A program made the translations under genes and the position numbers. A stretch of DNA of 64,000 nucleotides, taken from an uncultured Candidatus Bathyarchaeia archaeon. GTDB lineage: Archaea; Thermoproteota; Bathyarchaeia; Bathyarchaeales; DTEX01. Shown here piece after piece: positions 1 to 64,000 of the stretch. Location of the stretch: NCBI GenBank assembly GCA_964512445.1, contig CAZEGS010000001.1, positions 4,673 to 68,672 on the forward strand. Direction: 5' to 3'. Numbering within the stretch: the first letter of the stretch is position 1; every line of letters begins with the position of its first letter. The notes under the pieces were generated by a model that searched no databases, had not been told where the DNA came from, and was given only the letters and a program-made list of their open reading frames with translations.

Positions 1-1
1 T

Positions 2-697
2 ATTGTCTTGCCTATGCTAGAGATTAAGGATGGGAGGGTTTACAACTCGGCTGTTCTTATAGATCGTCGTGGTGATTATTTAGGAAGCTACCATAAGGTT
101 CATCCTACCATAAGCGAGATTGAAGCTGGAATCACACCTAGCCTTAAGCCTAAAGTTCTTAAAAGCGAATTTGGGCCTCTCGGCTTCGCCATATGCTTTG
201 ATTTGAACTTCCGAGATGTCGTTGAGGCTATAGCCGCAGCTGAGGCTAAATTAATCTTCTTTCCATCAGCGTATCCCGGAGGCCTTCAGCTCTCAATATG
301 GGCCTTCGATTACGGAGCCTATATAGTTTCTTCATTAAGAGGTGAAGGAAGTGTAATTGTTGATCCCTTGGGAAGGGTCTTAGCTAGGTCTAGCTCCTAT
401 AATCCGATAATTTGTAAGACTCTAAATTTGGACTATGAAATACTTCATTTAGACTACAATTATGAAAAACTGAGCGAAGTTAAACGTAAATACGGTTCCA
501 AAGTTGAGATTGACGTCTCAAGACCCGAAGCTGTATTCATACTCGCTTCAAATTTGAAGGAAAAATCTGTCAGAGAGATCATTTCGGAATTTAATCTTGA
601 AACGCGAACACTATATTTTGCTAGAGCCAACAAAGTTAGAGCTGAAGTTTTAGGGAAAATCTGCGTAAAAGGCAGGAGCAACAGTAATTGTCTCTAA
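2..697 (+). CDS. carbon-nitrogen hydrolase (nitrilase superfamily) protein, 5' end cut by window edge
   Basis: The reading frame is open to the window start. YHKVHP and GFAICFDLNF (catalytic Cys context) are typical of the CN-hydrolase fold. Confidence 0.8.
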   Translation: MVLPMLEIKDGRVYNSAVLIDRRGDYLGSYHKVHPTISEIEAGITPSLKPKVLKSEFGPLGFAICFDLNFRDVVEAIAAAEAKLIFFPSAYPGGLQLSIWAFDYGAYIVSSLRGEGSVIVDPLGRVLARSSSYNPIICKTLNLDYEILHLDYNYEKLSEVKRKYGSKVEIDVSRPEAVFILASNLKEKSVREIISEFNLETRTLYFARANKVRAEVLGKICVKGRSNSNCL

Positions 698-721
698 AAT
701 ATGCTGGGTACATGCCCCGCC

Positions 722-745
722 TTTTTATCTTTTTTATTATTTTTT
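722..745 (+). terminator. oligo-T cluster downstream of the CN-hydrolase stop
   Basis: T5 (722-726), T6 (730-735) and T6 (740-745) lie within 50 nt of the TAA at 695-697. Archaeal termination uses oligo-T runs. Confidence 0.4.
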
Positions 746-755
746 AAAAGGTCTG

Positions 756-953
756 CTATTTCGTTTTTACAATCAGCATTAATGAGCCTAAGAGGATTAG
801 AAAGATGCCGATGGTTATGAAATAGCTGGATCCCCACCCAGCGGCGGTTTGATTTGTGTAAGTGTTATAGGTTAATGCTATTCCGATGAGTGCTAGAAGT
901 AAACCTATGATTTTCTCAGCGTACGTCAAGATGAACCCGTATTTTTCGCTCAT
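756..953 (-). CDS. small membrane protein (2 predicted TM helices), hypothetical
   Basis: 65-aa ORF with two hydrophobic stretches (IIGLLLALIGIAL and FITIGIFLILLGSLMLIV), on the same strand directly downstream of top6A. Confidence 0.45.
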   Translation of the reverse strand: MSEKYGFILTYAEKIIGLLLALIGIALTYNTYTNQTAAGWGSSYFITIGIFLILLGSLMLIVKTK

Positions 954-1002
954 TCTCCAGTCGCCGATCTACTAAATCTTTATGATCCATCTATAAGTCT
1001 TT

Positions 1003-2097
1003 CTAGGCTCCTAGTTCCCTCAGTCTTTCTGGAAGATACTTATCAACAATGTGAGTTAAGCCGTATCGCGAGAAGGCTTCGAGCTCACACTTCTTCTTTA
1101 TCTTCATGAATATGTCTATTTGTTTCTGCCAATGTTTATCTTCGTATCTAGGATCATTCTTTAACTCTTTCAGACGTTTTAAATCTCTATCGTTAAGTTT
1201 TTCGCTTGGAAGCTTATAATCAATGATGTCTGAGGCCCAAACTCCAGCCCATTTAGCGTCGGGGGTTGTTAATTCTCTTAGGTGCGCTGCGTTAGCTGAG
1301 CCTGAAATTATGACCATGGCTATATGCATTCCCCAAGGATCAGCATCGCTGAAGATGTAGACTGGAAGGCCAAGCTCCTGATTTAACCTTCGAATAAAGT
1401 ATCTTGTTGAGCGGGGTGCTTGGCCAGCAGTATATATGAGGATGGAGTTGAATTTTTCGTAAACCCTTTCTTCTACGAAGCGTGTGAACATGGCGCCTTT
1501 CTCTATGACTATTACCTTGTCTGCGGTTGTTTTGATGAATCTTGCGTCGGTAAGGGCTGGCCCTATCATTACGCCGTCAGGATGGGATGAAAGATTCATT
1601 CTTCGATTCTCATATCCTGGCACAGTATATTGGATTGTTAAATCTCCGAAGACTGCTGAACGTTCTTCCGGAAATACATTAAAGGATTCCCGCGGATGCT
1701 CTATCGCCGTTTCCAAATCGGTTATTATATTGTCAGATTCTGACTGGTCTTTGAAGAAGATGTCATAAGCCTGAGCTGAATAATAAACATCTCTAAGAGT
1801 GCTCGTCTTTCTTTGCCTTAATAGTTCATGAACAAAGTATGCTGTCCAAACCATCTGGGTGAAGGGGCGGAGATGCGCTATATTCCTGGAGCTCCTTGTA
1901 ACTGTTTTGTCTCCTAGAACGTATTGTCTGTGTTGTTGACTGTAGAAGATGTTGTCTGTTGAGCGGCTTCTCATCCTAACCATCGGAAACGTGCCTTGAT
2001 CAATCTCTCTGCAGAACTTTTCTCCCATCTCTTCGAGTTTTTTCTGAACTAAGCTCTTTATGCCAGTCAGAGACGAATTATTCCTCTTATTCGACAA
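1003..2097 (-). CDS. top6A: DNA topoisomerase VI subunit A (Spo11-like)
   Basis: 364 aa. The Toprim region IVIEKGAMF..., the DADPWG motif and the overall Top6A/Spo11 layout are present. It starts 24 nt after the top6B stop. Confidence 0.93.
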   Translation of the reverse strand: MSNKRNNSSLTGIKSLVQKKLEEMGEKFCREIDQGTFPMVRMRSRSTDNIFYSQQHRQYVLGDKTVTRSSRNIAHLRPFTQMVWTAYFVHELLRQRKTSTLRDVYYSAQAYDIFFKDQSESDNIITDLETAIEHPRESFNVFPEERSAVFGDLTIQYTVPGYENRRMNLSSHPDGVMIGPALTDARFIKTTADKVIVIEKGAMFTRFVEERVYEKFNSILIYTAGQAPRSTRYFIRRLNQELGLPVYIFSDADPWGMHIAMVIISGSANAAHLRELTTPDAKWAGVWASDIIDYKLPSEKLNDRDLKRLKELKNDPRYEDKHWQKQIDIFMKIKKKCELEAFSRYGLTHIVDKYLPERLRELGA

Positions 2098-2121
2098 TGT
2101 CTTCTAATTCTCCCCAATCTA

Positions 2122-3927
2122 TTATTCACTTAAACCGTCAACATAAGCGTCAAGCAGACTCTCCATATCAGGTTTTAAAGATTTAGCTTGAACCTTAATA
2201 GCTTCGTATTTTCCTCTTAAAGTCCCATAAATTTCGGAGCTTGAGGTAAGAGCAAATTCCGGTATAAGAACCTCCCATTTAGAGTTTACAAGCCCAAGCA
2301 CCCTGACGGCTGCTGCATTTTCCTCATGCTTGTTTCTTATATGCACAAACACAACATTGTATAGGCGTGAGTCGAAGACCTCGCTGTCTACATACTCATT
2401 CAAGGTTACAAAGTCCTTAAAGACTTGTTTCCTCAGATATAGCTTGTTTATATCCGGAGGGTCTTTACGTCCAGCTAGCTCAGCTGAGAATTGAGCTATT
2501 TTTGGAAGGTATCGAGAGAATACGGCGAGTCTCCTAACTTGCCTCTTCACCCTTTCTTTTCTGGAGAGATAACGAGCCAATTGACGTGCAACTTCTCTGA
2601 TCCCGTTAAGAATCTCCCGGCTAACCTCTGGTTGATCAGCTAATATCTCTTTTCCTAAAGTCTTATAGGGAATCTTGGTGCTGCAGACATGTATGATGAC
2701 GGCGAATGGCATGCTTGGAGAGATATTATATCTCCTCCAGTTGATCGATCTAACGATCTTCCAGCAGACGTCGCCGGATTCGTCATAGACTAGCGGAATC
2801 TTATTTGCGAACCTGTAGAGAAGAATATCATCTTTCGCTGGGACCTTTCCGCCGTATGCTATTGCAACCTCGACAATAAATGGATGGCCAGAGTATGCGG
2901 AGGGCTTACGTTGATGTACAGCGACGAATTCGGGTTGAAGCTCCTTCAATACTCCGGCTCTTAGAAGATCCTCTCCAAGAGGAGATAGGCAGTCAGATTC
3001 TGGAGGAAGAAAACCGTCATATTCCTTCATTTTCTGTACGAGGTTCACAATCTCTTCAGGCCTAAGACTTTTAGGATCCTTCTTCTCCGGAACTCTGGCA
3101 TATTTTAGGAAATCCTTTGCAGTTTTCTCTCCAACCCTATGGAAGTGTCTCTGCATGAATCCCAGCATGTTCTTCTCGGTTGTAGACCGTATTATTCTCT
3201 GAATCGTTTCAACATCTACGCCGTGAGGGTGAGGATTGATCTCTTTAGGTGGAGGAGGCATCTTGTCAACTGTACGATCAAACTTGTAGAGTCTGCCGCG
3301 TGGATCGACGAATATGATGTTTGCGTATGGATTAACCATGGCGGTCTGCTTCAGATACTCAAGTACCTTTGGCATGGCTTGAGTATAGCTTCCCCTCAGA
3401 TGAATCTCGACGACTGTTCCCCGCCATCTCTTACTCTTCCTACGTAGGTTCGCATGAATTCTACGGTCAAGTATGATCGGCCTATTCTTCTCAATGTCTA
3501 TCATAAGTCTATACTCGACTATTCTAGAGTTTCCGGTGCTTGATATAGCCGTCATCGGTTTGTTAGTTGTTATCTGCCCATAGAGGATAGCCATTGTGCC
3601 GCCGAGACCAAATGTCCCACGGGTTTGTTTTAGCCGATACTTTGAGCTGAAAAGGAATTGTCCAAACGCTAGGGGTATGTGATGCGCCGCTATTCCCGAT
3701 CCGTTATCTGCAACCCTGAGGGTATAGGAATCTTCATTTTCCTCATCTTTTGAGAGACGTATATAAATTTCAGGTAGGATTCCCGCGACTTCCGCTGCGT
3801 CTAAGGAGTTCTCGACTAGTTCTCTTATAGCTGTAAAGATTGCTCTAGCGGGATTTGTGAAACCAGCTATCTCTCTATTCCTATAGAAGAAATCCGCAGG
3901 GCTTATTTCTTGAAAGACCTCTGGAAT
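2122..3927 (-). CDS. top6B: DNA topoisomerase VI subunit B (GHKL ATPase); start codon non-canonical or uncertain
   Basis: The track ORF starts at Met 3594, but the frame stays open to 3954. It encodes the conserved N-terminus ISPADFFYRNREIAGF...ELVENSLDA...DNGSGI...TRGTFGLGG (Bergerat fold). No ATG, GTG or TTG is present upstream. An in-frame ATT at 3927-3925 lies 9 nt after GGAGGAGG. Confidence 0.85.
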   Translation of the reverse strand: MPEVFQEISPADFFYRNREIAGFTNPARAIFTAIRELVENSLDAAEVAGILPEIYIRLSKDEENEDSYTLRVADNGSGIAAHHIPLAFGQFLFSSKYRLKQTRGTFGLGGTMAILYGQITTNKPMTAISSTGNSRIVEYRLMIDIEKNRPIILDRRIHANLRRKSKRWRGTVVEIHLRGSYTQAMPKVLEYLKQTAMVNPYANIIFVDPRGRLYKFDRTVDKMPPPPKEINPHPHGVDVETIQRIIRSTTEKNMLGFMQRHFHRVGEKTAKDFLKYARVPEKKDPKSLRPEEIVNLVQKMKEYDGFLPPESDCLSPLGEDLLRAGVLKELQPEFVAVHQRKPSAYSGHPFIVEVAIAYGGKVPAKDDILLYRFANKIPLVYDESGDVCWKIVRSINWRRYNISPSMPFAVIIHVCSTKIPYKTLGKEILADQPEVSREILNGIREVARQLARYLSRKERVKRQVRRLAVFSRYLPKIAQFSAELAGRKDPPDINKLYLRKQVFKDFVTLNEYVDSEVFDSRLYNVVFVHIRNKHEENAAAVRVLGLVNSKWEVLIPEFALTSSSEIYGTLRGKYEAIKVQAKSLKPDMESLLDAYVDGLSE

Positions 3928-4049
3928 AGTTGGTTTCCTCCTCCAGCGTAAATATTAGACAGTCTTTATGTCTATACTCTAGTGTAAATAAGATCACGAG
4001 CCTCAATATAAATTTCGTATAAAAATAGAACGTGGAGAAACGTTGAGCT

Positions 4050-4634
4050 TCAGTATTTCTTTGGAATGAGGGGTCTGCCCTCCCAAAGTTCAAGTTCTCT
4101 TCTTTTAAGTTCACCTCGTTTTCTCTGAAGGAATCTATAGACTGTTGCATGCTGATTTCCCTTTATGAGCATGTTAATTGCTTCCCTAGCTATCTCGGAT
4201 TGTTCCACTCCGCCTATTATGGAGACGGTGTGTCCATAGACTGAAACATAAGAGTCGGTGCATTCCTCTATTATTCTACGTGTTTTACCTTCCTTTCCGA
4301 TTATCCGACCCTTCACTCTTCTGATGTCTGACTTACTTTTTCCAAAGATGTCTCGAAGGTTGATGATTGTAAGCATCGCATCTTCGTCTTGGAGCAGACG
4401 GAACGCTCGTTGCGGTGAGAATCCTCTGCCTATTGCGAGAACAATGTCTCTCGCTTTGAAGAGGTAAGACGGATCCTTTGCATTTTCATTCATACTTATT
4501 GTGACGTCTCCTGTCTCGCTGTCTATCTCGAGTGTAACGTCAAGATTCTCCTCTATTTCACGTTTAACTTTCCCGTTTGGACCGATCAAAACGCCGATTC
4601 TTTCCTTTGGTATCTTAACGAAGAGCTGCGGCAC
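4050..4634 (-). CDS. KH-domain RNA-binding protein (Dim2/Pno1-like, Rio-associated)
   Basis: Two KH modules (IPKERIGVLIGPNGK and RVKGRIIGKEGKTRR). The likely start is GTG at 4634-4632, 6 nt after AGGAGGA, overlapping the rio1 stop. The track start is TTG at 4676. Confidence 0.85.
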   Translation of the reverse strand: MPQLFVKIPKERIGVLIGPNGKVKREIEENLDVTLEIDSETGDVTISMNENAKDPSYLFKARDIVLAIGRGFSPQRAFRLLQDEDAMLTIINLRDIFGKSKSDIRRVKGRIIGKEGKTRRIIEECTDSYVSVYGHTVSIIGGVEQSEIAREAINMLIKGNQHATVYRFLQRKRGELKRRELELWEGRPLIPKKY

Positions 4635-5415
4635 CTGTAATCCTCCTAAAAATCTCTTCGGAAGATTGAATCTCAACGTCTAATCTTTTAAAGTACCTAT
4701 TAATATTCTCGATGTCTCTCCAAAGGAACCGAGTTGCGTTTGGATGTTCTATGGAGACTGCTTGAGACACATCGAAGATTACAGGCTTGTTTTTCCATAT
4801 CATAATGTTATATTCGCTTAAGTCTCCATGGACAAGCTTCGCCTTCATGTAAAGCCTCTTGATGTAGAGAAGTAGCTGCCTATATATCTTCTCAGGATTG
4901 GAGAGCTCAACTTCTCTAAGTAAAGGTGCACTTACACCGTTCTTTCCGATGAACTCCATCAGAAGCACGTTGTTCCTGACAGTGTAAGGCTTAGGAACTC
5001 TCACTTTAGCCCTGTGAGCATCCGTTAAGTTTCTAAATTCCTTTCTTGCCCAGAGATAGATTAGATTGCGAGGGCTTCTTCTAACATGTTCAAAACGTGG
5101 ATCCCCAGATATATATGTAAGCATGCCCTTCTTGAATTCAGCTGTCACCGTTAAATAGATCTTTATAGCAAGTTCACTTCCATCCGGATGTTTACCCCAA
5201 TAAAGTTTTGATTCCTTCCCAGCCTTAACTGCGCCATAAATCTCATCAATCCATCCGTCATTCATGAGATCATAAATCGTCATCAATGTCGGCTTATCAA
5301 AAACTTCCTCGAGGGCTTCGTATTCCTCACTTCTCTTCTCCTTCATTAACTGTTCAGTCTCATAGGTCTTTTCTTGACGCTCGAGTTTCTTCCTTAGGCC
5401 TTCTTTAATTGCCAC
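4615..5415 (-). CDS. rio1: RIO-type serine/threonine protein kinase (Rio1-like)
   Basis: 266 aa. Contains the RIO N-terminal helix region, KESKLYWG, and the catalytic LVHGDLSEYNIM and IFDVSQAV motifs. Confidence 0.92.
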   Translation of the reverse strand: MAIKEGLRKKLERQEKTYETEQLMKEKRSEEYEALEEVFDKPTLMTIYDLMNDGWIDEIYGAVKAGKESKLYWGKHPDGSELAIKIYLTVTAEFKKGMLTYISGDPRFEHVRRSPRNLIYLWARKEFRNLTDAHRAKVRVPKPYTVRNNVLLMEFIGKNGVSAPLLREVELSNPEKIYRQLLLYIKRLYMKAKLVHGDLSEYNIMIWKNKPVIFDVSQAVSIEHPNATRFLWRDIENINRYFKRLDVEIQSSEEIFRRITGAAALR

Positions 5416-5440
5416 TGCTAAAACCTCTCTTTGATAGCAT

Positions 5441-5746
5441 TTAGAGCTTCAGAAGTCCCTGCTTTCGTAGATATTCAGCTTGACCCTTCGTGTATCGCCA
5501 GATTATGTCCCCGCGCGTTTCAGATTGAAAATCCCATGGGCTTACAAGAACAATATCCCCTATTCTTATCCAAACTCTTCTTTTCATCTTACCTCGAATT
5601 CTACATATTCGTTCATATCCATCTTGGCACTTCACAAGAACACGATCATTGCCGAGAAGCTTCAAGGCTACTCCGAAGACATCCGTCGCCTCCGGAAGGA
5701 CCATCTCATCAAGATTTTCTTCACTAATTACTTTTTTCTTGCCCAT
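5441..5746 (-). CDS. eif1a: translation initiation factor aIF-1A
   Basis: S1-like OB core VLVKCQDGYERICRIRGKMKRRVWIRIGDIVLVSPW. The ATG at 5746 is preceded by GAGGT. It is the first gene of the conserved aIF1A-Rio-KH operon. Confidence 0.92.
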   Translation of the reverse strand: MGKKKVISEENLDEMVLPEATDVFGVALKLLGNDRVLVKCQDGYERICRIRGKMKRRVWIRIGDIVLVSPWDFQSETRGDIIWRYTKGQAEYLRKQGLLKL

Positions 5747-5977
5747 GGATATACCTCGTAGGATGCTGACTATCTTCTCCAAATTAAATATTTAATTAAG
5801 TATAAACTCCGTCACTTAAATATCTATACGCAACATAGTCTTCTTACATTGTTCCAAAAGCCTCATAGATTGGAGATCCTTGCTGCGAAGGACATATGGA
5901 GACGAATCTTCTATTTACAGTATTTAAACCTGCGTCCTTTAGACTTTATTCCTTTGAAATAACATTGAGGATGCTGA

Positions 5978-7105
5978 TCAGATATGCTGATTCCTTATAA
6001 TTCGGGTATTCCAGCCATATTTTAATGCAGTTTTATACATCGTTAAAATGTTCTCTACCGGCACATCTGGCTGCATAGCGTGAGTTGGACCTAAGATTAG
6101 CCCTGTGGGTCCAAGCGTGGATATACGTTCCTTCACCTCCCGAGCTACATCTTCCGAACTGCCAAAAGGTAAAGTGCTCTGCACACCTATTGTTCCATCA
6201 AAACATAACTTGTCTCCATAAAGCTCCTTAAGCTTAGCCGGATCCATACATTCTGGCTGGATAGGATTTAGTATATCAACCCCTATCTCTATAAGATCTG
6301 GAATTATCGGTTCAATCCAGCCGTCGCTGTGAAAGAAAAAGAAGACTCCGTTTCTGTGGCAAAGATCTATCAGTTCAGCGTATTTAGGCTTCAAGAATCT
6401 TCTCCACATCTGAGGAGAAAGCATCATTCCCTTCTGCATTCCAACATCATCTCCATCCGTTATAACGTCAACTCCAGCTTCACATAGCAAAGAGGCTTCT
6501 TCCATCCTCAGCTTGTGTAGTCCATCCAAAATTCTGTTCGCCTCATCTGGTTTTACGAACATCTTTCGAATAATCTCCGAGAAACCAGTCAGCTGCCACG
6601 CTATCTCCCATAAATGAGTGACTCCGCCTTGCAAACAGAAGTCCTCATATTTCCTACGCATTTCTCTGACGGAGTCAATTGATTCCTCATCGATTTCCGG
6701 CCATATATAATCATCCAAACTTACCGTCTGTAATGGATGCTTTATGAATGTGTAAGTGTATGTATGATCTGGGGCCCATATGCTCTCAACCCCCCAAATA
6801 TCTCTTCTGATCTCAAATGCGCCTCTATATCCGATTGTGTAGGCGGTTCCATACGGCCCCTCCTTCTGTTCTACATTTTCTGGAAGGTAGCCTCCCCTTA
6901 GCCTCAATCCGACGCCTATGACGTCTACTCCCAAAGACTTATAGATCTTGATTCGCCCTTCCTCCGTTTTATCCTCAACGCCTAATGCTCCTCTCAATCT
7001 TTCATAAACTTCCGGACGGACACGTAGGGTGAGCGGTATCCTATCAGGATCTTCAAGCAGTATACTTCTGATACATCTTTCCCTAGATGAGATCAAAACA
7101 ATCAC
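5978..7105 (-). CDS. uroporphyrinogen decarboxylase (URO-D) family protein / MtaA-CmuA-like
   Basis: 375 aa. The C-terminal half FFFHSDGWIEPIIPDLIEIGVDILNPIQPE...ILGPTHAMQPDVPVENI matches the URO-D TIM-barrel pattern. Confidence 0.7.
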   Translation of the reverse strand: MIVLISSRERCIRSILLEDPDRIPLTLRVRPEVYERLRGALGVEDKTEEGRIKIYKSLGVDVIGVGLRLRGGYLPENVEQKEGPYGTAYTIGYRGAFEIRRDIWGVESIWAPDHTYTYTFIKHPLQTVSLDDYIWPEIDEESIDSVREMRRKYEDFCLQGGVTHLWEIAWQLTGFSEIIRKMFVKPDEANRILDGLHKLRMEEASLLCEAGVDVITDGDDVGMQKGMMLSPQMWRRFLKPKYAELIDLCHRNGVFFFFHSDGWIEPIIPDLIEIGVDILNPIQPECMDPAKLKELYGDKLCFDGTIGVQSTLPFGSSEDVAREVKERISTLGPTGLILGPTHAMQPDVPVENILTMYKTALKYGWNTRIIRNQHI

Positions 7106-7335
7106 TATCCCTGATCTATTGATCTTGAAGATTGTCTACTATTTTCGCATCTTAAATGTTATGATTTTTAGATTTCTTAAAAGAATTTGACATGAAGATT
7201 ATGAGCTTAAAGATCAGAATTGTAAAGTCTAAAATGGAGATTTAAAGATCGGTTAAACTCCAAAAAATTTAAAGATCTGATGATTTTGATAGTTTGATAA
7301 GTTAGAAGAATCTATATTGTTTGAAGGTGAAATTG

Positions 7336-8649
7336 ATGAAGAAACAGTTTCACATATTGTCATTGCTACTGCTTTCTTTGGGATTACTTCTCACATCCTC
7401 CGTCCTGAATGCTCAGAGCCAATATGTATATTATGGATATGTCCCTTTGAAGATAGTTGATGGCGGAGAATCCACATTACATATTGTTGGAAACCATAAT
7501 GAAACAAGCGTCCAAGTTTTATCTCTGCCTAAATCTGGCGTGCTGGCTGAATTTACAATTGACAGATTAGAAGAAAAGAGCTTAACGATCCCCAATGGAA
7601 CATTCTTCAAGATAGTTTCAGATAAGCCGATAATGGCTATACTAGCCGGGGGAAGCGAGGTAGAATCAGGCATCCGATCAATAACCACTTTTTATACGAG
7701 TGTTGAAGGCGGATACGTGGGTCGCGAGTTCATCTTCAGGACCTTTGCCAAGGGTAAAGGACTCGGCGCATACACGGTTTACGCATTAGAGAACTCGAAG
7801 ATAACGATATTTAATTCTACGGGAGATGAAGTTATGACTTTCACGTTGTCACCTAACGAGTATAAAGATTTCAACCTAAATCCCTTCGAGGTTCATAGGC
7901 TTGTCTCAACTGGGCGGGTAATACTCCAATCATTCGCTCAGAAGGCTCCTGGAGCTTGGGGAGGCGTAACGAGATGGAGCTCTTACTTCGTTCCCTCTCC
8001 AAAAGGCTCATTCATGGGTAGATATTTCTATGCGCGTGGCGCTTATCCAGGGCCGTACAAGATATACACCAACTACGTGTTTACATCAAGCCAGGAAGCA
8101 ACTTTGAAGGTGTATGATCTTGAAGCTAAATCTAAGATAGGAGAAGAGAAGATTCTGGTCGGCGAGAACAAGACGTTTCAATCGTTGAAGCCTCATCTCT
8201 TTTTCCAGAGTGACAAGCCTGTGATGCTTGCGATCTATGCTAATGATGGAGGGCTAATGGCTGCATGTCTAAAGGCCGGTCAGGATGTTTATCTACGCGT
8301 TCCATCAGATGAAAGTTTCATCTTTGCATGTGAAGACACTGTTTTAACTATGGATGGGGCTCAATATTCAATCTCTGCAGATGAGGCTTTCCAGATGCCT
8401 GTAGGGTTGCATGAGATAGTGGCTGACAAGAATGTAGCTGTGATAATGGTTGATTATGGCTCGGTCTCTTCTCTTCCTTCCTTTGGAGCTTGCCTACCAT
8501 CGATTCAGCTGGCGGATATAGAATATCAAGACTTGAAGATCGTCTCTTTAGAGGCGGGATTTCCATGGTTAACGATTGTAGGCGCCGTTGGTGTGGCGGT
8601 CTTGATTATTGTGGCATTAGTGGTGTTGAGAAGGATAAGATCACGATAG
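7336..8649 (+). CDS. secreted / cell-surface protein with signal peptide and C-terminal TM anchor, internally repetitive
   Basis: N-terminal MKKQFHILSLLLLSLGLLLTSSVLNA. C-terminal WLTIVGAVGVAVLIIVALVVLRRIRSR. Recurrent motifs are SDKPIMAILAGG, SDKPVMLAIYANDGG and ADKNVAVIMVDYG. Confidence 0.7.
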   Translation: MKKQFHILSLLLLSLGLLLTSSVLNAQSQYVYYGYVPLKIVDGGESTLHIVGNHNETSVQVLSLPKSGVLAEFTIDRLEEKSLTIPNGTFFKIVSDKPIMAILAGGSEVESGIRSITTFYTSVEGGYVGREFIFRTFAKGKGLGAYTVYALENSKITIFNSTGDEVMTFTLSPNEYKDFNLNPFEVHRLVSTGRVILQSFAQKAPGAWGGVTRWSSYFVPSPKGSFMGRYFYARGAYPGPYKIYTNYVFTSSQEATLKVYDLEAKSKIGEEKILVGENKTFQSLKPHLFFQSDKPVMLAIYANDGGLMAACLKAGQDVYLRVPSDESFIFACEDTVLTMDGAQYSISADEAFQMPVGLHEIVADKNVAVIMVDYGSVSSLPSFGACLPSIQLADIEYQDLKIVSLEAGFPWLTIVGAVGVAVLIIVALVVLRRIRSR

Positions 8650-8704
8650 AGCTTTTCGCCCCACAATTATGCTTAGGCTTCATTTAAACGGTAGCTCCGA
8701 GATC

Positions 8705-10054
8705 TTATTTATAGTGTTTCTTCATCTCCCTATTGAATGGAAGATTCAGAATGTCATCTAGGAGTTTTACGGCTTGCTCTTCGGATCTTGTCCATGGATC
8801 CATCATTATGAGTCCTAGTAAAAGTTCTTTGCTTCCAATCTCGTAGGCTTCCAGTTCTGTTTCGACTGGTGCAACTCTATCTCTCAGAATATGCGCAATT
8901 AAAGGTTTAGGTAATCCGTCGGTAGCTATGCCTTGAATCCCCCTTTTACTCACGAGTGCGGGGACCTCAACCTCGAAATCCTCTGGAACGCCTGGAAGAA
9001 GCTTGCCACTATTCATTATGTTAACCTGAAAAATTCTAGGTATATCGCAGGCTATAGATTCGATTATGTCTATTATGCTCTCTCCAGATTTCTGAGGTGG
9101 ATACATGCTTGTGGCTTTTACAGAAGATTGGGCAATCTTAATTAGTTCTGCAACTGGGTCTCTTCGTGGAGGATTTAACACGAAGCTCCACCATCTCTTC
9201 GGATCCTCTTTCCATCTCTTTTCAGTTTCGTCGTCTATGTGGTACCACCATGGCCATGCTCCCCCTCCGGGAGTGCATGTATCACCTATCGGGAAGACGC
9301 CGAATCTCTTGTATAAGTCTACGGCTTTCGGTCCTAAGCCGCTGCTGGGAGGAATAGTCTCCCAATATTTTGGAGCTTCCCTCTCAATCCACCTGTCTAG
9401 AAGCGGGTATGCGTCTTCACCATTATAGTAGAAATGCGTCAACCATATGAAGTGATTCACTCCTGGAACAAGGTATGTCATGCGCTCAGCATTAAGTCCT
9501 AAAACGTTAGCGATGCTGAATACTCCTCGGTATCCATGGCATAAACCAACAAACTTAAGCTTCGGATATTTTCGTCCTATCCATGTAACGCCAGCTAATA
9601 CGGGATTAGCAACTTTAAGATACCATGCATCTGGACATATATCCAATATATCGTTCACTATGGACTCGAAAAGCTTGAATTGATGAAAGTTTATCCAGAA
9701 CCCTTCGTCATGCATTATGTGATAGCTGCCGCCGAATCTATATCCGTGTTTAAATCCTATGTTCCAGCCTGCCCTGTATCCGCCGTAGCCGACAACCATA
9801 GCGGTGTTTATAACGAAGTCGGCGTCCTTTAGCGATTTTCTTCTATCCATAGTCTTCTCAAGATTCAGCTTAATCTTCATTTCCATAGCATATTTTCTGC
9901 AGAATGCATATACAGCATCCAGTCTCTCCTTATTTATGTCCATGAAGCTGACAGTGCTGCCTTCAAGATTAGGTGTGAGGCATAGATCCCTGATAAGCCT
10001 GACGGAGAAGGAAGCGCTACCAGCACCTATAATGCTAATCTTAACATCATCCAC
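8705..10054 (-). CDS. glycoside hydrolase family 4 (NAD/Mn-dependent alpha-glucosidase/galactosidase-like)
   Basis: 449 aa. N-terminal Rossmann motif KISIIGAGSASF, the GLCHG motif and overall GH4 length. Confidence 0.85.
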   Translation of the reverse strand: MDDVKISIIGAGSASFSVRLIRDLCLTPNLEGSTVSFMDINKERLDAVYAFCRKYAMEMKIKLNLEKTMDRRKSLKDADFVINTAMVVGYGGYRAGWNIGFKHGYRFGGSYHIMHDEGFWINFHQFKLFESIVNDILDICPDAWYLKVANPVLAGVTWIGRKYPKLKFVGLCHGYRGVFSIANVLGLNAERMTYLVPGVNHFIWLTHFYYNGEDAYPLLDRWIEREAPKYWETIPPSSGLGPKAVDLYKRFGVFPIGDTCTPGGGAWPWWYHIDDETEKRWKEDPKRWWSFVLNPPRRDPVAELIKIAQSSVKATSMYPPQKSGESIIDIIESIACDIPRIFQVNIMNSGKLLPGVPEDFEVEVPALVSKRGIQGIATDGLPKPLIAHILRDRVAPVETELEAYEIGSKELLLGLIMMDPWTRSEEQAVKLLDDILNLPFNREMKKHYK

Positions 10055-10277
10055 CTCAAATCACTATTGAAATACTTATGCTACTTTTACTTTTAATCCC
10101 CTTTCTCGCTGATTTCCATGCAGACCCAATTAACTGAATAACCTTTAATTCGCATATTTGAGGAGAACCATTCTCTTCTCTATCCTTTAAAAGCAGATAT
10201 CGCGAGAAAAATGCAAATTATTAAAAACTTTAGGAAGATAAGTTACTGACTGGTTATGTTGAGGTAGGGGTTAAGAG

Positions 10278-11513
10278 ATGATTGACAAGCCTAAAGTTGT
10301 AATCTTGAGATGCAGATTTGACTCAGAGGATAGGGAAGTTGAAAAGAAAGTCTCGGAAGCCATAGATCTCCTCGGCTGCTTACCTAAAAAATTCGAATCT
10401 GCCTCGAGGATTCTTGTGAAGCCTAATCTTGGCTATAGTGATACTCGGAGGTATAAGGATAGGCTGATCGCCCTGACTGAACCTTGCATAGTTAGAGCTA
10501 TCCTAAGAGAAATCAGAGAGATTAACGATAACGAGATAGTTATTTCGGACGGTCCGCCTCGATCGTCGCTTCAAAAACTAGTTGAGGAGACAGGATATAA
10601 CCCGTTGATCAAAGAGTTTAGAGTAAATGTTCTTGATTCGAATGAACGCCCATACAGGAGAGTGGATGTTCCAGGTGGAGGAACAATAATGAAGCATTAT
10701 CTACTAAATAGGGAAATCTCTGAAGCTGACGTTACGGTCTCGGTGGCGAAGATGAAAGTTCATCTCTTCGCCGGAGTCTCGCTCTGCATGAAGAATCTCT
10801 TCGGCTTCCCCCCAGTAGACGTGTATGGCGAACCTAGATTCTATCTGCATTATCCCTTTAGGCTTCCTAGATGCCTAGTTGATTTAACGGCTATCTTCAA
10901 TCCAATCCTATGCGTGATTGATGGGCTTATAGGCGAAGATTTACAGGAGTGGCATGGCCCACCCGTTGAAAGCAACGTTATTATTGTTGGTGATAACCCC
11001 GTCGCAGTTGATGCTGTTGGAACAGCGGTGATGGGCTTCAGTCCTACAAGCGAATTTCCGGAAGAACCATTCCTCCAAGACGTGAGCCACCTGAATATTG
11101 CGAGCTCATACGGATTAGGTCCAAACGACCTTAAAAATATTGAAGTTCTAGGCGATCTAGATCTTCTAGACTCGAAGCAGAGGCTTTTCCATAAGAAATA
11201 TGCATCTGGAAGGCCTCCGGAAGACCATTTAAGAATGCGGAAGTACATTAGTGAGCAGGCTAAGCTCTATAAAAAAATGCTACCTGAACTGTTGAAGAAG
11301 TATAGGGACAGATATGTCGGGATACTCGACGGAAGAGTTGTCTTTTCAGCCTATAATATAAAAGAGTTGAGAGAGAAGTTCAACAAGATATTCAGGGAGA
11401 CAATGACCTTCAGAGGAAAAGTTAGAGGAGCAGCATTCAAGATGCCCTTCATAAAGAAGGTTTTACCGGATGATGAAGATCCGGAAATTTTGGAAGCGTA
11501 TGAGGAGATATGA
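10278..11513 (+). CDS. DUF362 domain protein with extra C-terminal module
   Basis: ILVKPNLG and KMKVHLFAGVSLCMKNLFG are hallmarks of DUF362. About 100 aa of extra C-terminus contains YVGILDGRVVFSAYNIKELREKF. Confidence 0.75.
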   Translation: MIDKPKVVILRCRFDSEDREVEKKVSEAIDLLGCLPKKFESASRILVKPNLGYSDTRRYKDRLIALTEPCIVRAILREIREINDNEIVISDGPPRSSLQKLVEETGYNPLIKEFRVNVLDSNERPYRRVDVPGGGTIMKHYLLNREISEADVTVSVAKMKVHLFAGVSLCMKNLFGFPPVDVYGEPRFYLHYPFRLPRCLVDLTAIFNPILCVIDGLIGEDLQEWHGPPVESNVIIVGDNPVAVDAVGTAVMGFSPTSEFPEEPFLQDVSHLNIASSYGLGPNDLKNIEVLGDLDLLDSKQRLFHKKYASGRPPEDHLRMRKYISEQAKLYKKMLPELLKKYRDRYVGILDGRVVFSAYNIKELREKFNKIFRETMTFRGKVRGAAFKMPFIKKVLPDDEDPEILEAYEEI

Positions 11514-11644
11514 ATCTTTCATGCTTTTATGATTATTGAGGCTTAGAGGAGGTAATCGTAGGATTCTTGTCTTTCACGATTATTTTTGATGTAGACCTGC
11601 AGATAGATGGAAGAATACGTGATGAAGATTCTTTATAATTTAGC

Positions 11645-12271
11645 TTAGGGTTTGATTATTTCGATCCATCTGCCGGGGCATCCCTTAATTATTTTGAATC
11701 GCGAGATTCCAGCCTTTTTAAGCCATTCATGTAGTCTCCATCTTTCTGGAGGTGAATATTTTCTACCTCTGGGACTGTTAAAGAAATCCTTTATTCTTTT
11801 TTCAAGATTCTTTCTTAATTTTTCGGGTAAGTTCTTAGGTAGGCCTCCTCCTATGAAGGCTAAGCCGTTTGCAGCCAGCGCTCTATAGATCTCCTTAAAC
11901 GCTTTTATTCGATCCTTCCAGAATGGGATGGATCCCCTACTGACTATAAGGTTTAGAGAATTCTGTCTAAATGGCAGATTATGTACGTCAGCCTGGATGG
12001 CAGAGACCCTCTCCCTAACTCTGAAATGCTCAGCATTCCTTAAACCGCCTATTAAAAGATTCTTTTCACTATCCAAAAGTAGAACTTCAAGTCGAGTTAT
12101 CTTCGCGATCTCTATTCCTAGCATGCCGACGCCGCTTCCAACATCAAGGCATAATCCATCTTTGACTTTGCGGCTTTCAGTTATTTGTTGTGCTAAAGTC
12201 TGATACACTATTGTTGGGAAAAGCGGGGGATAAGGTATATCGGATTCGCTAGAGGTTTTTGGGGGGCTCAT
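11645..12271 (-). CDS. class I SAM-dependent methyltransferase
   Basis: Motif I CLDVGSGVGMLG, and motif post-I and II spacing typical of a Rossmann-fold methyltransferase. Confidence 0.8.
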   Translation of the reverse strand: MSPPKTSSESDIPYPPLFPTIVYQTLAQQITESRKVKDGLCLDVGSGVGMLGIEIAKITRLEVLLLDSEKNLLIGGLRNAEHFRVRERVSAIQADVHNLPFRQNSLNLIVSRGSIPFWKDRIKAFKEIYRALAANGLAFIGGGLPKNLPEKLRKNLEKRIKDFFNSPRGRKYSPPERWRLHEWLKKAGISRFKIIKGCPGRWIEIIKP

Positions 12272-12499
12272 AGTATGAGCTCCGCGGCTTTTTCATGCTT
12301 AGTTTGGGTTTATATATTTATGCTAAAAACTTTTTGGATGACGAAATGTTGATTGGATAGAGTGATCTGAGATTTGTAACGGTTACCGCTGGTGTTTGCT
12401 TGAGGAGGACGGGAAAGATGCGCTTTCTTGTGCTCGGAAAAAATTTCTTTAAATAGTTTATATAGTCTTTAGAGAATGTTCTTTTCTGCATCAGGGATG

Positions 12500-13300
12500 T
12501 TATGATGGATAAATGCTGGAGATGAGTGCTATTGCGCCGATTATTATGCAGAATTTCCATAAATTGATTTTTTGCGCGATTTTAAGCAGTATGCTTATTG
12601 AGAGAATTCCGGCTATAAAGGAGAAGAGGCAGCCTATAACTATTTCCCAAAATTGGAAGGTTGGGAATCCCTCTGTTAGGCCTAAACCGATCTCTGCTGC
12701 TAGAATTGCAGGTACACTCATGATGAATGAAAGGGTCAGTGCTGACTCGCTGTTAAACTCTCTGAAGATAAAGAATGAGAGAGTCATTCCAGATCGGGAG
12801 ATTCCTGGGAATGCTGAGAGTCCTTGAACTATTCCGAGAAGCAAACTGTCCTTAATGTTAATATCGTTGACGGTTCGTCTTCCAAGTTTTCGGATACGTT
12901 TCTGAAGGATCCCTGTGAGTATTAAAGAGACTCCAATCAATGCGAAGAAGAAGGAACCGACCGTTGCTGCTGCCTCTGCGAATTTGAAGATGGGATAGCC
13001 TATTATGCCTGTTAGAATCGTAGATACTATGAGAAATGTGATTAATCGGTTCTCCTTCTTATCTGATCCGCCAACCCTATATTTTGGAAATGCCTTCAGA
13101 AGGCTCCAAAAAATTTTTCGAAGATAAACTAGGACGGAGAGAAGAGTCCCTGCATGTAGATAAACTGAAAGCCTCAGCGCTTCGATCTCGTTCATTCCGA
13201 AGATTGAAACCATAAATAGGATTATGTTTCCTTGGCTTGAGATTGGAAGCCACTCTAGCAGTCCTTGAAGAATACCCATTATTATTACTTCAAGCAGCAT
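12500..13300 (-). CDS. uppP: undecaprenyl-diphosphatase (UppP/BacA family)
   Basis: LLEWLPISSQGNII (ExxxE-type motif region) and FPGISRSGMTLS (PGxSRSG motif). Polytopic membrane protein of 266 aa. Confidence 0.85.
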   Translation of the reverse strand: MLLEVIIMGILQGLLEWLPISSQGNIILFMVSIFGMNEIEALRLSVYLHAGTLLSVLVYLRKIFWSLLKAFPKYRVGGSDKKENRLITFLIVSTILTGIIGYPIFKFAEAAATVGSFFFALIGVSLILTGILQKRIRKLGRRTVNDINIKDSLLLGIVQGLSAFPGISRSGMTLSFFIFREFNSESALTLSFIMSVPAILAAEIGLGLTEGFPTFQFWEIVIGCLFSFIAGILSISILLKIAQKINLWKFCIIIGAIALISSIYPS

Positions 13301-13436
13301 TATGTTTCGGTTTATAGAAAATGTAGGATCTAGATAAAAGAATCGATGCGTCCCTCAATCCTTTAGTCCTGTAGCCGCATCTATTCAGCGAAAGATCTAT
13401 TACGTCTTAAAGGGAAGTAAAAGGCTGGATGCTCAA

Positions 13437-14063
13437 ATGAATAGAACCTTCATAAGGGTGCTTCGCCATCCGAAACTGGAGAATCCTATATTAATCGCTG
13501 GTTTTCCAGGTATTGGAGACATAGGAAACATAGTAATCAGAATGTTTATTGAATTTCATCAGGCTGAACTCTTCGCGGAACTATATTCTCCTGCATTTCA
13601 AGACTTCGTCTTCATCGACGAGAAGGGAATATGCCGCCCGCCACGATATGAATTTTACAAGATAGAGAAGAGTCGAGACTTTGTTGTTTTGACTGGAGAC
13701 AGCTATCCAGCTTTTGATGATATCCCAGGTCATTATGAAGTATGCAGTGAAATTCTAGATTTTATCGAAGAACTCGGCTGTAAATCGATAATAGCCATAG
13801 ATGGAGCTGCTATGCCATTATCTTACGAGGAGATTTATGTAGCTGCAACATCAAAAGAAGCAGCCTCGGAGTATGTTAGGAAAGGCGCTAAATTATTTAG
13901 GAACAGGAGAATTCTGGGATTATCTGGATTAATTCTAGGCTTGGCTGAGAAACGTGGATTAACGGGAGCATGCCTGCTCGCCTCAACTCCCGGGTATAGT
14001 AGAGATCGAAAAGCAGCATTTAGAGTCTACAAGTTCTTAGAAGATTTTCTTAAAGATGCCTAA
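13437..14063 (+). CDS. PAC2 family (proteasome assembly chaperone-like) protein
   Basis: 208 aa. The N-terminal ILIAGFPGIGDIGNIV motif is characteristic of archaeal PAC2/PbaA-B proteins. Confidence 0.7.
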   Translation: MNRTFIRVLRHPKLENPILIAGFPGIGDIGNIVIRMFIEFHQAELFAELYSPAFQDFVFIDEKGICRPPRYEFYKIEKSRDFVVLTGDSYPAFDDIPGHYEVCSEILDFIEELGCKSIIAIDGAAMPLSYEEIYVAATSKEAASEYVRKGAKLFRNRRILGLSGLILGLAEKRGLTGACLLASTPGYSRDRKAAFRVYKFLEDFLKDA

Positions 14064-14158
14064 TTACTCTGAGATGCGGATTATAGAAACCTCCTCCTTT
14101 ATTTTTCCCAGAAATCTTAAGAACTTTTGATTCGTATGAGGAGATAGAGGTGATCCGG

Positions 14159-15121
14159 ATGTTAGACCTTGTAACTATGGGCGAGGTTATGGTTCAGTTT
14201 AATGCATGTACAAATGGACCGCTAAGGCATGTGGTTTACTTTGAAAAGCATGCGGCAGGGGCAGAGGCAAACTTTGCCATTGGAATGAGCAGATTAGGCT
14301 TTAAAGCTGGCTTTATCACTCGAGTAAGCAACGATGAGTTCGGTAAGTATGTCCTGAACTTATTGAGAAGCGAGGGCTTAGATGTTTCCAGAGTAAAGAT
14401 CGATCCTGAGGCTCGAAACGGCGTTTACTTCATACAGAGAAACTATCCAATACCGGGAAGAAGCAGCGTTATATACTATAGAAAAGGCTCAGCAGCCAGC
14501 AGAATGTCAGTTGACGATATAGATCCAGACTACATAAGACAGGCAAGGCTATTCCATCTCACAGGAATTACCCCCGCTTTAAGCGAAAGTTGTAAGGAAG
14601 CTAGCTTAAAAGCGTTAGAGATCGCTTCTCAATCCGGCGTTAAAATCTCTATAGATACGAACATAAGATTGGGCCTATGGAGCAAGGAAGAGGCGAAGGA
14701 GACCTTGATTCCGATGCTCAAGAAGGCAAACATAGTGCTCATTGAACCTCAGGACGCAGAGATCCTTCTCGGAAAGAGAGAACCGAAGGAAATAGCTGAT
14801 GAGATCCTCTCTATGGGAGCGGAGACCGTAGCGGTTAAGTTAGGCGCGGAGGGAGCAGCCGCATATACCAGAGATGAAGAAGCAAAGAAGCCGGCATTTA
14901 AGGTTCCAATAGTCGACGTGATCGGGGCGGGAGACGCCTTCGCCGCAGGATTCATCTCAAGCCTGATGCGGGGTAAATCTCTTCAGGAAGCCCTTGAAAT
15001 CGGAAATGCTGCTGGAGCTCTTGTAGTGACGGTTAGAGGCGATTTTGAGAATATGCCTTCTCAAGAGGATCTAGAGAAGTTCCTAGCAGCCCAGAGAAAA
15101 GAGACAGTGATCCTTAGATAA
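14159..15121 (+). CDS. PfkB-family sugar kinase (2-keto-3-deoxygluconate kinase-like)
   Basis: C-terminal VDVIGAGDAFAAGFIS (PfkB signature 2). The ATG at 14159 follows GAGGTGAT. The track start is GTG at 14150. Confidence 0.85.
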   Translation: MLDLVTMGEVMVQFNACTNGPLRHVVYFEKHAAGAEANFAIGMSRLGFKAGFITRVSNDEFGKYVLNLLRSEGLDVSRVKIDPEARNGVYFIQRNYPIPGRSSVIYYRKGSAASRMSVDDIDPDYIRQARLFHLTGITPALSESCKEASLKALEIASQSGVKISIDTNIRLGLWSKEEAKETLIPMLKKANIVLIEPQDAEILLGKREPKEIADEILSMGAETVAVKLGAEGAAAYTRDEEAKKPAFKVPIVDVIGAGDAFAAGFISSLMRGKSLQEALEIGNAAGALVVTVRGDFENMPSQEDLEKFLAAQRKETVILR

Positions 15122-15395
15122 AAAGGACAAACGATATTTTCATGCCTTTCCCAACAGTTTCCAGTTTGGGAAAGCCATGGATATTTGGGAGCAACTCTGA
15201 TGGCGGATTCAGCGTCAGCATTAGTAATGGCTTAATCTTCAATAATCATTTCTTCTTGATGTTTCCAGACGATTCATGTGACGCAAAATTTTCTTAAATA
15301 TTAGGAGATTGAAACGTCGATAGGTTCTTTAAAAAGCGAAGGTTTTATCTCTGACCTTTCAGATTCTCATTCAAAGTTTCCGGAGGCTAATGTGT

Positions 15396-16286
15396 ATGAA
15401 GATTGTTGGAGGTCCAAGCTCGAAAGATCTTGCTGAAAAGATCAGTTCGCTGCTAGATGCTCCGCTGGTCACTGTGAGTACCAAGAGATTTCCTGACGGC
15501 GAATTCTACTTCAAATTTGATGAAAAAATTTCCGGCGAAGAGTTACTGGTTGTTCAGAGCTTATATCCGCCTCAAGACTCCCATCTTGTAGAGCTCTTCT
15601 TTATGCTTCACACAGCTCGGGATCTTGGAGCGAAGAGGATTGAGGTCTTCGTGCCTTACCTCGCTTATAGCCGTCAAGACAGGAGATATTTGGAGGGTGA
15701 ATGCCTCAGCTCTCGAATGGTCGCGGAGGTCCTTGAAAAATTAGGCGCTGACGCTCTTTATACAATCGATATTCACAACAGAAGAGTATTGAGCATGTAT
15801 AAGATACCGGTGTATAACCTGAGTGCTTCGGGAGAACTAGCAAAATATTTTGCAGCTAGAGGCTTAATGGACCCCATTGTTGTATCTCCCGACGATGAGG
15901 AGATCGCGATAGAAAGGGCGAAACGTGCAGCGGAGACCATCGATGCTGACTATGATTTTCTGAAGAAGAAACGAGACCGCCATACAGGTGAGATCGTAAC
16001 CTATGAAAAACGTATTAATGTTAAGGATAGAGACGCCATCATAATTGATGACATAATCAGCACAGGCAAGACCGCAGCGAATGCTGTGAAGATTCTTAGG
16101 AGACAGGGAGCTCGAAGAGTATTCGTTGGAGTCTCCCATGCTCTGATGCTGGGGGACGCAGTGAAACTTTTGAATCAGGCAGGTGTTGAGGAGATCGCTG
16201 GAACCGACAGCGTTATGAACGAGTATGCTAAAGTCTCCGTCGCTCCATTGCTGGTAAAAGCACTTAAGGAGGAATCAAGACTTTAA
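15396..16286 (+). CDS. prs: ribose-phosphate pyrophosphokinase
   Basis: The RFPDGE, YLAYSRQDR and IIIDDIISTGKT (PRPP-binding loop) motifs are present. The second ATG has better spacing from GGAGG. Confidence 0.92.
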   Translation: MKIVGGPSSKDLAEKISSLLDAPLVTVSTKRFPDGEFYFKFDEKISGEELLVVQSLYPPQDSHLVELFFMLHTARDLGAKRIEVFVPYLAYSRQDRRYLEGECLSSRMVAEVLEKLGADALYTIDIHNRRVLSMYKIPVYNLSASGELAKYFAARGLMDPIVVSPDDEEIAIERAKRAAETIDADYDFLKKKRDRHTGEIVTYEKRINVKDRDAIIIDDIISTGKTAANAVKILRRQGARRVFVGVSHALMLGDAVKLLNQAGVEEIAGTDSVMNEYAKVSVAPLLVKALKEESRL

Positions 16287-16328
16287 TTAGGAAGGCAACT
16301 AGATAAACTAGAGACGGGTGAATTATAG

Positions 16329-16847
16329 ATGGGAAAAACTGAGATTCCAACTTTCAAATTTTTGAAAGAAACAATCGAGCGGCTGGATCATCCAGGATTA
16401 TTGCTTGTCTCCGGAACATTGAAGCAAGCTAACGTTATGACTATTGGATGGGGCTTGCCTGGAATACTTTGGGCTAAGCCGTTCTTCATCGTAGCTGTAA
16501 GACCCTCAAGGTATACTCATCAATTTATCGAGAAAACCGGAGACTTTACAGTGAATGTTCCAGCTGAAGGAATGGAGGAGACAGTCAATTACTGCGGATC
16601 CGTTTCTGGAAGGGATCACAACAAATTTGAAGAGAAAGCATTAACTATTCTTCCAAGCAAACGGGTGAGCTCTCCTATCATAAAAGAATGCATAGTAAAT
16701 TATGAATGCAAGGTTGCATATAAAACACGAGTTAATAAAGAGAATTTGCCATCATCCATCCTTTCAACCTGTTATCCCGCTGGAGACTATCACACGCTAT
16801 ATTTCGGCGAGATCGTCACAGTTCATGCTGATGAGGAATTGGATTGA
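16329..16847 (+). CDS. flavin reductase-like domain protein
   Basis: 172 aa. ANVMTIGWG...FIVAVRPSRYT pattern of the FMN-binding split barrel / flavin reductase family. Confidence 0.7.
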   Translation: MGKTEIPTFKFLKETIERLDHPGLLLVSGTLKQANVMTIGWGLPGILWAKPFFIVAVRPSRYTHQFIEKTGDFTVNVPAEGMEETVNYCGSVSGRDHNKFEEKALTILPSKRVSSPIIKECIVNYECKVAYKTRVNKENLPSSILSTCYPAGDYHTLYFGEIVTVHADEELD

Positions 16848-16935
16848 CCAGAATGCCTCATTCTTCTTTGATGAGAAGACTGAGATTGCAACATATCTTT
16901 CTCAGAATAAACCCGATTGAAGGTTTAAGATTCGG

Positions 16936-17595
16936 TTGATACTGAAGATTGATATGCATGTTCACACTTCCTATTCTGATTCAAGTGGTTCAGTTGATGA
17001 AGTCCTAGAGGAAGCTCAGCGTAAGGGACTTGACGGAGTAGCAATAACGGATCATAAGACGATTAGAGGCGTGCATGAAGCGTTAAAAAAACGGGGAAAC
17101 CTCATTATAATACCCGGTCAAGAAGTTAGGACTAAACAATGCGAGATCCTTGCGCTGGGAATCAAGAAGAAAATAGAGGATGATCTGCCAGTACTGGAAA
17201 CAATAAAGAGAATTCATGCACAGCAAGGGTTAGCCGTATTGCCCCATCCAACTGTTCCTTTCTTCGGCAGCGTCGACGAGAAGATTATGAAGAGTCTACC
17301 CCTTGATGGAATAGAGGTCTTCTCGTCAATAACCCCTCTTCCATGGTATTTCTTTAGAAAAAATCTAAAATTAGCCCGTAAACTTGGAATTCCGATACTT
17401 GCTGGAAGCGATTCGCACGCGGCGGAGACTGTTGGAGACGCATACACAATAATTCGCTGCGAAGACCGGAGGGTACAGGGGATCATCCGGGCTATTAAGC
17501 TCGGACAGACTTCCATAGGGGGAGGCCCATCAAAACTTTCATTCAAATTAAGAATGATTGGAAACACTATTCCCCACATATTCTTCAAAAGCTGA
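16936..17595 (+). CDS. PHP-domain metal-dependent phosphoesterase
   Basis: IDMHVHTSYSD, GLDGVAITDH and AGSDSH histidine/aspartate motifs of the PHP fold. TTG start. Confidence 0.8.
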   Translation: MILKIDMHVHTSYSDSSGSVDEVLEEAQRKGLDGVAITDHKTIRGVHEALKKRGNLIIIPGQEVRTKQCEILALGIKKKIEDDLPVLETIKRIHAQQGLAVLPHPTVPFFGSVDEKIMKSLPLDGIEVFSSITPLPWYFFRKNLKLARKLGIPILAGSDSHAAETVGDAYTIIRCEDRRVQGIIRAIKLGQTSIGGGPSKLSFKLRMIGNTIPHIFFKS

Positions 17596-17637
17596 ACGCC
17601 ATGATCGTTTGACGATAAATCCGCATTCTCTTTAATC

Positions 17638-17907
17638 CTAAATTTCAATTAATCTTTTCTGTCCTGCCCCCGTTAATCTCCATTTGTATGGTTTTTCGTT
17701 GCTTCTAGCAACTATATGCTCCTCTTCCATAAGATGGAGATGATGTAAGACTGAGGAGTAGCTGAGCCCAGATTTTTTACTTATTAAAGCTGCGTCTAAT
17801 GAATCCTTCTCAAGAAGAGCGGCTATTTTAGTCCTAGCTGCTAGTCCAGGCTTTACATTTTTAGTGCGCAGTAAAAACGCTTTCGGATGATAATTAACCC
17901 TAGGCAT
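17638..17907 (-). CDS. ArsR-type winged-helix transcriptional regulator
   Basis: ISKKSGLSYSSVLHHLHLMEEEHIV is a canonical ArsR HTH. It lies 18 nt downstream of the DP2 stop on the same strand. The ATG at 17907 is preferred over the TTG at 17937. Confidence 0.75.
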   Translation of the reverse strand: MPRVNYHPKAFLLRTKNVKPGLAARTKIAALLEKDSLDAALISKKSGLSYSSVLHHLHLMEEEHIVARSNEKPYKWRLTGAGQKRLIEI

Positions 17908-17955
17908 TTCCCCACATAGATTTATACGCTGCAGCAAAAATCATTTTCGTTGAGG

Positions 17956-20900
17956 CTAAGCTTCTACAAATTTAGATAAACTCGTTTGTTTAGTCTCCTC
18001 TCCACTCTCGAATATCGATTTTATCTCCTCCTCGATTAGGAAGATCCGCTGAGCATAATATCTAGGCATATCATATTTCTTAATCAGATTCCGAGCTTCT
18101 TCCAGATACTTCTCTATACTACCACGATAGACCGTTAAGGTAAGTTCACCTCCACACTCGATGCATCTGCCTGATAGCGGAGCTCTCCTATACCTCTTGT
18201 TACATCTTTTGCATCTGAAGCTCTGAGACGTGTATGCCCGAAGATTTCCAGAGATGTCCCGTAGAAAATGTGTTGTGAGCACTATCTCTGCTACCCGTTT
18301 CGCGTCTACAGCTTCAATCTTCTCAGCGAGATGTAGCTGAGCATTCAGTTTATCTCTCATCTTCCGGAGCTTCTTGTATTGACTTTCCTTTGTCGCCTCA
18401 TTAATGTTGGATGTTGGAGTTGTAAATCCGAATCCTTGAAGTTGCGTTTCTTTTCCAAACCTATGCTTGACTATATCAATCATCTTCATTAAGTCTCTAG
18501 CACTTGTGCCTTTCAATGTCTCTTCATAGAACTTCAGGGGATACTTGAATGCCACATCGATTTCATGAGCTTGCCTTTGAATTTCTTGGGGATTTATAGC
18601 TCGAATAATAAATAGAGGAGAATCCATTATTCCTCCTATTCGATTCGGCAGATACTCTCTTGAGAAGTTTAAGAAGGCATCTAATGCCATAATTATGCTG
18701 TCTTCATCTCCATCGCAATCTCTACGCTTGGCGGAATGCCAGAATGGGTGAGCGAAGCATACGTTTAGATCAGTGAAGCCTATTATTCTGCCTAGAACAC
18801 CTGCACATGTATGGGGAGCTAATCCTATCACCAATTTTCCAACGAGGTCTTCGGGGCGGGATACATTATAGAATGGAGGTAGATCATATACTTTCTGTAG
18901 AAGCTCATCCACAAATCTCGTTATACGAATCAGATAATCTATGCTCTTTCTGGGAATCACAATATCCTGAACCTTGAGTTCGCATATCTGATCGGATCTG
19001 ACTAGTGGATCTCCCATATAGTCATGGGTATAACCAAGCTTTCTGAGAGTCTTAATTGAGACGCCTATCTCATTCGGCTTGAAGTGTGTTAAGGGAGCAT
19101 TTGTCATATCAAATCTTACAGTTCCATCCTTGTATACTGACAAGTTATATTTGGCTCTGAGGATTCCCTTCTCAAGAATCTCCGGCGTCTTCGTCTTGTT
19201 TGTTAAGCCCTTTACTCCTTTAATTTGTTTCGGCTTGTATCCAAGCTTTTTACATGCTTTATCAAGTAGGCTCTTTAGAGGTATCGATTGCTCCACATAG
19301 TTTCTGGTTTCAATCTTACAGACTGGACAGACCTCGCTCTTCAGGCTTTTTCCACATCTGGGACAGATGAATTCGAGAACTGTTGGAGATCGACAAGAGG
19401 GGCACAGCTGCATAAATGTTGTTATCTGACACTTTGGACATCTCCGCTTAACTATCTCGACACTTATGGCTCTATGCTCGCAGGCTTTTATGATATCTCT
19501 TTGTGCTCCACCGTTCAGACCGACTGGAAAAAGAATGTGAACCGGAGGAGCCATTTCTCTTTTACTTGCCTTTTCCGGACGCCCAACCCTCGCTCCGATA
19601 AATGTTGGAGCTTTATCTCGTATCTTTATCCCCGAGATTCTAGATAGATTTTCAAGAGTTGAAAGTTCATCGTCTATTTCTTCTTTCCCAGCTCCGTCAA
19701 GTCCAAGAGTGAAGGAGAACGAGTATGCATCTTCATTCTCTATAATTATCTTGTCTTCAACAACTCTGTGAGGAATGCATATCTGTTCAAGCTTCTCCTT
19801 TATCTTTCCAACAAGCTTTCCTTCTATTCGCTTTACTATCCCATTGATTTTCTCCACTTTTGCTTCTAGCAGCCAAGAACGAAGCTCCCTCACATCAGAC
19901 GGGAGAATATTAGCCCAGAAATAAGTATACGCTGGATGAAGAGGAACCTTAAGGGTCAGACTTATCTTTGTAGCTTCTTCTACGCTTGGCACGTCATAGA
20001 ATGGAGACTTAATGTATCTCATTAGAGATTCTGGCGGAATAGAAATCTTCTCCGAAGCTTCCTTCAAGTTCCCGCCGAACCTTTCAGCTATCGCCTCCTC
20101 AACTTCCTCCGCCCACCATTCTTCAGTATAGCTTGCCGGAAGGAGCTTCTTGTTATTGTATAGAAAATCACCGAAGCTCACTAGGAGATCGCCGAGAAAA
20201 AGTATCTTGTCAATTTTATCTTTGATGCGATCATAGTTCTCATAGGAGACCTTGACTACCGAGCCGTCTTTCAACTTTACGACGGGCGGTTCTATCGAGT
20301 CTACGGAGAGAACAACTCCTGACTTGCCGGGAGTCTCAATCTTGATCTGGGTGCCTCCTGCCAAAAAATTCTGAAGGATCCTCATTGTTAATGGATGGAC
20401 GGCAACGGCTGCTAGCCCGGTATTTCTAGATCTTCCATAGCGAAGTCTAAATCCGCCCCTTCTTGAGGGGAAGCTCAGTATTGGGCGGCCGGCTGGAACA
20501 TCCTCCATGAAACCTGATTTTTTCTTTCTTACAGCCTCCCGAATATCTTTCAGCCATTCCCATCCTTCGACTCCAAGACCCTCCACAACTGCAAGTACCT
20601 TTGCAGCTCGCCCAACTATGCCATCGTTTACTACGCGCAGGGCTCCCCCTCGCAGACAGTTTGTTTCAATACGAGGGAGATTGCGGAAAGATGAAACCTC
20701 AATATTGTTTGATGGAATTCCCGTGATTTCTACGGGGAGATTCTTTAAAGCTTTCCTTACTTCTTCATCTGAGACGCGATACTGGAAACGGCCAACCTCC
20801 CTTTCATAAAGCCTTAGTTCCTCTATAAAGCGGCTGATCTCTTCTTCAGTCGGCTTATAGCGATCTAAGCCTAGAAGGCGACGGACAAAATCCGCTACAA

Positions 20901-21387
20901 CTGGCGTGAGGGCAGTCTCTGTCCCACCTGCTGATCGTATCGGACCTGCAAAGTATATGGCGAGATATCTGGAGCCATCCATGTTGGATTTGATGAGTAC
21001 CTTGGATATACCTTCTGAGTATACGGCTGCGGTTACCCCTTCTGTGAGAATTGCAAGGGCGGTTCTAATAGCCAGCGCAGCTAACTTTTCATTATCATAT
21101 CGACCAAACTTTCCCTTAACTATCTCCTCAGCAATCTTAAATGCCATCCTCTCTCTTGACATCTTTTTCGAGAGACTTCGTATTCTCTCAGCAAGTTTTG
21201 GTATACCTATGAAGCCCTCCACAAGCCCCGCGAGATCTTCAGCTATCTCAATTTCGGGGTAAGGTTTTGGATCAAGCCCCAACTTTCTGGCCGCTGCAGA
21301 AATCTCACGAATTCTGTTTAGAGCCTTATCTAAATCTGAGAAGTACTTCTGATACTCTTTTGTTAAGTTCTGAAGCAAATCTATCAC
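17956..21387 (-). CDS. dp2: DNA polymerase II (PolD) large subunit DP2
   Basis: 1143 aa. Contains Zn-finger clusters (CPKCQ...CPSC, CPRCG...CPVC, CKRC...CIECG) and the conserved PolD catalytic core. No intein-sized insertion is seen. Confidence 0.95.
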   Translation of the reverse strand: MIDLLQNLTKEYQKYFSDLDKALNRIREISAAARKLGLDPKPYPEIEIAEDLAGLVEGFIGIPKLAERIRSLSKKMSRERMAFKIAEEIVKGKFGRYDNEKLAALAIRTALAILTEGVTAAVYSEGISKVLIKSNMDGSRYLAIYFAGPIRSAGGTETALTPVVADFVRRLLGLDRYKPTEEEISRFIEELRLYEREVGRFQYRVSDEEVRKALKNLPVEITGIPSNNIEVSSFRNLPRIETNCLRGGALRVVNDGIVGRAAKVLAVVEGLGVEGWEWLKDIREAVRKKKSGFMEDVPAGRPILSFPSRRGGFRLRYGRSRNTGLAAVAVHPLTMRILQNFLAGGTQIKIETPGKSGVVLSVDSIEPPVVKLKDGSVVKVSYENYDRIKDKIDKILFLGDLLVSFGDFLYNNKKLLPASYTEEWWAEEVEEAIAERFGGNLKEASEKISIPPESLMRYIKSPFYDVPSVEEATKISLTLKVPLHPAYTYFWANILPSDVRELRSWLLEAKVEKINGIVKRIEGKLVGKIKEKLEQICIPHRVVEDKIIIENEDAYSFSFTLGLDGAGKEEIDDELSTLENLSRISGIKIRDKAPTFIGARVGRPEKASKREMAPPVHILFPVGLNGGAQRDIIKACEHRAISVEIVKRRCPKCQITTFMQLCPSCRSPTVLEFICPRCGKSLKSEVCPVCKIETRNYVEQSIPLKSLLDKACKKLGYKPKQIKGVKGLTNKTKTPEILEKGILRAKYNLSVYKDGTVRFDMTNAPLTHFKPNEIGVSIKTLRKLGYTHDYMGDPLVRSDQICELKVQDIVIPRKSIDYLIRITRFVDELLQKVYDLPPFYNVSRPEDLVGKLVIGLAPHTCAGVLGRIIGFTDLNVCFAHPFWHSAKRRDCDGDEDSIIMALDAFLNFSREYLPNRIGGIMDSPLFIIRAINPQEIQRQAHEIDVAFKYPLKFYEETLKGTSARDLMKMIDIVKHRFGKETQLQGFGFTTPTSNINEATKESQYKKLRKMRDKLNAQLHLAEKIEAVDAKRVAEIVLTTHFLRDISGNLRAYTSQSFRCKRCNKRYRRAPLSGRCIECGGELTLTVYRGSIEKYLEEARNLIKKYDMPRYYAQRIFLIEEEIKSIFESGEETKQTSLSKFVEA

Positions 21388-21403
21388 TTGAGCTTTTATT
21401 TGC

Positions 21404-21715
21404 TTATTCAGTGTGAATTCTGCAGAGTATAATTGTGGACCACTTCTCTATTGGACGCCCAACGACTTGACGATAAGTATTCTTTGCAAGTTCTACTCTA
21501 TGATTAACGCATGATCTACATCGTTCATGTCTCATGTCTGAAGGCCCATCACACTGACCACAGTTGAGAAGTAAAGTCTCTCCTAAACCTTTAAGATTTG
21601 TCCAAGCAAACTCTCGCTCATCATATTCAGGTTCAAAGTCAGGCCAAATATCATAGAGATCCTCTTGCCCTAAAACTTTCTTTAGGGATGCAAAATAATT
21701 CTCAAATGAGGTCAC
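21404..21715 (-). CDS. small zinc-ribbon protein, hypothetical
   Basis: 103-aa ORF with CGQC-x9-CRSC, tightly packed between the GGGP synthase and dp2 genes on the same strand. Confidence 0.45.
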   Translation of the reverse strand: MTSFENYFASLKKVLGQEDLYDIWPDFEPEYDEREFAWTNLKGLGETLLLNCGQCDGPSDMRHERCRSCVNHRVELAKNTYRQVVGRPIEKWSTIILCRIHTE

Positions 21716-21731
21716 TGCCTTTTCACCTCAA

Positions 21732-22529
21732 TCAGCTAGACTGGCTAGTATTTCTATGTATTACTCCCTCTTTTATGCCTTCTACTATCTCCTTGATCTT
21801 GATCCTAAGCGATTGCGGATCACTCTCCTCCAAAGCAGTACTGGCAACTACGATATCGGCTCCGGCATGAACGATCTCTTTCGCTTGAACCCCTGTTCTT
21901 ACCCCGCCGCCAACAAGAAGAGGTAAATTAACAGTACTCTTCACCATCCTAATAATATTGGATGGAACAGGCTTGCTTACCCCAGATCCGCCTTCTAAAT
22001 AAATGAACCGCATACCCAAGTATTGAGCTGCTAAAGCATGAGCAGCTGCTAAGCCAGACTTGTTATAGGGAATAGGACATGCCTTTCCGATTACCGCTGC
22101 TGCGCCTCCCTCACCTAAAATCATGTAGCCAAGAGGAATCGGCTCTATACGTAATTTTTTAATTAGAGGAGCGGCAAGTACTTGTGCTCCAATTATGAAG
22201 TAGGGATCAGCAGAGTTAAGAAGCGACATGAACCATATTGCATCTGCATATCTGCTGATACCCGTAATATTGTTTGGAAATAGAATTATAGGTATGTTGA
22301 CGCTCTTCTTGATTGATTTAACAATCTCATCGAGATCCTCGGCGGAGACAAGTGTAGAGCCTCCCACCATAATTGCTGAAGCTCCTGCTTTCTCGCCTTC
22401 CTCCGCTATGAGAGAAGCAGACTCGCTAGTGACCTCTTCAGGATCAATTAAGGGTATGAATATGGAGCCTTTTTCTCGAATGCTTCTGAGAAGGTATCTT
22501 TCAATCTTACCTAACATGAACCTTTTCAC
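21732..22529 (-). CDS. geranylgeranylglyceryl phosphate synthase (PcrB/GGGPS family)
   Basis: 265 aa TIM barrel. The FIPLIDPE, MVGGS, FIYLEGGSG and LLVGGGV motifs are typical of GGGPS. Confidence 0.88.
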   Translation of the reverse strand: MKRFMLGKIERYLLRSIREKGSIFIPLIDPEEVTSESASLIAEEGEKAGASAIMVGGSTLVSAEDLDEIVKSIKKSVNIPIILFPNNITGISRYADAIWFMSLLNSADPYFIIGAQVLAAPLIKKLRIEPIPLGYMILGEGGAAAVIGKACPIPYNKSGLAAAHALAAQYLGMRFIYLEGGSGVSKPVPSNIIRMVKSTVNLPLLVGGGVRTGVQAKEIVHAGADIVVASTALEESDPQSLRIKIKEIVEGIKEGVIHRNTSQSS

Positions 22530-22539
22530 CTTTTCAGAA

Positions 22540-22767
22540 CTAACTATAATAGTTGTCGATGAACATGCAGTAGATGTCGACCGCCTCTAGATGCTCCTTT
22601 TTAGGAATCTCTGCAACCAGTCCGCAGCTTCCGCATTTTACAATAGCATTCTCAGAGTTCCTTTTAATTTCGATTTTAATCGCTTCCCTACCACATCTTG
22701 GACAGAGAAACACGCTGGGAAGCTTCTTTTTAGGCATCCGAATAACTTTTCGTCTTCTTCTACCCAT
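22540..22767 (-). CDS. elf1: Elf1-like transcription elongation factor (zinc ribbon)
   Basis: Basic N-terminus MGRRRRKVIRMPKKKLP, then FLCPRCG...VKCGSCG...EAVDIYCMFID, which parallels eukaryotic Elf1 (C4 ribbon followed by VDVYSDWID-like tail). Confidence 0.8.
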   Translation of the reverse strand: MGRRRRKVIRMPKKKLPSVFLCPRCGREAIKIEIKRNSENAIVKCGSCGLVAEIPKKEHLEAVDIYCMFIDNYYS

Positions 22768-22841
22768 CTCTCATCCAACAGAAAATGAATATGGAATATA
22801 TCCTCTCTTAAAGGTTTGCTGTTTTTAATCTATATATTTTA

Positions 22842-22914
22842 GTGTGATGTAACATGTGATCTAAGAATGATGTGTTACATCACAGATCACATCAAGCGAA
22901 TTTAGAGATCACAC
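22842..22914. repeat. palindromic word cluster A (TGTGAT / ATCACA family)
   Basis: TGTGAT at 22843 and 22855. TGATGT-GTT-ACATCA at 22868-22882, nested inside TGTGATCT (22855-62) / AGATCACA (22884-91). GATCACAC at 22907-14. Confidence 0.8.
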
Positions 22915-23229
22915 GTAACGTTGAAGGTTCAGGTTTCAGATAGCAGTCTTAAGAGATTTCTAAGAAACAAAAAGCTCCCTGAAAAACTCGTTTTTGATCA
23001 AGATAAAAATAGGCAATTTTAGTTTAAAATTGCTAATAATCTTTAAAAAATCAAATAAAAACTCGAGTGGAGCGTTTTTTGAGGGTCTCTGTATGATAGA
23101 TTCTGCTTATTGCAAAGGCTTATAAGGTATGATGGGATTAGGGTGTATATAAAATTGTATCCAAATGAGGGGTGATTCTTCCTGAAAGATGAATCTTTAA
23201 AAAATAGTATTAGAAGGTGGCTTTTAGGA

Positions 23230-23673
23230 ATTTTTCGAGACCCTATTGTCGAAATACTTCTAAAAAACAGTCATTTAACAAAAATACAACTAGAAACGCT
23301 TTTAATTGATTTTTTAGCAGAAAAAATGTCCGGAAAAAGAATAGTTTACGAAGACAAAGCTAAGATGAGACTTATAAAAACTGGTGTAAGCCGCGGCTCT
23401 TTCAACCGAACCTTAGCTCAAGCTAAATATAATACTATAAAATCCATCTACACACTTATTCTATTAGGTTATCTTGGGATCCTCGATACGCCACATCTTG
23501 ACCCTTACATTGAAATTTCTAATAGAATAAGAGACTATATGGAAGCATACAGAACTTTTTGGCAGGAAGGAAAACAAACAAAAGAACATCTCAGAATAAT
23601 GCAAATGCTACAGCGAGAACTAGAAGATGGTTTAATGAGGCTTTCTAAGCCAAAATCGATGAGCAATAAGTGA
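23230..23673 (+). CDS. small HTH DNA-binding protein (sigma-70 region 4 / Tfx-like pattern), start uncertain
   Basis: The track start is ATG 23326, but the frame is open from 23176 and reads protein-like (LKNSIRRWLLGIFRDPIVEILLKNSHLTKIQLETLLIDFLAEK). ATT at 23230 lies 9 nt after AGGTGG. HTH candidate: GVSRGSFNRTLAQAKYNTIKSI. Confidence 0.55.
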   Translation: MFRDPIVEILLKNSHLTKIQLETLLIDFLAEKMSGKRIVYEDKAKMRLIKTGVSRGSFNRTLAQAKYNTIKSIYTLILLGYLGILDTPHLDPYIEISNRIRDYMEAYRTFWQEGKQTKEHLRIMQMLQRELEDGLMRLSKPKSMSNK

Positions 23674-23693
23674 TCTGTGACATCACATATCAC
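23670..23693. repeat. palindromic word cluster B
   Basis: GTGAT-CT-GTGA-CA-TCAC-AT-ATCAC, a 24-nt interrupted palindrome overlapping the TGA stop of the HTH ORF. Confidence 0.8.
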
Positions 23694-23793
23694 ACTAGAC
23701 ATTCTAAGTGTTTTCATAAAAGATAAAGAAATAGGCCTATTTTAAAGCTCTTTTTGTGAACAAAAATAATTTTTGGGAAAGTTTTTTATGATG

Positions 23794-23856
23794 CTAGTGA
23801 TATCATATATGATCTGATTGTGATGTGTGACATCACAGGTTGGAGAGTGTGATCTT
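23794..23856. repeat. palindromic word cluster C
   Basis: GTGATATCA; TGTGATGT-GTG-ACATCACA at 23819-23837; GTGTGATCT at 23847-23855. 23806-23840 matches 22853-22887 at 27/35 positions. Confidence 0.8.
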
Positions 23857-23869
23857 GGAAGATTTTACA

Positions 23870-24526
23870 ATGCTGATGATTAATTTACTGCTGTTCTTCT
23901 CGATATCAACAATTCTAGTAATATATATTAAAAAAATTCGGAATGCCGACATAGAGTATACAAAGGCAAAAAGTATCCTAGAAGAAATAGTTCTGAGTTT
24001 TAGTAGGGAAATTCAGGATTTAGAACAGAAAATTGAAGATATCAATGTAAGATTAGAGAATATTCGGATGCTTGATAAGGATCAAATTAAGTCGGAACTT
24101 AACGCTCTTTCTTCTAAGATAGAAAACTTGATGAGCCTATATTCATCTTTAGAGAGAAAGATTGAGAATTTTAAGGCAGAGATTAATAGATTTTCAAGAT
24201 CTATCAGTCAACAAACAGCAGATGTAAGGGAAGAATCAGAGCCGGACATAACACCTAAACCAGCTTTTCATCTAAGAAGAGAAAGAGCTCTAGCGCCTTT
24301 AACACCAACAGAGCTCAAAGTTTTGGAGATTTTATCTACTGAAGGAGATAAGACTGTACGTGAGATTAGGAGTAGGCTTGGATTAACGAGGGAACATACT
24401 GGACGTTTGATGAAGAGTCTATATGATAGAGGATATGTTGAAAGAAGAACAAATAGGATCCCTTATGTATATAGAATTAAGAGGGAGATGGAGAATCTTC
24501 TCAATAGAAATCAAAGTGATTTTTAA
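23870..24526 (+). CDS. membrane-anchored coiled-coil protein with C-terminal MarR/TrmB-like winged helix
   Basis: N-terminal TM MLMINLLLFFSISTILVIYI. About 110 aa of heptad-like sequence (EQKIEDINVRLENIRML...LERKIENFKAEINRF). C-terminal LTPTELKVLEILSTEGDKTVREIRSRLGLTREHTGRLMKSLYDRGYVER. Confidence 0.65.
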   Translation: MLMINLLLFFSISTILVIYIKKIRNADIEYTKAKSILEEIVLSFSREIQDLEQKIEDINVRLENIRMLDKDQIKSELNALSSKIENLMSLYSSLERKIENFKAEINRFSRSISQQTADVREESEPDITPKPAFHLRRERALAPLTPTELKVLEILSTEGDKTVREIRSRLGLTREHTGRLMKSLYDRGYVERRTNRIPYVYRIKREMENLLNRNQSDF

Positions 24527-24527
24527 T

Positions 24528-24926
24528 TCATCTGGTTATAAGAAGACGAAAACGAGTTTTGTTTGAAGATTTCTGTTTAATGAGTAAGCCTCGATTAGCC
24601 AAACGGGATAGATAAGTAGAAACGGTGCTTAAACCTATATGTTCACCTGTAACATTCTCGTATTCTATCTGTACATCTCTCGGAGAAAACCAAGAAGATG
24701 AAAAATTTTTCTCAATTATAGATTTAATTTTTTCAAATTTCGTTAGACTTTCCTCCGCCCTTTCTGAAAACTTATCTTCATGCATTCCTCCAAGAAGCTC
24801 GATCATATCTAAAATTTTGAGAACATTTCTTCTAGAGATCTTCCCCTCCAGCATAATGGTATATCGATTACCTGATTCATCGTAAACTTCAATACGCAGC
24901 TTCCTCGCAGGCAATACCCTCACCAT
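24528..24926 (-). CDS. winged-helix DNA-binding protein, hypothetical
   Basis: 132 aa. C-terminal HIGLSTVSTYLSRLANRGLLIKQK is a wHTH recognition-helix pattern. It is transcribed away from the oriC left flank. Confidence 0.6.
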   Translation of the reverse strand: MVRVLPARKLRIEVYDESGNRYTIMLEGKISRRNVLKILDMIELLGGMHEDKFSERAEESLTKFEKIKSIIEKNFSSSWFSPRDVQIEYENVTGEHIGLSTVSTYLSRLANRGLLIKQKSSNKTRFRLLITR

Positions 24927-25114
24927 AAGCTAAAGGATCATTTCATTTCTCTAGTTACACTTCACAAGTTATAAGATAATCGGTGATATGTGAAAATAAA
25001 AAAAGAAAAATTATGGATAAAATAAAGAAAGAGCCGAAAAATCCAAAAATTTCCAGAGAAACTTCACAGATTTTTTGCGATAACAAAAAAGGAAAAGGAA
25101 AAAGAAAAGGGATC

Positions 25115-25142
25115 AAATCTCCAGTGGAAACGAAGGGGTGGC
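25115..25142 (+). repeat. ORB1 (origin recognition box, forward)
   Basis: AAATCTCCAGTGGAAACGAAGGGGTGG. Confidence 0.85.
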
Positions 25143-25293
25143 CTTTCACAAAAAAGTGAAAATAAATCAGGATTATAAAAAGAAGAAAAACTCAAAAATA
25201 GACTTTTACCTAGTAATTTAAAACAGATTTTCAAAAACAATATATTTTATTCGTACTCAGTGATAAAACTTGTATTTACTGTTAACAACGGAC

Positions 25294-25318
25294 GCACCCA
25301 TATTTTTCCAGTGGAAAT
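25294..25318 (-). repeat. ORB2 (origin recognition box, reverse orientation)
   Basis: GCACCCATATTTTTCCAGTGGAAAT. The reverse complement gives TTTCCACTGGAAAAATATGGGTG. Confidence 0.8.
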
Positions 25319-25395
25319 AAATTTTTTACTTTTCTTATTTCTAAAAAATGAAATAAATATAATCATATATTCACATTCCACGCCCAAAATAATGT

Positions 25396-25427
25396 TATTT
25401 CCAGTTGAAATAATGGGGTGTGGGGGT
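25396..25427 (+). repeat. ORB3 (origin recognition box, forward)
   Basis: TATTTCCAGTTGAAATAATGGGGTGTGGGGG. Confidence 0.8.
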
Positions 25428-25538
25428 TCCTCAATGTGATTTGTTTTATTATCAATTTTTTTGTAGAGCAGATCTTATCTATGAAACCCGATGTGAGCTG
25501 ATTGTCTTTAACAATTCACCGATATCAGAGGATCACAA

Positions 25539-26780
25539 ATGAACAAACAAAGCGAAATATTGGAGGAGGTCTTCAACAACTTTTTAGGAGAATCCAGAAT
25601 CTTTAAGAATAGAGAAGCTCTCAGACATGATTACATTCCTGATTATCTTCCCCATAGAGAAGAAGAGATTCGAATGCTCGGTCAAATATTAGGCCCCTCA
25701 TTAAGAGGTACACTTTGCTCCAATATCCTTATTTATGGAAAAACTGGGACAGGAAAAACTGCGGTGACAAAATTTGTTCTTAAACGTTTAGCAGAAAAAG
25801 CTGATGAGATTAATTCTCCACTCAGAGTTTCATTTGTAAATTGTAGACTTGTTGGAACAGAGTACAGGGTGCTTTCAGCATTATGCTCCAGTATAGACGT
25901 CAAGGTTCCATTTACTGGACTTGCTTTAGGTGAAGTTTTTGATAGGTTTAAATCAGCTCTAGATTCTCAAAAAATCGTTCTAGTAGTAGCATTAGATGAA
26001 ATAGATGCTCTAATAAAGGATAGAGGAGATATCCTCCTCTATGAACTTACAAGAATTAATGAAAATCTCAGTCAAAGCAAAGTTTCAATTCTAGGAATCT
26101 CTAATGATCTTCGATTCAAAGACATGCTTGATCCAAGAGTTCTTAGTACTTTAAGCGAAGAGGAAATAATATTCAAGCCATACAATGCTGAGGAGCTTCA
26201 AGATATTTTAGAGCAGCGCGCCAAGATCGCATTTAAAGAAGATGTCTCAGCTGATGTTGCCATAAAATTATGTTCAGCAATCGCAGCCGCTGAGCATGGA
26301 GATGCAAGAAGAGCCTTAGATCTTCTCAGAGTAGCTGCGGAGTTGGCTGAAAGGGAAGGTGAAAGAACAATCACGGAGGATCATGTATATCGAGCGCAGA
26401 AAAGGATCGAACATGATCGTGTTGTTGAAACTCTAAAGAGTCTTCCAATGCATTCTAAAATTGTTCTTTTAAGCATCTTTCTACTTTCAAAATCAAAAGC
26501 AAAGGGATTCATGACGGGTGACATCTATAATGTTTACTGTGAGTTATGCAAGGAGATGGGTGTAAACCCGCTCACACAAAGAAGGGTCAGTGGATTAATA
26601 AATGAACTTGATGTAATTGGACTTGTCAATTCAAGAGTTGTGAGTTTAGGCAGATATGGCAGATCAAAAAAGACTACTCTCGGAGTACCCTATAGTGTGA
26701 TAAAAGAGGCTCTTTTCGAGGATGAAAGAATGCGAAATATGGTAACATATATTCCTAGATATCTAAATTCTATACGTTAA
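25539..26780 (+). CDS. cdc6: Orc1/Cdc6 replication initiator (AAA+ plus winged helix)
   Basis: Walker A GKTGTGKT, Walker B VVALDEID, sensor regions and a C-terminal wH (RRVSGLINELDVIGLV). Confidence 0.95.
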   Translation: MNKQSEILEEVFNNFLGESRIFKNREALRHDYIPDYLPHREEEIRMLGQILGPSLRGTLCSNILIYGKTGTGKTAVTKFVLKRLAEKADEINSPLRVSFVNCRLVGTEYRVLSALCSSIDVKVPFTGLALGEVFDRFKSALDSQKIVLVVALDEIDALIKDRGDILLYELTRINENLSQSKVSILGISNDLRFKDMLDPRVLSTLSEEEIIFKPYNAEELQDILEQRAKIAFKEDVSADVAIKLCSAIAAAEHGDARRALDLLRVAAELAEREGERTITEDHVYRAQKRIEHDRVVETLKSLPMHSKIVLLSIFLLSKSKAKGFMTGDIYNVYCELCKEMGVNPLTQRRVSGLINELDVIGLVNSRVVSLGRYGRSKKTTLGVPYSVIKEALFEDERMRNMVTYIPRYLNSIR

Positions 26781-26796
26781 AGCCAAAGATATCCCT

Positions 26797-28329
26797 TTAT
26801 AAGGAAGACACAAAATTTAATGGAAAGATTCTGAAGCTCTGAAGATCTATTATTGGTGCTATTCCCGGGTTAGGCGTATGCCCCATCTCTCTTTGGTATT
26901 CAGTCTGCTCCTGCCATGCTCCTGAATTCACTATTATTGTTCCTCTATAAGAGCTATAGCTCATCATGTGAACGTGTCCAGCATGAAATATGTCCGGTTC
27001 CTCTTCAATAACTAGATGATCCATCGGTTCCGATGCTATAAGAGTCCTTGATCCATAAGTAGGTGCTAAATGTCTGCATTGAAGAAGGAACTTCATTGCT
27101 TCATCTGGCTTATCAAAGCTCATTCCCGGCACGGTTGATATCACATCATCTAAGCTACGACCATGCATAACTAAGATTTTAACTCCATGAAGACTAATCA
27201 TGGACGGATTACCTAAAAGATAGATCTCTCTTTTCTCATAAAGCGGCTCGGCATATTCCTTAGGTATAGCGGGCTGAGGTAAGGCTCTTCTGCATGCGTC
27301 ATGATTGCCAGGTATTAAAACCACATCGATGTATTCTGGAATTTCTTCTATCATTCTAGCCGCAGCATCATATTGCTGATAAATGTCATCTATATCCAAC
27401 TCTTCAATCTGTTTTGGATAGATCCCAACACCATCAACAATATCCCCTGCTATTACAACATATTTCACATGAGATGCTATGTCTCTTAGATATCTATTCC
27501 CTACCTTACCTTTTAACCACTGTACAAAACGTTTGAAGGAATCTTCCATAAACATCTTGCTTCCAACATGCATATCAGAAAGAAGCGCGGCGTAAACTGG
27601 AAGTTTTGCTCCTTTCGGCTTTCTCAACGGCAAATCAGGATATATTATATCCTCGGCGATTAGAAGGTCTCCTCGCCCTTTGATGGCGCAGATACAAATT
27701 ACTTGATCCAACACTAATCTTTGTCCTTTACGATAGAGCTCTAGATTCTGTGATGGTACAAAGACTTTCGCGCTGGTCTCTAAATCTTCAACTTGCAAAA
27801 AGATTCCATTTTGAGATTCACGTTTCTCCATTAGCATACATGTAAATTTCACTCTTGAGTTAAGCGGAGCCTTTAAAGCTTGGGCAATACTTCCTGAGTC
27901 TCCTGAATCAACTCTGCTCCTCAATATCTTTCGAATTCTCCGAAATCGATCCTGAAAGTACCTAATATAATTTTTGAGGGAGCCGGTCGTGCTTATAACG
28001 TCTGTCGGATCATCCAGCACTTCTATTTCCGAATCAATCTCTTTTGCATACGGCTTATAACCGCCTTTCCCCGTTATAACGATAGTTCCCCCATTATCCG
28101 ACGGTACTTGCAGTTCCCTAATCTTTTTCTCTATGAGTCTACGCTTCAAGAATAGCGGTTTTTCTGGAAGACTATTCGCCTCCTCAACGATGCTTCTAAC
28201 AAGAAGATCCAGATCCAATCTTTTCGAGGCTTCTTTCAATGCTTGAAAAGCATCACTATCAATCTGGTATCCCGATTCGATTATGAAGGAAATTGCACGT
28301 TTTAGTTTGGTGATTTGCTCCAAGGCCAC
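26797..28329 (-). CDS. dp1: DNA polymerase II (PolD) small subunit DP1 (Mre11-like phosphodiesterase)
   Basis: 510 aa. OB domain plus calcineurin-like motifs (LSDMHVGS, IAGDIVDG, PGNHD, MHGRS, GHVH). GTG start. Confidence 0.93.
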   Translation of the reverse strand: MALEQITKLKRAISFIIESGYQIDSDAFQALKEASKRLDLDLLVRSIVEEANSLPEKPLFLKRRLIEKKIRELQVPSDNGGTIVITGKGGYKPYAKEIDSEIEVLDDPTDVISTTGSLKNYIRYFQDRFRRIRKILRSRVDSGDSGSIAQALKAPLNSRVKFTCMLMEKRESQNGIFLQVEDLETSAKVFVPSQNLELYRKGQRLVLDQVICICAIKGRGDLLIAEDIIYPDLPLRKPKGAKLPVYAALLSDMHVGSKMFMEDSFKRFVQWLKGKVGNRYLRDIASHVKYVVIAGDIVDGVGIYPKQIEELDIDDIYQQYDAAARMIEEIPEYIDVVLIPGNHDACRRALPQPAIPKEYAEPLYEKREIYLLGNPSMISLHGVKILVMHGRSLDDVISTVPGMSFDKPDEAMKFLLQCRHLAPTYGSRTLIASEPMDHLVIEEEPDIFHAGHVHMMSYSSYRGTIIVNSGAWQEQTEYQREMGHTPNPGIAPIIDLQSFRIFPLNFVSSL

Positions 28330-28516
28330 CTTTCAACTTTTCTTTTTTATTGAATAAATGTTGATGGCTATTTAGTTTAAAATCATTGCTGACCGCTTAA
28401 AGCTTGACGCCTCAAGAAAGTACATACATGTTTAGACTTATCCAATATTCTTTTATTCTATTAGTATTTCTTAATTTTTGTGGAATTGACGCGTCTTTCA
28501 TTGGAGTATAACTGCG

Positions 28517-29539
28517 ATGGGGCTTCGTAAGATTCAGAAAACGAGAGGCGGAACCTTCTTTGTAACTCTACCGAAAGACTGGGCCTTAAAAAATGGAATT
28601 AAGAGAGGATCAGTTGTTTATACCTCAATAACTTCCAATGGACGGCTTATCATTGATCCACGTTACGATCTGAAACCTGAGCCTTTAACCATCACGATTA
28701 AACCAACGCCTTATCTAAGCCGAGAAATCATAGGTAAATATCTTTTAGGCTATGATGTGATCCGGATATCCGCTAAAGATAGGATAACTATGGAGCAGAG
28801 AGAAACAGTAAAAGAAACTGTTAGTAGACTTATAGGGTTAGAAATTATAGAAGAGGATCATTCAAACATTGTTATACAGTGCTTACTGCAACCCGATGCT
28901 CTCTCACCCGAAAAGGTTCTTCGACGTGAATATCTCATATCCTCTGGAATGCTTCGAGACTCAATGAGGGCTATTCTTCAAAAAGATATACAACTCGCAA
29001 AGAGTGTTATTGCACGAGATAATGAAGTAGATCGATTATACTTTCTCGTTGTTCGCATATTAAGAACAATTATTCAAAATCCTCGTTTAAGCGACAAACT
29101 CGAGATTTCTCCAATAGACTGTTTAGATTATCGTCTGACTGCTAGTTTAGTCGAATCAGTTGGGGATCAAGCTTCTCAGATTGCAGGTCATGCCGTGAAG
29201 TTAGTTGAAGCTAATATACCTAAGAAAGTTTTTGTTTCTCTTCAGAGATTGCATGAAAGTGTGAATGAAGCGTATCAAGAAGCTGTAGCCGCTTTCCTTT
29301 CAAGAAGCATCTCAATTGCAGAATCGGTTCGTGACAAAGAAGAAGAGATAGAGAACTTATGTGAAGATGTCGAATCAGCATCTGCTGAGCTACCTGCCGA
29401 AACATATCAAAGAGTTATCTCCGTTGTTTCTTTGATAAGTCGTATCTATGACCACAGCGTAGACATATCTGACTTAACCACCCCTCGAATCGGTAAAAGA
29501 TTAATCCGCGAGTCTAAGGAGCGCTCTGACCTACTTTAG
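28517..29539 (+). CDS. AbrB/SpoVT-domain plus PhoU-domain regulator (archaeal phosphate uptake regulator-like)
   Basis: N-terminal GGTFFVTLPKDWALKNGIKRGS (swapped-hairpin AbrB type), followed by two PhoU-like helical repeats (ARDNEVDRLYF...). Confidence 0.75.
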   Translation: MGLRKIQKTRGGTFFVTLPKDWALKNGIKRGSVVYTSITSNGRLIIDPRYDLKPEPLTITIKPTPYLSREIIGKYLLGYDVIRISAKDRITMEQRETVKETVSRLIGLEIIEEDHSNIVIQCLLQPDALSPEKVLRREYLISSGMLRDSMRAILQKDIQLAKSVIARDNEVDRLYFLVVRILRTIIQNPRLSDKLEISPIDCLDYRLTASLVESVGDQASQIAGHAVKLVEANIPKKVFVSLQRLHESVNEAYQEAVAAFLSRSISIAESVRDKEEEIENLCEDVESASAELPAETYQRVISVVSLISRIYDHSVDISDLTTPRIGKRLIRESKERSDLL

Positions 29540-29541
29540 GA

Positions 29542-29838
29542 TTAAAAGATCTCCCTCTCACCAATCTTTCTGTAGACTTTACCGCGGACTTTAATAATCT
29601 GCATCGACTCGTCTTCAGGTCTTCTCTCCGTTGTCTTCCTTTTAAGAGACTCGCCGCAGATCCCGTTAGGCAAAAGCCTCCTAGTGATACACATCGCATA
29701 GCTACAGTTCCTAGGATCGCAGGGCTCATCTGTCCATCGGCACCAAGCCGTCTTCCCTCGAAATTGTAAGGAATTTCGTCCACATCTAAATTTTCTACAA
29801 TTTGGAGAACATCTTCTCGGACTATGCAATTTCAACAC
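29542..29838 (-). CDS. cysteine-rich small protein (8 Cys), hypothetical metal-binding
   Basis: 98-aa ORF with GTG start. CSPNC-x4-C-x13-C-x6-C-x4-C-x4-C-x10-C. Preferred over the overlapping 89-aa frame because of the ordered Cys pattern. Confidence 0.45.
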   Translation of the reverse strand: MLKLHSPRRCSPNCRKFRCGRNSLQFRGKTAWCRWTDEPCDPRNCSYAMCITRRLLPNGICGESLKRKTTERRPEDESMQIIKVRGKVYRKIGEREIF

Positions 29839-30090
29839 AACCTAAATCTGTAGAACATATTATACGTTCCTACATCCGAAGACATAAATCGCTCATTTAC
29901 TCCTCGTTAGGATATGGGATAATTATAAGTTTTACTCACTTTCTCACTTAAATCTGTTATGGACCCTTAAACTATACAGATTATTTTGTTCTAGCAAAAT
30001 CTCGTAAAGTTTTAATGATTACAAAAACACTTTTTTACATGTTGAATTAGATGAAAAACGATAATTTCTCTCAGACGGAGGACTAATTGA

Positions 30091-30681
30091 ATGAAGTATC
30101 TTATTGATAAAGATAAGGATGCACTAATAATAGTAGATGTCCAAAGAGACTTCTGTAGTGGAGGTTCGCTTCCAGTTCCAGAAGGAGAAAAAATCGTTCC
30201 AATATTGAACAAGTATATAGAAAAATTTTCTAAGGCTGGAGCACTTATAGTTGCAACTAGAGATTGGCATCCTCCAAATCATGTCTCCTTCAAAGGGTAT
30301 GGAGGAATCTGGCCTCCTCACTGCATTCAAGGAACTCCTGGAGCAGAGTTTCATCCAGACCTTAATCTTCCAAAGGAAGCTAAGATTATTTCAAAAGCAA
30401 CGTTAGCTGATAAAGAAGCATACTCCGGATTTGACGGAACAGGGCTAGAGATAGAATTGAAGAACGCTGGTATTCAAAGAGTCTTTATTGGAGGTCTTGC
30501 AACCGATTACTGCGTAAAAAGTACAGTTTTGGATGCTTTGAAAATCGGTTTTGAAACCGTGCTTCTCATAGATGCGATCAAAGGAGTCGACATCAATCCA
30601 GGCGATAGTGAAAGAGCTATAAAGGAGATGATTGAGAGAGGAGCGAAAAAGGCACTTTTAAGCGACTTTGAAAATTACTAG
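30091..30681 (+). CDS. pncA: nicotinamidase / isochorismatase-family hydrolase
   Basis: LIIVDVQRDF, and the catalytic Cys in GLATDYCV. 196 aa. Confidence 0.85.
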   Translation: MKYLIDKDKDALIIVDVQRDFCSGGSLPVPEGEKIVPILNKYIEKFSKAGALIVATRDWHPPNHVSFKGYGGIWPPHCIQGTPGAEFHPDLNLPKEAKIISKATLADKEAYSGFDGTGLEIELKNAGIQRVFIGGLATDYCVKSTVLDALKIGFETVLLIDAIKGVDINPGDSERAIKEMIERGAKKALLSDFENY

Positions 30682-30698
30682 TTTCGTCGTGAAGGGTC

Positions 30699-31730
30699 TT
30701 GGGAGTAAATCTTACACCGATCATCGTGAAGAATAAAATTCGATTAAGAGATTTAAGAGGAAAATCGCTTGCTGTAGACGCTAATAACGTTCTACACCAA
30801 TTCTTAGCTCTGATTAGAACTCGAACCACCTTTCCGTTAACGGGGCCGAACGGTACAGTAACGTCACACCTTGTAGGACTTCTGTACAGAACAATTCATC
30901 TAATCTCGAAGTATCATTTAACCCTAGTTTTTGTCTTTGACGGAAAGCCTCCTCCCTTGAAAAGGAGAGAAATAGAGAAGAGACGGAAACTTAAAGAGAA
31001 AGCACTAATCGAGTGGCAGAGATCTCTGGAGGAGGGGGACTATGCCAAAGCATTCTCCAAAGCTGTGATGACGGGATCATTAACTTCAGAAATGATAGAG
31101 GATGCTAAAAAACTCCTTGAACTATTAGGAATACCTTATGTTCAAGCTCCAGCTGAGGCTGAAGCCCAGGCGGCATATATGGCGAAGAGGGGAGACGTAT
31201 GGGCTTCAAGCAGCCGCGATTATGATTCTCTCCTCTTCGGCACACCTCGCCTTGTAAGATATTTGACAATAGCAGGTAAAGAGTTTCTTCCGAGCAGAGG
31301 AGTCTCCCGTCCCTTAGAGCCTGAGCTTATAATTCTTGAAGAGTTACTCTCAAAAATCGGTATAGCACATGAGCAGCTAATCGATTTAGCCATATTGATA
31401 GGAACCGATTTCAATGAGGGAATAAAGGGTATAGGTCCGAAGACCGCGCTTAGACTAATAAAAAAGTATGGAAAAATAGAGCGTCTCCCATTAAAGTTTA
31501 GAGAAAAAATCGACCCTAATTATGAGGAGATAAGAAAAATTTTTCTTGAGCCTAAAGTTATCAACGATTATTCTATTGAATACAAACCGCTTAAGGAAGA
31601 AGAACTCTACGAATTTCTCTGTGTCAAGAAAGGGTTCTCTCGACCTCGCGTTGAAAGAGCTGTTAAAAGATTAAAGTCAGCTCAAGAGGAGATCCAGCAG
31701 CCTGGTCTAGAAATGTGGATTCAAAAATGA
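30699..31730 (+). CDS. fen: flap endonuclease 1
   Basis: TTG start giving MGVNLTPI.... XPG-N/XPG-I motifs (AVDANNVLHQFL, VFDGKPP, APAEAEAQAAY, GTDFN) and a C-terminal PIP-like tail QQPGLEMWI. Confidence 0.95.
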   Translation: MGVNLTPIIVKNKIRLRDLRGKSLAVDANNVLHQFLALIRTRTTFPLTGPNGTVTSHLVGLLYRTIHLISKYHLTLVFVFDGKPPPLKRREIEKRRKLKEKALIEWQRSLEEGDYAKAFSKAVMTGSLTSEMIEDAKKLLELLGIPYVQAPAEAEAQAAYMAKRGDVWASSSRDYDSLLFGTPRLVRYLTIAGKEFLPSRGVSRPLEPELIILEELLSKIGIAHEQLIDLAILIGTDFNEGIKGIGPKTALRLIKKYGKIERLPLKFREKIDPNYEEIRKIFLEPKVINDYSIEYKPLKEEELYEFLCVKKGFSRPRVERAVKRLKSAQEEIQQPGLEMWIQK

Positions 31731-31808
31731 TATCGCTGGAAAGTTGATAACTAGACTCTCACTAGAATCGATTTATTCTTGAGCGTTTTTAGCGGCTTTT
31801 ATTGGATC

Positions 31809-32075
31809 TTAAACGTTCTCAGTAACTGCCCTAGCCTCGGCATATCTTCGCCCTATTCTTGTGATCCTCACTTTTAGATGATCTCCAGGCTTAGTGTTTG
31901 GGATGAAGGTTACTAGTCCCTTAATTCTGGCAATCCCTTCTCCCCTTCTGCTGAGCTCCTGAATGTCCACTTCATATTCCTCTCCTACCTCAACCGGCTT
32001 CGGCAGGATTTGTCTACTGCGGTTTCGTCCGAACCTTCCTCGTCTTTCTCCTTTTCTACGTTCCAACTTTTCCAC
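31809..32075 (-). CDS. TRAM-domain RNA-binding protein with Arg/Gly-rich N-terminus
   Basis: PVEVGEEYEVDIQELSRRGEGIARIKGLVTFIPNTKPGDHLKVRITRI fits the TRAM beta-barrel pattern. Confidence 0.75.
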   Translation of the reverse strand: MEKLERRKGERRGRFGRNRSRQILPKPVEVGEEYEVDIQELSRRGEGIARIKGLVTFIPNTKPGDHLKVRITRIGRRYAEARAVTENV

Positions 32076-32118
32076 CTCTCACATAGTTTTTTAAACTATG
32101 AGAAAGTCGTTTTCGGGT

Positions 32119-32409
32119 TTAGAGTACAGTCAGCTTGCCGTATCTTCCTACGTTAAGCTGCATCTCGCCGCGGAAGCTTTTGATGTAACCATTTTCGATC
32201 CTTACAGTGTCGTCGGGGCTCACTTGTTCAATCTGTTCGTTCCATAAAACGAGCTTTATAGTTCCAGTTCCATCAGATATCGTAGCTTCAGCAACCTTGA
32301 ATCTCTGTCCAGTATATCTCGATTGTACCTCTCTTGGCTCAGATACTTCGAGAACCTTTGCTTCAACATCTACTCTTCTCATGCCTTGTCTCAAATCGCT
32401 TATCTTCAT
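32119..32409 (-). CDS. single OB-fold nucleic-acid-binding protein (short RPA/SSB-like)
   Basis: 96 aa. VDVEAKVLEVSEPREV...ATISDGTGTIKLVLWNEQ...IENGYIKSFRGEMQLNVG is a typical OB-fold anticodon/ssDNA-binding pattern. Confidence 0.6.
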   Translation of the reverse strand: MKISDLRQGMRRVDVEAKVLEVSEPREVQSRYTGQRFKVAEATISDGTGTIKLVLWNEQIEQVSPDDTVRIENGYIKSFRGEMQLNVGRYGKLTVL

Positions 32410-32809
32410 TTTTTCTCCTCCTTTTCATCCATTTAATCCGCGACAGCTATGCTGATTTTCCTTGGAAAATCGATCAGTATCGATCATGAGTACTCTTGAA
32501 GAGATATCTCCCCTAAAAATCAGATTAGGGTGTTTCTTCAGGTGTTTGGCAGATCTTAACTGCTTGGTGGCCATCTAATTTCTTCGTCCTACGTCGCGGA
32601 AGCGAACATCACAGAAGAACCAACTAATCAGTATTTCTCTGATTTGATGGTTCTTTTCTGGATGTTAGTGTTTCATCATGGAAGCGAAGTTAGATATAAA
32701 GTTTATTATCGATGAGTCCGCTGAATAAATCTTAATTTTCAAGAGGATTACCAGGCATGATTAATGTTAAAATTGCGTTTTGACTGAAATTATGAAAGTG
32801 GTGAGTATT

Positions 32810-33577
32810 ATGCTCCGACTTGGACTTGTAACTTATAATCTGGCGAGGAACTGGGATGTATCTACGATAATTAAGATGTGTTCGGAGACTGGATTCGAGG
32901 CTGTTGAGCTACGCACGACGCATGCTCACGGAGTTGAACCCTCTCTAGATGAGGAGCAAAGAAGAAAAGTAAAGGGAATGTTTGAGAGATCTTCTGTTCG
33001 CCTGTTAAGTCTCGGAACGACCTGTGAATATCATGCTGTAGAGAAGGAGGAAGTATCCCGAAATATAGAGTTGACTAAGGAATTCATTAAATTAGCCTAT
33101 GATGTAGGTGCGTTAGGTGTAAAGGTTAGACCTAATGGTCTTCAAGTTGAAAGAGGAGTTCCTGTAGAACAAACGTTGAAGCAGATAGGTTGTTCTCTCC
33201 GTGAATGTGGAGATTATGCTGAAGAGTATGGGATAGAAGTGTGGTTGGAAGTTCATGGTAAAGGAACAAGCAATCTTCAATATATAAAGAGAATAATGGA
33301 GATCGCTGATCATCCTAATGTAGGTGTCTGCTGGAACTCGAATCAAACAGATGTAATCAACGGTTCAGTGAGAGAGACTTTCAGCTTAGTGAAGAAATGG
33401 ATTCGATCAGTTCATATCCGTGAGCTCTATGACGAGACGTATCCCTGGCGTGAATTGTTTAATCTGCTTAAAGCCTCAGGATATGATCGTTACTGCCTTG
33501 CTGAGATCCCGGAAAGTAAAGAGCCTAAAAGACTTATGAGATATTATCATGCGCTTTTCCATGAATTAGCAAGATGA
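32810..33577 (+). CDS. sugar phosphate isomerase/epimerase (xylose isomerase-like TIM barrel)
   Basis: GFEAVELR..., GIEVWLEVHG and similar motifs. The ATG at 32810 follows GGTGAG. Confidence 0.75.
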   Translation: MLRLGLVTYNLARNWDVSTIIKMCSETGFEAVELRTTHAHGVEPSLDEEQRRKVKGMFERSSVRLLSLGTTCEYHAVEKEEVSRNIELTKEFIKLAYDVGALGVKVRPNGLQVERGVPVEQTLKQIGCSLRECGDYAEEYGIEVWLEVHGKGTSNLQYIKRIMEIADHPNVGVCWNSNQTDVINGSVRETFSLVKKWIRSVHIRELYDETYPWRELFNLLKASGYDRYCLAEIPESKEPKRLMRYYHALFHELAR

Positions 33578-33636
33578 GATTTATGTTCTATGAGGGTTTT
33601 TAAGGAATAACGTATCTAAAACATTTTGTCATAGGA

Positions 33637-35061
33637 GTGTTGGGTGTCTTGGAGAAAGTAGGAGTACTGGTAGTCTCCTATGGTTCTAGGGGAGCAGCAA
33701 TTCTCGATTCGCTTCTCAGAAGTACAGAGTACAAGGTAAATGCATACGTTGTAGATAGACAAAGAAATCCATTCAATGTTAAGTTCTCACAGGAACACGT
33801 TGTTGTTCCATCTCTCGATCCAGCTGAGATATGCAAATTTGCAGCGAGACATCAGAACGAGATAGATTTTGCCATAGTAGGTCCAGAAAAACCGATAATA
33901 GCTGGATTGAGAGACGTATTAGAAAAGGAGACAGGAATCCCTGCAATCTGCCCAACAGAGAAATACGCGATTGAGAAAAGTAAGGTAGCTCAAAGAATAC
34001 TATTTCAAGAGGTAGTTCCAGAAGTCAATCCGAGATTCAAGGTTTTTGATCCGAAAAATTATGGGAGCTTAAGCGACGTGAAGAAGGATCTCTTCAAATG
34101 GCTTGATTATCTGGAGAATAAAGTAGCCGTTAAGCCTGACGCTCCAGCTGCTGGTAAAGGTGTTGGGGTTTGGGGAGATCACTTCAGTACGCGTGAAGAA
34201 TTGTATGAGCACTTCATAGCCAACTTCAGAGAAGGCCCAGTTATTGTAGAAGAAAAATTGGAAGGAGAGGAATCCAGCTTTCAAGCCTTCTGTGACGGGA
34301 AACATTTGGTTCCGCTTCCGGAGACGCGTGATTACAAAAGGGCATTTGATGGTGACAAAGGACCAAACACGGGAGGCATGGGATCATATAAGGATGCTGG
34401 ATTCCATCTGCCTTTTATGGATGAGAATGAATGGGAGAAAGAGAAATCCATCGTTGAGAAAATATTCAAGAAGCTAAGGGGAAACGGTTCGAATCCTGAA
34501 TTACGCGGCATTCCATTCTACGTAGCATTCATCCATACCGCAAGAGGCCTGATGATCCTTGAAAATAACAGCAGACCCGGAGATCCCGAGATAATCAATA
34601 TTCTTCCAATCTTGAAAGATGATTTTGTTGATGTATGCTTCCGAATGATTGAGGGATCATTAACGCGGGTTGAGGTGGAGAAGAAAGCAACAGTCGTCAC
34701 CTATAAGGTTCCTCCCAGCTATGGAGAGTATGAGAAGTTCTTCCCTGAAAAAGTCAAACGAGAAGAGATCGGCACACCTATTAATCTTGAGAAAGCTGAA
34801 AGTCTCAAGTCAAAATATGGAGATAGAATAAGGATATATCCTGGATCCATGGAGCTTAGGGAAGATGGAAAAGTATACGCGCTTAGATCCAGAACTGTCT
34901 GCGCCGTTGGAATCGGTGAGGATATCCAAGACGCTCGAGAGATTTCTCTTGAGGCATTAGAAGCAATAGAGGGAGGAGCATTATGGTATAGAGGAGATAT
35001 AGCGTCAAAGGAGCATATATCCAGAAGCATAAGGCACATGAAGCAGTTGAGGAGAAGCTGA
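33637..35061 (+). CDS. purD: phosphoribosylamine--glycine ligase
   Basis: ATP-grasp core VAVKPDAPAAGKGV, EEKLEGEESSFQAFCDG, GPNTGGMGSY and ENNSRPGDPE align with bacterial PurD motifs. Confidence 0.85.
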   Translation: MLGVLEKVGVLVVSYGSRGAAILDSLLRSTEYKVNAYVVDRQRNPFNVKFSQEHVVVPSLDPAEICKFAARHQNEIDFAIVGPEKPIIAGLRDVLEKETGIPAICPTEKYAIEKSKVAQRILFQEVVPEVNPRFKVFDPKNYGSLSDVKKDLFKWLDYLENKVAVKPDAPAAGKGVGVWGDHFSTREELYEHFIANFREGPVIVEEKLEGEESSFQAFCDGKHLVPLPETRDYKRAFDGDKGPNTGGMGSYKDAGFHLPFMDENEWEKEKSIVEKIFKKLRGNGSNPELRGIPFYVAFIHTARGLMILENNSRPGDPEIINILPILKDDFVDVCFRMIEGSLTRVEVEKKATVVTYKVPPSYGEYEKFFPEKVKREEIGTPINLEKAESLKSKYGDRIRIYPGSMELREDGKVYALRSRTVCAVGIGEDIQDAREISLEALEAIEGGALWYRGDIASKEHISRSIRHMKQLRRS

Positions 35062-36149
35062 TGAGCCTTAAAGACGCGGTATTCATCACGGATTGTGAGG
35101 GCCCAATATCAAAGAATGATAATGCATTTGAATTGGCAAGTCATTTCATACCGGATGGGGAGCATTTCTTCACGCTCATAAGCAGATACGACGATATACA
35201 GGCAGACATTATCAAGAGACCAGGATATAAGGCTGGCGACACTCTAAAGCTTATACTTCCATTTTTTAAGGCTTATGAAGTGACAAATGAGAAGATGAGA
35301 CGTTTCTCTTCTCAAAATATGCTTTTAGTTCCGGGAGCAAAGGAGACATTAAAATTCGTTATGAAAATCATGCCCTCCTTTATTGTAAGCACGAGCTATG
35401 AGCATTACATGATGGCTCTATGCAGCTTGACAGATTTCCCCAAAGAGAATGTTTACTGCACTAAAGTTGACCTGGACAAGTATGATCTCAGCGATTATGA
35501 GATTGAACGTCTGAAAGAAATAAGAAAGGAGATTTCGGAGATGCCCATGCTAGAAATTCCAGATGATGCGGCATCATTTGGTGATCTTCCCTACGAGACT
35601 CAACGTGCCGTAAAGAGGCTTGATGAGATATTCTGGGATGAAATATCGAAGATGAATGCTGGAAGGATGCTTCTGGAAGTCAATCCGGTAGGCGGTTCTG
35701 AAAAGGCTAAGGCTGTTAAAGAGATCGTTAATAAGACTTGTTCGAAAATGTCAAGCGTTATTTACTTTGGTGATAGCATAACGGATGTTGAGCCGTTCAG
35801 ATTAATTCGAGAAGGCGGAGGGCTGACAGTTTCCTTTAATGGAAATCGTTATGCGGTGAGAGAAGCTGAGATTGCAGTTATGTCGCGTAGCACTCTCATC
35901 ATTTCTATTCTTGCAGATCTTTTCAGAAAAATCGGTAAAGAGGGCGTAATTCGTCTAGCCGAGAACTGGTCGACCTCATCCTTGAAGGAGATATGTGAAC
36001 CATCATTAATCAGTCAATTGCAAGCTCTTCCCGATTATGAGATTCCAAGAGTGGAAATGATTACCTCTAAAAACCTAAATCGCTTAATCCGTGAAAGCAC
36101 CAACTTCAGGAAGACTGTTAGGGGAGAGGCCGTAGGCAGACTTGGCTAA
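35061..36149 (+). CDS. HAD-like superfamily protein, uncharacterised (possibly EhaR-like)
   Basis: Variant HAD motif I FITDCEGPIS and motif IV YFGDSITD. Its start overlaps the purD stop (ATGA). Confidence 0.55.
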   Translation: MSLKDAVFITDCEGPISKNDNAFELASHFIPDGEHFFTLISRYDDIQADIIKRPGYKAGDTLKLILPFFKAYEVTNEKMRRFSSQNMLLVPGAKETLKFVMKIMPSFIVSTSYEHYMMALCSLTDFPKENVYCTKVDLDKYDLSDYEIERLKEIRKEISEMPMLEIPDDAASFGDLPYETQRAVKRLDEIFWDEISKMNAGRMLLEVNPVGGSEKAKAVKEIVNKTCSKMSSVIYFGDSITDVEPFRLIREGGGLTVSFNGNRYAVREAEIAVMSRSTLIISILADLFRKIGKEGVIRLAENWSTSSLKEICEPSLISQLQALPDYEIPRVEMITSKNLNRLIRESTNFRKTVRGEAVGRLG

Positions 36150-36274
36150 TTTACAACTTTTATATTTTTTTCTCCGAAACGTTACGAATATGCTTTAGTT
36201 CCAAAAACGCTTATTTGCCACTTATTGATCATTAAAATCTAAAATTGAATTAATTATTTGATAGGTGTCTGGAG

Positions 36275-36607
36275 ATGGAGAAGCTTAACATTTTCGAGGT
36301 TGGAGAAACAAAAGAGGGAGTTTCAACTACTCCTGCTGGATTTTCAATTCGAGTAAACAAATTTACAGAGAAAGGCAATGTGGTATTTCTTTATTATCCC
36401 CCTGGAACCAAAAATGAACTTCACTCTCATGATGATATTGAGACGGTCTATTATATTGTTCAAGGAGAGGGAAAAGTCACTATTGGAGACGAGACGGAGC
36501 ATGTTAAAAAGGGAGACGTTCTGTTTACACCTTTAAAAACAAAGCATCAAGTAGTAAACACCGGAAAAGAGACCTTAATAATTCTAGAGGTAACATTTAA
36601 GCATTAA
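36275..36607 (+). CDS. cupin domain protein
   Basis: 110 aa. The HSHDDIETVYYIVQGEG ... GDVLFTPLKTKHQVVN two-motif cupin signature is present. Confidence 0.8.
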   Translation: MEKLNIFEVGETKEGVSTTPAGFSIRVNKFTEKGNVVFLYYPPGTKNELHSHDDIETVYYIVQGEGKVTIGDETEHVKKGDVLFTPLKTKHQVVNTGKETLIILEVTFKH

Positions 36608-36617
36608 TCTGACTTAT

Positions 36618-36896
36618 CTAGCCGCCTATGACGGGCGGTAGAAGAACCACAGTGTCCCCATCTTTTAGTGGGGTTTGTAGCTTCTTCAAGGCGTGAATAT
36701 TACGACCATTCAAAAGGATCGTGAGTTCCGGTTCATCTCTTTCATAACGTGTTAACGCACTCTCATCTAAGATCCGAATTTTTTCTTTAAGCTTGGCGAG
36801 TAAATCCCTCACTTTAGCGTTCGGTTTTAGATCAACCTCAAGTTCGCTTCCTAAGAGATGCATTAATCTGCCGAACGCTCTAACCTTCACTCTCAT
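36618..36896 (-). CDS. MoaD/ThiS-family ubiquitin-like beta-grasp protein ending in Gly-Gly
   Basis: 92 aa. ...LLNGRNI...LKDGDTVVLLPPVIGG-stop. It is the last gene of the ferredoxin-AOR cluster. Confidence 0.8.
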   Translation of the reverse strand: MRVKVRAFGRLMHLLGSELEVDLKPNAKVRDLLAKLKEKIRILDESALTRYERDEPELTILLNGRNIHALKKLQTPLKDGDTVVLLPPVIGG

Positions 36897-36973
36897 ACAT
36901 CTTCCCTCAATTACAAAATAATGAATTCATGAAATTATTAAAATGGTAAACCCCCAAAAAAGAGGGTGGAAAA

Positions 36974-38824
36974 TTATTTTCTTAGTTTTTCCAGAACTTT
37001 GTCGACATCTTCAAGTCCAAGTTTTCTAAGAACCTCAGATTTGGGAATGCCGTTTTCGTCCCAGCCTATAGCTTCATAGTACTGTTTCTTCATTTCCTCG
37101 ACGACTTTTCTGTCAGTCGTCTTCCCTTTATATGGACCCGACGGTAAAGGCTCATAGAATCTAGGCGGGTTATCGTCGTGGATCTTGGGATCCCACACTA
37201 TGTCAGGCCCGCCGAGAAGTAGAGCTGCTCTTTGAATATGAATTATTCTGTGACCCAACGTTTTGTTCCAGTCTTCTTCCGTGATATCCCATCCCGTAAC
37301 TGCTCTGTAGTAATCCCATATGAGCTCTCTGTCAGCAACGATGCTGCATACAACTGCTGAATCTGCGAAAACCATCCACATGTCGTTGTAAGCATCGTAA
37401 ACACCTGAAGTGTGATCTCCACATTGTGGCGAGCAGGCATATCCGATCGGTCTGTAGTCCAATCCGCTTCTTGTGCCATGAGCACCTACCTCGACGCCTT
37501 TAACATGAACCGCATACTTAGTTACGTCAACTCCTTTCATCTTGGAGATTTTTAATGCTGCTCTATAGGTTCCCTCAGCTAATATGTCACCGATTCCTTC
37601 CCGCTTAACAATCATCCTTGCGAGTTTTTCAAAGGCTTCCACGTCACCCCACTTTAGCTCGAATCCTAGATCCTCCTTGGTTAGTATGCCTCTCTGATAA
37701 AGCTCGGCGGCAAAGGCAAGCGTGTTTCCGCCGTTGATCCCTGAAAAACCTAGATAGTCCATGAGGGCTGACAAGTATATGCATTCGCCGGGATCAAAGA
37801 CTCCTAAGTTTGGTCCAAGATAAGCCTCCATCTCATAATCAGGATTATCTGTGAATGTTCCTTTATATGGGCCCGTCTTAATAACTGCGAGTTTCATGCA
37901 GCTTCCAGCACAGTTAAAATCGCTCCAATATCTCTTCACCCAATATTTGAAGTCAAATTTCGGTCCGCCGAATCTTCTCTCATCATGCCATTCATCTTGC
38001 CAGTTTCTAACAGGCTCTGAGCTGCTGCCTGCACCTACCGAGTAGCCGCCATATCCAGTTCCCCACATGCTTGGAAACGTTCTGTCCCTACGACAGTATC
38101 TTCTGTCGACTTCCCGCCAAAGCATCTTTACGGTTGATGGATTTGCTACATCTGGAAGGGGCTTTCGTCCTTTAGCAACTATAGCCTTTAGGTTCTTGGA
38201 GCCCATCACCGCTCCATAGCCGCCGTATCCCGCAGCATGGCTGATCTTCTGTAGCACAGCGGCTGTTCGTACTCGGCTTTCACCTGCTGGTCCACAGTAT
38301 ATGATTCCTGGCTGTTTGATTTTACCTGCATTTGGCGATTTCTCCTCCAGATAATTCCTGACTTCTTTAGTGAGGATTCTAACGGTATCTATTGCTTCCT
38401 TACCCCAAATGTGCTTTGCATCTCTGATCTCTGCATGGTCATCAGTAATTAGGATATAAACTGGCTTCTCGGCTTTTCCGGAAACTATAACTCCATCATA
38501 TCCAGCGCACTTAAGCTCGACTGGAAATTCTCCGCTTAGAGTTGACCCTATTATTCCATTGCATTGAGGCGACTTACCGGAGATGCAGATACGTGTCCCC
38601 GGATAAATAGCCGTCAACGGACCCGTTAAGGCTAAGAAAAGATTCTCAGGGCCCAGAGGATCAATAGATTCCCATCTTTCTCCAAATCTATCCCATAATA
38701 TTTTAGCTGCTAAACCTCTGCCTCCGACGAAGTTCCTTAATATTTCCTCGTCGAAGGTGAGATCCTTGATCTCTTCTGACGAGAGATCTACTTCAAGAAA
38801 TTTTCCCGCATACCCACGCGGCAT
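36974..38824 (-). CDS. aor: aldehyde:ferredoxin oxidoreductase family tungstoenzyme
   Basis: 616 aa. N-terminal GYAGKFLEVDLS...GGRGLAAKILWD, and the [4Fe-4S]/pterin-binding regions of the AOR family. The ATG is preceded by GAGGAGGTGAT. Confidence 0.92.
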   Translation of the reverse strand: MPRGYAGKFLEVDLSSEEIKDLTFDEEILRNFVGGRGLAAKILWDRFGERWESIDPLGPENLFLALTGPLTAIYPGTRICISGKSPQCNGIIGSTLSGEFPVELKCAGYDGVIVSGKAEKPVYILITDDHAEIRDAKHIWGKEAIDTVRILTKEVRNYLEEKSPNAGKIKQPGIIYCGPAGESRVRTAAVLQKISHAAGYGGYGAVMGSKNLKAIVAKGRKPLPDVANPSTVKMLWREVDRRYCRRDRTFPSMWGTGYGGYSVGAGSSSEPVRNWQDEWHDERRFGGPKFDFKYWVKRYWSDFNCAGSCMKLAVIKTGPYKGTFTDNPDYEMEAYLGPNLGVFDPGECIYLSALMDYLGFSGINGGNTLAFAAELYQRGILTKEDLGFELKWGDVEAFEKLARMIVKREGIGDILAEGTYRAALKISKMKGVDVTKYAVHVKGVEVGAHGTRSGLDYRPIGYACSPQCGDHTSGVYDAYNDMWMVFADSAVVCSIVADRELIWDYYRAVTGWDITEEDWNKTLGHRIIHIQRAALLLGGPDIVWDPKIHDDNPPRFYEPLPSGPYKGKTTDRKVVEEMKKQYYEAIGWDENGIPKSEVLRKLGLEDVDKVLEKLRK

Positions 38825-39366
38825 TATATCACCTCCTCAGCTTTTTCTCCAAGCAGATTTACAGCTACATCTTTAGTGAACTCTTCAGGGGTCTGAGCGA
38901 AAAGTCTACGGTTCACATCTCTCTTTGCCGCCTCTTTATTCTGTCTGATCAGCACCAGCGCATCGAATCTTGCTTCTTGACAAACCTTTACGCATTCAGG
39001 GTCTCCGCCGCATAGGTCGCAGATAACAGCCTTATTGTCCTCTGGATGGAGGAACGGAATGTTCCCTGGGCAAGCTTTTATACATTCTCCGCAGCCCGTG
39101 CATTTTTCTTTGTCGACTAAAACCGCTAAGGTATCATCGTCTACTGAGAGAGCTTCAACGGGGCATGCTGGGACACATGGGTAATCGTTGCATTGAGCGC
39201 ATAGGTGTGGAATCTCCACGCCTGGAACAAGCATGAAGACCCTGATCCGAGAGGCCTCAGGCCAAATCCTCCCCTCATGATGCAAGGAACAGACAATCTC
39301 GCATCTTCTGCATCCACTGCATTTTAGGAAATCTCTCGCTATCCAAACAACCTCATTCTTCTTCAT
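38824..39366 (-). CDS. 4Fe-4S multi-cluster ferredoxin (AOR-associated)
   Basis: Several CxxCxxCxxxC(P) motifs (CSGCRRCEIVC, CAQCNDYPCVPACP, CTGCGECIKACP, CDLCGG...C). Translationally overlapped with aor. Confidence 0.88.
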   Translation of the reverse strand: MKKNEVVWIARDFLKCSGCRRCEIVCSLHHEGRIWPEASRIRVFMLVPGVEIPHLCAQCNDYPCVPACPVEALSVDDDTLAVLVDKEKCTGCGECIKACPGNIPFLHPEDNKAVICDLCGGDPECVKVCQEARFDALVLIRQNKEAAKRDVNRRLFAQTPEEFTKDVAVNLLGEKAEEVI

Positions 39367-39489
39367 GGCGCATTCGTAGATATTGTATAGTTATTACTGT
39401 TTGATAAAAGATTAACCGAAAGATTTCTGATCTATTTGAAGATACATGGTAAAGCAGAATTTTAATGAAAGGTGGACACGTTAACTCTT

Positions 39490-42400
39490 TTAAGCTCCGC
39501 TAATTATTGTTTCTTTCTCTCTAGTCCAGTCCATAACGATCTTATGGACTAGATCTACAGTTCTTTCTATTACGCTTTCTGGCAGTCCTGGAACGGCAGG
39601 CTCCGAGATCAGCCTCACACGATAGTAATCCTCATCAGGACTCTTTATCAAAACTAATGAATTCTTCGTTCTTCGTTCCTGTCCAGAGACTGAGATGACA
39701 TATTCAAAATTGATTCTCCTTACCAATTCGCCCTTCACGTTTTCTATCTCGGGAGTCTCCTCTATTTTCTCAATTCTTTCAATGAAGCCTGACTTAAGAT
39801 CGCCTAGACGATCCAGACAGAAACTTATGAAGAATAGAATCTCATTAAACGCTACTTTAACTGGCATACTTAACTCTCTGGCTTGGTAAACTTTGAAGAT
39901 CTCTTCTTCACGAGCCTTTGTCTCTTCTTCGGAACGTTTAATTCTCTTGATTTTTGACGGCGTATATGTGCTAACTGCTAGTGCTGCTGGCCTAAGAGAG
40001 GAAAGGACCGAAGCCGTCAGAGCTAATGCAAATCCGATGGCGCTCCACCACCATTCAAGTTTCTCCCTAACCATAAGATTCTGACCTAACAGATTCATTA
40101 TTCTATAGAATCCTAAACCGACTACATAGCCTAAACTGCCGCCAACCATGCCGAGAATTATCGCTTCTGCAACGAATATAAGCCCTATATGTGTCGGGTT
40201 AAGCCCTATCATAGAGAGCGTTCTAATCTCCCTTCTTCTTTCATAGATGCTATTCAGCATCACTGTTCCCACATTAAGGCCTACCATAACTAATGGGATT
40301 AAAAGCTCAAGTGCTCCTTTCATCTCAAGATAAGAGCCTATATGATAATAGATTATTCGTCTATTTTGGGAAATGAAAACGTCATAGTTGAAGATAAATA
40401 TTAAGTCTTGAACCATCGAGTTTATATCTACATTCTCTTTAGGCTGAAAGACAAGTTCAGAAAGCACTAGAATCTGAGGAGGACGTTCCGGAGATTGTGA
40501 ATTTACAAGTTCTTGAAGATTCGCAGCGTCATTTAGAGTCATCACGACGACTTCTGTACTATTACATATTCTAACAGATCCGTCTTTAAGTATTCTAGCA
40601 GGACCAAAAGGAGTTCCATCCATATCTTTAAGGTTCATATACTTATTATCGTTGATAAGTCCCTTTACTGTGAAGCTTGTTGAGACGTGAGTGCCTAACA
40701 CCTCTAGTATCAGTTCATCTCCGATTTTAGCTTTAAGAGACCCTGCTACGCTTCGGCTTATTAAGATCTCTCCTTGACTTGATTCTTTGAGATATCCTCC
40801 TTCCACTAAATCTTTGAGATTAGTATAGTACGATTCATTTACCGGATCAATTCCTAAGATTCCATATATGAGCCATGCTCTTCCTTCCTTAGGATTTATA
40901 AGTCGGACGATTGGGGTGGAGCTTGGTAGATTCTTTAATCTAGGAGCAACTTTTTCTATTCCTATCCTTTTTGAGAGGGTCTCTATCAATTTTGAGATGG
41001 CTTCTTGACTGCTTGTCCCTAGTGGTGAGAAAAGAAGCGATGTTCTATTCATCATCCGTTTCACTATAACTCCGTCTGAAGGTGCATTTTTACCAACCTC
41101 CTCGGATACTATGCCGAAAACTGTTCCGAAGGATGTGAGAGAAGTGAATGCGAGGATTAAAATCGTTATCGATAGAATCGTGAAGAAACCCCGTATCTTT
41201 CTTCGTTTTATCTGCCGTTTACCCATGGAAAATATTATTGTAAAAGCGCTTCTCCATAGGACTTTTCCCTCAACTGATCTCTCTTTCCAAACTCGTGGAA
41301 TCCCGAAGACTAGCAGTGAGACTCCTCCAAATGATATAGCTGCAGAGCCCAAGAAGACCTTTATGTTTTCATCTATTATAATGTGCGCGCCGGGATGAGA
41401 GAAGTATAAGATAACAGAGTAAATTGTAAATATGGCTATACTGCATAAGATCTTTCTCTTTTCCTTCTCAAATAAAAAGAAAGCCAACGTTACACTGAAG
41501 GCAGCCATGACGGCGGGGAGATAAACAGCATTTGTCATGCCTATAAGCCTTTTATTCTCAAGCGCTGTTAAGATGAAATTTAATGTACCATAGGCTTCTC
41601 GAAGCTTTGTCCAGACATCGAGATAATCTTCCGGCTTCTTGACATTCGACAAGAGAACCTTAGACTCCATAATCTTTTTGTAGGTGCTCCTTAACAGCTG
41701 TCTTTCGTCAAACACAACGAAGCCTACATCCTGTGCTTTGTCGAGCTTATTTGAAACCTCAACGAATAGCTTAGACCTCAAAAATTCGATACCTGCATTT
41801 AGACTGTTTTGCGATAATGAGCATGAATAGATTCCTCCTTGAGGAAGCAAAAAAGGCGATGATCCATTATAGATTATAAATTTTTCATTATCAACTGGAT
41901 TTCTAACATCTCCGGTGAAGAACCAAACCGTGGTTTCGAGAATCACAGGTATATTTGCTGGTATGATCACTAAGTTTCTGCTTAAGCGTAGCCACCAAAC
42001 ATCCGAGGAATCTCCATAATCATCAATGTAAGAGGCGTTAATCTTCTCTTTTGGTATTACTTTAATTGTTGTACGAAGAGTTTCGGGGTTTGGTGATTGA
42101 ACAATATAAGGAGGATCTAAGATTTCGATTATCGCGCCGGGAATTAAAGAAAAAGAGATGTTCTTCTCTCTAAACTCGATATACACATTTTTTCTAAGCG
42201 CTGGTACATAGCTTATTTCCGCCGGCTTCTTCGTAAAATTTCCTTTATATGCAAACACATAATATGTATGTCTCTCCCTCACATAAGAGCCAGTTACATT
42301 GTATTCCCCATTTTCATCAGTGAAGTATATACCTGCTCCAAGCTTAGGAGGAGCCAACGTATTTAGGTCCCAGATGATAATGGTTGCATTAGGTAACGGG

Positions 42401-42561
42401 AGACCAGTATAGGCATCTATGATCCTCCCATAAATTGAAGGCGAGTCCTGAGCCGATGCAACATTACATGTCGCAATAATTGGAAATAATGAAAGAAGCA
42501 AGATGAATTGAATCAGAGCTGATAGGGACTTTTTCATCACAAGTCTGAGAAATAAATCCAT
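39490..42561 (-). CDS. giant FtsX/MacB-type permease-domain membrane protein with N-terminal CarboxypepD_reg-like domain and C-terminal soluble domain
   Basis: Signal/TM at the N-terminus. GRIIDAYTGLPLPNATIIIWD (carboxypeptidase regulatory-like beta-sandwich). MacB-like extracytoplasmic domain. FtsX core YERRREIRTLSMIGLNPTHIGLIFVAEAIILGMVGGSLGYVVG. About 190-aa tail with no Walker A. Confidence 0.75.
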   Translation of the reverse strand: MDLFLRLVMKKSLSALIQFILLLSLFPIIATCNVASAQDSPSIYGRIIDAYTGLPLPNATIIIWDLNTLAPPKLGAGIYFTDENGEYNVTGSYVRERHTYYVFAYKGNFTKKPAEISYVPALRKNVYIEFREKNISFSLIPGAIIEILDPPYIVQSPNPETLRTTIKVIPKEKINASYIDDYGDSSDVWWLRLSRNLVIIPANIPVILETTVWFFTGDVRNPVDNEKFIIYNGSSPFLLPQGGIYSCSLSQNSLNAGIEFLRSKLFVEVSNKLDKAQDVGFVVFDERQLLRSTYKKIMESKVLLSNVKKPEDYLDVWTKLREAYGTLNFILTALENKRLIGMTNAVYLPAVMAAFSVTLAFFLFEKEKRKILCSIAIFTIYSVILYFSHPGAHIIIDENIKVFLGSAAISFGGVSLLVFGIPRVWKERSVEGKVLWRSAFTIIFSMGKRQIKRRKIRGFFTILSITILILAFTSLTSFGTVFGIVSEEVGKNAPSDGVIVKRMMNRTSLLFSPLGTSSQEAISKLIETLSKRIGIEKVAPRLKNLPSSTPIVRLINPKEGRAWLIYGILGIDPVNESYYTNLKDLVEGGYLKESSQGEILISRSVAGSLKAKIGDELILEVLGTHVSTSFTVKGLINDNKYMNLKDMDGTPFGPARILKDGSVRICNSTEVVVMTLNDAANLQELVNSQSPERPPQILVLSELVFQPKENVDINSMVQDLIFIFNYDVFISQNRRIIYYHIGSYLEMKGALELLIPLVMVGLNVGTVMLNSIYERRREIRTLSMIGLNPTHIGLIFVAEAIILGMVGGSLGYVVGLGFYRIMNLLGQNLMVREKLEWWWSAIGFALALTASVLSSLRPAALAVSTYTPSKIKRIKRSEEETKAREEEIFKVYQARELSMPVKVAFNEILFFISFCLDRLGDLKSGFIERIEKIEETPEIENVKGELVRRINFEYVISVSGQERRTKNSLVLIKSPDEDYYRVRLISEPAVPGLPESVIERTVDLVHKIVMDWTREKETIISGA

Positions 42562-42713
42562 GAAGCCCTAATTAATTTTTTCCATATTTTCCCTTCTTTA
42601 ACACTCATCTCCTATACTACATATATGACGGGTAACTTTCCTAACATGGACCCTTTAGATTAAGTTGGCTGAAAAATCTTAATAATCAAAGAATCGATTC
42701 TATCTTAAAGGAG

Positions 42714-43394
42714 ATGAAAGACTTGAAAAAGATTCTCATGGTGACTCATTCAGCAGGCTTTAAACATGACTATCTTCCAACCGCAAGGCGTGTTGTCTCA
42801 TCCTTAGGTGAAAAATCTGGGCTCTTCGAGGTTGTTGCAACGGACGAATGTGATCTTTTAAATAGGGAAGATTTAAAACGTTTCGATGCTGTTCTTTTCG
42901 CTACGACAGGTGAGCTACCAATAACTGATGAGCAGAAACAAGACTTTATTGAGGCAATACGTTCTGGTAAAGCCTTCATTGGAGTTCACAACGCAACAGA
43001 TACTTTCTATAAATTTCCTGAATATGGAAGAATGATTGGCGGCTATTTTATGGCTCATCCTTGGAGCCAAGAGGTTCTAGTGAAAGTTGAGGATCCAACG
43101 CATCCCTCGACGAGACATCTGCCCAGATCATTCTGGGTGAAAGAAGAGGTCTACACATTTAAAAACTGGAGTCGGGAGCGAACTCATGTATTGATCAGCT
43201 TAGATAACAGCTCGGTAGATTTGAGTAAGGGAACGAGGGAAGATAATGATTATGCTCTATGTTGGTGCCATAATTATGGAAAAGCAAGAGTCTTCTACAC
43301 TGGATTCGGTCATTACGTAGAGCTATGGAGTGAAGAGTGGTTTCAAAAGCATCTGCTTAACGGCATCTTATGGGCTATGAGACTAATTGAATAA
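42714..43394 (+). CDS. ThuA-domain protein (trehalose-utilisation-like, class I glutamine amidotransferase-like fold)
   Basis: KILMVTHSAGFKHDYL, GVHNATDTF, FYTGFGH. Confidence 0.75.
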   Translation: MKDLKKILMVTHSAGFKHDYLPTARRVVSSLGEKSGLFEVVATDECDLLNREDLKRFDAVLFATTGELPITDEQKQDFIEAIRSGKAFIGVHNATDTFYKFPEYGRMIGGYFMAHPWSQEVLVKVEDPTHPSTRHLPRSFWVKEEVYTFKNWSRERTHVLISLDNSSVDLSKGTREDNDYALCWCHNYGKARVFYTGFGHYVELWSEEWFQKHLLNGILWAMRLIE

Positions 43395-43454
43395 ATCTTA
43401 CGGGTCTTTAAAATCGAAAATGAGTTTTGAGGGCGTAGAGCGCCATGAATCTAG

Positions 43455-44522
43455 CTAGGATGGCCTAAACAGCATGATATAAGCTGTGAGCCCGCCATTT
43501 GTTATCTGTCTGCTATCTAACAATTCATATCCCATCGTTTCACCTATCGATCTGAGTAATCCTCTGTGAATTGTAAGCAGGCAGATTTTTGATTTCCCAG
43601 TTAAAAAAGGTCTTAGTGATCTTAGAAATCCAGAGTAGATTCTTGGGATACTCTTTATTCTGCCGCTTCTTATACCGAAAGGAAGATTTGAAACAACTTT
43701 GTCGGCTTTCCATTCTGCTGGAAGAGACTTTTCCAGTCTTGTAGCATCTCCAACTATGAATTTGACTCTTGACTCTACTCCTGCCGCTTCAGAGTTTCTA
43801 CGGGCTCCATCGATGCTTTTGGAACTTATATCAAGACCTAGAACTTCGATGTTATCCCAGACCTGTGCTGCTTCGATAACTATTGTTCCGCCGCCGCAGA
43901 AAGCATCGAGAACTCTATCACCGGGTTGAACATCCGAGTATCTCAGCATGGCATACGCTATAACAGGATTTAATGCTGAGGGATGTTGAAAGGCTCTTGG
44001 ATAACGGATGCGGAGCGAGGTTCTTGTTAGCTGTATGCCTACAATGCAAAGGTTTTGAATAACATCGACTCTGACCACAGTATCCGGATTTTTAAGATCT
44101 ACCTTCGTCCCGTATTTGTCAACTATTGCCTGTCCAGCTATTCGTTGAACATCAATACTTGTATAGTCATGCTTTCCGATCCTTTCGCAGGTCACCCTGA
44201 AAGTTGAGCCAAGGGGAATCGCTACTTTGGATACCCCCCTATAGATCTCATCCAAGCCGCTCTTTGATTCTTTAACAGAGAAAGTTTTGATTATCTGTAT
44301 GATATGTTCTATACTTCGCATTTTGAAGAGTTTATGAACATCGCTGTTAGGGATTCTTAGATAAACCCTTCCGCCTACTCCTCCGAATCTAGGTTGAAAT
44401 TCCAGCAGATTCAGCTTTTCCATCCCTTCCTTTAAGACTATGTCTTCTATTCCCGGGATCGCTGTGACCATCATCTGAGACGATTCTTCTCCACGTTTTG
44501 AGAAGCTACTGTTCTTAAGCAC
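43455..44522 (-). CDS. THUMP-domain RNA (guanine-N2) methyltransferase (Trm14/TrmN-like)
   Basis: N-terminal THUMP region, SAM motif LDAFCGGGTIVIEAA and catalytic SNLPFG. Confidence 0.8.
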   Translation of the reverse strand: MLKNSSFSKRGEESSQMMVTAIPGIEDIVLKEGMEKLNLLEFQPRFGGVGGRVYLRIPNSDVHKLFKMRSIEHIIQIIKTFSVKESKSGLDEIYRGVSKVAIPLGSTFRVTCERIGKHDYTSIDVQRIAGQAIVDKYGTKVDLKNPDTVVRVDVIQNLCIVGIQLTRTSLRIRYPRAFQHPSALNPVIAYAMLRYSDVQPGDRVLDAFCGGGTIVIEAAQVWDNIEVLGLDISSKSIDGARRNSEAAGVESRVKFIVGDATRLEKSLPAEWKADKVVSNLPFGIRSGRIKSIPRIYSGFLRSLRPFLTGKSKICLLTIHRGLLRSIGETMGYELLDSRQITNGGLTAYIMLFRPS

Positions 44523-44614
44523 GGCTCCGCCTCCATCTTTTGATCTAGAACTCTGGGGCGTGACCGTGTAAATCTGTAATCCTTAACTTTCCAAGATTCT
44601 TATGTGTTATCTGT

Positions 44615-45601
44615 CTAGATTCTGAAGTGTTCCCAGCCTCTACGCTCTATACCTCTTATTTCTCCATCCAATTTCAATACTATCTTTTTTTCTTTGGTGG
44701 TAACTCCGATTTTTATGAGTGAACCTCCGGATTTCTCAACTGACCTCTTCGATTCTTCCCAGAAGTCAGGATCAATTGTTACGATAAGCTCGTATTCTTC
44801 TCCTCCGTATAAGCTTAGCTCGTAAGGATCTAGGCCATATATGCTTGAAAACTCCACAGCTTCCTTAGCTACGGGAAGATTATCAATTATGAAGCCGACG
44901 TTACTTGCATCTAAAAGCTCATAAAGGCTCCAAGCTAACCCATCACTCGAATCTATTGATGATGTAAGTCCGCCGGTTTTTGAGAGGGCGACTCCTTCCT
45001 TTAGCCTCGCCTTCGGCATCAACACCGCTTCTTTCAACGGGTTTCCAATCTTATCGGGAACAGTAAGCCCTTCAATCAAAATCTTAAGGCCAGCAGCGGT
45101 CTTACCGAACTCTCCAGTTACCGCCACAATATCTCCCGGCTTAGCACCAAATCGATTGACTAGGTTCTCTTTATCGCTGAATCCTAGAAGTGAACAGCTA
45201 ATTATTAGATCTGACGCTTCGTTTGTGTCTCCACCGATAACGTAAGCGCCGTATTCTCTGGCTCCTTCATTTAAGCCCTCTCCGATTTCTCTAATTTCCT
45301 CCTCCTTTAGTCCTTTTGGCAATCCTAAAGAGACGAGTACAGCTACGGGTTCAACCCCTTTAGAAGCAAAGTCGCTTACATTCATAACGACCGCTTTTCG
45401 GGCTGCTTGTCTCAGACTCATGCCTGGAGGCACATCAGTTCTCCCAACTAACATATCAGTCTTTAAAACGGCTAGAAGGTTCCTTTCTATTCTGATAGCA
45501 GAGACGTCGTCACCGAAGGGAATAGGGGTTTCCGGAATCTCCATACGGCTTGTTAGGATGCGGATAACCTCTTTCTCTCCCAGGCTTTCAATAGGTCTCA
45601 T
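44615..45601 (-). CDS. thiL: thiamine-monophosphate kinase
   Basis: PurM-like/AIR-synthase-related fold. FGDDVSAI, MNVSDFASKG, GGDTN. Confidence 0.85.
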   Translation of the reverse strand: MRPIESLGEKEVIRILTSRMEIPETPIPFGDDVSAIRIERNLLAVLKTDMLVGRTDVPPGMSLRQAARKAVVMNVSDFASKGVEPVAVLVSLGLPKGLKEEEIREIGEGLNEGAREYGAYVIGGDTNEASDLIISCSLLGFSDKENLVNRFGAKPGDIVAVTGEFGKTAAGLKILIEGLTVPDKIGNPLKEAVLMPKARLKEGVALSKTGGLTSSIDSSDGLAWSLYELLDASNVGFIIDNLPVAKEAVEFSSIYGLDPYELSLYGGEEYELIVTIDPDFWEESKRSVEKSGGSLIKIGVTTKEKKIVLKLDGEIRGIERRGWEHFRI

Positions 45602-45722
45602 AACAAAGTCTCCCTTTGGATTAGGCTATTATTCAAAGAATTATATGAATCCCCGGATTCTTAAGAAGATTCATTTAGATTGAGAAAAAAGAACTGTTAA
45701 ATATCCCATGAGGATTAAACGA

Positions 45723-45731
45723 TTTAATAAA
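45723..45731 (+). promoter_or_regulatory. TATA box for tRNA-Thr
   Basis: TTTAATAAA lies 19-27 nt upstream of the mature tRNA 5' end. Confidence 0.55.
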
Positions 45732-45749
45732 AAAGGGGTTTCTTGCGGA

Positions 45750-45838
45750 GCCCCGGTGGCTTAGCGGTTAGAGCAACGGCCTCGTATATGGAAAGAGAGA
45801 GCCGTGGGTCGCGGGTTCAAATCCCGCCCGGGGCTCCA
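45750..45838 (+). tRNA. tRNA-Thr (anticodon CGU) with 13-nt intron at canonical 37/38 position; CCA encoded
   Basis: Hand-folded. Acceptor GCCCCGG/CCGGGGC, D stem GCTT/GAGC, anticodon stem ACGGC/GCCGT, loop CTCGTA-[TATGGAAAGAGAG]-A, T arm GCGGG-TTCAAAT-CCCGC, discriminator T, CCA. Confidence 0.9.
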
Positions 45839-45869
45839 AACATACATAATGCAGGGAGGAAAATCATAA

Positions 45870-46037
45870 ATGGACAGGTATAGATGCACCATATGCGGGT
45901 ACATATACGATCCGGAGAAGGGAGACCCAGAATCCGGAATAGAGCCAGGCACTCCATTTGAAGAATTGCCGGATGACTGGACATGTCCGATATGCGGCGC
46001 AACTAAAGATCAATTTGAAAGAGAAGAAGAATCATAG
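45870..46037 (+). CDS. rub: rubredoxin (55 aa; below ORF-track length cutoff)
   Basis: My translation is [55 protein letters not shown]. It has both CxxCG knuckles and GGGAGGA upstream. The two track ORFs on the opposite strand here are spurious. Confidence 0.92.
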
Positions 46038-46064
46038 GGTATGTTAGAGAAGAGGTAAACACGC

Positions 46065-46250
46065 ATGTATGAGGTATCTGATGTCAATTGGAATCAAGAG
46101 ATTCTTAGAATCGGAGAGGCTTACCCTAGTTGATTTTTGGCATGAGCATTGTCCCTGGTGTTTAAGGCTCACCCTATAATAGAAGAGCTCACCGCAGAAT
46201 ACAATGGCAAGGTTAAATTTGTGAAGCTAAATGTTCTGGAGAGCTCGGCA
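46065..46250 (+). pseudogene. thioredoxin remnant with at least two frameshifts and 3' truncation
   Basis: Frame a reads MYEVSDVNWNQEIL.... Frame b reads ESERLTLVDFWHEHCPWCLRL. Frame c reads PIIEELTAEYNGKVKFVKLNV. Stops interrupt each frame. Confidence 0.8.
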
Positions 46251-46429
46251 TACGTTACGTGCATATGGAAGCTGGCCATGTTGGACAAAATTTATATCTC
46301 CAAGCTGTTGCTCGAGGGCTAGGCATGGTTGTTGTCGGCGCATTCTACGATGACCAAGTTCAGAAGATTCTTCGATTACCAGCGGATCATAAACCTCTCT
46401 ATCTTATTCCCGTAGGCCGTCCAAAGTAA
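46250..46429 (+). pseudogene. nitroreductase-family C-terminal fragment (about 59 codons)
   Basis: YVHMEAGHVGQNLYLQAVARGLGMVVVGAFYDDQVQKILRLPADHKPLYLIPVGRPK-stop is a typical nitroreductase C-terminus. No N-terminal two-thirds is present. Confidence 0.75.
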
Positions 46430-46575
46430 CAGTGCCCCCATACTTTCATCAAAGACCTGTCAGATTTCTAATAGTCCAGAAAAACATCAATTACATCGAA
46501 GAAATAGTATAAATAGATCAAAACTCTTTCCGCGACTTCTAAGATAGGGAGAAAAAGAAGACTCGAATCGCATCA

Positions 46576-48459
46576 CTAATATAAGTCCTTAATAAGGTCA
46601 TCCAAACCGAGTTTTCGTAATGTTTCAGGTAAAGGCTTTCCGGTTTCCTCATCCCAACCCATAAGCCTTCGGTAATTACGCACCATGAAGTCCCAATGTT
46701 TCATAATGCTAATGCCCTTGTTGGGACCATCGATAGGTGTTGAACCATATCTAGGAGACGGGACTTCCAAAGATGGATCCATGCCATGTCTTAAGTTAAA
46801 AACACGTAAAACATTAACCACTCTTCGACCTACCTGCATTGCCTCTTGTATCGTGAAATCCCATCCGGTTGCAGCGTTAAGAATAGGAACGATCTGCTTC
46901 CAATGCACATTAAACCTGCAGATCCCCAGACAATCTATAAATTGATCCCATCCGCATCCTTTACCGATGTGGGCAGAGACTTGTTCAGGTGAGAAGAGAT
47001 CAGTAATCTTAGGAGGAGACTTAGGGTCAATTATCTCAGGAGGCAGAGAGACTCTTGTTCCAGATACTGTTTGACAGGTGCTCGTATCAGAAACGCAGGT
47101 ATCCAAGAGTTCAACCCATCTATTCTGTCCTCTATGATCATGTCCTCTAGGCGCAGCTCCTTTCATCGTGTAAACAGCCATCTTAGAAGCTTCCGGACCT
47201 GTTTGCTCCGATGCCCTTTTAACCCCCTCAGCAAATCTGTTACCGCACCCCTCACGATACGCGATCTTTCTTAACATATGCTTCACAGCCTCCACATTCC
47301 CCCAGATCATCTCTAAGCCGTCAAGATCGGATTTCGTTAGTATGCCTTTTTCATAGCATTCCATTATCCATCCAATCAGCCATCCAGTTTCATTAGCGTC
47401 TATTCCTAAACGATCCACGAGATCCCCCAGCATCGTTACGGCTCCAGGATCGTTTATTCCGATTTGAGTGCCTAATCCAGAGACTATTTCATAATCGGGA
47501 ATTTCACCCTCAAAGCCCTTATATGGGCCCTCCGTGACTTTTACATGCACAACGTGTCGTATACGACAAGCCCAGCAAGGTTTAGGTCGAATTTCAAAAT
47601 GGCTCCGCATGTACTGTCCAGTTAGCCTCTCATAATCAGATGGAGCAATAACGTTTGTAGTATAATTTTTAATAGGCAGCCAACCTGCCTTAGCTCCCGA
47701 TTCTACGATGCCTGCGGTTCCCCACTTGTCAAGGAATCCTCCAAATTCCTTCATCCTGGTCTGATACATCTCCTCAGCAAGCCTATTACAAGCCTTCTCG
47801 TCCTTTAAAGGAACCTTTTTGCTGCCCCTCGCAGCAGCTATCGCTTTAAGATTCTTTGATCCCATGACGGCCCCTAGACCATTATGCGAAACTGAATGAC
47901 CTCGGTCACCAACTATACATGCAAATCTTACCAGTTTTTCACCCGCAGGACCTATGCTGTAAATACTCACGCCGCCTTTTCGATAGCCCAATTCTTTTCT
48001 AATCGCTTCTTCTGTCTCAAACGTATCTTTCATCGAGTATTCCTCTGCATCCTTTATCTCCGCTCCTCCGTCATAGATGTGAAGGTATACAAGATTGTCG
48101 GCTTTTCCCTGAATGATTAGTCCATCATAACCGCAAAACTTCAGATAAGCGCCAAAAAATCCATTGGCTTGACTAGAACCAGCAAGGTTGGTCATCGGGC
48201 CTTTAGATACAACACAAAAAGTGCCTGATCCGCCGACTCTTGTCCCTGCTAAAGGCCCGGTTGCTATTATAAGACGGTTCTCCGGATCATTCCACTTCAC
48301 ACCGGGAGGTACTTCATCATACAAGATTTTAGCGCCGAAACCAACTCCGCCAACAAACTTCCTTAAAAATTCCTCCTTTAATTCTTCATCCTTTAAGGTT
48401 CCTTCAGTCAAGTCCACTCTTAATAAATGCCCCATATATCCGCCAGTAGATATTTTCAA
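46576..48459 (-). CDS. aor: aldehyde:ferredoxin oxidoreductase family tungstoenzyme (second paralog)
   Basis: 627 aa. GYMGHLLRVDLTEG...GGVGFGAKILYDE, plus AOR-family domain 2/3 motifs. Confidence 0.92.
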   Translation of the reverse strand: MKISTGGYMGHLLRVDLTEGTLKDEELKEEFLRKFVGGVGFGAKILYDEVPPGVKWNDPENRLIIATGPLAGTRVGGSGTFCVVSKGPMTNLAGSSQANGFFGAYLKFCGYDGLIIQGKADNLVYLHIYDGGAEIKDAEEYSMKDTFETEEAIRKELGYRKGGVSIYSIGPAGEKLVRFACIVGDRGHSVSHNGLGAVMGSKNLKAIAAARGSKKVPLKDEKACNRLAEEMYQTRMKEFGGFLDKWGTAGIVESGAKAGWLPIKNYTTNVIAPSDYERLTGQYMRSHFEIRPKPCWACRIRHVVHVKVTEGPYKGFEGEIPDYEIVSGLGTQIGINDPGAVTMLGDLVDRLGIDANETGWLIGWIMECYEKGILTKSDLDGLEMIWGNVEAVKHMLRKIAYREGCGNRFAEGVKRASEQTGPEASKMAVYTMKGAAPRGHDHRGQNRWVELLDTCVSDTSTCQTVSGTRVSLPPEIIDPKSPPKITDLFSPEQVSAHIGKGCGWDQFIDCLGICRFNVHWKQIVPILNAATGWDFTIQEAMQVGRRVVNVLRVFNLRHGMDPSLEVPSPRYGSTPIDGPNKGISIMKHWDFMVRNYRRLMGWDEETGKPLPETLRKLGLDDLIKDLY

Positions 48460-48526
48460 CAGTGATCCCTGAATTTTTATTTTTCCTAAAAGGTTTTTAA
48501 AAATTGGGAAGGAAGAGCGAGTTTAT

Positions 48527-48790
48527 GTGAAGATCATCATTAGATATTATGGGTTAATAAGGGAAAAGATAGGTGTGAAAGAAGAGAAGATAGATGTCGA
48601 AGGCGATTCGACTCTTCAGGATATTACTGATTTTCTTACTCGAAGATGGAAACATCACCTGGAGGAACTAATCAAGAATAACCCTGCAATCTTTTTGAAT
48701 GGAAGAAGCATCTTCTTGTTGAATAGCTTAAAATCGAGGGTTACTGAAGGATCAGTGATTGAAGTAATCCCTTTATACATGGGCGGTTGA
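48527..48790 (+). CDS. MoaD/ThiS-family ubiquitin-like beta-grasp protein ending in Gly-Gly
   Basis: 87 aa. ...FLNGRSI...VTEGSVIEVIPLYMGG-stop. Divergent from the second aor (67-nt spacer). GTG start. Confidence 0.75.
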   Translation: MKIIIRYYGLIREKIGVKEEKIDVEGDSTLQDITDFLTRRWKHHLEELIKNNPAIFLNGRSIFLLNSLKSRVTEGSVIEVIPLYMGG

Positions 48791-48885
48791 CTAAACGTTT
48801 CTTGAAGAGTCTCTTCGCCCCTATCTTTTTACAAGATTCAAGATATCTTTTTTAAGTCTTCTCTCTAACCTAATTACGAATCAAA

Positions 48886-49881
48886 ATGGCTGTCGTTTCA
48901 ATTGTTAAAGAAAAGAGAGCTTTTGATCTTGTTAAAGAGGCCTTAGACCTTATCGGTCTGAACGAGCGGCTGAACTCTAACTCTAAAGTCTTCATAAAGC
49001 CGAATCTCGTAAGGGTTCCTCCAATACTTCCATACAAAGAGGAAAGAGGCGCCTATGAAACCACAGTTCTCGAGGGTGATATTGTTCATCCAGATATCGT
49101 AGAAGGTGTACTTAGATATCTCCATGGAAAGAGTGTACGAAAAATCGTTATAGGCGAAGCTGCAGGAGGCTGTGAGACCTCTCTGCCTTTTGGAGCCTAT
49201 GGTTTTTATGCGATGGCTGATAAGTATAATGTGAAACTTATAGACCTGAACTATTCAGAGACTGTTAAAATACCAGTTAAAGATCGATTTCTACTAGATT
49301 ACGTTATGGTTCCCAAAGTGATACTTGAGGCTGATCTGATCATAAATGTCGCTATCATGAAGGTTACGGGATCCACAGTTGTATCTTTATGTCTAAAAAA
49401 TTGGGGCTTAGGGATCCTGCCTGGTAAGTATTATGGATGGAATAAGACGGGGATTCATGTAAAGGGCTGCGGCGATCCACTTCCCATACATCAGCTTGGA
49501 ACAGGAGAGCAGATTTTAGGCCAAGAAGTATCTGTCTCACAGGCTATAGTAGATGTGGCTGCCGCCAAGGGGTGGCAGATAAGTCTTATAGATGGGCTTA
49601 CAAGCCTATATTATAAGGGATTCTCTAGCAGGGATCAAAAAAGAATAATCCTTGAGAGAACTAATATGGTGATTGCTAGCGATGATATGGTCGCTGCTGA
49701 TGCTGTGGCTTCTATGGCTATGAGTCTTGATCCAAGCAAGATTTTACATATTAAGTGGGCTGAGGAAAGAGGTTTAGGCACCTGCACCCTTTCAAAGATG
49801 AAGCTGAAAGGAGCAGGCATTGAGGAGATAAAGATTAGAGGGTACCCTAATCTCAGACATAAAGAGATAATGATTGATTAG
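48886..49881 (+). CDS. DUF362 domain protein
   Basis: VFIKPNLVRVPP and AIMKVTGSTVVSLCLKNWG match the DUF362 pattern. Paralog of 10278-11513 without the C-terminal extension. Confidence 0.7.
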   Translation: MAVVSIVKEKRAFDLVKEALDLIGLNERLNSNSKVFIKPNLVRVPPILPYKEERGAYETTVLEGDIVHPDIVEGVLRYLHGKSVRKIVIGEAAGGCETSLPFGAYGFYAMADKYNVKLIDLNYSETVKIPVKDRFLLDYVMVPKVILEADLIINVAIMKVTGSTVVSLCLKNWGLGILPGKYYGWNKTGIHVKGCGDPLPIHQLGTGEQILGQEVSVSQAIVDVAAAKGWQISLIDGLTSLYYKGFSSRDQKRIILERTNMVIASDDMVAADAVASMAMSLDPSKILHIKWAEERGLGTCTLSKMKLKGAGIEEIKIRGYPNLRHKEIMID

Positions 49882-49978
49882 GCTCTATGCAAATCCGCTA
49901 AAAAGGGTGTTTAGTAAAACTTGACCTTTAAGACCCAAAAGTATTAAGTCTCTATTACTCAAGATATGGAAGATCGAG

Positions 49979-50917
49979 ATGTTTGCTGCGAGAATTCTAA
50001 TCTGTGACCCCATCGATCCTGAAGGCATTGAAAAGCTGAAAAAAGCTGGTTTTAGCGTTGACTCCGAATCTTCAATCACTGAGGAATCTCTCAAAAAGAA
50101 AGTCCACAAATACGATGTTCTGATAGTTCGAAGCAGAACGAAGATCACACGTGAAATCATTGAACATGGAAAACGTTTAAAGCTGGTAGCTCGAGCGGGA
50201 TCCGGACTTGATAACATAGATCTGAAAGCGGCTGAAGAGAGAGGAATAGCAATTCTGAATGCTCCAGAGGCTTCTGCAGATTCAGTTGCTGAACTAACTA
50301 TAGGGTTGATTATTGCTTTAGCTCGCAAAATAGTTCAAGCAGATTGCCTGATGAAGCAGGGAAGATGGCTAAAAAAGGAACTGAAAGGAATACTGCTAAG
50401 AGGGAAAAAACTAGGCCTGATTGGATTGGGAAATATCGGCTTAAGAGTTGCAAAGATCGCAAAGGCGATGGGAATGAAGATTCTCGTGACGAAGCGGAAT
50501 CCGCCATCTCCAGAGCTGTTGAGAAGTCTTGAAGCCGAGTTTCTTTCATTAGATGATCTACTACGAAAAAGCGACATAGTTTCAATTCACGTTCCACTTA
50601 CCGAAGAAACTAGGTATATGATAGGCGCTGAGGAAATCAGCAAGATGAAAGATGGATCTTTTCTGATTAACACTTCAAGAGGAGGCATCGTTGACGAGGA
50701 AGCGTTACTAAACGCATTAAAATCGGGGAAGCTCAGCGGCGCGGCTCTTGACGTATACGAGGTTGAACCTCCCAACCGCTGGGAGCTCATCAATCTTCCA
50801 AACGTCATATGCACTCCTCATATTGGTGCTCAGACAATCGAGGCTCAAAAAATGGTCTCTACAAGGATTGTCGATAAGATAATACGGTTCTTTGAACAAA
50901 TGCAATCTGCTTCCTAA
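49979..50917 (+). CDS. D-isomer-specific 2-hydroxyacid dehydrogenase (phosphoglycerate dehydrogenase-like)
   Basis: NAD-binding motif GLIGLGNIG, RGGIVDEEAL, and catalytic His in TPHIGAQT. 312 aa, with no ACT domain. Confidence 0.85.
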   Translation: MFAARILICDPIDPEGIEKLKKAGFSVDSESSITEESLKKKVHKYDVLIVRSRTKITREIIEHGKRLKLVARAGSGLDNIDLKAAEERGIAILNAPEASADSVAELTIGLIIALARKIVQADCLMKQGRWLKKELKGILLRGKKLGLIGLGNIGLRVAKIAKAMGMKILVTKRNPPSPELLRSLEAEFLSLDDLLRKSDIVSIHVPLTEETRYMIGAEEISKMKDGSFLINTSRGGIVDEEALLNALKSGKLSGAALDVYEVEPPNRWELINLPNVICTPHIGAQTIEAQKMVSTRIVDKIIRFFEQMQSAS

Positions 50918-50976
50918 ATATTATTTTTTAAAGGTCTTAGTGGAAAGACGAAGATGTCTGAAAGGATGGGCTCTTA

Positions 50977-52233
50977 GTGGTTGAAGTCTGGCTTCCATAC
51001 GGCGAAACCGAGGTTTGCGTCAGGATTCCAACAGCTAACTTGCTTGATATAGTGGAACCTAAAAAGATGGACGGAAAAAATCCTCAAGTCGAGATCAAAA
51101 ATGCATTGCAAAATCCTGTAGGAACTAAACGGTTAGCCGAGATCGTGAAGCCGGAAGCAAAAGTAACTATTGTTCTAAAAGATTCAGGCGTCTCAGCGAA
51201 TCAAATGTTGATCTCAGCGTTGATGGAAGAAATCGGTTCAGCTGGCGTGAATGAGAACGATGTAACAATTATCTTTGCGTATGACCCGATCAGAGATTCT
51301 CATCTCTATCAAAAATCTCCGATGCTTGGGGAAGAATTGTCGGCAAGATTAAGAGTGGTGAGGCATAGCTGTGAGGCTGACTGGCAAGTAAGCGTTGGGA
51401 AAACTTCAAATGGAATTGAGATATGCCTTAATAAGCTCTTCGTGGAGGCTGATGTGAAGATTTTAGCCGGACCTGTTGAGCCGCATCCTATTGCTGGCTA
51501 TGGTGGTGGATATGAAATTGTTCTTCCAGGAGTTGCAGGTCTAGATTCTATTCGAGAAGTATTTCGGCTAGGAATTGATGGGAAGGCCGTGAAGGGAAAT
51601 CTTGAAGGAAACCCTGTTCATGACGAGATGGTTGAGGCTGCGGATCTTGCAAAAGTCGATTTCACCCTTAATATTGTGAGAGACAGCAATCTGGAAATTG
51701 TAAAGGCATTCGCAGGCAACGTTAATGAGACATTTGAAAAATCAGTTAGACTCGCAGAGGAGATTTATAGAATCCCTGTGGAAAATCGGGCTGACATAGT
51801 CTTTGTAAGCCCAGGCGGCTTTTACTTCGATAATTCTCTTCAAGAAGCCACCGTCTGTTTAGATGGCGCTTTAGAGATGGTCAAGAGAGGAAAGGCCATC
51901 GCCTTAATTGCTGAATGCGCCTCCGGATTTGGAGATAAAGAATTTTTTGAGGTCTTATCTAAGTTTAGAAATCTAAGAGAGCTAAGGAGACATTTGGAAA
52001 AGAAGTTCACCGTACCAGGGCTTATGGCTTATCGATTAATTAAGGTTCTTCAACAAGTCAATCTTGTAGTGGTTTCTGTAATGCCTGAATATTATCTTTC
52101 ACGTATTCTCAAGTTGAAAATCGCGAGGACTGCTAATGAAGCTTATCGTCTTCTTGCAGATACCTTCGGAAACCGGGGAAAAATCTCTTTTATTCCTTAT
52201 GGAAATTTGACTGTTCCTTTCATAAAGACCTAA
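50977..52233 (+). CDS. LarA-fold (DUF2088) protein, probably not a canonical NPN-dependent racemase
   Basis: N-terminal VWLPYGETEVCVRIPTANL and the central EPHPIAGYGGG segment resemble lactate racemase LarA. The positions I align to LarA His108, Lys184 and His200 read Ser, Glu and Phe. Confidence 0.65.
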   Translation: MVEVWLPYGETEVCVRIPTANLLDIVEPKKMDGKNPQVEIKNALQNPVGTKRLAEIVKPEAKVTIVLKDSGVSANQMLISALMEEIGSAGVNENDVTIIFAYDPIRDSHLYQKSPMLGEELSARLRVVRHSCEADWQVSVGKTSNGIEICLNKLFVEADVKILAGPVEPHPIAGYGGGYEIVLPGVAGLDSIREVFRLGIDGKAVKGNLEGNPVHDEMVEAADLAKVDFTLNIVRDSNLEIVKAFAGNVNETFEKSVRLAEEIYRIPVENRADIVFVSPGGFYFDNSLQEATVCLDGALEMVKRGKAIALIAECASGFGDKEFFEVLSKFRNLRELRRHLEKKFTVPGLMAYRLIKVLQQVNLVVVSVMPEYYLSRILKLKIARTANEAYRLLADTFGNRGKISFIPYGNLTVPFIKT

Positions 52234-52321
52234 AAGGTGACTTTTCGAGAAAGAGATAAATTTCTCAATACGCTTTCTAAGAAAAGACGAAATTTCCAGC
52301 AAGAAAAAAGGGGTTTAGAAC

Positions 52322-52813
52322 GTGGATCCCTCCTATAATCTCAGAAGGTTCGAGCCGAAGGATCTTTACCAGGTGATGGATATAAACCGAAAATGTCTTC
52401 CAGAAAACTACTCAGAGAGTTTTTTTATGAATCTTCATAAGAATTTCCCAGAGACTTTTATTGTTGCGGAGAAAGACGGAGTGATAGTAGGCTATATAAT
52501 GTGTAGGATAGAAAGTGGACTTTCAGGTTTAGGTTTCACGCCGCTGAGTCTTTCAAAGAAGGGACATATCATCTCGATTGCTGTTCTTCCTGAGCATCGT
52601 AGGAAGGGTCTTGGAGAAGCATTAATAAAGAAAGCATTAGAGATGATGACGAAAGTTTACAATGCGAAGAGCTGTTATCTTGAGGTTCGTGTAAGTAACG
52701 AGCCTGCGATAAATCTGTATAAAAAGGCTGGTTTTGAGGTTCAGAGGATCATCAGAGGATATTATGCTGATGGAGAAAACGCCTATATAATGAGCAAAAG
52801 AATACAGGACTGA
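52322..52813 (+). CDS. GNAT N-acetyltransferase (RimI / archaeal Ard1-like)
   Basis: Acetyl-CoA motif HRRKGLGEALIKKA. 163 aa. GTG start. Confidence 0.8.
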   Translation: MDPSYNLRRFEPKDLYQVMDINRKCLPENYSESFFMNLHKNFPETFIVAEKDGVIVGYIMCRIESGLSGLGFTPLSLSKKGHIISIAVLPEHRRKGLGEALIKKALEMMTKVYNAKSCYLEVRVSNEPAINLYKKAGFEVQRIIRGYYADGENAYIMSKRIQD

Positions 52814-52934
52814 GAAGGGATCTAGGATTTATAAAGTAAACTTTAATTTTTATTCTAATAGATTCTTTTTCAGAAAAATGTTATTTTGTTGAGTCCATGT
52901 ATGATTTTTAAAAATGTGCGTAAGGGATTTTAGG

Positions 52935-54275
52935 ATGGTTAGGAAGATTGTTATAATAGGAGCGCATGCGGCTGGGACAGACGCCGCCTCAGCTGCGAGA
53001 AAGACGGATAGATCTGCGGAGATTACCGTGATTACACATCAGAGCGTCGCCGGATACTCTCCATGTGGAATCCCCTTCGTTCTTGGGAGACATATATCTA
53101 GCTTCGAAGACCTCGTGGTTTTTCCGCCATCCTTCTATAAAATGATGAAGATAGACCTTAGACTTGAAACTACCGTGAAAAAAATCAATGTTGAAGATAA
53201 GACTGTAGAAATTGAAGATAAAAATGGGAAGAATAAGATTCTTCAGTATGATAGTCTTGTCATTGCAACCGGAGCTTATCCATTCGTCCCACCTATAAAA
53301 GGGAAAGATAAGAAAGGCGTATATACCCTTCGAACCATCGATGACGGAAAAAGAATCAATCAAGCCCTAGAGAAGGCAAAATCAGCAGTGGTTATAGGAG
53401 CTGGATTAATAGGCTTAGAGACTGCTGTAGCCCTCGTCGAGCGTGGATTAAAGACAACGGTGGTTGAGCTTCTTCCTCAGGTCTGTCCAGCCATGCTAGA
53501 TAAAGATATAGCTAGAATCGTTCAGAAGAGCCTTGAAGAGAGAGGGCTTAACATAATAACGGGCAAAGGTGTTGATGAGATCCTTGGAAATGACCATGTA
53601 AGCGGAGTCTCTGTCTCCGGAGAAGAAATTCCCGCGGATCTAGTCATCGTAGCCACAGGAGTTAGGCCGAACGTTCAGCTTGCTAGGGATGCGGGCATAA
53701 AGATTGGAGAGACTGGCGGAATAAAGACTAACATGAGGATGGAAACAAGCGTCAAGAATGTATATGCAGCCGGCGACTGCGCTGAATCCATAAACATAAT
53801 TACTAAGAGGCCAATGCTCAGTCAGCTTGGAACCACAGCTGCTAGGCAAGGAAAGGTTGCAGGCATCAACGCAGCTGGCGGATATGCAGTCTTTACGGGA
53901 TGCCTTGGCTCATGCGTCACGAAACTCTTTGACTTGGAAATCGGCGCAACAGGCCTAACAGAATTTACAGCCGCACGTGCAGGGATCGAAACCGTAGCTG
54001 GAACCATAACCTCAAAGACTAGGGCTGATTATTATCCTGGAGGAAAACAGATCAGAGTGAAGATTCTAGTCGATAAAGATACGGAGAGAATAATCGGCGG
54101 GCAGATAATTGGAGGAGAAGAGGTAACTCAGCGGATAAACGCCCTTTCATTCGCTATACAGAAGCAGATGACGGTGCGGGAGCTAGTTAAGGCTGACACA
54201 TGCTACGCACCACCATTAAATGAGACTTGGGAGCCGATGGTTCTAGCAGCGGAGATCGCTGCGAGGAGACTATAG
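52935..54275 (+). CDS. FAD-dependent pyridine nucleotide-disulfide oxidoreductase (CoA-disulfide reductase / NADH oxidase family)
   Basis: IVIIGAHAAG (FAD), single redox Cys in YSPCGIPF, VVIGAGLIGLE (NAD), YAAGDC. Confidence 0.85.
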   Translation: MVRKIVIIGAHAAGTDAASAARKTDRSAEITVITHQSVAGYSPCGIPFVLGRHISSFEDLVVFPPSFYKMMKIDLRLETTVKKINVEDKTVEIEDKNGKNKILQYDSLVIATGAYPFVPPIKGKDKKGVYTLRTIDDGKRINQALEKAKSAVVIGAGLIGLETAVALVERGLKTTVVELLPQVCPAMLDKDIARIVQKSLEERGLNIITGKGVDEILGNDHVSGVSVSGEEIPADLVIVATGVRPNVQLARDAGIKIGETGGIKTNMRMETSVKNVYAAGDCAESINIITKRPMLSQLGTTAARQGKVAGINAAGGYAVFTGCLGSCVTKLFDLEIGATGLTEFTAARAGIETVAGTITSKTRADYYPGGKQIRVKILVDKDTERIIGGQIIGGEEVTQRINALSFAIQKQMTVRELVKADTCYAPPLNETWEPMVLAAEIAARRL

Positions 54276-54302
54276 AGGTTAAAAAATCAGTAAAAAACTT
54301 TT

Positions 54303-54557
54303 CTACTGGTTTTCATAGCTTCTCGGCGTGGATTCTAACTCTTCAACAAGCCCCTTATTTTTTAATCTTCTAAGGGCCGCAGAGATTTCCCAAAGGTGAC
54401 AGTCAAATCTTCTCCAAATAGCAGAGAGAGGCAAAGATCTCTTCTCCCTTAGAAGCTTTAAAATCTCTACTTCCAGCTTCTCCAGAGAGCAACGCTTGAA
54501 GAGGTAGTAGTGCGCACCTTTAATGACGTTCTCTTCATCTTCAAAAATAATGCTCAT
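54303..54557 (-). CDS. small winged-helix protein, hypothetical
   Basis: 84 aa. LPLSAIWRRFDCHLWEISAALRRLKNKGLVEE resembles a wHTH. Confidence 0.5.
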   Translation of the reverse strand: MSIIFEDEENVIKGAHYYLFKRCSLEKLEVEILKLLREKRSLPLSAIWRRFDCHLWEISAALRRLKNKGLVEELESTPRSYENQ

Positions 54558-54624
54558 GGTTCATCTTCACATATAACTCGAAATGAAGCCTAATAAAAAT
54601 TGTTAAAGAATCCCGCTATGGAAT

Positions 54625-55737
54625 TCAGATTCGACCGTATTTCGCCATTATTTCTTTTACCCGACCTAATGGTATAGCCTTTCTTACATGATAGTCTCTG
54701 CCAATCATCGTTTCGGCTTTAAAGAGCGCATTTATAATAGCCTCCTCAGTTGCCTCGACGGTAGCTCTATAAACTGGATTGAGAAAAGCCTCATCAAACT
54801 TGATCCTTTTCTTCTCTTCTATTTCATTATCCTCCCGCATTCTTTCTATGAGCGGTTCAACATCCCTTTTTGAGGTTGAGAAAGCTATAATGAAATCTCC
54901 GCTGTGAACTCCGCCATAAGAGCCTGTTCTAGCCACACCTAGCATCGCTCTCTTCGCAACCTTCCAGAGTTGACGTGAAGTCAGTTTCAAATCCGTAGCT
55001 ACAATAATCATTATTGAGTTTGAAGACTGAATTCCTCGAGGATCAACGTCGGAAAGCTCCTTTCCAACAGGAACACCATCAATTCTTAGGTCTTCACGCC
55101 TACCAAAATTTAACTGAACCAATACGCCTAGGCTAAATTCAGATGTAACCCTGGAGGATGTTCCGATTCCTCCTTTAAATTCAAATCCGGACATCGGCGT
55201 TCCACCGCCTACATTCCCCTCCTCGACAGGCCCCCTCCCACCTAGACTATAGGCCTTTTTTAGCGCTTCATAGACATGCTCTTTTCTGACATGTCGGCCT
55301 ATCGAGTCATTTAGGTATGACCCGTTAGTTTCGCCTACAACCGGATTGATTGACATCGCCTTAATGTCCATGAATTCATACATGTAATCGACAAGGGCAT
55401 CTGCCACGATCCAAGTGTTAAGCGTATCTGTAAGTAGGATCGGAGTCTCAATAACGCCCATATGCATCACTTGAAGAAGCCCTACAGCCTTTCCATAGGC
55501 ATTATAGGAGTACACAGCCGCTCTAACTTTTTCTTCATAAATATTACCTTGATGAGGAACTATTGCTGTTACACCTGTTCTTATGGGCCCTTTCCCAACT
55601 ACAAGAGCTCCCTCGCCCTCAATTATTGTTGAGTGTCCAACGCCTACTCCCTCAACATCCGTTATGGCATTGTATCTGCCAGGACTCATCGTGCCGATCT
55701 TTATTCCAATCTCCCTAGCTCTCGCTCGTTTCTCCAT
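54625..55737 (-). CDS. DmpA/S58 (P1) family aminopeptidase
   Basis: ITDVEGVGVGH, the GGGT...GFEFKGGIGTSS self-processing region, and ATDL. Confidence 0.8.
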   Translation of the reverse strand: MEKRARAREIGIKIGTMSPGRYNAITDVEGVGVGHSTIIEGEGALVVGKGPIRTGVTAIVPHQGNIYEEKVRAAVYSYNAYGKAVGLLQVMHMGVIETPILLTDTLNTWIVADALVDYMYEFMDIKAMSINPVVGETNGSYLNDSIGRHVRKEHVYEALKKAYSLGGRGPVEEGNVGGGTPMSGFEFKGGIGTSSRVTSEFSLGVLVQLNFGRREDLRIDGVPVGKELSDVDPRGIQSSNSIMIIVATDLKLTSRQLWKVAKRAMLGVARTGSYGGVHSGDFIIAFSTSKRDVEPLIERMREDNEIEEKKRIKFDEAFLNPVYRATVEATEEAIINALFKAETMIGRDYHVRKAIPLGRVKEIMAKYGRI

Positions 55738-55998
55738 TCTTCCTCTTCTCCAAGAGCTTAAAGAAGTCTATGCTTCTAAAGGAAAAGATATCCTAATAAC
55801 CTTTGACTTTTGTCTTGCTGAAATGACAAAATAAGCATTATTGAAATGATTATCTGAAAATTTGAAGACTCAAATTTCAGTATTCCCTTTTTTAAAGAGC
55901 TCGTAAAATTTAAATCTGTCTTGTCCCTTTGGTTAAAAATCTCGATGACAAGCTGAAGGATTCATAAGTTTCTCAGTCAGCTTGGAGGATGATTAGAA

Positions 55999-57489
55999 AT
56001 GTACGGTCTTCTATTCTTCGCTTTTATCTTGCCTTTACTTTCCTCTCCTATGATCTATCTGGCTGGTAAGAGATCTGTGAAAATATCCGCTGCTATTCTT
56101 TCAATCGTTTCTCTTCTAGTCTTATCTTTCTTTCTGTTTGTGATTCCAAAAGTTTCATATGAAAGAAAGTATGTAGAATCGTACTCTTGGATATCGAATA
56201 TAAATTCTTCTCTTACGTTATTCGTAGATGGAGTTTCGCTTCCCATAGTCATTGTGACTATGTTGCTTTTCACATCGGCTGTTCTGTTCAGCGTGGATTA
56301 TATGAGGGGAAGTCATGCACTCCCTGGATATTATACGTTGCTTACTTTGCTAATGATAGGTCTCATCGGATTCTTCATAACCTCCGATCTTCTAGTCTTC
56401 TATTTCTGTCTAGAATTTATGCTTCTCCCAACCTTCTTTATAATCGGAGAATGGGGCTACCGGAATTCTTACAGAACCGCCCTAAAATTTTTCCTTTTCA
56501 CCCATGCAGGAGTTATACCCATCTTACTAGGCATAGGATGCATCTTCATGCTTACCGGAACTTTTGATATGTTTCAGGCGAGAAGCATATTGGCGCATTC
56601 CCCTCAAAGCCTTCTAGTCTGGATTTTATTAGCATTCACCTTAGGCTTCATAGTTAAGATGGGTATAGTTCCAGTTCACATGTGGCTTCCAGATGCTTAT
56701 GCTGAGGCCCCCGCGCCTATATCTGCTTTGCTAAGCGGAATAATAACGGAAGCCGGTGCCTATGGAATGCTGAGAATACCATTCAGCATTATTCTCCCCT
56801 CAATCACTAATCCTCAGATTCACAGCGAGTTTCTTTACGTTTTATCCATTTTAGGGGTGACATCCGCCTTTTATGGAGCTATAGTAGCCCTAGCTCAGAA
56901 TGATCTGAAAAGAATAGCGGCATATTCAAGTATAAGCCATATGGGCTATATTCTCTACGGTTTATCGTTATTTCCAATCGCGGAAGGCATGGTTGGAACG
57001 ATCTTTCATATGATAACTCACGGAGTAAGTAAAGGGCTTCTGTTCCTCACTGCGGGAGCAATCATGAGAAGGACAAACACGAGAAATATTGGAATGATGG
57101 GCGGATTAGCTTCAATGATGCCGCTGACAGCGATATCAACAGCGATATCCTGTTTCAGCATTGCAGGAATCCCGGCTTTCGCATGTTTCATAAGCGAATT
57201 TCTAATATTGCTTGGCGGATTTGAAGATGGAGCTATCAACAGCTTCTACTATGGAACAACGTCACTAATGATTGTGATTACAGTCATCAGCGCAGCTTAC
57301 GTTCTCAGATTGTTTGGAAAGGTCTTCTTTGGGTCTCCTAAGATTCAAGGCATCAGGGAAGCATCTATAATGATGGCGGTTTCTATGCTTCTCCTTTCCA
57401 TCAGCACAGTGATTCTAGGAGTCTGGCCCGGACCAATAGTCAAGCTAATCAACACAGCAATTAAAATGGAGATAATTAATATTTGTTGA
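55999..57489 (+). CDS. NuoM/NuoN/MrpD-family proton-conducting membrane subunit, stand-alone
   Basis: 496 aa, about 14 TM. VPVHMWLPDAYAEAP and AAYSSISHMGY are signature motifs of complex I antiporter-like subunits. Confidence 0.85.
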   Translation: MYGLLFFAFILPLLSSPMIYLAGKRSVKISAAILSIVSLLVLSFFLFVIPKVSYERKYVESYSWISNINSSLTLFVDGVSLPIVIVTMLLFTSAVLFSVDYMRGSHALPGYYTLLTLLMIGLIGFFITSDLLVFYFCLEFMLLPTFFIIGEWGYRNSYRTALKFFLFTHAGVIPILLGIGCIFMLTGTFDMFQARSILAHSPQSLLVWILLAFTLGFIVKMGIVPVHMWLPDAYAEAPAPISALLSGIITEAGAYGMLRIPFSIILPSITNPQIHSEFLYVLSILGVTSAFYGAIVALAQNDLKRIAAYSSISHMGYILYGLSLFPIAEGMVGTIFHMITHGVSKGLLFLTAGAIMRRTNTRNIGMMGGLASMMPLTAISTAISCFSIAGIPAFACFISEFLILLGGFEDGAINSFYYGTTSLMIVITVISAAYVLRLFGKVFFGSPKIQGIREASIMMAVSMLLLSISTVILGVWPGPIVKLINTAIKMEIINIC

Positions 57490-57917
57490 TCTTCCTCACA
57501 CATGAAGACTGATTCATAATTTACAAGATATTTTTAAAGCACTATGATCATAACATTAAGAGGTAGAAAAGACCATATAACATAGATGCTTAAATATTTT
57601 AAGCATTTATTCTCGTCTCGTTAATGAGATGCCCAACAATTCTACGAGTTTAAAGTTCCCTAAGCATACGTCTTTTCTCATATAGTCTTCTTATCAGGGA
57701 AGCCATCATTTCCATGTCGAGTTCAACTTTATCCATCTTTCTCGCCATTACGACTATCCCCTCTTTTTAAGCATTTTTGAAAATCCTTCCAGAAAAATTA
57801 TATTTAAGCTTATTCTAACCGAAGAGGATATAATTTTCCATTTTCAGAAAACATCCATAAAATTTTTTCCAAATAAGGAAAAATTCAAAACAGAGCCATT
57901 ATGGCTAGTTCATTCCA

Positions 57918-58050
57918 TGGTGGGGCCGGTGGGATTTGAACCCACGACCTCGCACGCCCCAGGCGCGAATCTTAGACCAGGCTAGACCACGGCTTCACGG
58001 GACTCCCCTAAATCCTCCCATGCTCGTTGTCTCTCTTGACTTTCGGCCCC
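57918..58050 (-). tRNA. tRNA-Pro (anticodon GGG) with a 54-nt insertion (putative non-canonical intron) between the 5' acceptor strand and the tRNA body
   Basis: The body at 57918-57989 folds cleanly: D stem GTCT/AGAT, anticodon stem CGCGC/GTGCG, loop CTGGGGC, T arm GTGGG-TTCAAAT-CCCAC, 3' acceptor CGGCCCC, A73, CCA. The adjacent 5' strand GAAGCCG gives two A-C mismatches. A perfect GGGGCCG lies at 58050-58044. Confidence 0.75.
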
Positions 58051-58074
58051 GAAATGAGCTAAGATTGTTTTCAC

Positions 58075-58083
58075 TTTAATAAA
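58075..58083 (-). promoter_or_regulatory. TATA box for tRNA-Pro transcript
   Basis: TTTATTAAA (minus strand) lies 25-33 nt upstream of GGGGCCG at 58050. No AT-rich box lies upstream of the alternative 5' end at 57996. Confidence 0.55.
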
Positions 58084-58085
58084 GC

Positions 58086-59039
58086 TTAAGGCTTCACAAG
58101 AACTTTTACAGAGACCTCGGTGTTTGAGGCGGTTTCGAATGCTTTTCTAATCTCTTCAAGGGGGAATTCATGTGAGATCAAAGGTTTAAGATTCACTCTT
58201 TTCTCATTTATGAGCTTAACGGCATCATTAAAGAATTTAGTACCATACTCAGGCCCATAGACATCGAGTGAATTGCCAACTATAACTTCAGGATCTAAAG
58301 TAACGCTTTGACCATAATGAGCAATCAACCCGATTCTTCCACCATGTCTGGTAAGTGAAAAGACCTGATTAAGAGCCTCCTGAACGCCTGCACATTCAAA
58401 TGCCACGTCAACTCCCTCACCATTGGTCCAAGACTTCACATACTCATCCAGCTTCTCCTCTAAAGCGTTAACAGTAATTGCTCCAAAACATGAAGCCAGC
58501 TCTAATCTTCTAGAAGAGATCTCGCTAACGACGACTTGAGAGCCAGCATCTAAGCATATCTGCAATAGACACAAGCCGATCGGACCGGCCCCAACAATCA
58601 AGACTTTCTCATCCAATTTTGGTTGAGGTTTGAAAAAACTGTTTAGTGCAACGAGTAACGGCTCGATGAGCGCCGCCTCTTCATAACTCATATTCTCAGG
58701 AATTTTACAGAGTCTTTCGTCAGCCTTTAAGATTAGAACATACTCTGCGAAAGCTCCATAGCCTCCTCTTATCCAGTCAACTCCAAGCGTAACTCTATCA
58801 CCTACCTTAAATCGCCTTACTTTTTCTCCAACCTTAACAATATCCCCTGAGTATTCATGTCCAGAGTTGAGTGGATAGCGGAAACGTCGACCATAGGCTG
58901 TCCTTAAAAATCTATGAACGTCAGATCCGCAGATTCCACATGCTCTAACACGAACCAAAACGTCTTCTGGACCTACCCTTGGAACCTCTACTTCATCGAT
59001 TCTAACATCTCTATAACCATATATCATCGCAGTTTTCAA
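58086..59039 (-). CDS. zinc-dependent medium-chain alcohol/polyol dehydrogenase
   Basis: GICGSDVH (catalytic Zn), GHEYSG, and NAD motif VGAGPIGL. 317 aa. Confidence 0.88.
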   Translation of the reverse strand: MKTAMIYGYRDVRIDEVEVPRVGPEDVLVRVRACGICGSDVHRFLRTAYGRRFRYPLNSGHEYSGDIVKVGEKVRRFKVGDRVTLGVDWIRGGYGAFAEYVLILKADERLCKIPENMSYEEAALIEPLLVALNSFFKPQPKLDEKVLIVGAGPIGLCLLQICLDAGSQVVVSEISSRRLELASCFGAITVNALEEKLDEYVKSWTNGEGVDVAFECAGVQEALNQVFSLTRHGGRIGLIAHYGQSVTLDPEVIVGNSLDVYGPEYGTKFFNDAVKLINEKRVNLKPLISHEFPLEEIRKAFETASNTEVSVKVLVKP

Positions 59040-59181
59040 GATATACGTCTCCTACAGTTTTTATCAAACATGAACATATCGAGAGGTTATGGAAGCCAAA
59101 AATAATCTTTCCGTGAAAAATCAGCCTCAATTTTAGATGAGACATTAAAAAAGAAATGATGTAAATGAGGAATTTTCGAAA

Positions 59182-60495
59182 CTATTTGAACCCCTCTAAG
59201 AATTTCGCTTCCGCCTCAAACATCTCATCAACCATTTTGCGAATCCCATCTATCGTGAGTATGGCGCTGCTTAAAGGATCAAGCAGTACGGCTTGAAAAA
59301 CTAAAGTCTTATCTTTCTCGATAGCCGCCTTCACCGCTAGTTCTTGGACATTGATATTTGTTCTGTTCAAAGCGGCGCATTGAGGAGGCAGGTCGCCAAT
59401 ATAACATGGATGGATGCCATTCTTATCTACAAGACAGGGAACCTCAACGCAGCATCCTTGAGGCAAATTAGTTATTAAGCCCGTATTCTTAACGTTTCCG
59501 TAGATTAAACTCGGCTCGCCCGTTTCTATCGAGTAAATGATATTGGAGCAATATTCACGGCCTCTCTCTAGCGGAATCTTCTGGTCACTCTTCAAGAGTT
59601 GCCTCAACTCTTCATCTTGGAGAGGCCTCCTTTTCATCTCAAACTTTTCTCGAAGATGATACATGAGCTTATATTTCTCGAAGAGTTCAGGCCTCTTTCT
59701 AAAGTATGGTACATACTCTGACATGTGCTGGCTGGATTCGGTGTTGAAATAACCAAACGCCTTGAAGATTTCAACCCTAACAATGTCCGGTCCAGCCCAA
59801 TGTGCATCCGGTCTTGAATAAACCTCGGGATCCTTAAACTTCTCTCTTAAGATCGGATACGCATCTCTTTCACGCCATCTGAGCTTCAAGAACCACGCCA
59901 TATGATTTATGCCGGCAACCCAATAGGATAATTCCTCCAATGGAGCGCCGAGATACCTTGCAAGGTCAGCTGCTGTTCCCTGAACGCTATGACATAATCC
60001 CACGCTCTTTATGTGAGTATAGTCATATATAGCCCAGCAGTTAATAGCCATAGGGTTAGTGTAATTTATCAGCCAAGCATCTGGACAGAGATCCTCCATA
60101 TCGTGACAGATATCGAGGAGCACAGGTACGTGACGCAGCCCATAAAAGATTCCGCCTGGTCCAATAGTGTCCCCAACGCCCTGCTTAATTCCATATTTAG
60201 CCGGGATCTCTAAATCGAGATTATTCGCCTCATCCCCTCCAACTCTTATAGTCACTATGACGTAATCGGCTTCCTCTAAAGCTTCGCGGCGGTCAGTCGT
60301 TGACTCAATCTTCGTTTCAAAGCCGTATTGGCTTACAAGTTTCTTAGCAAAACTCGTTACAAGGCTTAGATGTTCGGGATCTATATCCATCAAAGTTATC
60401 GTGCTATCTCTGAGCTCTTCATACGTTAAGATGTCCGTTATTAAACGTCTCGAAAAGACGTGGCTTCCAGCTCCAATCAGCACTATCTTAGCCAT
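59182..60495 (-). CDS. glycoside hydrolase family 4 (second paralog)
   Basis: KIVLIGAGSHVF, GLCHS, and GH4 length (437 aa). Confidence 0.85.
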   Translation of the reverse strand: MAKIVLIGAGSHVFSRRLITDILTYEELRDSTITLMDIDPEHLSLVTSFAKKLVSQYGFETKIESTTDRREALEEADYVIVTIRVGGDEANNLDLEIPAKYGIKQGVGDTIGPGGIFYGLRHVPVLLDICHDMEDLCPDAWLINYTNPMAINCWAIYDYTHIKSVGLCHSVQGTAADLARYLGAPLEELSYWVAGINHMAWFLKLRWRERDAYPILREKFKDPEVYSRPDAHWAGPDIVRVEIFKAFGYFNTESSQHMSEYVPYFRKRPELFEKYKLMYHLREKFEMKRRPLQDEELRQLLKSDQKIPLERGREYCSNIIYSIETGEPSLIYGNVKNTGLITNLPQGCCVEVPCLVDKNGIHPCYIGDLPPQCAALNRTNINVQELAVKAAIEKDKTLVFQAVLLDPLSSAILTIDGIRKMVDEMFEAEAKFLEGFK

Positions 60496-60674
60496 AACAT
60501 TACCCCATTTTACTTATAAAAGTCAAAGGCAGATTTAACATTTCCAGCAGTTCATAAGTTTAGATCCTTTATTTAAAGGAGTCTTTCTTTTTCATTTTTG
60601 ATTTTTTGATCAATTATTTCTGGTTTTTAGAGTAATTTTTTAAATTGAAATAATCGAATTAGATAAGGAATAGT

Positions 60675-61787
60675 ATGTTTCCTACATTTAGCATATTCAT
60701 ACCAGTCTATAGAGAATCCGATCTTCTAAGGCCTCTACTAGAGAGGCTTATAGCCGATCCTTACAAAGAAAAAGAAATCTTCGTTGTTATAGATGAGCCG
60801 ACGATTAAAAGCTTGAGGTTAGTAAGAGATTTTGCTAGCAGCGTTTACTTCATCTGGAATGGAAAGAGAAAAGGTAAGGCTAATGTCCTTAACGATCTTG
60901 TAACGAAATCTAAAGGTGAGGTTTTACTATTTCTCGACTCTGATGTTCTGATAGATGAGAGCTCAAAAAGTTTTCTGCATAAAATAGCGGAGGAAATAGC
61001 TGACGCGGACATAGTTGAGATGAAAAAGAAGGTTCTTCGAGATTCCTTCGTCGCAAGACTCGCCAGCTATGATTATTTAAGCTTTAGCTTCACAAGTTGG
61101 TTCTTTTCTCGCAGATTAGGAAAATGTTTAGGCATAAACGGTGCGGCATTTGCGATTAGAAGGGAAGCATTTGAACGTCTTGGAGGGTTCCGGAGAGTTG
61201 TTGTTGAAGACTTGGACATCGCCACGCGTGCATTCATTGAAGGGCTTAGATACAAATTTGTGGAAGATATCAGTGTAAGCACAAAGGCGCCGTCCTCATG
61301 GAGCAAATGGTTCGAGCAAAGAAAACGTTGGGGAATTGGAGGAGCCTTATGGTTCAAGGAGTATTTTGATAATCTAATAAAAATCGTTAAGGATCATCCT
61401 GGAGTTTTACTTCCGTGTATACTCTTCATCTTCCCTTCTCTTCCATTCTTTCTATTTACCCTTTTTATGCCAGACGATCTCTATATTAAAGCATTATATC
61501 TTTCCATGATTGTCCTCTCAACCCAGACAAGTTTGCTGTTACCACCCATAGCTTTTACATCAACTTCTCTTGCTTTTATGAGAAATCTCTTCCTTATGGT
61601 CGGCAGCATCGGAGCCTACACCACAATATTTTATGTGATCGCTAGAAAACTCGGATTTATATTCAATCCTGTGGAATTCATGTTATTCTATATCGTTTAC
61701 TCGCCCTTGTGGCTTCTTATAATAATTGTAAGCTTGGTAAAGGTATACGTAGGAATTAGAAAATTAGATGTGAGCTGGAAAATCTAA
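60675..61787 (+). CDS. family 2 glycosyltransferase with C-terminal membrane domain
   Basis: SIFIPVYRES, FLDSDV (DxD), GAAFAIRREAF, and QRKRWGIGG (QxxRW-like). 4-5 C-terminal TM helices. Confidence 0.85.
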   Translation: MFPTFSIFIPVYRESDLLRPLLERLIADPYKEKEIFVVIDEPTIKSLRLVRDFASSVYFIWNGKRKGKANVLNDLVTKSKGEVLLFLDSDVLIDESSKSFLHKIAEEIADADIVEMKKKVLRDSFVARLASYDYLSFSFTSWFFSRRLGKCLGINGAAFAIRREAFERLGGFRRVVVEDLDIATRAFIEGLRYKFVEDISVSTKAPSSWSKWFEQRKRWGIGGALWFKEYFDNLIKIVKDHPGVLLPCILFIFPSLPFFLFTLFMPDDLYIKALYLSMIVLSTQTSLLLPPIAFTSTSLAFMRNLFLMVGSIGAYTTIFYVIARKLGFIFNPVEFMLFYIVYSPLWLLIIIVSLVKVYVGIRKLDVSWKI

Positions 61788-61806
61788 ATCTGCTTTTGAA
61801 TCTATC

Positions 61807-62400
61807 TTATTTTTTAGAGACGAATCTATTCCCCTCAACATAGAATCGTAAATCTCGATTTAAATCAGCTTTTACACCTATTCTCCTCGAACTCGAAACT
61901 TGAAACCGAGTTCTATTATCAACAATAATGATCGGACTATTCTCTGAAGTTAAGCAGACACCATTAAGAGTCCTATCGATTCCAAAGGCAACGGTAAATT
62001 TTCCAGGACCATTCGTCAAATTAAAAATCTCTAAGTCCTTGCTGATTCCCCTATTTCTCTTCATGGTTTCAATGCCCTCTAAAGGTTCCACGGCTCTTAT
62101 GAGAACGGCTCCAACGTCACCTGGTTCATGAGCAACAACATTAAACATCCAATATTTATGAACATTATAGATGAAGGCTCTGCCAGGCTCGCACCACATG
62201 AGCTTGTTAAAATTTTTCATTCCATCGAAGGCGCGAGAAGCAGGATCTCCAAGGCCATAGTATGCTTCGGTTTCAACGATCATTCCACTTAATCTTTCAT
62301 CTCTAATCTTCCTTACTAGGACCTTGCCAAGTAGATCTCTAGCAACTTCTTCTGGATTTCTCTCATAGAATTTTTTAGGCAGAATCTTCGGAGAATCCAA
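61807..62400 (-). CDS. mpg: DNA-3-methyladenine glycosylase (Mpg/AAG family)
   Basis: FYERNPEEVARDLLGKVLV, IVETEAYYG, and PGRAFIYNVHKYWMFNVV. Confidence 0.88.
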   Translation of the reverse strand: MDSPKILPKKFYERNPEEVARDLLGKVLVRKIRDERLSGMIVETEAYYGLGDPASRAFDGMKNFNKLMWCEPGRAFIYNVHKYWMFNVVAHEPGDVGAVLIRAVEPLEGIETMKRNRGISKDLEIFNLTNGPGKFTVAFGIDRTLNGVCLTSENSPIIIVDNRTRFQVSSSRRIGVKADLNRDLRFYVEGNRFVSKK

Positions 62401-62610
62401 TCTAAATTCCCACGCCTGTTATAGTTAATTAGGATGGAATATTAATATGGTCTTTCCATAGATACGAGAAATGGAAATCTTCGATAAGTATATTACTTAC
62501 GCAATACACAACATAATTCGACGTCAAGCTTAACCGTTCATAAACTGTTTAAAAATAATCCGAATAAAAATTTCAATCTGACTAGTTTAGAAGGGTGAGA
62601 AGGAACATCC

Positions 62611-62898
62611 ATGAGCTCAGAAGATAGAGGAAGAGCAAGCTATCTTGATCTACTCATAAATACGCTTATGGAACATGAGAAGAATCTGGATAGACTAATA
62701 GAAAGACTTGAGAAGATATACGAGAATCTCCAGGAAATATATGAAAAACGTGAAGAAGCTGAAACCCCGAAAAGACAAGCTCCTCAAGAAATAGTAAAAT
62801 CTCCATCTTCGGAGCAGCCCTCCCTCATATATATGAAACTGAAACTCGGAAGAGAGATTGAAGACATTATAAAGATAATTGAGTCGCTTAAGGAATAA
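62611..62898 (+). CDS. hypothetical coiled-coil protein
   Basis: 95-aa ORF with GGTGAG-like SD upstream. Helical, charged composition. No recognisable family. Confidence 0.4.
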   Translation: MSSEDRGRASYLDLLINTLMEHEKNLDRLIERLEKIYENLQEIYEKREEAETPKRQAPQEIVKSPSSEQPSLIYMKLKLGREIEDIIKIIESLKE

Positions 62899-63153
62899 AT
62901 TTTCATGAGAAGGCTCCGCTGAAATCTACAATCTTAAAAATTAGAGAGAATATCATTTTAACGATCATCATCGTATCTTAATAAAATTCCTCGAACATTT
63001 TCCAGAAAACTTCGTTAGCATCAAAGATTCCTTAGGTCTCATTTTTAAAAGCTGGAGAAGGTTCGGATCATCAGCATGAAAAGATTTTAAGTATAAGGTG
63101 CCAAGCGATGTTTTAGCATTAAAATATCCGATTTGTTTGGAGGAGACATTGGG

Positions 63154-64000
63154 ATGGCGTGGGAGAAGACATTAGAAAGCTACGGCGTGATGATTGAAGA
63201 TAAACTAAAAGATTACTTTAAGAATCTCATCAGAGAGGCTAGATGTTACCATTCTTTCATAGCCAATCTCTATTCGAGCCTCGAAGAATATGTGCTGAGA
63301 AGAGGGAAGAGACTAGCCTCATGCGCTACTCTTTTAACCTATAAAGGATATACGGGCAGAATTGACGATGATATCCTAACTGCCTGTGTGGGAATCGAAA
63401 TATACCGTCACTCCATTCTAATTCATGACGATATTATCGACATGGATATGCTTAGGAGAGGGAGAAAAACAGTTCATCAAATTTTTGCAGAGAGCTATGA
63501 TAATAGATTTGGAGAAGGAGTCGCGATCTTTCTGGGAAATATCGCCTACTCATTAGCGTCATTAGCACTGATAAGATCAGGTTTCCCAGAAAAGAAGATC
63601 ATTAAATCCTTATCACTACTCTCTAGAGAATATCAAGAAGTTAATGAGAGTCAAGTTCTAGATTTACTCTTCGAGTATAAGAACGTAGATGTCGAGGAAT
63701 GGCATGTCATGGCTTCCAAGAGAGCAGCCTCACTTTTTAAGATTGCAATCTTGACCGGCGCAATTCTGGGCGACGCACCAGAGGAGGATCTAAAGAAGCT
63801 AGAGGAAGCCGCAGTGAATGTAGGATATGCATTTGACATACAAGATGATATCATAGATACCTTCGCCGATGAAAAAGAGTATGGCAAACCTCCATGCCGA
63901 GACATCACGCTAGGTAAGAAACCACTTCATGTAATTTATACATTAAACTTGGCAGAGCCAGAAGATTCTGAAATTCTAAAGGCTCTTTTAGGCAAGAGAG
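63154..64000 (+). CDS. polyprenyl diphosphate synthase (GGPP synthase-like), 3' end cut by window edge
   Basis: Not in the ORF track because there is no stop in the window. ATG lies 8 nt after GGAGGAG. My translation shows first and second Asp-rich motifs ILIHDDIIDMD and FDIQDDIID. Confidence 0.88.
   Translation, partial: MAWEKTLESYGVMIEDKLKDYFKNLIREARCYHSFIANLYSSLEEYVLRRGKRLASCATLLTYKGYTGRIDDDILTACVGIEIYRHSILIHDDIIDMDMLRRGRKTVHQIFAESYDNRFGEGVAIFLGNIAYSLASLALIRSGFPEKKIIKSLSLLSREYQEVNESQVLDLLFEYKNVDVEEWHVMASKRAASLFKIAILTGAILGDAPEEDLKKLEEAAVNVGYAFDIQDDIIDTFADEKEYGKPPCRDITLGKKPLHVIYTLNLAEPEDSEILKALLGKR

Follow-up and report, generated by a model that had tools for sequence, protein, structure and literature searches.

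Among the genes for PolD, Elf1 and Cdc6, a Bathyarchaeia genome carries three dense clusters of one short DNA word around a small gene. What is such an array for? The first-pass annotation of this DNA offered three answers, namely an operator set for the adjacent helix-turn-helix (HTH) proteins, a centromere-like or tethering site, or an accessory origin element. Bathyarchaeia rank with the most abundant of uncultured archaea and, to our knowledge, almost nothing is known about their gene regulation and chromosome biology; a search of the literature for a described origin or regulator from this class returned nothing relevant. We surveyed the window (the whole 64-kb stretch of DNA analysed here), together with roughly 10-kb loci that form a comparative set of 80 orthologous loci from GTDB species representatives of Bathyarchaeia.

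The word and its three clusters

The features of the locus are collected in Table 1. On the Elf1 side, the gene for the PolD large subunit is followed by a 103-aa Cys-rich ORF and then by the GGGP synthase gene. Past Elf1 come cluster A, gene X, clusters B and C, the membrane-HTH gene (memHTH), a divergent 132-aa wHTH gene and mini-ORB-like repeats. The synteny from the large to the small PolD subunit is retained in essentially all of the 80 Bathyarchaeia loci.

Table 1. Positions of genes, promoter elements and repeated sequences in the window
Feature	Position	Strand	Remarks
PolD large subunit	17956-21387	-	
Elf1	22540-22767	-	
Cluster A	22842-22914	.	5 exact words and degenerate copies
X promoter and 5' leader	23117..23176	+	phylogenetic footprint
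TATA-like element of X	23117-23127		GGCTTATAAGG
Second conserved element of the X leader	23145-23163		GTATATAAAATTGTATCCA
Shine-Dalgarno sequence of X	23167-23176		GAGGGGTGAT
Gene X	23182..23673	+	163-aa protein, predicted all-alpha, uncharacterised family
Cluster B	23670-23693	.	GTGAT-CT-GTGAC-ATCAC-AT-ATCAC
memHTH TATA/BRE-like element	23778..23791	+	footprint; AAAGTTTTTTATGA here, GGAAAGCTTTTTAT in relatives
Cluster C	23794-23856	.	spans TATA element to memHTH start codon
memHTH	23855..24526	+	start TTG 23855, aligned with the ATG of relatives
Three mini-ORB-like elements	25119..25410	.	TTCCAGTGGAAA; upstream of cdc6, not part of the array
cdc6	25539-26780		PolD small subunit beyond cdc6

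The repeated unit is a word of 5-6 bp, YGTGAY / RTCACR, with the extended consensus YGTGAYNT. All three clusters of the first-pass annotation, with every word and palindrome in them, were located again where it had placed them. In cluster A, exact words lie at 22844 and 22856 (GTGAT) and at 22879, 22886 and 22908 (ATCAC), and the arms TGTGATCT/AGATCACA enclose TGATGTGTTACATCA; the cluster is upstream of both genes that flank it, at 270 bp from the X start and at about 28 bp from the TATA of the divergent Elf1. Cluster B does sit on the stop codon of X, the TGA (23671-23673) being contained in its first word. Cluster C holds GTGAT at 23797, 23820 and 23849, GTGAC·ATCAC at 23827-23836 and a degenerate palindrome, ATCATATATGAT, at 23802-23813. 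The sole word outside the clusters between 22700 and 24000 is a GTGAT within the Shine-Dalgarno sequence of gene X (23172). The direct-repeat identity of 27/35 reported between segments of clusters A and C proved exact on recount.

Two of the palindromes described earlier exist in this genome and are not kept in close relatives. The TGATGT-GTT-ACATCA of cluster A is present here, whereas close relatives read ATCACA-TGTTGC-ATCACA at this place; what these relatives retain is the cluster A core, gATCACAtGTTgCATCACAcATCACAg. Likewise, the palindrome of 9+3+9 nucleotides at 23013-23033 is present but not conserved in close relatives.

The arrangement of the words became clear when the spacing of consecutive GTGAY/RTCAC words was pooled over the 80 orthologous loci. 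Direct pairs at 7 bp were the commonest class (240 pairs), followed by direct pairs at 11 bp (182) and by convergent abutting words, GTGAYRTCAC, at 5 bp (154); divergent pairs numbered 30 at 5 bp and 34 at 7 bp. The geometry first proposed for dimeric HTH operators, arms of 6-8 bp with 3-nt spacers, thus gives way to a pentamer or hexamer unit, direct phasing at 7 and 11 bp and palindromes without a spacer. Such arms and spacers are a by-product of word abutment in this genome.

Within the window, TGTGATS has 24 matches, as against 12.4 +/- 3.5 in shuffled sequence, where none of 100 shuffles reached 24; nine of the 24 fall within the three clusters. The clusters also contain all four 7-bp direct pairs (GTGAYNNGTGAY; shuffle mean 0.49) and both GTGAYRTCAC palindromes (shuffle mean 0.41) of the window. 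At the 80 loci, density inside the module was compared with that in 608 kb of flanking DNA: 1.72 against 0.015 per kb for 7-bp direct pairs, 1.38 against 0 for 11-bp direct pairs, 1.07 against 0.018 for palindromes and 0.22 against 0.002 for divergent pairs. Overall, composite motifs are some 60-100 times denser inside the module than in its flanks. A 1.7-kb module has a median of 20 words (up to 30), while 3.7 would be expected from the flanks. Counted in 50-bp bins, words rise from about 0.03 per bin in the flanks to 1-2 at three peaks, which lie upstream of X, at the X stop codon and ahead of memHTH. Two apparent additional sites were set aside: a conserved TGTGACATCACA at about -1960 is a coincidence of nadE coding sequence (peptide ICDIT), and extra matches at about +5000 map to the PolD small-subunit gene.

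The first-pass annotation was ready to abandon its idea if the motif were scattered at random frequency or the interval were not conserved. We found the reverse on both counts, since the words are restricted to this locus (in the 64-kb window and the 608-kb flanks) and, in the comparison of the elf1-cdc6 interval that it had suggested, they cluster at matching places in 80 Bathyarchaeia genomes. The word YGTGAY itself never varies among the loci compared.

An inherited unit of two genes and their words

Gene X had been mis-called as a 115-aa ORF from ATG 23326, a call that covers only its C-terminal two-thirds. The homologous start in this genome is CTG 23182, which is preceded by a good Shine-Dalgarno sequence, and the reading frame is open from 23176. 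The family numbers 516 homologs, mostly of 163-164 aa. According to AF2 models (pLDDT 84 for full-length X; 94.5 for residues 1-103, the N-terminal domain), the predicted fold is all-alpha, and the helix 71-85 (SRGSFNRTLAQAxxN) is nearly invariant. Searches of Pfam, NCBIfam and PHROGs gave no match for X, a sequence-profile comparison with the PDB found no relative, and Foldseek against the PDB returned no significant match (E at best 0.58 with the full-length model and 3.6 with that of the N-domain). What had been described as a small HTH gene is therefore better described as a member of an uncharacterised helical family of 163 aa, whose HTH nature is plausible but, with no match in Pfam, NCBIfam or the PDB, putative. 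Weak, non-significant matches of X to sigma region 4, TFIIB and Orc6 were also noted and can be taken as hints only.

The second conserved element of the X leader (23145-23163) has the pattern GTATAYAAA-NN-TGTATYCA and lies about 35-50 bp upstream of the gene. It occurs once in the 64-kb window and at 85 of 90 loci, those of Caldarchaeum included.

The protein encoded by memHTH consists of an N-terminal TM helix, a coiled coil of roughly 100 aa and a C-terminal winged helix of the MarR/TrmB type (residues 154-213; Pfam MarR 1.6e-9, TrmB 1e-8). The segment LMINLLLFFSISTILVIYI has a hydropathy of 2.43, and each of the three archaeal orders considered below keeps the TM helix; no extracellular domain capable of sensing was found in the protein. 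Its recognition helix, (S/T)REHTxR(L/V)(M/L)K, is nearly invariant in Bathyarchaeia, Nitrososphaerales and Caldarchaeum.

Clusters B and C are tied to these two genes in a regular way. The X stop codon forms part of gTGAyRTCACAnATCACA at most of the 80 loci. In front of memHTH, the interval from the TATA-like element to the start codon holds at least two words (median 5) at 72 of 74 loci, and the first of them is most often 22 bp from the start of the memHTH TATA, near the expected start site. In many lineages, cluster C follows a common grammar: GTGATgtGTGAYgtcat, about 35 nt, the TATA element (CTTAAA, the equivalent in other lineages of the TATA/BRE-like element in Table 1), about 14 nt, GTGATgtGTGATgcaac, about 8 nt, ATCAC-N6-ATCAC and the start codon.

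Cluster A is variable across Bathyarchaeia, with 0-16 words at 69-632 bp upstream of X; scored as present at three or more words, it fell short at 10 of the 80 loci. In many lineages the cluster, of up to 16 words, is separated by 370-530 bp from the closest start codon and comes directly after a co-directional gene, at its 3' end. Insertions of nadE and nitrilase genes between Elf1 and X leave cluster A beside X and not beside Elf1. The spacer between cluster A and X is AT-rich (GC 0.33 vs 0.42) and, when checked for a conserved ncRNA or small ORF, revealed no conservation between subgroups. In a phylogenetic footprint of relatives with 85-87% identity in X, nothing is conserved but words and promoter elements, and the DNA between them varies freely.

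How far do the words follow the two genes outside Bathyarchaeia? A profile search led to shorter relatives of X, of about 130-145 aa. The Nitrososphaerales loci (L085, L090) repeat the entire gene order, with words in the stretch from the stop codon of X to the start of the wHTH gene. In Caldarchaeum (L086, L087), X adjoins a TM-wHTH gene and words are again present: GTGATgcggcGTGATgc stands directly upstream of the X TATA, and others fall within the wHTH gene, in its 5' part. No cdc6 or PolD gene was found within 5 kb of the pair in these two Caldarchaeum loci. Such persistence of the words without nearby cdc6 or PolD indicates that they belong to the gene pair and not to the origin. Overall, X and memHTH are accompanied by the words at 80 loci of Bathyarchaeia, in Nitrososphaerales and in Caldarchaeum, that is, in three archaeal orders. 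X also has distant paralogs in mobile-element contexts, next to genes for ParA and terminase. Their helix is altered (RT to KI), and such of their flanking regions as were read showed no words. Viral contigs, when searched, contained nothing related to X or to its mobile-element paralog.

A probable operator array and alternative roles

Of the three original options, the best fit is an operator set serving the adjacent proteins: at 72 of 74 loci words occupy the interval between TATA and start codon of memHTH, and they abut the X TATA in Caldarchaeum and travel with the genes of the candidate factors through Bathyarchaeia, Nitrososphaerales and Caldarchaeum. We consider that the clusters probably constitute a multi-site operator array of an ancient module formed by X and memHTH. 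The steps that we infer for it are binding, the identity of the binder, repression, and cooperativity or looping. A DNA-binding protein encoded in the module would recognise YGTGAY and would bind cooperatively to runs of words spaced by 7 or 11 bp and to the abutting palindromes. Since the predicted transcription start of memHTH and its 5' leader both fall within cluster C, occupancy of this cluster should block the recruitment or escape of RNA polymerase, which would amount to negative autoregulation. Cluster B and the variable cluster A might add cooperativity, looping or upstream control. Given that the sites abut the X promoter in Caldarchaeum, X may well be controlled as well.

As to the binder, our guess from the sequences gives memHTH about an even chance and X a clearly smaller one, with both together as a further possibility. 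Near-invariant candidate recognition helices in X and memHTH would match an invariant DNA word, and we count this in favour of the operator reading; as both helices are near-invariant, conservation gives no choice between them. A dyad operator of the MarR type, a palindrome of 16-20 bp with half-sites about one helical turn apart, was considered and rejected: the half-site centres of GTGAYRTCAC are 5 bp apart, and the remaining word arrangements are direct repeats.

Three features speak against the operator reading. A module with 10-30 words goes far beyond the needs of ordinary autoregulation; large cluster A arrays lie far from promoters in many lineages; and both the 7-bp direct spacing and the spacer-less 10-bp palindrome are atypical for dimers of the MarR type. 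Where cluster A is so remote from start codons, simple promoter occlusion is impossible.

It is in the first two of these features that a centromere-like or membrane-tethering site finds its ground. Here, many copies of memHTH, possibly with X, would assemble into polymers on the arrays and anchor origin-proximal DNA at the membrane in the service of chromosome positioning or segregation, the sites doubling as an autoregulatory operator, as in parC/ParR and omega/parS. The number of words, iteron-like and phased at 7 and 11 bp, the distance of cluster A from any promoter in many lineages, a TM helix kept in three orders on a protein with no extracellular sensor domain, and a distance of 1.3-2.3 kb between module and mini-ORB origin in Bathyarchaeia and Nitrososphaerales together keep such a role alive, and the architecture resembles the omega-binding heptads WATCACW, where operator and centromere are one. 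However, the module contains no ParA, ParM or other motor gene, the Caldarchaeum loci have neither cdc6 nor PolD in the 5 kb read around the pair, and cluster A fell short of three words at 10 of the 80 loci. Moreover, no observation separates tethering from a membrane-bound repressor that simply binds its own promoter. We regard tethering as unlikely, though worth keeping in mind. It is tempting to go further and suppose that the arrays are a motor-less centromere in the style of the replicon model, with memHTH tethering origin-proximal DNA in Bathyarchaeia and thermophilic Nitrososphaerales, X acting as its partner and autoregulation built in; this fuller version seems to us slightly less probable again.

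The third option, an accessory replication-origin element, would make the words additional sites for Orc1/Cdc6 or another replication factor, or place a second origin in the Elf1-X interval. The array does lie near cdc6, both PolD subunits and the mini-ORBs, and the low GC of the spacer between cluster A and X could be read in the same sense. Yet the word bears no relation to the ORB consensus; ORB-like elements form a conserved set of their own. Matches to TTCCAGTGGAAA with up to one mismatch occur in the 64-kb window only at 25119, 25306 and 25399 and are absent from 22842-23856; among 55 loci they concentrate around -600, -400 and -200 relative to the start of cdc6. The canonical origin is this mini-ORB set upstream of cdc6, apart from the word arrays. 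In Caldarchaeum, the words follow the X-memHTH pair without cdc6 or PolD within 5 kb; the spacer that might hold a second origin varies between 69 and 632 bp in length and lacks conservation; and the most conserved clusters are the promoter-proximal ones. The suggestion of an accessory origin element thus found no support, and we judge it very improbable.

An element acting as RNA or as DNA structure, such as hairpins in the 5' leader, a C/D-box-like sRNA or an extruded cruciform, is harder still to credit. While TGTGATGTGTGACATCACA could form an 8-bp hairpin, and GTGATC is complementary to the 3' end of 16S rRNA, the folding z-scores of the clusters are only -1.5 to -1.7, so that the hairpin or cruciform potential on which the cruciform proposal relied is unremarkable. 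Words occur on both strands and also at non-transcribed positions; in other lineages the hairpin is lost, its site there being the direct repeat GTGATgtGTGATgcaac; and no compensatory changes are seen across lineages, because the words are invariant and do not covary. An Rfam scan of 22500-25700 at E<=1 gave no match. Finally, chance clustering, or a mobile-element relic left as direct repeats around a 953-bp insert, may be considered effectively refuted by the comparative data: 42-nt direct repeats with 79% identity do flank gene X, but the matching arrangement at orthologous positions in more than 80 genomes of three orders, the lack of a transposase or integrase and the enrichment statistics all contradict it.

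Returning to the array of words itself, we conclude that it is real, deeply conserved and previously undescribed, and that it is best filed under iteron-type autoregulatory operators.

The array beside known systems

The locus provides a rare cis-regulatory handle, in that the word, its positions and its overlap with a stop codon are kept across at least three orders of Thermoproteota. It also brings to attention two unstudied proteins, one from a helical family without a Pfam or PDB relative and the other a membrane-tethered winged-helix protein, together with candidate binding sites delimited at base-pair precision. Should array size and membrane anchor reflect tethering beside oriC, the locus would bear on origin positioning in archaea without known segregation machinery.

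Archaeal autoregulators of the MarR/TrmB/Lrs14 type bind one to few dyad-symmetric sites of 16-20 bp. The module resembles them in the superfamily of its wHTH and in candidate sites that overlap or follow their own TATA box; it differs in its 10-30 pentamer words, distributed over three clusters and phased at 7 and 11 bp. Another parallel is found in the membrane-anchored one-component transcription factors ToxR, CadC, TcpP and the archaeal ArnR. With these, memHTH has in common a single-pass membrane protein, a cytoplasmic winged helix/HTH and direct repeats at promoters, its own binding being putative. In contrast to them, its topology is reversed, with the TM helix N-terminal and the wHTH C-terminal, and it has a long coiled coil and essentially no extracytoplasmic domain, hence no obvious sensor. 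ORB and mini-ORB elements are also short repeats near cdc6, but the words have another sequence and a separate position and persist where cdc6 is missing within 5 kb.

Closer in design are the partition systems of plasmids. In ParR-parC of plasmid R1, iterons of 11 bp flank the parMR promoter, and ParR is a ribbon-helix-helix (RHH) protein that works with the actin-like motor ParM. Like parC, the array has two sets of helically phased short direct repeats around the promoter of a gene that encodes the binder (here a candidate), and one DNA would serve as operator and as the seat of a higher-order nucleoprotein complex. Unlike ParR-parC, the module comes without a motor, and the candidate binder is membrane-anchored.

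The omega heptads WATCACW of plasmid pSM19035 are operator and centromere at once (PMC9499535). The arrays described here are similar to omega arrays (parS) in being built from 7-bp non-palindromic repeats, direct and inverted, that overlap promoters and, in our reading, would likewise act as operators; contiguous words number at most 3-4 in the window, and runs of 4-5 at 7-8 bp occur at some other loci (L053 and L061 among them). The core pentamer is common to WATCACW and the (Y)RTCAC(A) of this locus, most likely by coincidence. Encoded on a bacterial plasmid, omega belongs to the RHH proteins and has a ParA ATPase as its partner, whereas the present arrays lie on an archaeal chromosome. At this locus there is no RHH match, X being predicted as all-alpha and its neighbours being wHTH proteins, and no ParA gene belongs to the conserved synteny, ParA having been seen only near distant X paralogs in mobile-element contexts. 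The arrays of Bathyarchaeia depart from omega in one further respect, since 11-bp phasing and spacer-less palindromes are equally common in them.

The 5' end of gene X and its upstream elements

The region directly upstream of gene X holds more than the word arrays. A second conserved element lies downstream of the TATA element and ahead of the X start. It contains two TGTATMC copies 11 bp apart, occurs only once in the 64-kb window and was found in 85 of the 90 loci, Caldarchaeum included. A second DNA-binding protein may bind there, which would make two proteins and two motif families. The perfect 9+3+9 palindrome folds far better than its shuffled versions (z -4.3). It is not kept even among relatives at 85-87% identity and is therefore lineage-specific.

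Members of the X family are 163-164 aa long, while in the window X is annotated, or can be called, at just 115 aa, from the ATG at 23326. The frame is open from 23176, and the codon at which homologs start reads CTG in the window, as it does in two of the compared loci (L084 and L001); other relatives have ATG, TTG or GTG there. This position is preceded, at a distance of 5 nt, by a strong Shine-Dalgarno sequence, GGGGTGAT. These features of 23176-23330 point either to a non-canonical CTG start or to an N-terminally truncated protein.

Features of the locus and of compared loci (window positions unless loci are named)
Feature	Position	Strand	Remarks
103-aa Cys-rich ORF	21404-21715	-	between PolD-L and GGGP synthase
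Perfect 9+3+9 palindrome	23013-23033		GCAATTTTA-GTT-TAAAATTGC
Second conserved element	23145-23163		GTATAYAAA-NN-TGTATYCA; between TATA element and X start
132-aa protein gene	24528-24926	-	adjoins origin
Three mini-ORB-like elements	25119-25410		TTCCAGTGGAAA; upstream of cdc6
Insert between memHTH and 132-aa wHTH gene	about 6500-9100 in L029, L031, L033, L040-L042 and others

Words within coding sequence

Word clusters were also found inside coding sequence (L086 5480-5530; L087 5523-5560; L035 4350-4385 and nine similar loci). In Caldarchaeum (L086 and L087), they directly follow the part of the wHTH gene encoding the TM helix, and in one Bathyarchaeia subgroup, 35 bp with five words lie within a divergent aminotransferase gene, approximately 600 bp upstream of X. 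A conserved TGTGACATCACA, located within nadE some 1960 bp upstream of X (L040 2985-3000 and eight similar loci), was rejected as an array site, since it encodes the peptide ICDIT and represents a coding coincidence mimicking the motif.

The origin, neighbouring genes and distant X paralogs

The mini-ORB-like set is the canonical origin, and its spacing, at about -600, -400 and -200 from cdc6, is kept in 55 Bathyarchaeia loci. The 132-aa protein carries a wHTH at its C-terminus, with faint matches to Fur and MCM_C winged helices. In both Bathyarchaeia and Nitrososphaerales, its gene keeps this place next to the origin; in Caldarchaeum, it was not found beside the X-wHTH pair. Among the locus proteins aligned, the 103-aa Cys-rich ORF ranks with the most conserved (41% of columns at least 95% identical in 39 sequences), and no match to it was found in Pfam or NCBIfam.

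In many lineages, an insert of approximately 2.7 kb separates memHTH from the 132-aa wHTH gene; a separate insertion, comprising nadE and a nitrilase-family gene, lies between Elf1 and cluster A. Distant X paralogs, at about 25% identity, were found in mobile-element-like regions (L088 3799-5423; L089 2393-5426), where their neighbours encode a ParA/CbiA ATPase, a terminase large subunit and a T2SSE ATPase. Immediately after parA in L088 comes the X-like gene, at the usual place of a centromere-binding protein.

Follow-up and report, generated by a model that had tools for sequence, protein, structure and literature searches.

The locus raises the question of what three uncharacterized genes are doing beside a predicted archaeal replication origin. 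The stretch analyzed here (64,000 nucleotides of a contig from an uncultured Candidatus Bathyarchaeia archaeon; hereafter the window) was reported in a preliminary description to carry three small genes between elf1 and oriC, whose products might tether origin-proximal DNA to the membrane. All three, termed g1, g2, and g3, are real open reading frames and conserved genes that adjoin the predicted origin, arranged as follows:

23182..23673, plus strand: g1, a 163-aa all-helical protein (alignment with orthologues; CTG at the start position)
23840..24526, plus strand: g2, a membrane-anchored coiled-coil winged-helix protein (Pfam, hydropathy, family alignment)
24528..24926, minus strand: g3, a 132-aa protein, beta-hairpin/helix domain at the N-terminus and winged helix at the C-terminus (AF2, Foldseek)
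25118..25413, plus strand: three copies of ORB-like elements (TCCAGTGGAAA; in two of the three a G-string follows), predicted oriC
25539..26780, plus strand: Orc1/Cdc6 initiator (Pfam Cdc6_C, E = 1.8e-27; Cdc6_lid, E = 4e-26)

Within the 64-kb window, TCCAGTGGAAA has no matches other than those at 25120, 25307, and 25400, which lie upstream of cdc6, where oriC is predicted. The same ORB-like elements were also found in loci L001 and L088, and both the ORBs and cdc6 are conserved in relatives.

Synteny of the trio with cdc6/oriC, which the preliminary description had singled out as a test of its proposal, held up strongly across 86 Bathyarchaeia loci and seven Nitrososphaeria lineages. Wherever the contig was long enough, the Bathyarchaeia loci kept the order Elf1-g1-g2-g3-ORBs-Cdc6: g2 lies directly after g1 in all 82 loci that extend past g1, g3 is present in 79 of these 82, and cdc6 follows g3 in every one of the 69 loci that reach it. 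The distance from the g2 start to the first ORB element in Bathyarchaeia is 1.2–4.7 kb (median 1.7 kb). The neighborhood in the seven Nitrososphaeria lineages reads PolD-DP2, PcrB, Elf1, g1, g2, g3, ORB elements, Cdc6, PolD-DP1, with slight differences in g3 orientation or inserted genes. Insertions (NadE plus nitrilase, an aminotransferase, HerA-like genes or CorA) are tolerated with origin adjacency kept, and g3 remains beside the origin even when HerA-like genes separate it from g2. The g1 and g2 genes are adjacent and co-directional in all but one of the loci examined; L097 retains the pair and has its insertions further downstream, and the gap between the two genes is merely 5–27 bp in L097, L090, and L219.

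Across 23–26 kb of the window, G+C content falls to 0.32–0.35, compared with about 0.42 elsewhere. Together with the iteron-like repeats described below, this could be read as the control region of a foreign replicon, and the trio as the remnant of an integrated plasmid or virus. Such an ancestry is barely credible and is effectively refuted by the synteny: the module proteins have diverged to 31–40% identity and are single-copy, among the same housekeeping neighbors, across two archaeal classes. No integrase, Rep protein, or tRNA target accompanies them, PHROGs gave no matches of note, and the AT-rich origin shares the low G+C. No RNA families were detected between 22500 and 25700 (Rfam), and a promoter and terminator scan with sigma-70 models, which are uninformative for archaea, returned background levels. 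Literature searches on Bathyarchaeia origins, archaeal membrane tethers, and membrane-anchored MarR proteins in Thaumarchaeota yielded nothing relevant and, as far as that literature is searchable, no description of the trio; the preliminary description likewise knew of no archaeal system with this layout. The trio forms a module that is deeply conserved and appears to be self-regulating and undescribed.

The most conserved of the three genes is g1, and it is here that the preliminary description, which gave a helix-turn-helix (HTH) protein of 115–147 aa and a start of 23230 that falls inside the gene, required revision. The frame is open from 23176, orthologues are 159–167 aa long, and their ATG, TTG, or GTG starts align with the CTG at 23182. 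A start at the first ATG (23326) would leave out 11 of the 31 invariant residues, so the true product has about 163 aa. Searches recovered 1608 relatives at E ≤ 1e-3, in 302 representative clusters at 50% identity and 448 GTDB species representatives, and none of Pfam, NCBIfam, PHROGs, or PADLOC provided a family match; on this sequence evidence g1 is a large unannotated protein family. The AF2 model has seven helices (pLDDT 76), and Foldseek found nothing below E = 0.38 in PDB and BFVD. As no profile or fold match was obtained, a DNA-binding role for g1 is unsupported and its HTH unproven. Several candidate relationships were rejected. Weak Foldseek rows for TFIIB/cyclin folds (TM about 0.25) are not evidence of relatedness, the family profile searched against PDB sequences gave coiled-coil noise only, and a member-wise Pfam scan gave scattered weak matches only, among them a DUF134-like HTH in 5 of 53 members (best E = 0.079). 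A by-eye resemblance to sigma-70 region 4 was likewise dismissed, as hhalign against E. coli RpoE returned a probability of 0.15%.

The earlier picture of g2, a 219-aa protein with one N-terminal transmembrane (TM) helix, ~110 aa of coiled coil, and a C-terminal MarR/TrmB-like winged helix-turn-helix (wHTH), agrees with the architecture that we found, in which the coiled coil spans about 100 aa:

About 23873-23929, plus strand: TM helix (hydropathy)
Between the TM helix and the coiled coil, plus strand: conserved juxtamembrane motif EYxKAK..SFN (family alignment)
About 23942-24244, plus strand: coiled coil (heptad pattern), then a flexible linker
24299-24478, plus strand: wHTH (Pfam MarR, MarR_2, TrmB)

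The gene starts at 23840 (TTG, 228 aa) or 23870 (ATG, 218 aa) and ends at 24526. In the 228-aa form the winged helix occupies residues 154–213 and exceeds the gathering cut-offs of MarR (PF01047; E = 1.6e-9, 37.9 bits against 24.6), MarR_2 (PF12802; 36.1 bits against 27), and TrmB (PF01978; 35.3 bits against 25.6), placing g2 in the MarR/TrmB winged-helix superfamily. An N-terminal hydrophobic helix (19-residue Kyte-Doolittle mean 2.05–3.27) is present in 36 of 36 family members. Lysine and arginine are absent before this helix in 34 members, and the 15 residues after it contain 2–6 of them (mostly 4–6) in all 36, an asymmetry from which an N-out/C-in topology is predicted. With this topology 1–17 residues, mostly 2–6, would lie outside the membrane, leaving no sensor ectodomain; with essentially no extracellular part, a membrane-bound regulator would have little to sense with, which counts against the self-regulating reading. 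The heptad pattern covers roughly residues 25–125, and the family profile matches the coiled coils of GCN4, chemoreceptors, and reovirus sigma-1 in the PDB. Of the 163 relatives detected at E ≤ 1e-3, those aligned share an invariant recognition helix, LTREHTxRLxKxLY, and a middle region of variable length. PADLOC matches to CasR and Csa3 reflect the generic wHTH and coiled coil only.

Comparison with known DNA-binding proteins places g2 apart from each of them. Canonical MarR and TrmB proteins are soluble, and canonical MarR regulators measure about 140–160 aa. Like these regulators, g2 has a winged helix above Pfam cut-offs and palindromic sites on its own promoter; it falls outside the canonical MarR definition, with the wHTH at the extreme C-terminus, about 15 residues after it, and a TM helix, coiled coil, and linker before it. 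It also lacks the N- and C-terminal dimer helices of canonical MarR proteins, and dimerization would instead occur via the anchored coiled coil. Among bacteria, ToxR, CadC, and TcpP are single-pass membrane proteins that bind DNA while in the membrane, but they combine an N-terminal OmpR-type wHTH with a periplasmic sensor, whereas g2 is sensor-less and shares no homology with them. Within archaea, the winged-helix transcription factors ArnR and ArnR1 of Sulfolobus acidocaldarius work from the membrane (PMC12107092, citing Lassak, 2013; Bischof, 2019). In ArnR the wHTH comes first, followed by a sensing and HAMP region and then by two TM helices at the C-terminus, and the protein regulates archaellum and pilus genes; both proteins oligomerize and bind promoter boxes (PMC12107092). 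They resemble g2 as archaeal membrane-sited winged-helix proteins, but g2 lies outside the ArnR-type definition, with the reversed domain order (a single N-terminal anchor, a coiled coil, and a C-terminal wHTH) and no HAMP match in Pfam. ArnR is not origin-adjacent, and its similarity to g2 is limited to the generic winged helix. As far as can be told, the g2 layout is new for an archaeal membrane-bound DNA-binding protein.

The third gene, described before as encoding a convergent 132-aa wHTH protein, is exactly that, with a small N-terminal domain in addition. It converges with g2 at a distance of 1 nt, and its transcription is directed away from the origin region. The AF2 model (pLDDT 78) comprises a beta-hairpin and helix (residues 9–44) and then a winged helix (63–128), for which Foldseek matched the Fur DNA-binding domain, RosR, and MarR at E of about 2e-3; 81 relatives were detected. 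Membership in the Fur family was rejected: PF01475 reaches 17.5 bits, below its cut-off of 23.1, the wHTH is C-terminal with no metal-binding domain after it, and the Foldseek match covers the DNA-binding domain only. Structure and profile searches assigned none of g1–g3 to a known regulon; an assignment of that kind, to an unrelated regulon, is what the preliminary description had named as telling against its proposal.

Between and upstream of these genes lie the following candidate regulatory elements:

22843..22915, no strand assigned: array A, TGTGAT/ATCACA half-sites (7 half-site words in 100 nt), 270–340 bp upstream of g1
23146..23160, plus strand: motif 2, palindromic TATA(T/C)AAAANTGTAT, at the predicted g1 transcription start
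23676..23694, no strand assigned: array B, a TGTGACATCACA palindrome and a third ATCACA, immediately downstream of the g1 stop codon
23797..23850, no strand assigned: array C, half-sites that follow a TATA-like box (about 23783-23793) and lead up to the g2 start
24958..24975, minus strand: g3 promoter element TTATAACTTGTGAAGT, a TATA-like box then a TTGTGAA repeat, conserved in relatives

Dense TGTGAT/GTGAYRTCAC arrays bracket g1 and cover the g2 promoter, and the repeat clusters A–C named in the preliminary description are real. The palindrome GTGAYRTCAC occurs twice in the window (23677 and 23827) against an expectation of 0.12, and the only dense half-site clusters in the 64 kb are those at 22843 and 23797. 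Over the loci surveyed, 147 dense arrays lie between 900 bp upstream of g1 and the g2 start, compared with 4 in 735 kb of flanking sequence (about 200-fold enrichment), and none lies among the ORBs. Array A contains 12-mers at 22843 and 22873 with one mismatch each; equivalents 80–680 bp upstream of g1 were found in 16 of 17 further loci inspected, and in one clade the counterpart lies inside an aminotransferase coding sequence (CDS). In 63 of 77 unique loci the array B palindrome begins 1 nt ahead of the g1 stop codon and so encloses the TGA; that of the window lies 6 nt downstream of the stop codon. An exact palindrome is present in the g1–g2 spacer of 79 of 82 loci, and the array B 18-mer GTGACGTCACAAATCACA had 120 metagenome matches, 97 of them at a g1 3′ end. 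Array C has 7 half-site words in 100 nt, including the exact palindrome at 23827; every other unique locus was inspected, and each of those showed several half-site words at this position. Its usual order is a TATA-like box, TGTGAT-N-TGTGAT, two or three inverted ATCAC(A), and the start codon (tandem TGTGAY in 48 and the full pattern in 34 of 77 unique loci). Two array positions, on the g1 stop codon and inside the aminotransferase CDS, are odd for simple operators and count against self-regulation; the stop-codon-locked palindrome is an unusual cis-element whichever reading holds.

The g1 and g3 promoters carry elements of their own. Motif 2 (≤2 substitutions) was found in 78 of 81 unique loci, mostly 35–36 nt before the g1 start (range 34–37, one outlier), preceded by a TATA-like box at a distance of about 24 nt and followed by an SD-like GGAGG; this putative operator also occurs in Nitrososphaeria and Caldarchaeum loci. 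The g3 element (≤3 substitutions) was present in 62 of 70 unique loci, mostly 37–48 nt before the g3 start, and in many loci a second TTGTGAA follows about 14 nt on. Covariation does not assign the arrays to a reader, as the recognition helices of g1, g2, and g3 hardly vary and the palindrome core stays the same throughout Bathyarchaeia.

In three lineages the module sits away from cdc6, which partly matches the circumstance that the preliminary description had named as evidence against its idea. In Caldarchaeum and two hydrothermal Nitrososphaeria loci, g1 and g2 are present with no cdc6 within 6–8 kb, and two of these three loci (L094 and L219) have g3 as well; the adjacency of all three genes there without cdc6 marks the trio as a module in its own right. 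The coiled coil is present in every origin-adjacent g2 (167–275 aa) and absent from all three non-origin g2 proteins (124–125 aa), which retain the recognition helix at loci without arrays; the correlation of coiled coil and arrays with origin adjacency rests on these three loci, probably two independent lineages. A recognition helix kept in the absence of arrays is a further observation at odds with self-regulation.

These loci would suit a reading in which g1–g3 are ordinary local transcription factors, their oriC adjacency is synteny inherited within a housekeeping block, and the anchor only tunes regulator availability. The putative operators on the module's own promoters and the MarR/TrmB winged helix, typical of autoregulators, point the same way, and there is precedent in oapABC (ArvABC), a strongly conserved cluster of three genes beside the main haloarchaeal oriC, on the side away from the Orc1/Cdc6 gene (PMC7002104). 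Its products, a small Arf/Sar-like GTPase, a DUF2073, and a DUF2072 protein, were later assigned to extracellular vesicle formation and not replication (PMC10927574). Both are conserved origin-flanking trios, but the oapABC proteins are unrelated to g1–g3, none of whose domains match the oapABC families, so homology is ruled out on domain content. We consider the reading as ordinary regulators unlikely. It leaves unexplained the strict retention at the origin despite the insertions listed above, the coupling of coiled coil and arrays to origin adjacency, the arrays at coding and stop-codon positions, and the rarity of arrays elsewhere (none further in the 64-kb window and merely the four in the flanks).

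Another possibility is that g2 is sequestered at the membrane until proteolysis, e.g., through a site-2 protease, frees it for action at distant genes, cdc6 for instance, or that it holds g1 in the manner of an anti-sigma factor. The single-pass anchor and the conserved juxtamembrane motif after it would suit cleavage, and ArnR is cleaved in vivo (PMC12107092). A Peptidase_M50 (S2P) gene lies two (L219) or three (L094) genes upstream of the trio in those related non-origin loci, and the adjacent, co-directional, and in places closely spaced g1 and g2 count in favor as well. Both versions strike us as improbable, given that no M50 protease was found in the 64-kb window or the conserved block, that the M50 association comes from a single pair of related lineages, that g2 offers no extracellular domain for a site-1 cut, and that g1 shows no sigma-like relationship in the RpoE comparison.

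The reading that we prefer, with a probability of roughly 0.45, is that the trio constitutes an ancient DNA-binding module, self-contained and self-regulating, built around a membrane-anchored protein. According to this proposal, g2 would be inserted in the membrane by its N-terminal signal-anchor, N-out/C-in, and would probably dimerize via a cytoplasmic coiled-coil stalk (about 100 residues, roughly 15 nm), presenting its MarR/TrmB-type winged helix at the end of a flexible linker; the helical g1 and g3, with its putative dimerization domain and winged helix, would be soluble partners. At least one of the three proteins, g2 being the likeliest, would bind the TGTGAT/GTGAYRTCAC arrays, which bracket g1 and fill the space between TATA box and start codon of g2, and occupancy would repress the module; at the predicted transcription starts, the g1 and g3 promoters have conserved elements of their own. 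The location of arrays on the module's own promoters fits autoregulation. In this mechanism the embedding of g2 in the membrane would keep each array that is occupied at the membrane, and with array C near the ORBs and the same gene order in most Nitrososphaeria loci, the module would place origin-flanking DNA there. Membrane tethering of origin-proximal DNA is therefore a plausible consequence or function of the module. What was observed comprises the gene models with their conservation and synteny, the domain architecture and topology signals, and the arrays with their positions and locus-specificity; the protein-site assignment, repression, dimerization, and any effect on origin position or firing are inferred.

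The stronger claim of the preliminary description, a dedicated chromosome-membrane tether, shares much of this evidence. In bacteria, the RacA-DivIVA/ram, Noc, and ParB-PopZ systems comprise DNA-binding proteins that occupy clustered sites near oriC and are fixed at the envelope; RacA, which has a coiled coil, and ParB are soluble proteins that depend on an anchor protein, and Noc uses an amphipathic helix. In such a tether the arrays would be centromere- or parS-like, g2 would fasten the origin region, g1 and g3 would be accessory, and autoregulation would be secondary. The conserved origin synteny across two classes and the g2 architecture (an anchor without a sensor ectodomain, and a coiled coil of variable length that, with the arrays, tracks origin adjacency) favor the idea, as do the locus-specificity of the arrays and their non-promoter positions. 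Against it stand the three lineages with the module away from cdc6, the arrays on the module's own promoters (those of g2 and g3 are equally explained by autoregulation), their absence among the ORBs, and the lack of a ParA/SegA-like partition NTPase in the conserved block; oapABC shows, moreover, that origin adjacency can mislead (PMC10927574). We regard a dedicated tether as doubtful, although the least unlikely of the alternatives. Equally doubtful is its extension, in which g2 and the TGTGAT arrays would form an archaeal origin tether, analogous to RacA/ram or Noc, from Bathyarchaeia to ammonia-oxidizing Nitrososphaeria, in which accessory or regulatory subunits would be supplied by g1 and g3. 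The likeness of g2, whose tethering is putative, to RacA, Noc, and ParB is a functional analogy only, with no relationship in sequence or fold. A ParB/parS or SegB-type partition system was ruled out, as g1–g3 have no ParB or ParA domain matches in Pfam or NCBIfam and the block encodes no ParA/SegA ATPase.

Outside Sulfolobus SegAB, the positioning, organization, and segregation of origins are largely obscure in most archaea, and we know of no origin-to-membrane attachment factor described in archaea. The self-regulating module that we favor supplies testable parts: a membrane-anchored, putatively site-specific DNA-binding protein, two partners, one of which (g1) has an unrecognized fold, and site arrays 1–2 kb from the ORBs. 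Its conservation spans two large, ecologically dominant classes, and relatives include marine metagenome sequences from Tara Oceans that probably belong to ammonia oxidizers; experiments might become possible if cultivated species carry the module. Even if it is merely a self-regulating circuit, the results on the g1 family, the g2 layout, and the stop-codon palindrome stand.

Relatives of the window's proteins carry the name Bathyarchaeia, which places the stretch in an archaeon of that type. Three small genes, here called g1, g2 and g3, lie between Elf1 and a predicted replication origin, where G+C falls to 0.32–0.35 (across 23–26 kb). The neighborhood, in window coordinates, is arranged as follows:

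17956-21387, minus strand: PolD large subunit (DP2), upstream end of the neighborhood
21404-21715, minus strand: Cys-rich ORF of 103 aa, between DP2 and PcrB
Between the Cys-rich ORF and Elf1: PcrB/GGGP-synthase-like gene
22540-22767, minus strand: Elf1 (Pfam E 1.2e-17), followed by g1, g2 and g3
Frame open from 23176, start position CTG at 23182 (from orthologue alignment): g1
23840 (TTG) or 23870 (ATG) to 24526: g2
24528-24926, minus strand: g3, convergent with g2, 1 nt between them
25120, 25307 and 25400, plus strand: ORB-like TCCAGTGGAAA elements, in the AT-rich spacer between g3 and Orc1/Cdc6
25539-26780: Orc1/Cdc6, beyond the ORB-like elements
Beyond Orc1/Cdc6, minus strand: PolD small subunit (DP1), then a PhoU-like gene

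The 64-kb window contains no further copies of the ORB-like element, and these three, together with cdc6, are the basis for predicting oriC here. All three share one orientation, as they do in a second locus (L001); the better-known layout has inverted ORBs on either side of an unwinding element. The Cys-rich ORF, which has no Pfam match, was found at 58–86% identity in 47 of 86 related loci and thus encodes a small protein that is conserved but unannotated.

When GTDB was screened with one genome for each species, g1 relatives appeared in 448 of them; tblastn with the window's proteins was then run on the 80 best loci and on six others. Nearly all were named Bathyarchaeia or Bathyarchaeota, and these share the window's order of trio and cdc6. 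The few named otherwise (Heimdallarchaeota, Nanoarchaeia, Thermoproteota, Nitrososphaerota, "bacterium") show this order too, and their bins probably carry wrong labels. Gene g2 lies directly 3′ of g1 in all 82 loci reaching past g1, g3 was found in 79, and cdc6 follows g3 in 69 of the 69 loci long enough, so the synteny check proposed in the preliminary description came out in favor of a kept order. Insertions leave two units intact, g1 with g2 and g3 beside the ORBs: the Elf1–g1 gap can hold either NadE together with a nitrilase or a divergent aminotransferase of class I/II, and the g2–g3 gap a HerA-like ATPase and its partner of 339 aa. The latter insert (DUF87, E 7e-10; partner without Pfam match; L046 7462-10000, beside the origin) belongs to one Bathyarchaeia clade (L046, L035, L048, L065 and others). 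One metagenome contig (L140, Ga0209979_1000071) is rearranged to g1, g2, g3, Cdc6, DP1, PhoU, Elf1, with Elf1 on the far side. Conservation of the module thus goes far beyond what could be known from the window alone.

The best conserved of the three is g1 (53–66% identity across the class vs. 31–44% for g2). Its earlier gene model, of about 115–147 aa, needs correction, as orthologues of 159–167 aa align across the whole upstream part. Their ATG, TTG or GTG start aligns with the CTG at 23182, which may be a genuine non-canonical start, since 5 of 81 loci have CTG here. Gene callers give only the 115-aa form from the internal ATG at 23326, omitting the 11 of 31 invariant residues that lie upstream of it. 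The AF2 model (pLDDT 76) consists of seven helices, and no significant match was found in any profile or fold library searched; a by-eye resemblance to sigma region 4 did not hold up in a profile test. To judge only from an invariant helix rich in Arg, Asn and Gln, g1 may bind DNA.

For g2, the proposed layout of N-terminal TM helix, coiled coil and C-terminal MarR/TrmB-like winged helix agrees with hydrophobicity, heptads and Pfam. The N-terminal ∼20 residues make up a helix of strong hydrophobicity (19-residue Kyte-Doolittle mean 2.05–3.27 in 36/36 family members), with no Lys or Arg before it in 34 of the 36 and two to six, mostly four to six, in the 15 residues after it in all. This pattern, the reverse of a Sec signal peptide, predicts an N-out/C-in topology with the remainder of the protein cytoplasmic. 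Residues ∼25–125 follow a heptad pattern, the family profile matches the coiled coils of GCN4, a chemoreceptor and reovirus sigma-1, and g2 probably forms a coiled-coil dimer. In the family alignment the juxtamembrane motif EYxKAK...SFN is conserved and the middle part varies in both sequence and length; a linker containing Pro and Gly and an almost invariant recognition helix (LTREHTxRLMKSLYxRGY) follow; the C-terminal 60 residues exceed the Pfam thresholds for MarR, MarR_2 and TrmB. The AF2 model of g3 (pLDDT 78) has a beta-hairpin and helix at residues 9–44 and then a C-terminal winged helix, as had been described, resembling the Fur DNA-binding domain, RosR and MarR at E ∼2e-3. Membership in Fur was rejected, the match being that of a generic winged helix.

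The trio is accompanied by a striking set of conserved site arrays (A, B and C) of TGTGAT/ATCACA half-sites and GTGAYRTCAC palindromes; already recognized in the preliminary description, these turned out to be the most informative feature. The window holds two palindromes (23677 and 23827; 0.12 expected) and dense half-site clusters only at 22843 and 23797. An exact palindrome occupies the g1–g2 spacer in 79 of 82 loci. In array B, 63 of 77 unique loci have a palindrome that starts 1 nt ahead of the g1 stop codon and so includes the TGA; AnATCACA comes after it. Array C fills the space from a TATA-like box to the g2 start codon, commonly as TGTGAT-N-TGTGAT-GCAAC, 8–10 nt, ATCAC, 5–6 nt, ATCACA (tandem TGTGAY in 48/77 loci, full pattern in 34/77). 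In almost every lineage inspected, array A is located 80–680 bp upstream of g1; one clade has it within the aminotransferase coding sequence (L041 5345-5395, also L047, L061 and L077; encoding ..DVMSLITNKSRVIILNYPNNPTG), which implies that DNA sites inside a gene are under selection. Across loci, 147 dense arrays occur between 900 bp upstream of g1 and the g2 start vs. 4 in 735 kb of flanks, and none among the ORBs. Metagenome contigs contain the 18-mer GTGACGTCACAAATCACA at least 120 times; of 120 matches, 97 are at the g1 3′ end, 8 were untestable, 2 are inverted in the g1–g2 spacer (L140 carries its site in this way) and 13 are elsewhere, a number of about the order that chance would give, on a rough estimate, for a word of 18 nt in so large a collection. 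One Nitrososphaeria locus with a high background of such words (L088) has further dense clusters at ∼3273 and 6798-7020, near the 3′ end of DP2 and within PcrB/Elf1.

Conserved elements lie at or just downstream of the TATA boxes of all three genes. In 78 of 81 loci g1 is preceded by TATACAAAANTGTAT, mostly 35–36 nt ahead of the start codon and at the transcription start predicted from the TATA-like box upstream, and this element is kept in Nitrososphaeria and Caldarchaeum; TTATAACTTGTGAAG precedes g3 in 62 of 70, often with a second TTGTGAA. Archaeal repressor sites usually occupy this position, and the arrangement thus points to an interlocked autoregulatory circuit. The putative array reader is most likely g2, given its bona fide winged helix, probable coiled-coil dimer and the palindromes over its own promoter.

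Searching 1.8 billion representative proteins with a profile gave 302 g1 clusters, including shorter relatives (∼130 aa) named Nitrososphaerales, Nitrososphaeria or Caldarchaeum, whose contexts are of two kinds. Seven lineages are origin-adjacent (DP2, PcrB, Elf1, g1, g2, g3, (CorA), Cdc6, DP1, the orientation of g3 and the inserted genes varying slightly), and their g2, of 167–214 aa, comprises a TM helix, short coiled coil and winged helix. Three loci have no cdc6 within 6–8 kb: Caldarchaeum has g1 plus g2, and L094/95 and L219 carry g3, g1 and g2 consecutively. The g2 of each of these three loci has 124–125 aa (TM helix, linker, winged helix), lacking the coiled coil and retaining the recognition helix SREHTARL[ML]KK. 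The trio therefore forms an independent module that is often, though not necessarily, located beside the origin. In hot-spring Nitrososphaeria MAGs, a 144–167-aa ORF without Pfam match (L087–L089, 10148-10653), absent in Bathyarchaeia, lies directly upstream of and abuts cdc6.

If g2 reads the arrays, occupied arrays would necessarily sit at the membrane; the distance between the g2 start and the first ORB is 1.2–4.7 kb (median 1.7 kb), and array C is 1.3 kb from ORB1 in the window. That tethering of origin-proximal DNA to the membrane is the selected function, as first proposed, is plausible but unproven: three observations favor it, namely arrays at non-promoter positions, a g2 without ectodomain, and coiled coil and arrays both confined to modules that flank the origin, and four oppose it, namely modules at non-origin loci, no partition NTPase, an origin proper without arrays, and the precedent of oapABC, a conserved origin-flanking haloarchaeal trio later assigned to vesicle formation (PMC7002104, PMC10927574). 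Proteolytic release of g2, or an anti-factor model, is a weaker rival. Its sole specific lead, toward regulated intramembrane proteolysis, is a gene for a site-2 protease (Peptidase_M50), situated two to three genes upstream of g3-g1-g2 in two related non-origin loci (L094 3426-4568, L219 3625-4776); the window lacks such a gene.

The nearest archaeal precedent of a membrane-bound winged-helix regulator is ArnR/ArnR1, which differs from g2 in its reversed domain order and its regulon (PMC12107092). Although g2 belongs to the MarR/TrmB winged-helix superfamily, it does not fit the canonical MarR architecture, and RacA, Noc and ParB-PopZ, which act as tethers in bacteria, serve only as analogies. 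In line with the earlier statement that no such archaeal layout was known, we found in the openly searchable literature no description of the module, of a Bathyarchaeia origin or of an archaeal origin–membrane tether. The original observation was real, apart from the g1 model, and its best-supported reading is a self-regulating DNA-binding module centered on a membrane-anchored protein, g2, a kind of membrane-bound DNA-binding regulator.

Follow-up and report, generated by a model that had tools for sequence, protein, structure and literature searches.

In the 64-kb stretch of DNA from a Bathyarchaeia archaeon analysed here (hereafter the window), the orc1/cdc6 gene is preceded by three copies of the full origin recognition box (ORB), which consists of the dyad TTCCAGTGGAAA, four nucleotides and GGGGTG (Table 1). 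The gene starts 113 bp past the last of these boxes. Its product is, among initiators of solved structure, closest to Sulfolobus Orc1-1 (S. solfataricus, 2QBY_A, 2.5e-118), with values of 4e-110 for Aeropyrum ORC1 (2V1U_A) and 3.5e-58 for Orc1-3; it scores 529.7 bits on the NCBIfam ORC1-type equivalog NF001625 (cut-off 501), and its alignment keeps both the wing motif GRYG(R/K) and the ISM-region motif VPFTGL. The homologues of this Cdc6 belong to Bathyarchaeia, for example Bathyarchaeota archaeon B63 at 85% identity, a Cdc6 with 99% identity is encoded on a contig of 141.9 kb, and tblastn revealed no second cdc6 within the 64-kb window. Two winged-helix genes lie on the other side of the boxes, the two PolD subunits are encoded nearby, and further neighbours are a PhoU/AbrB protein, GGGP synthase and Elf1. 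Between positions 22700 and 25600, we found no Rfam family at E values up to 1 and no tRNA. A 64-aa ORF on the minus strand (24955-25149) that overlaps ORB1 was taken to be spurious, since in alignments with relatives this DNA behaves as non-coding and contains indels, and a scan for sigma-70 promoters and intrinsic terminators was set aside as being at chance level and irrelevant to archaea.

Table 1. Features of the locus around orc1/cdc6, with positions in the window.
Feature	Position	Strand	Description
dp2	17956-21387	-	PolD large subunit
MarR/TrmB-like gene	23840-24526	+	Winged-helix protein; Pfam MarR, TrmB; N-terminal coiled coil
orf132	24528-24926	-	Uncharacterised protein of 132 aa with a winged helix in its C-terminal half; points away from the origin
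TTCACA, TTATAA and TGTGAA	24961-24994		TTCACA 24961-24966, TTATAA 24969-24974, TGTGAA 24989-24994; just upstream of orf132
TTCACA box	25063-25068	+	About -54/-56 from ORB1; directly after the "mini-ORB"; position recurs in distant loci
Homopurine (A-rich) tract	25085-25112	+	28 nt, left of ORB1
ORB1	25117-25142	+	aTCTCCAGTGGAAACGAAGGGGTGGc; matrix score 37.0 bits
ORB1 parts	25119-25141	+	Dyad CTCCAGTGGAAA 25119-25130; CGAA; G-string GGGGTGG 25135-25141
Palindrome TTTCAC-AAAAAA-GTGAAA	25144-25161		Abuts the ORB1 G-string; TTCACA at +26/+27
ORB2 (inverted)	25293-25318	-	Minus strand reads ATTTCCACTGGAAAAATATGGGTGCG; matrix score 24.8 bits
ORB2 parts, as read on the plus strand	25295-25317		CACCC 25295-25299 (CACCCA 25295-25300); 6 nt; TTCCAGTGGAAA 25306-25317
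AT-rich spacer ORB2-ORB3	25319-25396		Presumed duplex unwinding element (DUE) and MCM loading zone
ORB3	25397-25426	+	ATTTCCAGTTGAAATAATGGGGTGTGGGGG; matrix score 33.6 bits
ORB3 parts	25399-25426	+	Dyad TTCCAGTTGAAA 25399-25410; TAAT; G-string GGGGTGTGGGGG 25415-25426
Conserved block	25427-25480	+	Contains TATA-like TTTTATTATC (25444-25453); presumed cdc6 promoter
orc1/cdc6	25539-26780	+	Initiator gene, Orc1-1 orthologue; 413 aa; Pfam Cdc6_C, Cdc6_lid, AAA
dp1	26797-28329	-	PolD small subunit; Pfam DNA_pol_E_B, Metallophos; convergent with cdc6

On re-reading the sequence, the three boxes stand where the earlier note had placed them and read as it had quoted them. Their form also fits the archaeal consensus, as had been claimed: each has a dyad with zero or one mismatch, followed at a fixed offset of four nucleotides by GGGGT or TGGGT. 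The weakest of the three on the matrix is ORB2, which on the minus strand reads TTTCCACTGGAAAAATATGGGTG (TTTCCACTGGAAA-AATA-TGGGTG) and whose G-string is weakened to TGGGTG. When one mismatch to TTCCAGTGGAAA is allowed, the 64-kb window holds these three sites alone, and the four strand-matches that they represent compare with 0.41 expected and were reached in 0 of 100 shuffles. At two or three mismatches, the number of dyads in the window is that expected by chance, and the signal therefore sits in the near-perfect boxes. A 26-nt ORB matrix trained on relatives alone, with the window excluded, picked out exactly three sites scoring 8 bits or more in the window, namely the three boxes, against a shuffle maximum of 12.8. 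Chance readily produces 12-nt dyads with two or three mismatches, and one could imagine on this ground that the boxes are fortuitous matches in AT-rich intergenic DNA; this idea is refuted by the shuffles, by scores of 25-37 bits as opposed to 12.8 at most and by the recurrence of the layout in 72 loci (see below), and we regard its probability as negligible. The "mini-ORB" that the earlier note had added on the left flank (TTCCAGAGAAAC, 25051-25062) did not survive the same scrutiny: it carries three mismatches, and the window has 79 such sites where 70 are expected. It was rejected as an ORB, with a score below 8 bits on the ORB matrix and 44% conservation in close relatives.

The comparison set consisted of 80 Bathyarchaeia loci of about 9 kb each, whose cdc6 orthologues have 55-89% identity; together with the window this makes 81 loci, and the layout was called at a threshold of 14 bits. 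Six of the loci come from closed Bathyarchaeia chromosomes (CP070714, CP070730, CP070791, CP070820, CP070828 and CP070835). The earlier note had made its reading depend in part on whether the boxes are conserved next to cdc6 in relatives. This was checked, and they are: an ORB(+), ORB(-), ORB(+) arrangement is present within about 670 bp 5' of cdc6 in 72 of the 81 loci, and the nine exceptions are five loci cut by contig ends and four with one weak box. All 236 matrix matches of at least 14 bits lie 5' of cdc6, and the flanking DNA, about 600 kb, has no such match. Likewise, dyads with at most one mismatch number 105 in the 54 kb situated up to 700 bp 5' of cdc6 versus 4 in 609 kb, a density about 295-fold higher 5' of cdc6 than in the flanks, and GGGGT lies exactly four bases past the dyad in 96 of 98 oriented sites from relatives. 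The placement of the individual boxes is also maintained, with ORB3 about 140-185 bp 5' of cdc6, a minus-strand ORB at the position of ORB2 and a homologue of ORB1 at the equivalent place in 72 of the 81 loci. In the close clade (6-7 relatives whose Cdc6 is 86-95% identical to that of the window), identity reaches 89% for ORB1, 79% for ORB2 and 82% for ORB3, and is 40-43% for the spacers.

The genes around the boxes are similarly stable, and this bears on where the locus came from. The conserved order is orf132, ORBs, cdc6, dp1 and phoU, to which the window adds dp2, 4 kb upstream. In all 80 loci dp1 follows cdc6, and 64-80 of them retain the synteny with dp1, phoU and orf132, at 55-89% protein identity. 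Archaeal orc1-origin pairs often come from mobile elements (PMC4010727), and the block from 22 to 27 kb has a lower GC content than its surroundings (0.34-0.36 versus about 0.42), so that the origin and cdc6 could conceivably be an integrated plasmid or virus replicon and not part of the ancestral chromosome. We consider this highly improbable. The low GC of the block is explained by its long AT-rich intergenic stretches, the initiator is an orthologue of the core Orc1-1, the synteny extends over the class, the genes inspected from 17956 to 29539 showed no integrase, and no tRNA target was found near the origin.

The AT-rich spacer between ORB2 and ORB3, which the earlier note had put forward as a plausible unwinding element enclosed by an inverted pair of boxes, has the properties expected of one. 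AT content over 25319-25395 is 80.5%, compared with 58.5% window-wide, and the least stable 77 bp of the whole 64-kb window (25300-25376) overlap the spacer; at scales of 200 and 400 bp too, the lowest duplex stability in the window falls on the origin region. The dyads of ORB2 and ORB3 point towards the spacer and their G-strings outward, which gives a module of 132 bp from G-string to G-string (25295-25426). In 68 of 72 loci the gap between ORB2 and ORB3 is more AT-rich than the one between ORB1 and ORB2. Its length in relatives is 161-165 bp (interquartile range), and a compact gap of 81-95 bp is found in the window's own subclade. The sequence of the spacer is poorly kept (43% identity in close relatives), and it is thus the composition that is conserved. 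As for the homopurine tract described to the left of ORB1, the run does exist in the window, but relatives keep an A-rich stretch there and not a strict purine one.

These features can be set against those of known archaeal origins. The oriC1 of Aeropyrum pernix has four ORBs in two pairs, as compared with the three of the Bathyarchaeial window. The two have in common their initiator, the similarity given above being to the ORC1 chain of 2V1U, a structure of the A. pernix ORC1-ORB complex (PMC3089459). The window ORB agrees with the published consensus, GTTCCAGTGGAAAC-AAA----GGGGG (PMC1868953). With Sulfolobus (Saccharolobus) oriC1, the locus shares three ORBs beside orc1-1 and the inversion of ORB2 and ORB3 around an AT-rich DUE; in S. 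islandicus, the dissected ORB3-DUE-ORB2 module, both ORBs of which are individually required in vivo, measures 130 bp, against 132 bp here (PMC12141716). One difference is the Sulfolobus ucm motif (ATTATACAAAC), which has no match with up to two mismatches in 25319-25396 and whose matches across the window are at chance level (23 versus 21 expected); the window has TTCACA boxes on the flanks of ORB1 and on the left side of the origin. The oriC of Pyrococcus and other Thermococcales has a near-identical ORB core (the Pyrococcus mini-ORB core is TTCCAGTGGAACT, versus TTCCAGTGGAAA here) and is likewise 5' of cdc6 with PolD genes alongside (PMC1904270). Thermococcales, however, have numerous mini-ORBs of 13 bp, and their dp1 houses a second cluster of ORBs, whereas here the three full ORBs stand alone, and dp1 contains neither a dyad with up to two mismatches nor a match to the ORB matrix. 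The arrangement of the polymerase genes also differs from that of Thermococcales, since here cdc6 and dp1 converge, and dp2 is found across the origin, 4 kb upstream. Finally, the oriC1 of Haloferax and other haloarchaea shares an orc1 gene beside an ORB-flanked DUE, with dp1 nearby; the haloarchaeal ORB is a mini-ORB plus a G-string (PMC1868953, PMC4010727), and by comparison that of Bathyarchaeia is compact, its spacer being fixed at four nucleotides.

All the sequence-level features that define an oriC1-type origin are thus present at the locus. The ORB layout in 72 of 81 loci, the adjoining Orc1-1 orthologue and the AT-rich DUE support the origin reading of the earlier note, and judging from the sequence the locus is very probably an oriC1-type (Orc1-1/ORB) origin of chromosome replication in this Bathyarchaeia archaeon. 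By analogy with Sulfolobus oriC1 (PMC12141716), monomers of the Orc1-1 orthologue encoded next door would bind each of the three ORBs with a fixed polarity, and ATP-bound initiators on the inverted ORB2 and ORB3 would recruit MCM hexamers onto the spacer, whose DNA would then melt and allow bidirectional replication to start. ORB1, 187 bp to the left, would serve as a third initiator site.

The proximity of ORB3 to the gene may allow a further role. The block that follows ORB3 (25427-25480) has 88% identity in close relatives, with a long invariant run, and from its position and TATA-like sequence it is presumed to be the cdc6 promoter. Only 17 bp separate the end of ORB3 from the TATA-like element, and feedback on cdc6 expression is therefore possible: initiator bound to ORB3 could also act on cdc6 transcription. 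This same distance could be read to mean that Orc1/Cdc6 binds the ORB cluster chiefly to regulate its own gene, the cluster being an operator of the cdc6 promoter, or that the cluster is a dormant origin, with replication starting elsewhere or by recombination. Archaea offer precedents for dormant origins as well as for a dispensable one (PMC5663688, PMC4595724). Thermococcus kodakarensis is reported to be able to do without its presumed origin and Cdc6 (PMC5663688), so that a canonical ORB cluster is no proof of use in vivo. An operator would nevertheless have no need for three boxes spread over 310 bp, nor for an inverted pair at the least stable DNA, and it would not account for a spacer that keeps its composition and length across the class or for a layout that matches a functionally dissected origin (PMC12141716); moreover, autoregulation and origin function can coexist. 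On balance, we think it unlikely that the cluster is chiefly an operator or a dormant origin.

The absence of a skew signal at the site in the 64-kb window could also be cited in favour of an operator or a dormant origin. The skew check showed no inflection at 25.2 kb in the window, which is a low-power span, and the cumulative GC skew tracks gene strand. When GC3 skew was regressed with a correction for strand, a weak test over 64 kb, the breakpoint at 25.0-25.5 kb came in at rank 82-83 of 116, and its side coefficient was -0.006. As the window covers 64 kb and skew methods are known to fail in some archaea (PMC4640148), we take the missing signal to reflect low power and not to refute an origin. 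Gene orientation had also been said to switch at this point. Locally it does, in that orf132 (minus) and cdc6 (plus) diverge from the origin, as in 70 of the 80 loci, but the genes to the left include two on the plus strand (23326-24526), and those to the right include dp1 on the minus strand. Gene strand is only weakly biased on the two sides, with 62% minus to the left of the site and 51% plus to its right.

The reading of the locus as an oriC1-type origin leaves room for a second set of sites, and these, like the two winged-helix genes, had been overlooked in the earlier note. When the ORBs were masked, the top enriched hexamer in the 72 origin regions was TTCACA/TGTGAA, with 285 occurrences compared with 18 expected from shuffles and 35 from its frequency in the flanks. 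The boxes occupy fixed offsets from ORB1 (about -175, -159, -54 and +27), and most of the class has an additional cluster at +100/+110/+120. In the sampled DNA, palindromes of the form TTCAC-N5-8-GTGAA number 39 inside origin regions versus 2 outside, and tandem TTCACA boxes 46 versus 9. The window itself has five boxes in 612 bp where 0.37 would be expected (24961, 24989 on the minus strand, 25063, 25145 and 25370). The palindrome that abuts ORB1 has 85% identity in close relatives, and its TTCACA at +26/+27 recurs class-wide. The box at 25063-25068 is only 33% conserved, because a nearby TGTGAA replaces TTCACA in the close clade; at the place once assigned to the "mini-ORB", this adjacent box is what recurs in relatives. 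Further to the left, a class-wide consensus (cTTCACAaGTTATAGctgTTacGGTGAA) is found at -159 to -130 from ORB1, with 71% identity in the close clade, and the segment 24961-24994 is presumed to be the orf132 promoter with flanking boxes. Since the boxes at 24961 and 24989 enclose a conserved TTATAA close to the start of orf132, the conserved origin region begins near 24950, to the left of the limits first given for it.

Two genes next to the origin encode candidate partners for these boxes. The first, orf132, could be assigned to no family in Pfam or NCBIfam; its homologues number more than 4000, and all those with an organism label are from Bathyarchaeia. Its AF2 model (pLDDT 76) gave Foldseek matches to the winged-helix proteins RosR, Fur, MarR and BlaI, with E values of about 1e-2. 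We considered whether orf132 could be a homologue of UBP and rejected this, as the orf132 model is a winged helix and UBP is set apart by its description as a beta-hairpin saddle protein (PMC12141716). The second, the MarR/TrmB-like gene, is conserved in 55 loci, and the region 5' of it is flanked by TGTGACATCACA palindromes at 23676 and 23826. This palindrome (TGTGA-N2-TCACA) contains the TCACA half-site that is also found in the origin boxes, and 39 of 42 palindromes of this type in relatives lie 1.5-4 kb 5' of cdc6. A tentative proposal, which we hold to be possible but rather doubtful, is that the TTCACA boxes form a second, lineage-specific cis layer bound by orf132 or by the MarR/TrmB-like protein as an accessory origin factor. 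If this were true, the system would play a part like that of ucm/UBP at Sulfolobus oriC1 or of IHF/Fis at bacterial oriC, and the factor that binds the boxes could couple initiation to a regulatory input. The TTCACA layer and its winged-helix genes are the sole part of the locus that may represent new biology, offered here as a hypothesis, and this candidate accessory system would be modest news unless binding and function are established.

Bathyarchaeia rank with the most abundant of the uncultured archaea that live in sediments. In the literature that we searched, there was no paper joining Bathyarchaeota or Bathyarchaeia with ORBs or with the description of a replication origin. The kind of origin found here is well known, ordinary and unsurprising, and the Bathyarchaeia example is useful. 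The class-wide ORB matrix, together with the fixed layout (orf132, ORB+, ORB-, DUE, ORB+, cdc6, dp1), provides a reliable landmark that can serve to orient metagenome-assembled genomes, to anchor estimates of growth rate based on peak-to-trough ratios of read depth and to flag mis-binned contigs. It also adds to the evidence for the Orc1-1/oriC1 pair as ancestral in archaea.

Besides the origin recognition boxes (ORBs), the hexamer TTCACA/TGTGAA is a second origin-specific repeat in Bathyarchaeia, occurring 285 times against 18-35 expected in the 72 origin regions that have the +/-/+ ORB layout, with the ORBs themselves masked. The boxes upstream of the initiator gene cdc6 keep fixed offsets relative to ORB1 among the 80 Bathyarchaeia loci (L001-L080), and their paired arrangements are almost restricted to origins, both for palindromic pairs (39 at origins versus 2 outside) and for tandem pairs (46 versus 9). 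The window carries five such boxes (see the table). Its subclade, made up of the window and loci L001, L003 and L004, is without the TTCACA cluster at +100/+110/+120 in the ORB1-ORB2 gap.

This same subclade has a compact ORB2-ORB3 spacer of 81-95 bp (25318-25398 in the window); the dyad-to-dyad spacer has an interquartile range of 161-165 bp in the Bathyarchaeia loci sampled (L005-L080). Within this AT-rich spacer, many Bathyarchaeia origins conserve the motif TCAGAGTAT(A/T)TTT, located about 45-60 bp before ORB3 in, for example, L028, L034, L039, L050, L055, L067, L075 and L076, and the hexamer TCAGAG is found 58 times where 9 occurrences are expected. The TCAGAGTAT(A/T)TTT motif, which is not present in the compact spacer of the window, could be a functional counterpart of the Sulfolobus oriC1 motif ucm.

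Three of the loci stand on contigs with unexpected taxonomic labels, each with a cdc6 of the Bathyarchaeial type: L001 (QNCD01000150.1, labelled Omnitrophota bacterium; 89% identity), L004 (CAZVWZ010000140.1, Desulfurococcaceae archaeon; 87%) and L064 (DASPTR010000173.1, Acidoferrum sp.; 55%). L001 and L004 have three ORBs each, and L064 has two before its contig ends. These contigs have probably been mis-binned.

The origin of the window belongs to a cluster of replication genes (17956-28329), with dp2 (PolD large subunit) 4 kb to its left and cdc6 followed by dp1 (PolD small subunit) directly to its right, a setting reminiscent of the origin neighbourhoods of Pyrococcus and Haloferax. The order cdc6-dp1 holds in 80/80 loci. 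GC content falls to 0.34-0.36 in the block 22001-27000, versus about 0.42 elsewhere, and this block covers the origin together with the small regulator genes on its left side. One 558-bp stretch of the block (22768-23325) contains several inverted repeats and no ORF of at least 60 aa. Elsewhere in the window, an 86-nt tRNA (45750-45835, +) matched Rfam at 60.9 bits and was not reported by ARAGORN; this may be an archaeal tRNA with an intron.

Features left of and within the origin of the window
Feature	Position	Strand	Remark
TGTGACATCACA, perfect copy	23676-23687		TGTGA-N2-TCACA
TGTGACATCACA, perfect copy	23826-23837		TGTGA-N2-TCACA
MarR/TrmB-like coiled-coil gene	23840-24526	+	
orf132	24528-24926	-	132-aa protein
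TTCACA/TGTGAA box	24961-24966		
TTCACA/TGTGAA box	24989-24994		
TTCACA/TGTGAA box	25063-25068		
TTCACA/TGTGAA box	25145-25150		inside palindrome 25144-25161
TTCACA/TGTGAA box	25370-25375		

Next to the origin, orf132 is transcribed divergently from it in 70 of the 80 loci. Its product matched no Pfam or NCBIfam family and is predicted to have a C-terminal winged helix; among the more than 4000 members of its family, all those with an organism label are Bathyarchaeia. Further left, two TGTGACATCACA copies lie on either side of the region upstream of the MarR/TrmB-like gene, and relatives have similar palindromes at the equivalent site (39 of 42 occurrences 1.5-4 kb upstream of cdc6). These palindromes are probably the operator of this gene. 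Further inverted repeats of this sort are seen around 22840-22920. The half-site of the TGTGACATCACA palindrome is also the core of the TTCACA boxes at the origin.

Follow-up and report, generated by a model that had tools for sequence, protein, structure and literature searches.

A Bathyarchaeia tRNA-Pro(GGG) gene with a probable 23-nt BHB intron in its acceptor stem and a possible surrogate acceptor strand in its 5' leader

Which sequence encodes the 5' acceptor strand of a tRNA when two candidates lie in front of the same tRNA body? The question is raised by a tRNA-Pro(GGG) gene on the minus strand of a 64,000-nt stretch of DNA from an uncultured Candidatus Bathyarchaeia archaeon (the window, whose positions are used throughout). 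The heptamer GAAGCCG (57996-57990) directly abuts U8 (57989), and the tRNA body ends in the 3' acceptor strand CGGCCCC (57928-57922), A73 (57921) and a genomically encoded CCA (57920-57918). Farther upstream, GGGGCCG at 58050-58044 is a full copy of the 5' acceptor strand, preceded by the TATA-box-like promoter element TTTATTAAA (58083-58075), which lies within the conserved block CTTAAGCTTTATTAAAG; these elements and the CCA were read directly from the DNA. On the minus strand the order is TTTATTAAA, an interval ending in CAUUUC, GGGGCCG, AAAGUCAAGAGAGACAACGAG, CAUGGGAGGAUUUAGGGGAGUCCCGUG, AAGCCG (to 57990), U8 and the body. The next gene upstream encodes an alcohol dehydrogenase and ends at 58086. 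Its named best matches are Bathyarchaeota/Bathyarchaeia metagenome-assembled genomes; no tRNA was found beside the alcohol dehydrogenase homologues on their fetched contigs. Also encoded in the window are topoisomerase VI subunit B and the two subunits of DNA polymerase D. ENA ERZ27248139 and JGI 3300021469 contain near-identical contigs, and the latter metagenome also yielded a Culexmicrobium genome labelled GB.

An earlier, sequence-only reading of the locus had recorded the promoter element and the upstream heptamer, the 54 nt between the two copies of the acceptor-strand position, the mismatches A2-C71 and A3-C70 that GAAGCCG would leave, the occurrence of GCCG at both junctions and the complementarity of CAUGGGA and UCCCGUG. 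All its coordinates and sequence statements are correct on the minus strand. It took the upstream GGGGCCG as the 5' exon and all 54 nt as an acceptor-stem intron with boundaries anywhere from 3/4 to 7/8, saw no strict bulge-helix-bulge (BHB) motif and left the mechanism open.

Standard tRNA finders settle on the proximal heptamer. ARAGORN reports an uninterrupted tRNA-Pro(GGG) at 57918-57996, and Rfam RF00005 matches 57921-57996 with 44.4 bits (gathering score 29), flagging pairs 2-71 and 3-70 as non-standard. The sequence-only reading had named such a score for the uninterrupted version, combined with the lack of a BHB, as evidence against an intron; both tools do score that version, but a BHB was nevertheless found. 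tRNAscan-SE 2.0 extends candidates by 60 nt expressly for end-proximal introns (PMC8450103). The Rfam tmRNA model RF00023 also aligns to the locus (57918-58050); its 32 bits fall short of the gathering score, 47, and the E value, calculated for a small search region, is 3.5e-11. A tmRNA was rejected because this match is below threshold, the insert is only 54 nt long and ARAGORN makes no tmRNA call; the match merely reflects pairing of the upstream heptamer with the 3' strand, this heptamer and the tRNA's 3' half being aligned as a tRNA-like domain with an insert. Elsewhere in the window, at 45750-45835 on the plus strand, lies a second tRNA that ARAGORN missed (Rfam, 60.9 bits). Its anticodon loop reads CUCGUA and it is probably a tRNA-Thr(CGU), interrupted at the canonical intron position by a short insert (about 13-15 nt), for which no clean 4-bp BHB helix could be placed by hand.

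An archaeal BHB motif has a 3-nt bulge directly 3' of either strand of a 4-bp helix, and each bulge is cut between its second and third nucleotides. This established rule also follows from the geometry of the anticodon-intron pair in canonical introns. All deletions after which a 7-bp acceptor stem is restored were listed, and each was scored for the BHB motif. Among all these deletions, a single one in the window has a 4-bp central helix (H), namely the removal of the 23 nt AGGAUUUAGGGGAGUCCCGUGAA at 58016-57994, at tRNA position 3/4. In this solution, C58022, A58021, U58020 and G58019 pair with C57999, G57998, U57997 and G57996 (CAUG/CGUG) to form H, bulge 1 is G58018 G58017|A58016 and bulge 2 is A57995 A57994|G57993. 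The intron hairpin h' consists of 6 bp between GGAUUU (58015-58010) and GAGUCC (58005-58000), closed by the loop AGGG (58009-58006). The outer helix h comprises G58023 paired with C5 and, if A58024 is bulged out, G58025, C58026 and A58027 paired with C6, G7 and U8.

Exon 1 would be G1, G2 and G3 of the mature tRNA (58019-58017), as indicated by the BHB scan and the spliced product, and exon 2 would extend from G4 to A73 (57993-57921), as supported by ARAGORN, Rfam and the spliced product. Between the upstream heptamer and exon 1 remain 24 nt of 5' leader (58043-58020), delimited by the BHB scan and predicted folds. The leader takes part in the motif on both sides: its 3' end provides three of the four nucleotides of one H strand (C58022, A58021 and U58020), with G1 closing H, and it supplies one strand of h, whose exon-side strand is C5-G7 (57992-57990). 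Once the 23 nt are removed, the canonical cloverleaf is restored, and ARAGORN finds a perfect tRNA-Pro(GGG) with a 7-bp acceptor stem. The 'GAA' that ARAGORN had taken as positions 1-3 is the last nucleotide of H followed by the two A of the bulge. What ARAGORN and Rfam report as the gene does not correspond to the mature sequence. The idea of an acceptor-stem intron at a non-canonical position stands, with the interruption at 3/4 and 23 nt long instead of 54. Its proposed 5' exon does not: the GGG at 58019-58017 sits inside the supposed 7-bp helix of the sequence-only reading, where it had been overlooked as positions 1-3, and the strict two-bulge motif with a 4-bp helix exists in a register that had not been tried.

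The motif is far from what chance would produce. A stem restoration backed by H, h' and h arose in 13 of 100,000 mononucleotide shuffles (0.013%) and in 25 of 30,000 dinucleotide shuffles (0.083%). For protein-free RNA, predictions favour the unbulged 7-bp register CAUGGGA/UCCCGUG over the bulged one by 3-9 kcal/mol. Intron nucleotides 2 and 3 (GG), which are invariant in all six Pro sequences (the window and the five homologous loci described below), are paired only in the bulged register and would sit in the hairpin loop in the unbulged register, which favours the former. Eight sequences were also searched for a second, nested BHB by which what is left of the 54 nt could be excised following the first splicing event; this gave no consistent motif. 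Taking scan, shuffles, folds and covariation together, we consider it very likely that the gene is a tRNA-Pro(GGG) interrupted by one 23-nt BHB intron (58016-57994) at position 3/4, and the explanation as a whole, in which the gene is functional and matures by the processing steps proposed below, appears probable to the same high degree.

Relatives carry the same arrangement. One genome per species was scanned with a 29-mer spanning the T-arm and the 3' acceptor strand, which returned 120 loci. Two of them, L029 and L048, share the arrangement of the window, and both records are labelled uncultured Candidatus Bathyarchaeia archaeon. A scan of metagenomes with the junction sequence added L131, L132 and L133 as well as two truncated copies. 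In each of these five full loci, the same solution is again the sole one with a 4-bp H, and the introns measure 22-24 nt. Four blocks are conserved in the six full Pro sequences: the promoter block, the heptamer, CAYG-GGA-GG and CC-CRUG-AAG-CCGUGG. The promoter block is nearly invariant, while the spacer following the heptamer is strongly divergent and, like the hairpin loop, not conserved; the positions of h and H are retained. The outer helix is weak in the window, where contiguous h pairing amounts to 1 bp (or 1+3 bp with the bulged A), compared with 3-5 bp in the Pro homologues. Within the Pro family alone, the third pair of H appears as U.G, U-A or C-G. CCA is encoded in five of the six Pro genes, with UCA in L048.

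A second family surfaced when all ARAGORN tRNAs in the fetched loci were re-checked for acceptor mismatches. The tRNA-Trp(CCA) of Culexarchaeia and Methanomethylicia has the apparent 5' end UAAGCCG, which leaves three acceptor mismatches in ARAGORN. Its seven loci (L015, L051, L055, L057, L085, L087 and L140; e.g., L051:6539-6768) have the same architecture as the tRNA-Pro of the window, with an upstream GGGGCCG, a spacer of 9-12 nt and a BHB intron of 15-30 nt at 3/4, and the genes also contain a long intron at the canonical position. L140 came from wider sampling via the syntenic radical-SAM gene, which contributed this one new sequence, with an identical acceptor stem. In L051, for example, the sequence reads GGGGCCG UAAAGG GUCG GG|A CUUUGGAAG CGAU AA|G CCGUAGCUCAG. 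A 4-bp H is likewise present in just one solution per locus, both in L140 and in the six remaining Trp loci (15-30 nt). H varies in this family yet is always paired (GUUG/CAAU, GUCG/CGAU, GCCG/CGGU, GCCG/CGGC and GCUG/CAGU), and contiguous h spans 1-3 bp. Syntenic proteins at the Trp loci share only about 60-70% identity. In the window and in 12 other genes, a 4-bp helix separates two 3-nt bulges located on opposite strands.

For covariation, 11 distinct sequences of the Pro and Trp families were aligned in the BHB register. All of H is paired (100%), and changes on both sides affect three of the four H pairs as well as both h' pairs. Overall pairing reaches 90.9% of cells compared with 66.6 +/- 3.4 in shuffles, none of 500 shuffles attains the covariation score and sliding the register by 1-3 columns lowers pairing to 18-50%, figures that are biased towards the BHB structure since the alignment was fitted to it and comprises two families only. 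The compensatory changes in H are visible in the raw sequences as well.

The tRNA-Pro(GGG) genes of other archaea differ in their 5' regions. L042 and L088 possess a body (near-)identical to that of the L029, L131 and L133 group, have no intron and show an unrelated promoter and leader; the 5' block that carries the intron has therefore been gained or lost in particular lineages, on a tRNA body that is itself conserved. Many loci of soil or peat Bathyarchaeia and of Nitrososphaerota (L013, L019, L022, L028, L074, L095 and others) hold a tRNA-Pro(GGG) with 2-4 non-canonical introns, located in the D-loop, anticodon stem and variable region. L074 shows an insert of 30 nt exactly between G7 and U8, with three of four central-helix pairs in a hand test. 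Isolated 3' tRNA fragments with no recognisable 5' half upstream were seen in L024 (5900-6010, plus strand) and L044 (minus strand, match 4116-4144). They begin at the 3' strand of the anticodon stem or at the variable loop and continue over the T-arm and the 3' acceptor strand to the CCA. Integrated elements could have left them behind at attachment sites, or they could represent the 3' halves of tRNAs that are split.

If the proximal GGG is the 5' exon, the upstream heptamer lies in a leader of about 31-36 nt, outside the mature tRNA, and its presence calls for an explanation of its own. When the 78 nt upstream are shuffled, 0.6% of the shuffles contain an exact GGGGCCG, and the share rises to 2.8% if G-U pairs are permitted. 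It is kept in the five further Pro loci, with GGGGCCG in four and GGGGUCG in two of all six. Rarity in shuffles and retention in five homologous loci together indicate more than a chance match. The controls were genes with the same 3' strand and a contiguous 5' strand, in which a second complementary heptamer was sought up to 75 nt upstream. Among distinct genes, all 13 that carry a 3/4 intron and one of the 102 controls possess such a heptamer; the 13 genes represent just two, possibly related, families and share one 3' acceptor strand fixed by the search pattern, so the association says nothing about covariation between heptamer and 3' strand. Only two substitutions occur in the heptamer, C5>U (L048/L132) and C6>U (L057), and both keep G.U pairing with CGGCCCC. 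In every predicted minimum-free-energy fold the heptamer pairs with 57922-57928, with a helix probability of 0.9-1.0. The sole exception among the controls is L065 (Bathyarchaeota B46_G15, Guaymas), an intronless tRNA-Pro(GGG) with GGGGCTG 19 nt upstream. Its layout is that of a spliced pre-tRNA with a retained leader, which suggests intron loss via an RNA intermediate, or chance. Other isotypes with introns in the 5' strand were absent among 129 distinct tRNAs in about 1 Mb of fetched loci.

The spacing of the promoter fits the heptamer. By hand count, the distance from the first T of the TATA element to the heptamer is 33 nt in the window, 31-34 nt in the Pro homologues and 33 nt in L051 as the one Trp gene counted, and G1 of the window follows only at 64 nt. 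The usual promoter-to-tRNA distance in T. pendens is 30-49 nt (PMC3218864), and transcription therefore probably starts at or just before the heptamer, no more than about 5 nt from it. In the same region, the leader segment UCAUUUC (58057-58051) is complementary to the trailer GGAAUGA (57916-57910) over 7 bp including one G.U, and could extend the stem between heptamer and 3' strand; this helix was dismissed since, judged by eye, it is not conserved in homologues with available trailers.

How well do other explanations account for these data? One alternative, in which the GGGGCCG farther upstream serves as the genuine 5' strand and all 54 nt are a single intron with a relaxed or unknown motif, would fit the conserved and perfect complementarity of the heptamer to the 3' strand, its usual distance from the TATA element, the GCCG repeat at both junctions and the minimum-free-energy folds. 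But the five possible phases of a 54-nt deletion give only 0-3 of the four H pairs, the best (three of four) with an internal U.U mismatch and with neither h nor h', and the lack of a 4-bp H is the same in all five Pro homologues and in the tRNA-Trp family, while a strict, covarying BHB exists at the proximal GGG instead. All five phases of a 54-nt intron were rejected for lack of a BHB. Nothing requires the longer intron, because the mature product would be identical, and we regard it as very improbable. Slightly less credence still attaches to an uninterrupted gene (57996-57918) that tolerates A2.C71 and A3.C70, or to a pseudogene, with the upstream features coincidental. Such a gene is exactly what ARAGORN and Rfam report, but neither models non-canonical introns. 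The 'GAA' would have to be explained as well: it is invariant in six species, which the last H nucleotide and the two-A bulge account for, and the BHB is covarying and far beyond chance. Related Bathyarchaeia (L042, L088, L066 and L111) carry the same body with a normal GGGGCCG strand, and the tRNA-Trp family with its UAAGCCG follows the same logic.

A third possibility accepts the 23-nt BHB intron and denies the heptamer any function. It would be a relic of the old 5' end, left when a block consisting of leader, GGG, intron and GCCG was inserted or recombined into the gene; the source could have been a paralogue or a mobile element. A direct repeat of 4 nt, GCCG, does flank the putative block, and an ancestral +1 at the heptamer agrees with the promoter spacing. 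A precedent exists in C. subterraneum, where a 5' tRNA fragment lies upstream of a tRNA-Thr that gained an intron after integration of an element (PMC3293823). Moreover, removing the heptamer in silico had no consistent effect on BHB formation. A functionless relic would, however, not be expected to persist at 7/7 positions, or at 6/7 with a pairing-preserving C>U, in 13 of 13 genes despite syntenic protein identities of about 60-70%, with neighbouring spacers and introns diverged beyond alignment and a background frequency of 1 in 102. No integrase or element lies between the repeats, and 7 nt is far shorter than known att cores. An att-site remnant was likewise discarded, as the repeat is 7 nt long, its copies are 24 nt apart and the upstream neighbour is an alcohol dehydrogenase gene. 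We consider the relic scenario unlikely, though it deserves clearly more weight than the two preceding alternatives. It accounts for the origin of the heptamer and not for its conservation, and such an origin and later selection may both have occurred.

We favour the 23-nt BHB intron, and the pre-tRNA would then mature as follows. Transcription would begin some 25-33 nt downstream of the TATA element (58083-58075), either at the upstream GGGGCCG or slightly ahead of it. The transcript would fold into the BHB, with h between the leader and C5-G7/U8, H between C-A-U-G1 and C-G-U-G, two bulges and a 6-bp h'. EndA would cut after the second nucleotide of each bulge and an RtcB-type ligase would join G3 to G4, yielding GGGGCCG-U8; both steps are taken from established knowledge of these enzymes. 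The 5' leader, that is, 31 nt from the heptamer to U58020 plus any preceding nucleotides, would be removed by RNase P at U58020/G58019, as is suggested by the lack of a second BHB.

In the unspliced RNA, the 3' acceptor strand has no partner of its own, because G1 is engaged in H, G2-G4 lie in the bulges and C5-G7 belong to h. tRNA end-processing enzymes recognise the acceptor/T-arm stack. The heptamer might fill this gap by pairing with CGGCCCC before splicing and forming a provisional acceptor/T-arm stack, which would enable tRNA-like folding, 3'-end trimming and protection ahead of splicing. The religated true strand would later displace the heptamer, and RNase P would then remove it. In Methanopyrus kandleri, the ends are trimmed before intron removal (PMC3695527). 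Conservation of the heptamer and pairing-preserving changes amid diverged spacers and introns argue for selection on its pairing with the 3' strand. That the heptamer functions as a surrogate acceptor strand in the 5' leader seems to us about evenly balanced, perhaps leaning in its favour. The full scenario of a selected spare 5' strand that forms a provisional acceptor/T-arm minihelix, is displaced and is finally removed by RNase P is more tentative, and we would place it somewhat short of even. Competition of the heptamer with the true 5' strand for the 3' strand after splicing is a cost for any functional model. A role as a 'decoy' that frees the 5' strand for the BHB was considered and found unsupported: replacing the heptamer in silico changed the H-helix probability in no consistent direction, and the split true strand never competed.

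Canonical archaeal introns with an hBHBh' motif are located at position 37/38, cut by EndA and joined by RtcB. The intron of the window resembles them in its two 3-nt bulges, the 4-bp helix, the cuts after the second bulge nucleotide and the short intron hairpin. In contrast to them, the motif is placed in the acceptor stem, which can form only after splicing, and the 5' leader supplies half of H and one whole strand of h. The closest counterparts are the position-3/4 introns of Thermoproteales (Sugahara et al., 2008), which, as summarised in PMC4090602, have the same position, a BHB built from 5' leader, exon and intron, and a TACK host with frequent non-canonical introns; this agrees with the TACK setting invoked by the sequence-only reading, the organism being a member of Bathyarchaeia. 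Set against that summary, the present cases differ in their occurrence in the tRNA-Pro(GGG) of Bathyarchaeia and the tRNA-Trp of Methanomethylicia and Culexarchaeia.

Split and permuted tRNAs of Nanoarchaeum, Caldivirga and Thermofilum pendens (PMC3218864, PMC4033280) likewise use leader or trailer strands as scaffolds for processing. As in those genes, the distance from promoter to +1 is conspicuously long, with 64 nt in the window and 65-72 nt in the T. pendens outliers. Unlike in split or permuted genes, the parts of this gene, from promoter through leader, exon 1 and intron to exon 2, lie in colinear order within 166 nt and would form one transcript, and the extra strand duplicates the acceptor 5' strand without being part of the BHB. 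The tRNA-Thr of Caldiarchaeum subterraneum (PMC3293823) has its fragment 1.8 kb away with a recombinase gene in between, polymorphic within the population, whereas the copy in the window is 7 nt long, 24 nt away, has no element in between and is conserved across orders. In the openly accessible full texts searched, which do not include the original Thermoproteales sequences, no account was found of an acceptor-strand copy conserved in the leader. Within the literature covered, the leader copy tied to 3/4 introns may be the undescribed part of this system.

For annotation, these loci mean that tRNA finders give a mismatched acceptor stem for this tRNA-Pro and make the same error in the tRNA-Trp of Methanomethylicia and Culexarchaeia, for which a 3/4 intron is the correct model. 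Acceptor-stem BHB introns are hereby documented outside Thermoproteales, at a position that was already known. More broadly, they raise the question of how a pre-tRNA is recognised and end-trimmed when its acceptor stem forms only after splicing, for which the spare strand in the leader offers a concrete hypothesis. If general, it would amount to an undescribed design rule for acceptor-stem introns, implying a two-step 5' maturation.
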